Shown here in pieces: positions 1-19,004 of a DNA stretch of 19,004 nt; the first letter of the stretch is position 1; every line of letters starts with the position of its first letter. Made by a program: the position numbers and the translations under genes. The notes under the pieces are model-generated. The model had not been told where the DNA came from. It worked only from the letters and a program-made list of their open reading frames with translations, and made no database searches. This DNA comes from a bacterium (GTDB lineage Bacteria > Arandabacterota > Arandabacteria > Arandabacterales > JALGWA01): contig JASFEA010000057.1 of the NCBI GenBank assembly GCA_050125095.1, positions 1 through 19,004 on the forward strand. Direction: 5' to 3'.

Positions 1-2
1 CC

Positions 3-110
3 CTCTTTGTGCCCGGCTACGGGTTCCTGGGGCTGGAGGAGGACGTGGCCGTCACCGAGACGGGAACCGAGTACCTGTGTCCGCCCCAGACCGATTTGAT
101 TCTGCGCTGA
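3..110 (+). CDS. 3' fragment of an M24-family (Xaa-Pro aminopeptidase/prolidase-like) metallopeptidase; starts before the window
   Basis: Frame 3 translates as [35 protein letters not shown]. This resembles the M24 C-terminal pattern (..YVPGxGGVRIEDDVLVTxxGxExL), including the metal-ligand Glu position. Confidence 0.75.
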
Positions 111-125
111 CGGGAAATCCCTATG

Positions 126-170
126 GGGCTTTCAGGTAACCTGCCACATCGTGGTGGCAGCCTGAAGCCC
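126..170. terminator. Imperfect hairpin between convergent genes, possible bidirectional terminator
   Basis: Outer arms GGGCTTTCAGG (126-136) and CCTGAAGCCC (161-170). Inner arms CTGCCAC (141-147) and GTGGCAG (154-160). Lies between the stops at 110 (+) and 221 (-). No clear U-tract. Confidence 0.5.
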
Positions 171-220
171 GCATCTCTAACCCAACAGCCCGATCTTACG
201 GTAATTCCCTATGATTCAGG

Positions 221-2659
221 CTACTCAATAACAGTAAACGCGGAGGGACTCGTGCCCTGTTCGTCGGGGTTCTTGATGTCGAACACCACCCTGTGCAATT
301 GCCCTTCTGTAAACTCGAATTTCCCCATATCGGCATACTCCTCATTGACGGGCATACCTTCATCCCGGCCGATATCGAAAGTTTCGTGGGCGGTATAACT
401 ACCGTAGACCGTCGCTGTGATATCCATTTCCCCGACCTTTTCATCATCAATGAATAGCTCGACGGTAGAGGGGCCATTAAGTACGGGCTCCTTCATGGTG
501 TGTTTTAAGGTTATCTTTATGTCTCCATGGGGAATCTTCACGTCCCCGTCGAAGTCATGCCAGTAGAAGCCGAGTGTGGAGTAGCTGTACCTCAGTTTAC
601 CATCCATAATAAACAGAGCCTGTCCTCCGATGTGTTCACCCACAGCATAAATCACACCCTGGGTGGTCTCGTCGGCTGTGATATAGGCATTCACCTCATA
701 GTTGGTCGACTTTATCTCTGGTCCGGCCAGTTCGGGTACCCGGTATACATTGGTTGTCAGTTCCCAGTGTCGTTTGGCAGCCCGCTGTGGATTGGATTCC
801 GGTTGCAGCGTCCTACCCAGGGACCCTCCCACAGGATATACATCGTACTTCTCTGCCTCTTCCCAGAATATTTCTTCCAGTTCCCTGACTTTTTCCGGGT
901 ACTGATCGGCTACATTCACCTGCTGGATGGGATCTTCCTCGATGTTGTATAACTCCCATTCCACATTCAGCGGATCGAAATTCTCCATGGCTTCAGGATC
1001 CACTGACCAGGGGATACGATAGGGTTTTCCACAGATGGTCCATCCCTCGTGGTACAATCCCACAAATCCTGTCATTTCAAAATACTGGGTGGGATGGTTG
1101 GTTTTAGCATCGGGATCGTTCCACGCATAGGTGAGCGATTTTCCCGGATACTCTCTTCTTTTCTGTCCGTTCACATAGTCGGGTGCGGGCACTCCGGTAA
1201 CCTCCAGAATGGTGGGAACGAGATCGGTCACATTCTGGAATTGTCTCCGCCACTCACCTCTTGCCCTGATGGCTTTCGGGTACCGAATTGCCGTGGCAGA
1301 CATGGTCCCTCCGAAATGGGAAGCCATCTGTTTGGTCCACTGGAACGGGGTTGATGATGCGTAGGCCCATGCGACCGAATAGTGGTTGGCCATGTGCGGC
1401 CCTCCCCAGGCATCCAATCCTCCGAACTCTTCCAGTTTCTCCAGTTGCTGCTCCATGGTTAGCGGCGGAAACCCGTTCTGCATCAACAGCTCGGAGAATG
1501 TACCCGTGGGTGTTCCTTCCGCCGTGCAGCCATTGTCGGCGGTCAGGTAGATCACGAGGGTGTTGTCCAGCTCGCCCATTTCCTCAATATGGTCGATGAC
1601 TCTTCCGATATGGTAATCCACATGTTCCAGGAAAGCCGCATTGACTTCCATCTGGCGGGCCAGGTATTCTTTGCCTTCTTCGCTGAAAGAATCCCATTCC
1701 GGGATAACCTCCGGCCAGTCGACCATCTCCGCGTCCTGGGGAACCAGACCGAGCTTTTTCTGGCGTTCCAGTTGTTGAGCCCTGTACACATGCCACCCTT
1801 CATCGAACTGGCCTTTATATTTATCCCGCCACTCTTCGGGGACCTGGATGGGCGCATGAACAGCGCCCGGCGTATAATAAATAAAGAAAGGATTATCTCT
1901 CAAGCCTTTCCAGTTATCCAGCCACTTGATCGCCTGATCGGCCATGCCATGGGAAATGTGGAATTTCGATCCGTCTGCATTGGTTTTCGGGGTTTCAATG
2001 GCTGTCGTGTTTTCATACAGCAGTGGATGAAACTGGTTGGTCTCACCTCCCAGGAATCCCCAGAAATACTCAAAACCCCATATGCCCGTGGGCCAGCTCT
2101 CAAAGGGACCGGCAGGAGAGGCCTCCTCCATGGGGGTATTGTGCCATTTGCCGAATGCTGCCGTGGCATATCCATTTTCGGTTAAAATTCTGGCGATGGA
2201 AGGAGTGGTGTAGTCAATCTGCGAATTGTACCCAGGATAGCCGGTGGCAAACTCCGAGATGATCCCTGTTCCTATCTCGTGGATATTGTACCCGGTCAAG
2301 AGGGATCCACGGGTCGGGGAACATACTGCAGCCACAGACATGTGTGTATAGCGTATACCTTCATCACCAATCCGGTCGAAGGTGGGTGTACGCATGACGC
2401 CCCCATAGGAGGTGGCGCTTGAGTACCCGGCATCATCCAGCATGATGACCAGGACATTGGGTGCGCCTTCAGGCGCTTTCGGCCGGCCGACAAAATCCGG
2501 CTTGGAGTCTTCCAGGGTTTTCCCCTGTACCCCTTTCCATTTTGGCAATTGATAGGGAATAGCGTTGGCTTCGCTACTCTCTTGAGCGACAGCCGTCCGG
2601 CTGCAGAACCCAAGAGAGAGGAGACCTAAGAATGAGATTGCGCATTTTAGTAACTTCAT
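221..2659 (-). CDS. Secreted arylsulfatase (formylglycine-dependent S1 family, Cys-type, long form with C-terminal beta-rich domain), 812 aa
   Basis: PNVLVIMLDD metal motif, CSPTR (CxPxR formylglycine motif) followed by GSLLTG, GKWH, VHAP, ADNG and WELYN. Sec-like signal peptide ending AVA/QE. GGAGGG RBS at 2664-2669. Confidence 0.95.
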   Translation of the reverse strand: MKLLKCAISFLGLLSLGFCSRTAVAQESSEANAIPYQLPKWKGVQGKTLEDSKPDFVGRPKAPEGAPNVLVIMLDDAGYSSATSYGGVMRTPTFDRIGDEGIRYTHMSVAAVCSPTRGSLLTGYNIHEIGTGIISEFATGYPGYNSQIDYTTPSIARILTENGYATAAFGKWHNTPMEEASPAGPFESWPTGIWGFEYFWGFLGGETNQFHPLLYENTTAIETPKTNADGSKFHISHGMADQAIKWLDNWKGLRDNPFFIYYTPGAVHAPIQVPEEWRDKYKGQFDEGWHVYRAQQLERQKKLGLVPQDAEMVDWPEVIPEWDSFSEEGKEYLARQMEVNAAFLEHVDYHIGRVIDHIEEMGELDNTLVIYLTADNGCTAEGTPTGTFSELLMQNGFPPLTMEQQLEKLEEFGGLDAWGGPHMANHYSVAWAYASSTPFQWTKQMASHFGGTMSATAIRYPKAIRARGEWRRQFQNVTDLVPTILEVTGVPAPDYVNGQKRREYPGKSLTYAWNDPDAKTNHPTQYFEMTGFVGLYHEGWTICGKPYRIPWSVDPEAMENFDPLNVEWELYNIEEDPIQQVNVADQYPEKVRELEEIFWEEAEKYDVYPVGGSLGRTLQPESNPQRAAKRHWELTTNVYRVPELAGPEIKSTNYEVNAYITADETTQGVIYAVGEHIGGQALFIMDGKLRYSYSTLGFYWHDFDGDVKIPHGDIKITLKHTMKEPVLNGPSTVELFIDDEKVGEMDITATVYGSYTAHETFDIGRDEGMPVNEEYADMGKFEFTEGQLHRVVFDIKNPDEQGTSPSAFTVIE

Positions 2660-2704
2660 CGTTCCCTCCGTTCATTTTCTTTTCAAAGCCACAAGATCTC
2701 TTGT

Positions 2705-2983
2705 CTAGGCACCTTCTCCTTTATCACGAAGAAGTCCGTGAGCTACCAGCCAGTCCAGCACCTCCTGTTTGAGCGAGTCGAGCAGTTCCCTGTACTGTTC
2801 CCTTCTCGAGGGTCCATCACCGGTATTTACTTTGCTCCAATGAACCAGGGCCCTGTCACAGGCAAGCAGGTCGGCGCAGACCGATCGAAAATCGCTGCTT
2901 TCCTCATACGCGCGCTCTATCTCGCCGGCATAACGGGGAAAGTACTCTGCGGCAATCCTGACCGCCTCCTTTTGATTTGTCAA
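2705..2983 (-). CDS. Small, probably helical hypothetical protein, 92 aa (TTG start)
   Basis: Clean ORF co-oriented with the sulfatase and 45 nt upstream of it. Amphipathic pattern FPxYxxxIxxxYxxSxDFRxVCxDxxxCxxALxHW...RRxQYxxLLxxLxxEV. An in-frame TGA at 2999-3001 limits upstream extension. Confidence 0.7.
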   Translation of the reverse strand: MTNQKEAVRIAAEYFPRYAGEIERAYEESSDFRSVCADLLACDRALVHWSKVNTGDGPSRREQYRELLDSLKQEVLDWLVAHGLLRDKGEGA

Positions 2984-3057
2984 GGTGCAAGCCCCATTTC
3001 ATGAAGTCGCGGTATCATGAGCTGATAAATACACTATCATTTTATGGCACAGAATGA

Positions 3058-3086
3058 TTGCGGATGTAAGGAGTTTACGGTAGTCT
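3058..3086 (+). promoter_or_regulatory. Putative sigma70 promoter for the TolB-like/TPR gene, overlapping three 10-bp repeats
   Basis: TTGCGG (3058-3063), 17-nt spacer, TAGTCT (3081-3086). Confidence 0.4.
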
Positions 3087-3098
3087 ATTGTAGCCTAC
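3069..3098. repeat. Three tandem imperfect 10-bp direct repeats (candidate operator)
   Basis: AGGAGTTTAC (3069-3078), GGTAGTCTAT (3079-3088) and TGTAGCCTAC (3089-3098); shared pattern nGnAGyyTAy. Confidence 0.55.
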
Positions 3099-3146
3099 AC
3101 CGGCAAAGTCTATATCGGATAAGCGTTTAACTTGAGAGGGGCTGAG

Positions 3147-4778
3147 GTGGCCGGACAGGAGCACGACAAGGGTGCATCATCTCCCCAGAACGGGTCGGGC
3201 CTGCCCCATAAGGCCATCCGCGAAGAGCTTCGCCGGGTCCTCTCGCATCCGGAGTTTCTCGCATCCCCTAAACGCCGGGATTTCCTGAAATATGTCGTCG
3301 AGGAGACCCTCGCGGGCCGGGCGGACCGGATCAAGGGGTATTCGATCGCCATGGCGGTCTTCGGCCGGGGCAAGGATTTCGATGCCGGGCTCGATCCGAT
3401 CGTCCGCATCGAGGCGGGTAAGCTGAGGCGCGAGCTCGAAAGGTATTACCTTGTCGCCGGGGGTGAAGATCCTGTACGCATCGACATACGGAAGGGGCGG
3501 TACGTGCCGCTTTTCATCGAGCAGCCCGGACCTGCGACCGGCGCCCCCGCCGAGTCCCTGTCGGGGCTATCCGGGATCGGCGCCAAGCCGTCCGTCGCCG
3601 TCATGCCCCTGGAGAACCTGACCGGCGATACCGGGCAGGACTACTTCGTGGACGGGCTGGTCTCCGAGCTGACCGTCGAGCTCGGCAGGTACCAGAACAT
3701 CATCGCAATTTCCGGCGGGAGAGCCGGTCCGGCGCCTGATGAGCCCGGGAATGCGAAGGAGACCGGATCCCAGCTGGGCGCGAGGTTTCTCCTTGGAGGC
3801 ACGCTGCGCAGAGACTCGGAGAGGGCGAAGGTCGCTCTTCACCTGACCGACACGGCGACGGGAAGGCAGGTCTGGAGCGAGGCCTACGCATACAAGCTCA
3901 ACCCGGCCGAAGTCATTTCAACCCAGGAATCGATCGCGAGGGAAGTCGTCGCAACCATCGCGGGAGAAGCGGGGATCATATCACAGCGGCTATCGCGCGA
4001 AGTCCGGAAAAAGAAGTCCTGCGACCTCACGACCTACGAGGCAGTACTCCGCTACCAGTACTACATGCGAGTGATGACGCCGGAATCATACCGGAGCGCG
4101 CTCGCAGCGCTGCGGGCCGCAGTCGAGCGCGAACCCGACTATGGGCCCGCCTGTTCAGCCCTCGCAAACATGCACTGCCACGCCTACATCTGGGACATAC
4201 CGGAGTTCGATGAGCCGCTGGAGAAGGCGGGCGAATACGCCAGGAACGGAGCCCTTATGGACCCTGCTAACCAGCTGACACGAACCGTCATGGCCTACGT
4301 CCATCTCTTGCGAGGCGAACTCGAGTCGGCACTGAGCGAGGCGGACGTGGCCCTTCGGCTCAATCCAAACTCCCCGTACTTTACCGGAACGATAGGATAC
4401 GTTGTCATGATGGCGGGCGATTTCGATCATGGCCGAAGACTCGTCGAAAACGCCATCGCTCTCAATCCCTGTCATCCAAGATGGTTCCACCACGCGCTCT
4501 GGCTGGACGATTACCGGCAGGAGCGCTACGAATCGTCTTATCGAGCCGCGGTGACCGCCGGACCGAGTCTTGGTTTCTGGCATCCGGTGGTGTGTGCCGC
4601 TCCGCTTGGAAAGCTGCAGCGCAGGCCGCAGGCCCGGGCCTACATCGCGGAGCTCCGCCGGCTCAAACCCGATTTCGAACAACGGTCCAGAGAGCTCATA
4701 GCCCGCGTCATAAAGATCGAGGGCTTCACCGAGCAGCTGATCGACGGGCTGAGGAAAGCGGGGCTGGAAGCGCTCTGA
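3147..4778 (+). CDS. Putative one-component regulator: N-terminal winged-helix-like domain, TolB-like (adenylate-cyclase-associated) domain and TPR repeats. GTG 3147 preferred; TTG 3132 possible
   Basis: N-terminal block LRRVLSHPEFLASPKRRDFLKYVVEETLAGRADRIKGYSIAMAVFGR..FD..LDPIVRIEAGKLRRELERYY. Central SVAVMPLENLTGDTGQDYFVDGL..LGARFLLGGTLRR..QVWSE. TPR-like A..LDP, ALRLNPN and AIALNP. Ends GLRKAGL. Purine-rich GAGAGGGG 5 nt before the GTG. No cyclase catalytic domain is visible. Confidence 0.85.
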   Translation: MAGQEHDKGASSPQNGSGLPHKAIREELRRVLSHPEFLASPKRRDFLKYVVEETLAGRADRIKGYSIAMAVFGRGKDFDAGLDPIVRIEAGKLRRELERYYLVAGGEDPVRIDIRKGRYVPLFIEQPGPATGAPAESLSGLSGIGAKPSVAVMPLENLTGDTGQDYFVDGLVSELTVELGRYQNIIAISGGRAGPAPDEPGNAKETGSQLGARFLLGGTLRRDSERAKVALHLTDTATGRQVWSEAYAYKLNPAEVISTQESIAREVVATIAGEAGIISQRLSREVRKKKSCDLTTYEAVLRYQYYMRVMTPESYRSALAALRAAVEREPDYGPACSALANMHCHAYIWDIPEFDEPLEKAGEYARNGALMDPANQLTRTVMAYVHLLRGELESALSEADVALRLNPNSPYFTGTIGYVVMMAGDFDHGRRLVENAIALNPCHPRWFHHALWLDDYRQERYESSYRAAVTAGPSLGFWHPVVCAAPLGKLQRRPQARAYIAELRRLKPDFEQRSRELIARVIKIEGFTEQLIDGLRKAGLEAL

Positions 4779-4921
4779 CTCGCCGGACGATCGCATTGCA
4801 CCCCCAGATCCGATAGACCGGGGAAGCGTCCTCCCATCTGAAAAAGCCGGAAACGCAGAACCCTCGAAACCCGTTCAGTTGTTCTATAAGGGAGAGTTCC
4901 GGAGAGGGCTGCGAACGAAAG

Positions 4922-4996
4922 TGGCTCCCCGGGCAGGACTTGAACCTGCAACCCTCCGGTTAACAGCCGGATGCTCTGCCATTGAGCTACCGAGGA
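4922..4996 (-). tRNA. trnN: tRNA-Asn (anticodon GUU), CCA encoded
   Basis: Reverse complement TCCTCGG-TAGCTCAATGGCAGAGCA-TCCGG-CT-GTT-AA-CCGGA-GGGTT-GCAGG-TTCAAGT-CCTGC-CCGGGGA-G-CCA. Acceptor, D, anticodon and T arms all pair. Confidence 0.98.
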
Positions 4997-5067
4997 GCAA
5001 GCGTGTATATGAACCGCACTGCCAAGCGGCTATGTTGTGAATATGACTATCGGCAAGTTTCTCAGGT

Positions 5068-5096
5068 ATGATAGTGCAAAGCCCCTGTGGTGTCAA
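5068..5096 (-). promoter_or_regulatory. Near-consensus sigma70 promoter driving tRNA-Asn
   Basis: Minus strand TTGACA (5096-5091), 17-nt spacer, TATCAT (5073-5068). Implies a leader of about 65 nt before the tRNA. Confidence 0.85.
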
Positions 5097-5140
5097 GGGC
5101 CAGCGCCTGTCCGGCAATATACCCGCAGTACCTGGCGACC

Positions 5141-5833
5141 CTAGTCCCGGGCCAGCGCGTATTTCCAGATCATAGCCGCAATCAGCGCCCCGATTATGGG
5201 GGCGACGAAGAAGAGCCAGACCTGGGAGACGGCCGCTCCGCCTGCGAAGACAGCCGGTCCGAGGCTCCGCGCCGGGTTCACCGAGGTTCCCGTAACCGGT
5301 ATCCCGACGAGGTGAATGAAGGCGAGCGCGAATCCGATTGCCACGCCGGCGAAGCCTTTTGGCGCCTTCTCGCTGGTAGAGCCGAACACGACGAGCAGGA
5401 ATATGGCCGTGAGTACGATTTCGGCGATGAAACAGGCGCCCAGGGCGTAGCCCGCCGGAGAGTGGATGCCGTAGCCATTCTGCCCCAGGCCGCCCACGGC
5501 CAGCGAGTAGCCCGCCCGGCCCGACGCGATGGCCAGGAGGATGCCGGCCGCAATGATGCCGCCGATGCACTGCATGATGATATAGAGCACGGCATCTCTG
5601 GCCTTCATTTTCCCCGCTGCCAGCATGCCGATGCTGATGGCGGGATTAATGTGACAGCCCGAAATGGGGCCCACCGCGTAAACCATGGCGAGCACCGAGA
5701 GTCCGAAGGCCAACGAGATCCCGGCGAAACCTATGTACTCCCCTGCTATGACGGCGCTTCCGCAGCCGATGAAGACGAGGGTCAGGGTCCCCAACATCTC
5801 AGCGACGCATCTCTTCCCGATACTTGCTTCCAT
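5141..5833 (-). CDS. aqpZ: Aquaporin Z (MIP family water channel), 230 aa
   Basis: AEMLGT, SGCHINPA and IHLVGIPVTGTSVNPARS: two NPA boxes with AqpZ-type ar/R residues F/H/T/R. Also the AqpZ loop GxNGYGxHSPxGY and six hydrophobic segments. AAAGGAGG RBS upstream of ATG 5833. Confidence 0.93.
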   Translation of the reverse strand: MEASIGKRCVAEMLGTLTLVFIGCGSAVIAGEYIGFAGISLAFGLSVLAMVYAVGPISGCHINPAISIGMLAAGKMKARDAVLYIIMQCIGGIIAAGILLAIASGRAGYSLAVGGLGQNGYGIHSPAGYALGACFIAEIVLTAIFLLVVFGSTSEKAPKGFAGVAIGFALAFIHLVGIPVTGTSVNPARSLGPAVFAGGAAVSQVWLFFVAPIIGALIAAMIWKYALARD

Positions 5834-6026
5834 GCCTTCCGCCTCCTTTCGCGCCGGCCCCGCCGAGGGGCGGCGCCGGGCCAATCGTAGGAGAGGGAGG
5901 CTGGCGTGTAAAGCAGGGAATTGAAACAAAGCGCACCGATGAATCGTATTCCAGAGTGGAGGGCGAAATAGCACGCCCTACTGTGCCGCGGTTTCTCCGA
6001 TACCCCCCTGTAAGAGGAGATGCTTC

Positions 6027-7532
6027 ATGAGGACTCTGACGCTGGCTATGCTCGTACTGCTCCTGAGCGCTCAGGCAGCCGCTGCCTATGCCATTGAGGC
6101 TGATCCACTTGAAGAGGTTTTCAGTTTTCTTGAGGACAACAACCTTTTCAACGGCGTAGCGCTTGTGGCTAATGGAGGAGAGGTGGTGGGTGAGCGGACG
6201 ATCGGGTACGCAAACTTCGAATGGGGGATACCCAATACGCTGGATACGAGATTCAGGATCGGCTCCATATCCAAGCAGTTCACGGCCGTACTCGCGCTTA
6301 TGCTTGTCGAAGAGGGCATGCTCTCTCTATCCGATCCCGTGGGCAAGTACATCCCCGAGATAGGCCGGCCATGGGCAGGTAGCGTGACCATCCATCATAT
6401 GCTGTGCCAGACTTCGGGAATACCCAATTACACCCTGCTTGAGGGGTATCTCGACAATATAGACAAGAAGCGCTTCACCAGGGACGAGTTCCTTGATCTC
6501 CTGGTGGCGGATCCTCTCATGGACTCGCTTCATTTCGAGCCCGGAAGTGACTTCGACTACAGCAACACGAATTACTTCTTAACGGGCACTGTGATCGAGA
6601 GAATAGCGGGCAGGCCGTTTGAAGAGGTGCTCCAGGAAAAAATACTGGGCGCTCTCAAGATGAATGATACCGGAGCCTTCGACGATCTGAGGCTGGTTCG
6701 GCACCGCGCCTACGGATATGAGAAGGCTCCGGACGACACATATGAACCCACCATGCACTCGTCGGCATCCCCCAAGAGCGTTCCATCGGGCGGACTCTAT
6801 TCCACGGCGGCGGATCTCCTGAAGTGGCACCGCGCGCTGCAGGAGAACATGCTCCTGGATGAGGATATGATGGCCGAGTTCCTTAAGGCCCATCACAAGT
6901 TCTCAGAGACCGAAGGCTATGCCTATGCCAACTACTGGACCAGGTATGCGTTGGACGAGGCGGAGTCCCTGGATGTATACGAGCATGGCGGCAGCTCCTT
7001 CGGCACAACCGGCATGTTCTATCGCGTGCCTGAAGCCGACATATGCGTCATTCTGCTGGCCAATGGCGGCATAGGGCGCGAGATGTTCCTCTCGTCGATA
7101 GCATACGCCATCATAGACATACTTCAGGGCAAGCAGCCGACTCTGCCGCGCTGCGACCTCCTGGGTACTATCGGGTACACTGCGATGGCCAGGACTCCGG
7201 ACGACGTGCGGGAGCATTACGCCTTCCTTAAGGCAAATCGGCGGGATGCCTATGAGTTCGGTCCCGAACAGCTCTCAATGGTGGGGCAGGTCATGCTCAT
7301 GCTATTCGAAGACCGCGAGACGGCTGAGCTCGTGTTCAAGATGAATACAGAAGAATTCCCGGAAGAGGCCTCGGTGTGGGTGGATCTGGGCACGCTGAAC
7401 CTCAACTACGGGGATCCTGCTCAAGCGCTGGAGTATTTCGAGAAGGCTCAGGCCCTGGAGCCGGAAGATGAGGCTATAGCCGGCCTGTTAGAGAGAGCCG
7501 AAGAGGAACTGAGAGGGGGGACGAGCCATTAG
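6027..7532 (+). CDS. Secreted serine hydrolase, beta-lactamase class C / D-aminopeptidase (S12)-like fold, with C-terminal TPR, 501 aa
   Basis: Signal peptide; FRIGSISK (SxxK), FDYSNTNY (YxN), HGG and SGGLYST; C-terminal TPR-like LG..N..G..A.A..YFEKA.ALEP; AGGAG RBS. Confidence 0.9.
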   Translation: MRTLTLAMLVLLLSAQAAAAYAIEADPLEEVFSFLEDNNLFNGVALVANGGEVVGERTIGYANFEWGIPNTLDTRFRIGSISKQFTAVLALMLVEEGMLSLSDPVGKYIPEIGRPWAGSVTIHHMLCQTSGIPNYTLLEGYLDNIDKKRFTRDEFLDLLVADPLMDSLHFEPGSDFDYSNTNYFLTGTVIERIAGRPFEEVLQEKILGALKMNDTGAFDDLRLVRHRAYGYEKAPDDTYEPTMHSSASPKSVPSGGLYSTAADLLKWHRALQENMLLDEDMMAEFLKAHHKFSETEGYAYANYWTRYALDEAESLDVYEHGGSSFGTTGMFYRVPEADICVILLANGGIGREMFLSSIAYAIIDILQGKQPTLPRCDLLGTIGYTAMARTPDDVREHYAFLKANRRDAYEFGPEQLSMVGQVMLMLFEDRETAELVFKMNTEEFPEEASVWVDLGTLNLNYGDPAQALEYFEKAQALEPEDEAIAGLLERAEEELRGGTSH

Positions 7533-7876
7533 CTTCGCTTAGTTTCCTCTCTGGTTGTGAAGCCCGCCCCCCGCGCTGTGCTGAGACGATATTCACATTT
7601 ATCTCCCATCCGGACGTTGACTTATGTATGCCACACGGGGCTGGAGCTCGGGATTCGTAAGAAGCCTCTGGCAGGGCCTTAACTCGGGTTGCACCATAAG
7701 ATAATAAACGGTGCCGGAATGCGCAATTCCCATTTGGGGTCAGGTCTTGAAATGCACAATGATCCGGCCCCCACGGCTTGACCCTGGAAGCGTTTTGGCA
7801 TATGTGTTTAGGAACGGGGCATACGGAGAGCATGAGAAAGAGGAACATCAAGCATCTACATCAAGGAGCATGATGA

Positions 7877-8458
7877 ATGGAAAAGACCAGCACGACATAC
7901 TTCGACAGGCCCGGCCCCCAGAACACGGCGGGCGTCATAGAGGCAGTCAAGAAGAGAGCCGGGGAGCTCGGCATCCAGCACATCGTCGTGGCTTCCACCA
8001 GGGGTACCACCGCCCTTGAGTTCGCCGAAGGCCTTGAGGGCATGGACCGCATTCTGGTCTGCGTTGGCGAGCATTCGGGCTTCACCGGGGGAGACGAGCA
8101 GCTCATGCCGGATGAGGTGAGACAGGAGCTCGAAGACAAAGGCGTGAAGGTTCTCATCTGTTCGCATGCCCTGAGCGGGGTCGGCCGTTCCATAAGCAGC
8201 AAACTCGGGGGCATAACTGGGACGGAGATCATAGCCCATACGTTGAGGCGCTTCGGAACCCAGGGCGTCAAGGTGGCGGTTGAAATCGCCGTCATGGCCG
8301 CCGACGCGGGCCTCATTCCCACGGATCGGGAGGTCATCGCCGTGGGCGGCACGCGAGGCGGCTGCGACACGGCCATAGTCCTCAAGGCCGCCCATATGAA
8401 CAACTTCTTCGACCTGGAGATAAGAGAGATAATAGCCAAGCCGCGGCAGTGGGACTGA
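7877..8458 (+). CDS. Pyruvate-kinase C-terminal-like alpha/beta domain protein (COG1751 / MTH1675-like), 193 aa
   Basis: [71 protein letters not shown] and I.EII.KP, all characteristic of this family. AAGGAG upstream. Confidence 0.88.
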
Positions 8459-8507
8459 CGTCAGGCAATTGGGGGCGAATGGCAGCAGGCAATGGAGGTT
8501 TCATAAA

Positions 8508-8888
8508 ATGGCTCCTTTCGATGCGGGAATTACGTTCTGCTACACGCGTGACCTGAAGAAGACGGCGGAGTTCTATGAGGGGGTCATGGGGCTGCCGCTT
8601 GTTCTGGACCAGGGAGGTTGCAGGATCTACCGCGTGTCCGCAGGCGCCTATTTCGGGTTCTGCGAGCGAGAGAGGGCCGGGTCGGGGAAGGGCCTGATTT
8701 TGACATTCGTTACGGACGATGTGGACAAGTGGTATGAGAAGCTCTCGGGACAGGGCGTCGAGTTCGAGAAACAGCCGACCCTCAATACGGAGTACAATAT
8801 CTATCACTGTTTCCTGAGAGACCCCAATGGGTACCTTCTTGAGATACAGAGGTTTGAGGATCCCCGCTGGCCCGGCGGGAATGAGTGA
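8508..8888 (+). CDS. VOC / glyoxalase-bleomycin-resistance family protein, 126 aa
   Basis: DLKKTAEFYEGVMGL, LTFVTDDVDKWYEKL..GV and FLRDPNGYLLEIQ. GGAGG at 8494-8498 supports ATG 8508 over TTG 8469. Confidence 0.9.
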   Translation: MAPFDAGITFCYTRDLKKTAEFYEGVMGLPLVLDQGGCRIYRVSAGAYFGFCERERAGSGKGLILTFVTDDVDKWYEKLSGQGVEFEKQPTLNTEYNIYHCFLRDPNGYLLEIQRFEDPRWPGGNE

Positions 8889-9702
8889 ACCCCAACTGGA
8901 GCATATGATGAATGGTCAGAATAGAATCAGCCGTAACGACGTTACGGCCGCGATCGCCAGGGCGCTGGAGCCTCTTGACTATGTGTACGCCATGTGGGAG
9001 GGAGGCGCCGCCGCCTTCGACCGGGTGGACGAGTGGTCCGACATCGATATCTGCGTGAGCGCCGAGGATGACAGGATAGAAGAGCCGTTTGCCGTCGTTG
9101 AGGAGGCCATCGAATCTATGGCTCCGATCGAGCTCAAGTACGAGGTGACGGGTCCGAAGCTGGGAGAGTACGTCCAGGCGTTCTACAGGCTCGAAGGTGG
9201 CGGTCCATATATGCTTGTCGACTTCGCGGTCTTCAAGCACAGCGCCAAGGACAAGCTCCTGGAGCCCGAGCTCCACGGCGCGGCCAAGTGGCATTTCAAT
9301 AAGAAGGGCGCCGTGACTGTCCCCAGCCTTGACAGGGAGGCGTTCAGGGAGAAGGTGAGTGCGTCGCTTGAGAGTCTCCCCAAGCGCGTGGACATGTTCG
9401 CCGCCTTCATACCCAAGGAGATCAAGCGCGGCAACCTGGTGGCGGCCGTGGACTTCTACCAGCGCTTTCTGCTGGGCGCGCTCGCCCAGGCCCTGCGCCT
9501 TAAATACAATCCCGCGCGCTATGACTTCGGCGTCCGCTATGTCTACCATGACCTACCGCCTGAGGTCGTTAAGCGATTCGAGAGCCTGTATGTGATCCGT
9601 GACGCTGACGACCTCGCCGCGAAATACGAAAAGGCCCGCCGGTGGTTCGAGGAGACTGCAGGGAGCATCAGTCCGGATGAGGTGGCCGAGCACATGAAAT
9701 GA
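8881..9702 (+). CDS. Pol-beta-superfamily nucleotidyltransferase-domain protein (antibiotic NTase-like architecture); start 8881, or 8905/8908
   Basis: AMWEGGAAAFDRVDEWSDIDI (hG[S/A]..D.WSDhD), a third acidic residue in LVDF, and a helical C-terminal domain. Overlaps the VOC stop. Confidence 0.8.
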   Translation: MSEPQLEHMMNGQNRISRNDVTAAIARALEPLDYVYAMWEGGAAAFDRVDEWSDIDICVSAEDDRIEEPFAVVEEAIESMAPIELKYEVTGPKLGEYVQAFYRLEGGGPYMLVDFAVFKHSAKDKLLEPELHGAAKWHFNKKGAVTVPSLDREAFREKVSASLESLPKRVDMFAAFIPKEIKRGNLVAAVDFYQRFLLGALAQALRLKYNPARYDFGVRYVYHDLPPEVVKRFESLYVIRDADDLAAKYEKARRWFEETAGSISPDEVAEHMK

Positions 9703-9721
9703 GCGCGGTCGCCGGCTCTTC

Positions 9722-12124
9722 CTATAGTGGAAGGTCACGGATGTCGTCGTCCGACAGGCCGATTCGCTTTAGTATTTCCAGATACCGCGGGTCGGAACGG
9801 ATCTTATCCAGGCCGGGCGTTACTCTTATGAACACAAGTTCATTTTCTCTGGCCTCCATCGCCCTTTCCAGGTATTCAAGCGCAAGGTCCTGCTCGCCGA
9901 GCATTGCTGAGTACTCGGCCGCGAGCATATTGGGATTGCCGGATGTGGTGGTCTCCTCCAGAACGTGCTCCCTCATGGCGCGAATGGCACCTTCATAGCC
10001 TGATTCCCTGAACCCCTCCTCGAGGACTTCGGCCGCGCGGGGGTCGCCTACTGCCTCAAGACCGGCCCTCAGCTCTTCAATGGCCCGTTCGTAATCGCCG
10101 CGAACCGCGTGCATCCATCCCAGGATGACGTGGGCCGGCCCGAAACCGGGATCCATCTCGAGCACTCTCTCCAGCTCTTCCTCGGCCACGTCGTAGTCGC
10201 CGGTGTAAAAGTATATGACGCCGACGGCTGCGTTGATTATGATCGACAGGGGATCCAGTTCACGCGCGCGCTCCGCTTCACGAATGGCCTCATCCGTCCT
10301 CCCGATGTTCATGAGTATGAGACCGTACCATTGGTGGGCAGTTGCGTAGTTCGGATTCAGTTCAAGAGCCTTATGGAAATGCTTCAGGGCCGCTCTGACG
10401 TCCCACTCGTATCCGAATGAAATCCACCCCAGCGAGACATAGGCCTCTGCGAGGCCCTCATCCAGCTCCAGCGCCTTGAGGGCCGCAGCCCTTCCCTTGG
10501 GAAGGCGCTCGGAACTCGGCATGGACTCGAGCATAGTATATGAGTCTGCTAGGCCGGCGTAAGCAGGGGCATAGGTCGGGTCCTTTTCTATGGCCTGTTT
10601 GAAACACTCGATACCCTTCGTTATTCCCTCATCGGTCCTCTTGTTCCAGTAGAAACGCCCCTTGAGATAGAGATTGTAGGCTTCCAGGTTCTGCGTGGCG
10701 CGATCGGCCGGCTGTCTCCGCTGTTCGCCAGCGAACCTGAGTTTGAGCTTCTCCGCGATTGAGGTGGATATCTCGTCCTGTATCTCAAAAACGTCTTCCA
10801 TTTCCCTGTCGTAGCGCTCGGACCAGATGTGATACCCGTCCGATACGTTCACCAACTGTACCGTCACCCTGAGGCGATTGCCTGCCTTCCGCACGCTGCC
10901 TTCGAGCACAGTGCCGACGTTGAGTTTCTCTCCGATTTCGCGAATGTCCAGGTCTCTGCCCTTGAATTGGAAAGAGGATGTGAGGGCCGCGACCCTCAGG
11001 CCATCAACCTTGACCAGCGCGTTTATGATCTCTTCAGCCATGCCGTCGCAGAAGTACTCCTGGTCCTTCTCGGGGCTCATGTCCCTGAAAGGCATGACCG
11101 CCAGCGATGCCGTGCTGCTGGTTTCCTCCTTATCGGGCGGCGCCCTGCGGATTGCGGGTGCCTGCTGCCCGCCTAGAGCGGATTCGAACGCGGAAAGGAG
11201 CTCTGCCGCAGAGGAATAGCGCCGGGCCGGGGACTTCTCAAGGCACTTCAGCACTATGCGTTCGAGCATAGCCGGCAGCCCCGGACTGAACCGCGAGGGC
11301 GGAACCGGGTCCTCCGACATGTGCTTGCTGAGCATGTCGCGGGCGGATTCGGCCGAGAAGGGCTTCCGCCCCGCCAGCATTTCGTAGATGATGCAGCCGA
11401 ACGAGTAAATGTCCGATCTCTCGTCCGCAGGGGTGCCGCCGGCCTGCTCGGGGGATATGTATTCCGGTGTGCCGACCACCAGTCCCCGCGCCGTCGAATC
11501 CTCCGCTCCTACGGCCTTGGCTATGCCGAAGTCCATCACGTAGGCCCTGCCGATCTGGTCGAGCATGATGTTCTGTGGCTTGAGATCCCTGTGAATAACA
11601 CCCTGCCTGTGGGCTGCAACAAGCGCGCCCGCTATCTGTCTGGCTATTGCAACGGCGCGGTCGGGCATAAGCCGGCCGGCCGTCAACACGAGCTCCTTGA
11701 GGCTTGTGCCGTCTATGAACTTCATGGAAATGTATTTGATGCCTTCGGCCTCGCCGAGGTCGTGGATGCGGATGACGTTCTCGTGGCTGACTTCGCTTGC
11801 CAGCAGGAGCTCCTGTTTGAAGCGCTCCAGAATGCCGGGATCGGATGTCAGCCCCGGCTTGATCATCTTGAGAGCCACCACGCGGCCAAGCTCTTCATCG
11901 ACTGCCTTGTAGACCACGCCCATGCCGCCGCGCCCGATCTCCTCGATGATCTGATAGCGGGACCCGAACTTCTGGCCGGGCGTGAAGGTGAAACCGCTCT
12001 CGGGCCCCCTCTCAGGGGGACGAGCGGGAAGTGGAGTTGTCGGCGCCGCTTCCAGCGCCCTTCCGCAGTTGCTGCAGAAGCGGCTGTCGCTCGAATTGCT
12101 GTGGCTGCAATGTGGGCATTCCAT
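9722..12124 (-). CDS. Hanks-type Ser/Thr protein kinase with N-terminal zinc ribbon, TolB-like domain and TPR repeats (apparently cytoplasmic), 800 aa
   Basis: CPHC..FCSNCG; GRGGMGVVY, VALK, HRDLKPQN, DFG, GTPEYISPE and SDIYSFG; SLAVMPF.DMS..DQEYFCDG; multiple TPRs (A.ELDP); GAGGTG RBS; no TM helix seen. Confidence 0.95.
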   Translation of the reverse strand: MECPHCSHSNSSDSRFCSNCGRALEAAPTTPLPARPPERGPESGFTFTPGQKFGSRYQIIEEIGRGGMGVVYKAVDEELGRVVALKMIKPGLTSDPGILERFKQELLLASEVSHENVIRIHDLGEAEGIKYISMKFIDGTSLKELVLTAGRLMPDRAVAIARQIAGALVAAHRQGVIHRDLKPQNIMLDQIGRAYVMDFGIAKAVGAEDSTARGLVVGTPEYISPEQAGGTPADERSDIYSFGCIIYEMLAGRKPFSAESARDMLSKHMSEDPVPPSRFSPGLPAMLERIVLKCLEKSPARRYSSAAELLSAFESALGGQQAPAIRRAPPDKEETSSTASLAVMPFRDMSPEKDQEYFCDGMAEEIINALVKVDGLRVAALTSSFQFKGRDLDIREIGEKLNVGTVLEGSVRKAGNRLRVTVQLVNVSDGYHIWSERYDREMEDVFEIQDEISTSIAEKLKLRFAGEQRRQPADRATQNLEAYNLYLKGRFYWNKRTDEGITKGIECFKQAIEKDPTYAPAYAGLADSYTMLESMPSSERLPKGRAAALKALELDEGLAEAYVSLGWISFGYEWDVRAALKHFHKALELNPNYATAHQWYGLILMNIGRTDEAIREAERARELDPLSIIINAAVGVIYFYTGDYDVAEEELERVLEMDPGFGPAHVILGWMHAVRGDYERAIEELRAGLEAVGDPRAAEVLEEGFRESGYEGAIRAMREHVLEETTTSGNPNMLAAEYSAMLGEQDLALEYLERAMEARENELVFIRVTPGLDKIRSDPRYLEILKRIGLSDDDIRDLPL

Positions 12125-12199
12125 TATGTCGCACCTCGACCGGAAACCGGAGGATTATAGTAACACAGGCGCGGGCAAGGCGCTACCCCCGGAGCCATA

Positions 12200-12217
12200 A
12201 TTAACAACTTATTAACA
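12200..12217. promoter_or_regulatory. 11-bp-period direct repeat in the divergent kinase/S46 intergenic region (OmpR/PhoB-type box)
   Basis: ATTAACA at 12200-12206 and 12211-12217, forming an AT-rich patch in a GC-rich background. Confidence 0.5.
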
Positions 12218-12354
12218 CAAACAGGGTGCTTCACCGGGCGACGCCCTTTATGCTACTATTCTAGAGATCGCAATTGGCTGGCCGCAAGGTCATCTGTATA
12301 AGGCGAAAAGGTAGACTATCGCCGACCACCTAACTTCTGCGCGGGGAGGCTGGC

Positions 12355-14553
12355 ATGCTTGGCGCGTCTTTTTCCCGTATTCCGCTCACAGGGCGATCCT
12401 CAGGATCCCTTCTCTGCATTATAACGGCCCTCCTGTTGCTGGCTCATTGCCCGCCGACGAGAGCGGCCGAAGGCATGTGGCCGCCGTATGACATACCGGA
12501 TGAGGTCTTCCAGGATATGCGGGGAATGGGCCTCGAACTTACGATGGATGAAATCTGGAATGAAGACGGCACAGGCGTGGCGAATGCGGTGGTCAGCGTG
12601 GGGGCCACTGGTTCGTTCGTTTCCCCGGACGGGTTGATACTCACGAACCATCACGTGGCCTACGGGGCCGTCCAGCGAATCAGCACGTCCGAGATGAACT
12701 ATATCGAGCGAGGCTACCTGGCGCGGACCAGGGAGGAGGAGGTGCCCGCACACGGCTATCGTGCTTATATATTCCTCGGCTCCGAGGATGTGACCCAGCG
12801 TGTTCGCTCCGCCGTCGATGACTCTATGTCACCACTCGAGCGCTATAACGCAATCGAGCGCAGGACGAAGGAAATCGTCGCGGAAGCGGAGTCGGAAGAC
12901 GGCGTCTATTGCGAAGTCAATGCCTTCTATGGCGGGGCCCGGTATATGCTGGATACCTATGTCCGGCTCCGGGACATCCGGGTGGTTTACATCCCCGCAA
13001 GGGCCATCGGGGAGTACGGCGGTGACATCGACAACTGGATGTGGCCCCGGCATACGGCCGACTTCTCTTTTCTCCGGGCCTATGTGGGGCCCGACGGGAA
13101 GGCGGCCGACTACTCGGAGGCCAATGTCCCGTACAGGCCCGAGAGGTATCTTAAGATTTCGAAGGAGGGGGCCAAGGAGGGCGATTTCGGGCTCATAGTG
13201 GGCTTCCCGGGAAGGACGGCAAGATATCTGTCGTCGTATGGATTGGCCGAGTATGAATACTTTCTGTTGCCGCAGCAGATCAGGCTGTATGAGGAGATGA
13301 TACGGCTGCTCGAGATCGAGTCCCGGGCCTATGCCGAGGTTGCCGTGAGGGTCGCAAGCAGAATGAAGGGAATCAACAACTGGCTCAAGAAGAACCGCGG
13401 GCTTCTGGAGGGCTTCAAGCGCTTCGGCCTTACCGAGAACCAGCGGGCATTGGAAAGAGATATGCTCGAGAGGTCGTCCGGGGCGTTGAGAGTACAGAAG
13501 ATCCTCGAAGAATACAAAGAGCTCTATGCAGAATCCGAGCGATATGCCATGAAGGACCTCCTCATGTCGATGATGCTGGGAAGAGGCTCCCTGCTCAGCC
13601 AGGCCCTGACCATATACAAGTGGAGTCTCGAGAAAGAGAAGCCCGACATGGAGCGAGACCCCGACTATATGGAGCGGGAAGTGATTAACCTCGAGCGGAA
13701 GCTCCGAATCTTCCAGATGGGTTATAGCGAGGCAGGCGACAGGGTGCTGCTGGATATGCTCATCGGGGAGGCGATGGACCTGCCCGAGTGGCAGCGCATG
13801 AAGGTCTTCGACGATATCGTAGGCGGCCGGACGGGTGGCGAACTCGACACCTACCTGGGAGTGTTCCTGAATGAGCTCTATGCCAACACGACGCTCGACG
13901 ATACCGACGAGCGTCTGAGGATGTTCAACCTGACGCATGACGAACTCATGGCGGAGGGCGATTACTTCATCGCGCTGGCGGCCAAGTTCCACGTGGAGAA
14001 TGAAGAGCGGATTGAGCGGGAAAAGGTCTTCAAGGGGGCGCTGAACGCCCTGACCCCGGAGTGGATTGAGATCCTGGCCGCCCAGCGGCATGTTGCACCG
14101 TACTCGGACGCCAACGGCACCATGCGAATCAACTACGGGGCCGTAGGCGGGTACTCGCCGCGCGACGCCGTGCATTACGACGCTTTTACCACGCTCACGG
14201 GTATGGCGGAGAAATGCACGGGCGTCTTCCCCTTCGACTGCCCGGAGAGGCTATTGGAGCTGGCGCGGAGCGACTACCGCGGACGTTACCACAACCCGAA
14301 ACTCGGCGACGTACCTGTAAATATCCTCACGACCCATGACTCTACAAACGGGAATTCGGGGAGCCCGCTTGTAAACGGCAGAGGCGAGATCGTGGGGTGC
14401 TTGTTCGACGGCAACTATGAAGCCCTGACGGCTGACTTCGTTTTCCGGGATGACATCACGCGCTCGATCCACGTGGATACGCGCTACATACTCTTCGTAA
14501 CCGAAGAAGTGGACCACGCCGATAACGTGCTTCGCGAGCTCGGGCTCAAGTAG
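12355..14553 (+). CDS. S46 family dipeptidyl peptidase (DPP7/DAP BII-like), secreted, 732 aa
   Basis: Signal peptide followed by EGMW; SFVSPDGLILTNHH (His), DNWMWPRHTADF (Asp), GNSGSP (Ser), YSDANGTMR and FDGN; GGAGG RBS at 12345-12349. Confidence 0.95.
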   Translation: MLGASFSRIPLTGRSSGSLLCIITALLLLAHCPPTRAAEGMWPPYDIPDEVFQDMRGMGLELTMDEIWNEDGTGVANAVVSVGATGSFVSPDGLILTNHHVAYGAVQRISTSEMNYIERGYLARTREEEVPAHGYRAYIFLGSEDVTQRVRSAVDDSMSPLERYNAIERRTKEIVAEAESEDGVYCEVNAFYGGARYMLDTYVRLRDIRVVYIPARAIGEYGGDIDNWMWPRHTADFSFLRAYVGPDGKAADYSEANVPYRPERYLKISKEGAKEGDFGLIVGFPGRTARYLSSYGLAEYEYFLLPQQIRLYEEMIRLLEIESRAYAEVAVRVASRMKGINNWLKKNRGLLEGFKRFGLTENQRALERDMLERSSGALRVQKILEEYKELYAESERYAMKDLLMSMMLGRGSLLSQALTIYKWSLEKEKPDMERDPDYMEREVINLERKLRIFQMGYSEAGDRVLLDMLIGEAMDLPEWQRMKVFDDIVGGRTGGELDTYLGVFLNELYANTTLDDTDERLRMFNLTHDELMAEGDYFIALAAKFHVENEERIEREKVFKGALNALTPEWIEILAAQRHVAPYSDANGTMRINYGAVGGYSPRDAVHYDAFTTLTGMAEKCTGVFPFDCPERLLELARSDYRGRYHNPKLGDVPVNILTTHDSTNGNSGSPLVNGRGEIVGCLFDGNYEALTADFVFRDDITRSIHVDTRYILFVTEEVDHADNVLRELGLK

Positions 14554-14577
14554 AAGACTGAAGAGGGCACCATATAG

Positions 14578-14617
14578 ATCCCGGCGCAGGTTACGTTATG
14601 ATGCTATGCGCCGGGAT
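14578..14617. terminator. Perfect 11-bp inverted repeat between convergent genes
   Basis: ATCCCGGCGCA (14578-14588), 18-nt loop, TGCGCCGGGAT (14607-14617). Confidence 0.55.
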
Positions 14618-14660
14618 TCGGCCGGCGGCTCGCCTTTCGAATTCGATTCAGGAATCTTGC

Positions 14661-15641
14661 CTAGCCGTAGAGTTTGCCGGCCGCATGCCTCTCCTTAAGA
14701 TGCTTGATCATGTCCTCGGTCATGGCCGCGAGGTCCCACTTGTGCTCCCAGCCCCATTCCTCGCGCGCGGCAGAGTCATCTATCGAGTTGGGCCACGAAT
14801 CGGCGATCTTCTGGCGATAGTCGGGCTCGTATGTGATCTCGAACTCAGGGATATGCTTCTTGATCTCAGCCGCAAGTTCGGCCGGACTGAAGCTCACCGC
14901 CGCGTGATTGAAGTTGGAATGGTGTTTGAGATTCGAGAAATCGGCCTCGGCAAGCTGTATGGTGCCTTCGATGCAGTCGGGCATGTACATCATGGGAAGC
15001 CTGGTGTCCGGGCCCAGGAAGCATGTGTATTTGCCCTTATCGATGGCTTCGTAGAATATCTCGACCGCGTAGTCGGTCGTCCCGCCGCCGGGCAGCGTCT
15101 TATGGGAGATGATGCCGGGGTAGCGCAGGCCGCGGATGTCGAGACCGAACTTGGCGACGTAGTAGTCGCAGAGAAGCTCGCCGCAGACCTTGGTGACGCC
15201 GTACATGGTCGTGGGCTGCAGCACCGTCTCCTGGGGCGTGTTCTCGAGCGGCACCCCGGGCCCCCAGACTGCGATGGAACTGGGTATGATGATGCGCGCC
15301 ATCTCGTGCTTGAGACCGAGCTCCAGAAGGTTGATGGTGCCGTTCATGTTGACGTCCCAGCAGAGCTGGGGATTCTTCTCGCCGGTCGCCGAGAGAATAG
15401 CGGCCATATGATATATGGTGTCGATGTTGTACTTCTTGACCATCTCCTCGACGGTCTCTATCTGGCTTACGTTGATGAAGTGGAAGGGACCTGAGTCCCG
15501 GAGCTCATCGGATGGCTCGGTCTTGCGGCCCGTTGCGATGACATTCTCCGCGCCGTATCGCCTGCGCAGCTCCATGGTGAGTTCGGAGCCTATCTGGCCC
15601 ACGGCCCCTGTTACCAAGATCTTCTTCATTTCCTTCGCCAA
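14661..15641 (-). CDS. tdh: SDR-type (GalE-like) L-threonine 3-dehydrogenase / NAD-dependent epimerase family, 326 aa (TTG start; ATG 15629 alternative)
   Basis: GAVGQIG (Rossmann), LSATGE, PSSIAV, YGVTK (YxxxK), LRYPG, PGGGTTDYAV, LPMMYMPD and RQ.IADSWP, typical of SDR threonine dehydrogenases. GGAGG at 15651-15655. Confidence 0.85.
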   Translation of the reverse strand: MAKEMKKILVTGAVGQIGSELTMELRRRYGAENVIATGRKTEPSDELRDSGPFHFINVSQIETVEEMVKKYNIDTIYHMAAILSATGEKNPQLCWDVNMNGTINLLELGLKHEMARIIIPSSIAVWGPGVPLENTPQETVLQPTTMYGVTKVCGELLCDYYVAKFGLDIRGLRYPGIISHKTLPGGGTTDYAVEIFYEAIDKGKYTCFLGPDTRLPMMYMPDCIEGTIQLAEADFSNLKHHSNFNHAAVSFSPAELAAEIKKHIPEFEITYEPDYRQKIADSWPNSIDDSAAREEWGWEHKWDLAAMTEDMIKHLKERHAAGKLYG

Positions 15642-15740
15642 GGTACACTACCTCCGTTCTGTTTTCTCTTGCCCCGGGTTTGATATAAGACACTTCTTTA
15701 TACAGGCAAAATACCAGCAATCGGGCGGCGGGACAACATC

Positions 15741-15791
15741 AAAGTAGAAAGCCGGGCCAGCGTGTGCGCCGCGGTCCCCCGGGCCCCGGCT
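15741..15791 (-). terminator. Probable intrinsic terminator after the two-component operon
   Basis: Minus strand AGCCGGG...CCCGGCT with an inner CGGCG-caca-CGCTG stem, followed by TTCTACTTT; 11 nt after the regulator stop. Confidence 0.45.
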
Positions 15792-15802
15792 GACCGGAAA
15801 CT

Positions 15803-17158
15803 TCAGGATCCGGAGATCCTGTCGAGTTCTTCAACGCTTATGCCGAGTTCGCGCGCGGCCAGGTCCTTCTGATTGGAGAAGTGCTCCAGCGTTCTCAGCA
15901 CATAGTCCCTGACGACGACGTCGAGCTTCCTGGGCACGAAGGTCTCCGCGATCCCGGCCTTCTCGCCCTCGACCATCTGGCGAATGGACGGCGGCAGCGA
16001 CTCCACTGTCAGCATGTCTGCTTCCTCGTTCGCCACCGCGCCGGCTATGATGGTGCGAAGCTCCATGACGTTGCTGGGGAAGTTGTAGCCCCTGAGATAG
16101 TCCAGAACCTCGGCCGCCACTCCCTTGAAGGTCCTCCCGGCCTTCTCGGACTCCTCTTCCAGGAGCTTCTCTACGAGAATCGGAAGGTCATCCATGCGGT
16201 CGCGCAGGGGCGGTATATATATCGAATTGATCATCAGGTGGTAGAGAACGTCCCGGGAGAATCTGTCCTGGTACTCAGGACTGGTGAGATCAACCGTGGA
16301 GGCGACTATCATGCGGACATCGGCCTTTCTTATATGCGTCGAGTTCTCCCTGTAGAATTCGCCGGTCTGCAGGAACCGCTTGAGCCTTACCTGCATTGAG
16401 CTGGAGAGGGCGTCAATGTGGTTCAGGAAGAGCGTGCCCTGGTTTGCTTCCTCGAGGATCCCCGGGCTCTCTTCGCGGGTGCCACCCCAGGTCCTGTCCT
16501 GGCCGAAGAAGAAGGCCGGGAAGGTGTCCGGATCCTGGCTGTCGGCCTCCGCGGCCACGAACGGCTTGTCGCTTCGCTTGCTCGCATTGTGGATTGCGCG
16601 CGCGAGGGCCTCCTTGCCGGTGCCGCTCTCGCCCCAGATGAATATGCTGAGGTCGCTTGCCGCTATCTTCTCCGCCTGGTGGAAGAGGCGTATCATCGCC
16701 TGGTCGCGCGTCGAGAAATGCTCGAATGCGTCCTCATGCTCGAGGTCCTTGCGCGTGAGCTTCTCCGGAAGCGTCTTGATGTTCCGGTGCAGGACGCGAT
16801 GCTCCATTGCGTTATTGAGGACCTCGAGGAGTTTCTCGTCATCCGTGGGCTTTATCAGATAGTCGAATGCCCCCAGCTTCATTGCTTTCACGGCCAGGTC
16901 GACGTCGCTTACGCCGGTCAGCACGACGACCGGAATGTCAAGGCCCCTGCTGTGCATCTCGTTCAATATGTCCATGCCGCTCACATTGGGCATGTCCATG
17001 TCTAGCAGTACTATGTCGAAAGCGTCGGCTTTCAGTAGTTGACTCACTTCCCGGGAGTCGTTGACCACAGTGGTCTCAAACAGGCCCGTCTGCATCAGGA
17101 AGACCATGAGGTAATTGGTAACGGCGGGGTCATCATCGACGATCAGGATCTTCTTCAT
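15803..17158 (-). CDS. NtrC/AtoC-like response regulator (REC-AAA+-Fis HTH) with degenerate sigma54-activation and ATPase motifs, 451 aa
   Basis: Receiver ILIVDDD / LLDMDMP / LTG / KP is intact, as is Walker A GESGTGKE. Also ARAIH, PFV and PPLRDR.DD. GAFTGA, Walker B, R-finger and sensor II are altered. ATGA overlap with the kinase stop. Confidence 0.92.
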   Translation of the reverse strand: MKKILIVDDDPAVTNYLMVFLMQTGLFETTVVNDSREVSQLLKADAFDIVLLDMDMPNVSGMDILNEMHSRGLDIPVVVLTGVSDVDLAVKAMKLGAFDYLIKPTDDEKLLEVLNNAMEHRVLHRNIKTLPEKLTRKDLEHEDAFEHFSTRDQAMIRLFHQAEKIAASDLSIFIWGESGTGKEALARAIHNASKRSDKPFVAAEADSQDPDTFPAFFFGQDRTWGGTREESPGILEEANQGTLFLNHIDALSSSMQVRLKRFLQTGEFYRENSTHIRKADVRMIVASTVDLTSPEYQDRFSRDVLYHLMINSIYIPPLRDRMDDLPILVEKLLEEESEKAGRTFKGVAAEVLDYLRGYNFPSNVMELRTIIAGAVANEEADMLTVESLPPSIRQMVEGEKAGIAETFVPRKLDVVVRDYVLRTLEHFSNQKDLAARELGISVEELDRISGS

Positions 17159-19002
17159 TCAGCGTCCTCCGATGCTGCACTGGCGCCCTTGGTGGCCGGT
17201 ATCTTTATGGTGAAGGTGGTCCCCTCGCCGAGCTCGCTCGCGACGGACATGTGGCCCCCGTGTTCCTCCACAATGCGGTAGGCGATGGCGAGACCGAGAC
17301 CTGTCCCGCCCTTCGCGCGCTTGGTGGTGAAGAAGGGATCGAATATCTGCTTCAAGGTCTTCTCGGTCATGCCCTGCCCGTCATCCTCTATGTCGACCAG
17401 GATATCCCCGTTTTCCTCGCGGGTCCTTACGGTTATGGCACCCTTAGTGTCGTCCGGCATCGCCTGGCCCGCGTTCACCAGCAGATTTATGAGGACCTGC
17501 TCTATCTTCTGGGAATTCCCTATGAAGGTCGGGAGATTATCGGCCAGCTCGAGGTTGATGTCGGCCCGTTTGTGAACCTCATTGTGCACCAGTCTTGTGC
17601 TCGCTTCTATGAGTGTGTTCATGTCGACGGTGTCCACGAGAAGCCCCTCGTCCTTGCGCGCGAATGTCCGGAGGCCCTCTACAATGGCCTTGATCCTCTC
17701 CGAGCCATGCGCCATGTCGTTGACCAGCATCATTATGTGCTCTCTGAAGAAGTCGTAGTTCAGGCGGGCGATCTTCAGGTCCTCATGCGACTTCTGATAC
17801 TCGTCGACGATGGGCAGCATGTCCTCCAGGGCCTGCTTCAATATCTTTATGTTGCCGCGGATGAACTGGTTGGGGTTGTTGATCTCGTGTCCGATCCCGC
17901 TTACCAGCTGTCCCAGGGAGGCGAGCTTGTCGGCCTGTTGAAGCTGCTGCTCGTATGTCTTTTCCAGCGTCACGTCCCTGTAAAACTCGAGTATGCCGTC
18001 GACTTCGTGTTCTTTGTTGTAGACCGGAAGGGCGTGCACCTCGAGGTACTTGTCCTCATGCTTCATGGAGATGGTGAGAGGGGTCTTGTCCACGAGGATC
18101 CTGGCGAGCCTGCAGTTCTCGCACGGCCTGTCGCGGTCGAAGAAGACCTCATAGCAGTGTTTGCCCGCTGCGTCGACCTCCCGGTTGGTCATTACAATCC
18201 GGCGCTGCTTGTCGATCAGCACCGCCTCGTCCGGAATGGCCTTGAACATGGTTTCAAGCCGACCCGTGGCCTCTTCCATGCTGCTTGAGACGCGGGCGAG
18301 ATAGGAGTCCACCACGCTCAGCTTCTGGCGCTGTTCGTCAAGCTCGTGCGTGCGCGCGGCGATTTCGTTTTCGAGTTCCACGAGGCGCCGGTTGAATTCG
18401 GCCTCCTCTTCCTGCTTCATGCTTAGCTTGTCCCGGAACTCCTTGCGGCCCAGCGCGAAACTGAGGGCGCGGGCGATCTCGTTGAGCATCTTCTGCTCTT
18501 CAGGCAGAATCTCGTGCCTGTCATCTGCGTAGCCGATCCGGATCTCGCCCTTTTCTCTATCCCCGACCACGAGGCGGGTGGATATGAAGTTGCTCGATGT
18601 CGGCTTATCACCGTATTCCACGCCCTCGTAAACCGAATAGATCATAACTTCCTCGGGAGCCAGCATGCCGGGCCCGAGGTATTTCGGGAGTTCCGAGAAG
18701 AAGGCGTTGATCGAAGGAGAGACCTCTATCCACTCCATCACGCTGTAGATGCAGGCCAGCTCCTTGACCCTCTCTTCCCTCTCGGTCTTGGTGTCGCTGG
18801 CGAGGACTTCGAGCTTCTGGCCGAAGAAGATGCATAATGTCCTGTCGTTCGCCGAAGTGCAGCCCACCTTCATGGGGATGGAGCGCGAAGAATCGCTGGC
18901 GGGAGAGAACACGGCGATGGCCCTGTTCCCGGCCCTGGCACGGGCCATGGCGGTCCTGAAGGTGCCGAGCGAGAAATCGGACGCGACCTCTTCAAGCCGC
19001 AT
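17155..19002 (-). CDS. NtrB-like PAS sensor histidine kinase, probably 5'-truncated by the window edge
   Basis: ERVKELACIY block, coiled coil, PAS with a C-x10-C-x2-C motif, H-box LASLGQLVSGIGHEINNP, N-box QVLINLLVNA, DDGQGM, IFDPFFTTK and GTGLGL. The frame is open to the window end. Confidence 0.93.
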   Translation of the reverse strand: MRLEEVASDFSLGTFRTAMARARAGNRAIAVFSPASDSSRSIPMKVGCTSANDRTLCIFFGQKLEVLASDTKTEREERVKELACIYSVMEWIEVSPSINAFFSELPKYLGPGMLAPEEVMIYSVYEGVEYGDKPTSSNFISTRLVVGDREKGEIRIGYADDRHEILPEEQKMLNEIARALSFALGRKEFRDKLSMKQEEEAEFNRRLVELENEIAARTHELDEQRQKLSVVDSYLARVSSSMEEATGRLETMFKAIPDEAVLIDKQRRIVMTNREVDAAGKHCYEVFFDRDRPCENCRLARILVDKTPLTISMKHEDKYLEVHALPVYNKEHEVDGILEFYRDVTLEKTYEQQLQQADKLASLGQLVSGIGHEINNPNQFIRGNIKILKQALEDMLPIVDEYQKSHEDLKIARLNYDFFREHIMMLVNDMAHGSERIKAIVEGLRTFARKDEGLLVDTVDMNTLIEASTRLVHNEVHKRADINLELADNLPTFIGNSQKIEQVLINLLVNAGQAMPDDTKGAITVRTREENGDILVDIEDDGQGMTEKTLKQIFDPFFTTKRAKGGTGLGLAIAYRIVEEHGGHMSVASELGEGTTFTIKIPATKGASAASEDAE

Positions 19003-19004
19003 GG

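Follow-up and report, generated by a model that had tools for sequence, protein, structure and literature searches.

A Conserved Family of Response Regulators With Degenerate Sigma-54-Type AAA+ Cores in a Stn-Type Transhydrogenase Operon

The Regulator Gene and Its Replaced Motifs

In the window, i.e., the whole 19,004-nucleotide stretch of DNA that was analyzed, a response regulator gene can be found directly behind the gene of its cognate histidine kinase. The genes and the motifs of the regulator are as follows.

15803..17158 (-): response regulator gene, 451 aa, with a receiver (REC) domain, a degenerate sigma-54-type AAA+ core, an AAA lid, and a diverged Fis-type three-helix C-terminus
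17155..19004 (-): cognate PAS histidine kinase, the 5' end of which leaves the window onto contig C196 and the stop of which overlaps the regulator start (ATGA, 17155-17158)
16988..17008 (-): LLDMDMP with the phospho-acceptor Asp53
within 16913-16924 (-): receiver Thr81, retained
within 16847-16858 (-): receiver Lys103, retained
16610..16633 (-): Walker A GESGTGKE, retained
16544..16552 (-): switch asparagine lost, VNC-type to AEA
16478..16519 (-): L1 loop, GAFTGA replaced by a conserved-Trp loop shorter by one residue, PAFFFGQDRTWGGT
16478-16495 (-): RTWGGT, in the L1 loop
16415..16429 (-): Walker B FLNHI, Asp to Asn and Glu to His
16337..16354 (-): L2 loop region YRENST versus the canonical RVGG type (from residues 269-274)
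16292..16303 (-): sensor I region ASTV versus canonical ATN
16235..16261 (-): FSRDVLYHL, FRxDLxYRL minus both conserved arginines, with His at the arginine-finger position
16058..16081 (-): sensor II FPSNVMEL, Arg to Met (Gln in most relatives)
15806..15841 (-): diverged HTH recognition helix, acidic and short, ISVEELDRISGS

Translation of 15803-17158 (-) gives an open frame of 451 aa with 0 stops and 0 frameshifts. This agrees with an earlier note, made from the sequence alone, that had described an enhancer-binding protein (EBP) without frameshift in which the sigma-54-contact and ATP-hydrolysis motifs are replaced. The positions given there for RTWGGT, FLNHI, FSRDVLYHL, FPSNVMEL, and GESGTGKE are all exact, AEA, ASTV, the acidic short C-terminal helix, and the acceptor Asp can each be located in the sequence, and the ATGA overlap with the upstream kinase frame is present. 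As for the kinase itself, the coupling stands but the frame start at 19002 does not, the window end being a contig end from which the kinase runs onto another contig.

In HMMER alignments to NtrC1 (4l4u, 1ny5) and LuxO (5ep0), the replaced stretches fall opposite the GAFTGA loop, the Walker B DE, the FRxDLYYRL arginines, and GNVREL. Within the L2 loop, R270, E271, and S273 are conserved and G272 of the canonical consensus is Asn. The sigma-54 interaction domain PF00158 scores 128 bits in the regulator versus 185-250 bits in 15 canonical paralogues of the same genome; AAA_lid_14 reaches 59 bits and the receiver PF00072 96 bits, and no HTH_8 match is found by Pfam at E<=0.01. From what characterizes a functional sigma-54 EBP, the regulator has AAA+ homology and fold, with the lid, as well as Walker A; it lacks GAFTGA, the Walker B, switch, finger, and sensor II residues, a basic HTH helix, and a -24/-12 promoter. 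From what characterizes a response regulator, the acidic pocket, the acceptor Asp, the Thr, the Lys, and an adjoining histidine kinase are all present.

Operon Organization

A conserved operon of six genes ends with the regulator, in the order REC-RAM, NuoE-like, NuoF-like, GltD-NuoG fusion (StnC-like), PAS kinase, and regulator. The middle of the operon corresponds to StnA/StnB/StnC-like subunits of an electron-bifurcating NADH/NADPH/ferredoxin transhydrogenase, the upstream large subunit matching 9bov_A (789 bits), 8oh5_C (StnC, a 1172-aa GltD/NuoG domain fusion; 750 bits), and NfnA 9n5u_A. Where the earlier note had suggested looking for a canonical paralogue upstream of the kinase, none is found, the place being taken by the StnABC-like operon and the REC-RAM regulator. 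The cassette hence holds one kinase and two receiver proteins, REC-RAM and the regulator. Foldseek searches with the REC-RAM model return receiver-domain matches only, and the predicted complex of the two receiver proteins scores 0.00 in a run without control pairs. A term search of the Stn/Nfn papers PMC7483475, PMC10482914, and PMC12018979 found neither histidine kinases nor response regulators mentioned.

In the genome of the window the cassette spans three contigs, joined by 127-nt end overlaps; the whole of it lies on a single contig in L117, a genome from the same genus, and it is unbroken in others too. Contigs of two runs extend beyond the end of C196 by 395 and 540 nt. Downstream of the regulator, a pattern scan of the coding strand reveals no terminator, and the folding energy is unremarkable (z 0.75).

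A kinase with a HEINNPN H-box adjoins the regulator in 9/9 loci of the first set, and the kinase is immediately preceded by StnC in 17 of the 20 informative dead-form loci, the kinase-regulator pair standing away from Stn in the other three (L027, L029, L148). Among the 18 genomes of the phylum, 14 carry a single copy of the regulator, and a StnC orthologue can be found in all 14 and in one more, with neither gene found in the remaining three; StnC is also present in 4/4 further genomes carrying the family. In a scan of genome contigs, which the receiver pattern dominated, 9 of 79 loci were cassette relatives, one of them (L032) canonical.

Conservation and Selection

The same replacements are retained in 120 homologues at 61-94% identity. 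Among the 121 close family members, the GKE of Walker A and the acceptor Asp are present in 121/121, and the arginine-finger position H307 is likewise His in 121/121 (100%). Walker B N246 is found in 95% of the family, the L1 Trp W224 in 94%, and sensor II Q365 in 83%, the window having M at this last position; the G, T, and A of canonical GAFTGA are each found in <10% of the 121 members. The switch position E204 is Glu in 95% of the family, and Asn in 82% of 135 canonical representatives. Early-branching forms of the L030/L031/L146 type retain the switch Asn, and their promoter is ambiguous. In the receiver, D9, D53, and K103 are invariant in a 105-row alignment (A2), and T81 is conserved in at least 90% of rows. 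Since the Walker A lysine is lost in three divergent representatives of the clade (P0123, P0126, P0128), nucleotide binding would not be universal in the wider clade.

Overall dN/dS lies between 0.035 and 0.115, with many dS values >1 that make the ratios rough. With the same roughness, the ratio is lowest in the AAA+ core (0.02-0.10), close to this in the receiver (0.03-0.12), and highest in the C-terminus (up to 0.32), which is the least constrained part. The same AAA+ core in the canonical cassette orthologues gives 0.045-0.116, and the constraint on the dead core appears, on these ratios, equal to that on its live relatives. In trees built with FastTree only, the family clade is monophyletic (21/21 and 26/26 family tips, support 1.0); it is old, and several candidate phyla are represented in it.

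A decaying pseudogene or a newly inactivated paralogue could be imagined from the absence of all catalytic signatures of the family, but this is scarcely credible and is already contradicted by the intact frame, the same states conserved in 120 homologues, the low dN/dS, and an old clade extending over several candidate phyla. Given the family-wide conservation of the substitutions and the low dN/dS values, with their minimum in the AAA+ core, the family would instead be a selected pseudo-ATPase subfamily. This is what the earlier note had proposed, and both patterns it had suggested looking for in homologues, conserved substitutions and low dN/dS, were found. It had also taken canonical motifs in close orthologues as a sign of decay: the close orthologues keep the dead motifs, and it is in distant cassette relatives, at 43% identity, that fully canonical motifs are found.

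Canonical Cassette Relatives and Promoter Types

Related cassettes of Aminicenantia-type genomes encode a fully canonical sigma-54 activator and have a -24/-12 promoter before the operon, in 18/18 cases. Their regulators harbor GAFTGA, DE, ATN, both arginines, the sensor II Arg, and a basic recognition helix, and the dead family groups with them in the tree (support 0.969). The orthologous kinases of the more distant cassettes share 46-55% identity with the kinase of L032. In the dead-form cassettes, the -24/-12 element was found in 0/12 (searched before the regulator's own operon), and a sigma70-type TTGACA-N17-TAxxxT is present in 11/12, all these promoters being called from similarity to the consensus, not from mapped transcript starts. 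The agreement between the promoter type and the state of the regulator appears to reflect few independent events, because two or a few lineages underlie it. Since the distant relatives in the same cassette are canonical and lie behind a sigma-54 promoter, an origin of the family from a canonical sigma-54 activator can be proposed.

The dead-form promoter would need no activator, because its -35 hexamer matches the consensus and the spacing is 17 nt. A palindrome, GTGTxAA-N5-TTAxCAC, is found upstream in 10/18 canonical versus 0/10 dead-form cassettes, a contrast that is only a hint because the canonical set was itself the source of the pattern and differs from the dead-form set in G+C content (0.38 versus 0.56). 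No conserved palindrome was seen around the dead-form sigma70-type promoter. The operon leader carries a conserved motif found at this operon only in the genome, other matches being one-mismatch chance hits; Rfam gave no match for the leader at six cassette loci, and RNAalifold no supported consensus structure on nine leaders.

Structure and the C-Terminal Helix

The AF2 model of the regulator (pLDDT 87.9) has an AAA+ core that can be superposed on NtrC1, ZraR, and LuxO at 1.8-2.4 Å (TM 0.90-0.92). The three-helix C-terminal fold is retained in the model, with a recognition helix of net charge -3.06 on average in the family (n=121) versus +3.10 in canonical proteins (n=119). At E<=0.01, weak HTH_8 matches can be detected in 46 of the 105 A2 rows, at most 16 of which are canonical. 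Structural matches of the regulator include NtrX (5m7n/o/p, among the best full-length ones) and VpsR (7v2b), and NtrX is also among its NCBIfam matches. With the fold of the C-terminus preserved and some family members giving weak HTH_8 matches, DNA binding in another mode is conceivable.

Possible Roles of the Regulator

We lean toward the reading that the regulator is a former sigma-54 activator of the redox operon, which would now act as a phosphorylation-gated, non-hydrolysing protein-interaction module. The ancestor would most likely have been an ordinary sigma-54 activator by which the operon was switched on from a -24/-12 promoter, an arrangement that can still be found in Aminicenantia-type genomes, and in the lineage of the window the operon has a sigma70-type promoter. 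The regulator has lost the residues needed for ATP hydrolysis, inter-subunit nucleotide sensing, sigma-54 contact, and DNA recognition, and has retained, under strong purifying selection, its receiver, its P-loop, and the whole fold. The sequences themselves show the conservation, the descent, the place in the operon, and the pairing of promoter type with regulator state. The promoter is of a different type and the activator residues are missing, with the protein nonetheless retained; a role in protein interaction is the most likely one. The protein is predicted to be phosphorylated by its own kinase, to bind nucleotide without hydrolysing it, and to work as an oligomer, in which the remodelled pore loops (Trp in L1, RENS in L2) and the acidic C-terminal helix may contact a protein partner, not sigma-54 or DNA. 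Candidate partners are other cassette products or the transcription machinery.

Two further accounts can be put beside this one. It can be hypothesized, tentatively and with low probability, that the regulator is a post-translational controller: with input from a redox-sensing PAS kinase, the phosphorylated protein would assemble into a nucleotide-bound ring and, through its remodelled pore loops and its acidic tail, act directly on the transhydrogenase or on REC-RAM. It is about as unlikely that the regulator is an atypical sigma70-dependent DNA-binding protein of the VpsR/NtrX/HupR kind, activating or repressing the sigma70-type promoter of the operon. Such atypical EBPs do exist (VpsR; extract of PMC6158489), NtrX and VpsR are among the structural matches, the three-helix fold and the weak HTH_8 matches are compatible with it, and the promoter type is circumstantially so. 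The acidity of the recognition helix throughout the family nevertheless weighs against the sigma70-type regulator considered in the earlier note. The weak constraint on the C-terminus, a promoter that would need no activator, and a leader motif absent elsewhere in the genome also speak against it, as do the lack of a conserved palindrome seen at the promoter and, as a weak control, the absence of the canonical-cassette palindrome (0/10).

The presence of one kinase and two receiver proteins in the cassette, the retention of the acceptor Asp, Thr, and Lys, and the overlap of the regulator start with the kinase stop would all suit a phosphate sink or kinase buffer, the receiver draining phosphoryl groups from the kinase and tuning the signalling to REC-RAM with the rest of the regulator as baggage. 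This role, also listed in the earlier note, is improbable: of all parts of the protein the AAA+ core is under the tightest constraint, its dN/dS showing it to be at least as constrained as the receiver, which speaks against a mere sink, and the replaced loops are conserved (W224, H307). Moreover, a sink could afford to have its output domains lost or degraded, and apart from contig-end fragments the listed relatives showed no truncation.

It is very improbable that the ATP-bound, phosphorylated protein acts as a trap or ring poison, engaging the sigma-54 holoenzyme or mixing into canonical EBP rings and blocking sigma-54 transcription. The genome of the window does contain rpoN, for which the earlier note had advised a check, together with the 15 canonical EBPs, and the L1 tip keeps an aromatic and a small residue (FT to WG, with W-S/G in relatives). 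Hydrolysis-defective PspF E108Q, for its part, engages and remodels the sigma-54 holoenzyme via ATP binding (extract of PMC4132715). However, the loop is shorter by a residue and lacks the flanking Gly and Ala, and the couplers between nucleotide and loop (arginine finger, sensor II, switch Asn) are all gone. Furthermore, the gene is inherited with the Stn cassette and not with rpoN. The latter is found in 16/18 genomes of the phylum (the two others being 89 and 57% complete), including genomes where the regulator was not found, and its distribution does not discriminate for the regulator.

Significance

What appears to be new here is the place of the regulator in a conserved Stn-type operon, and the two states of promoter and activator in which the cassette can be found. 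The same operon, found with a -24/-12 promoter where the activator is live and with a sigma70-type promoter where it is dead, offers a natural comparison in which the order of events and the new role become testable. The range of pseudo-EBPs would also be widened, as the known atypical EBPs still bind DNA and the present family appears to have lost DNA binding too. Through the family, a two-component system becomes linked with an electron-bifurcating transhydrogenase, and this in uncultured bacteria from wetlands and sediments. Public records label these proteins as sigma-54-dependent regulators, and regulon predictions that start from this label would be wrong. If the post-translational reading were true, the regulator would belong to a two-component system without transcriptional output, built from an enhancer-binding protein, and would represent a dated natural example of a sigma-54 circuit that was dismantled and the parts re-used.

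Comparison With Known Systems

Literature searches of main texts returned no paper on the regulator family. The closest systems are the uncharacterised cassette EBPs of Aminicenantia-type genomes, which like the dead form are encoded by the last gene after an orthologous kinase, in the same six-gene order, and belong to the same clade; they differ by their canonical motifs, their basic helix, and an operon behind a -24/-12 promoter. With the bifurcating transhydrogenases StnABC/NfnABC (Bfu family), the likeness belongs to the large subunit of the operon, i.e., to the neighbour of the regulator.

NtrX from Brucella abortus is, like the regulator, a response regulator with a sigma-54-type AAA+ domain devoid of a working GAFTGA. 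Unlike the regulator in its transhydrogenase operon, NtrX is encoded with ntrY. HupR, for its part, also controls a redox enzyme, namely hydrogenase. In the extract of PMC6158489, NtrX is described as a DNA-binding repressor, and HupR (Rhodobacter capsulatus), TyrR, PhhR, HsfA, and Rhodobacter NtrC as atypical EBPs at sigma70 promoters. NtrC from Caulobacter is another one, which still requires Walker A and Walker B residues (preprint, in extract). All these proteins are DNA-binding transcription factors, whereas the helix of the regulator is acidic. PexR (extract of PMC12754779), also considered, is a canonical activator and irrelevant to the family.

PspF E108Q is an engineered, hydrolysis-defective Walker B variant that still engages its target via ATP binding (extract of PMC4132715), but with a single change in an otherwise canonical protein, whereas in the regulator all the gamma-phosphate-sensing residues are changed. 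VpsR from Vibrio cholerae shares with the regulator the REC-AAA+-HTH architecture, the absence of GAFTGA, the replacement of the Walker B Asp/Glu (N/D in VpsR), and a structural match (7v2b). According to the extract of PMC6158489, ATPase activity of VpsR was undetected, and the protein binds DNA just upstream of the -35 element and activates sigma70-RNAP with c-di-GMP. In contrast, the regulator has an acidic helix, its arginine finger, sensor II, and switch Asn are replaced as well, and it is found in a redox-enzyme cassette. As judged from its sequence, the regulator belongs with the EBP homologues without functional GAFTGA, the atypical EBPs, as a further variant.

Replaced Motifs and Retained Domains

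On translation, the regulator gene (15803-17158, reverse strand) has an intact frame of 451 codons, and the motif coordinates given in the earlier note all proved exact when checked in the sequence. HMMER alignment with NtrC1 and LuxO pairs the altered stretches with the motifs by which sigma-54 activators are defined.

Motif replacements in the window regulator (HMMER alignment)
GAFTGA loop (L1): TWGGT, one residue shorter
Walker B: DE replaced by NH
FRxDLxYRL: arginines replaced by S and H
Sensor II: Arg replaced by M
Switch: Asn replaced by E

Walker A is unaltered, and so is the receiver with its acceptor Asp53, Thr81 and Lys103. Regarding Pfam, the sigma-54 interaction domain scores 128-131 bits and HTH_8 is not found in the window regulator, while 15 activators of the same genome reach 185-250 bits on the same sigma-54 model. 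The genome also has rpoN, a check that the earlier note had proposed.

Conservation and Selection

The homologues listed by a protein search number 120, share 61-94% identity and are publicly named NtrC-family or sigma-54-dependent regulators; they come from Eisenbacteria, Krumholzibacteria, Latescibacterota and unclassified MAGs. Once these are aligned with the window regulator (121 proteins, the dead family), Walker A GKE, the acceptor Asp and a His at the arginine-finger position are found in 121/121, Walker B Asp is replaced by Asn and switch Asn by Glu in 95% each, and a Trp can be found within the shortened L1 loop in 94%. Lost positions, i.e., those with the canonical residue in at least 80% of 135 canonical representatives and less than 10% of the family, include the switch Asn, L1, the second AAA+ loop (L2), Walker B, sensor I, both arginines and sensor II; further ones fall outside these motifs. 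At 43-56% identity, the representative proteins P0122-P0128 keep the His; Walker B and sensor II vary among them, and the Walker A Lys is lost in three.

Across 10 orthologue pairs of the dead family, dN/dS is 0.035-0.115, the AAA+ core being the most constrained part (0.02-0.10) and the C-terminus the least (0.07-0.32); many dS values are above 1, the two least saturated pairs giving 0.041 and 0.089. The AAA+ core of similarly diverged canonical relatives gives 0.045-0.116, so the dead motor is under as much constraint as a live one. With the replacements kept across the family and dN/dS low, the earlier suggestion of selection rather than decay holds and, as judged from sequence comparison, the dead regulators are a conserved family.

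The Six-Gene Cassette

The kinase-regulator pair is kept in 9/9 loci of a first scan. Upstream of the kinase, where the earlier note had proposed looking for a canonical paralogue, four other genes are found instead, encoding a receiver protein (REC-RAM) and the Stn-like NuoE-like, NuoF-like and large fusion proteins. The latter, of 1230-1260 aa, fuses GltD-like and NuoG-like parts and best matches 9bov_A, StnC (8oh5_C) and NfnA (9n5u_A); StnC is described as a GltD/NuoG-type fusion of 1172 residues (PMC10482914). In the window's own genome the four upstream genes are carried by C251 and C196, two contigs whose ends overlap each other and the window contig (C57) by exactly 127 bases, putting the whole cassette in one row, and in L117, from a same-genus genome, the six genes share one contig. 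It follows from these overlaps and this order that the kinase start lies beyond the window end at 19004. The window contig ends inside the kinase gene, and in two runs Logan contigs reach 395 and 540 nt beyond the end of C196.

StnC adjoins the kinase in 17 of the 20 dead-form loci (out of 22) with sufficient upstream sequence, contig-start loci in G001 and G016 being outside the count; the exceptions are L027, L029 and L148. In the window's small phylum, the regulator is present in 14 of 18 genomes and a StnC orthologue in the same 14 and in G014 (73% complete); of the 18 genomes searched, G004, G012 and G017 gave no match to either. All four genomes of L026, L027, L029 and L031 have a StnC orthologue. 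In L029 (Candidatus Sabulitectum silens record, genome G042), the alignments of kinase and regulator are both broken in two, five stops fall within the regulator stretch, and internal stops interrupt the StnC orthologue, which lies elsewhere in the genome; either the module is decaying as a whole or the assembly is poor. In the canonical cassette L136 (G074), StnB and StnC matches come in several pieces (59-77% identity), with kinase and regulator intact.

In the window kinase and 17 orthologues, the PAS domain ahead of the H-box displays an invariant Cys-x10-Cys-x2-Cys with His residues nearby, also present in the kinase of the canonical cassette L032; this cluster might serve as a redox sensor that binds a metal or an iron-sulfur centre. 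The first cassette gene (L116:1620-2603, reverse strand) and its orthologues (alignment A3) encode a receiver followed by two RAM/ACT-like domains (beta-alpha-beta-beta-alpha-beta) without a DNA-binding domain. It starts with TTG or GTG, and shares an identical stretch of 25 N-terminal residues, in 9 of 10 dead-form cassettes checked, those in which the start could be placed (all but L030).

Other genes of the window
14661-15641, reverse strand: NAD-dependent epimerase/dehydratase family protein, 3' of the regulator, also beside it in L117
14598-15494, forward strand (opposite): 298-aa ORF without Pfam family, probably an antisense artefact
9722-12124, reverse strand: Ser/Thr protein kinase with N-terminal zinc ribbon and TPR repeats
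12355-14553, forward strand: S46 dipeptidyl peptidase
221-2659, reverse strand: sulfatase

The last three of these look ordinary and are not conserved beside the cassette.

Canonical Relatives, Phylogeny and Promoters

The same cassette with a fully canonical regulator can be found in L032 (Aminicenantia MAG, 43% identity), and an orthologue in 31 of 61 genomes around it. Of 30 further places there, 20 were fetched: 17 hold the whole cassette, one the kinase and regulator only (L140), and two are too short to judge. All 21 regulators, L032 included, exhibit GAFTGA or GSFTGA, DE, ATN, both arginines, the sensor II Arg and a basic recognition helix. L144, which lacks the switch Asn alone, falls outside the cassette clade. 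In FastTree trees, used throughout, the dead family is monophyletic with support 1.0 and a long stem, both on AAA+ and lid (21/21 tips) and on full length (26/26 tips). On full length it forms one group (support 0.969) with the canonical cassette regulators and P0129, P0131 and P0132, its path from the common node being about twice as long (1.29 vs 0.67). The early-branching dead forms L030, L031 and L146 retain the switch Asn, with S-N at Walker B, GKR or GKG at Walker A, and LYHLW or LYCLW.

In L032, a -24/-12 element close to consensus precedes the first gene by 75 nt. With varying spacers, TGGCA[CT]-N5-[TA]TGC[TA] is found at -55 to -75 in 18/18 canonical cassettes with a first gene (background in these loci, 1 per 6081 nt), and TTGAC[AT]-N16-18-TAxxxT in 0/18. 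Among 12 dead-form cassettes with the first-gene upstream region, none has the sigma-54 element and 11 have TTGACA, a 17-nt spacer and TAxxxT, both promoter types being called by consensus match; the sigma70-type one is absent in L030, which has neither type clearly. An independent scan confirmed the L117 promoter (10/12 positions, 0.2 expected). The simplest reading is that the regulator began by activating its own operon through sigma-54 and, in one lineage, lost this role along with a change of promoter type, a reading based on few independent events, consensus promoters and FastTree trees.

A leader of 58-102 nt separates the sigma70-type promoter from the first gene (L116:2601-2705, reverse strand; matching leaders in L117, L121, L123, L125, L025, L119 and L024). 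A GGGG...CCCC hairpin is seen in about 6/9 leaders, and a motif of type GTATCTTATGG, unique to the cassette operon within the genome, is conserved in 8/9; Rfam gave no match for the leaders, and a consensus fold shared among them is not supported.

Present Role of the Dead Regulators

The recognition helix has a net charge of -3.06 in the dead family (n = 121, range -9 to +2; helix and tail to the C-terminus) and +3.10 in canonical proteins (n = 119, range 0 to +7; first 14 residues). Three C-terminal helices are kept (AF2 model, pLDDT 87.9), and HTH_8 is weakly detectable in 46 of 105 rows of the regulator alignment A2, at most 16 of the 46 being canonical. With the helices kept, HTH_8 weakly detectable and the charge acidic, the domain is thus a diverged Fis-type HTH minus its basic face. 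A role as a phosphate sink is improbable, since it would leave unexplained why the AAA+ core is so constrained and why the new loop residues are conserved. The best reading that the sequences offer is thus a protein-interaction module, which would be gated by phosphorylation and would bind nucleotide without hydrolysing it. Sequence shows how the family is conserved, where it descends from and which genes surround it; that it is phosphorylated, binds nucleotide and has a protein partner is inferred.

Comparison with Known Enhancer-Binding Proteins

Literature searches found no description of the dead family, and term searches in Stn/Nfn papers (PMC7483475, PMC10482914, PMC12018979) gave no sign of a kinase and regulator paired within Stn-type operons. 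The window regulator is homologous to enhancer-binding proteins (EBPs). Of the features that define EBPs by function, four were looked for and are lacking: GAFTGA, the hydrolysis residues, the basic HTH and, in front of the regulator's operon, a -24/-12 promoter. The nearest in kind are the atypical EBPs VpsR, NtrX, HupR, TyrR, PhhR and HsfA (PMC6158489) and Rhodobacter and Caulobacter NtrC (PMC6158489; Caulobacter NtrC preprint). On DNA binding the signs are mixed, the acidic recognition helix speaking against it and the kept helices and weak HTH_8 leaving room for it. These sources describe the atypical EBPs as acting at promoters, and it is on this very point that the dead family appears to differ from them.
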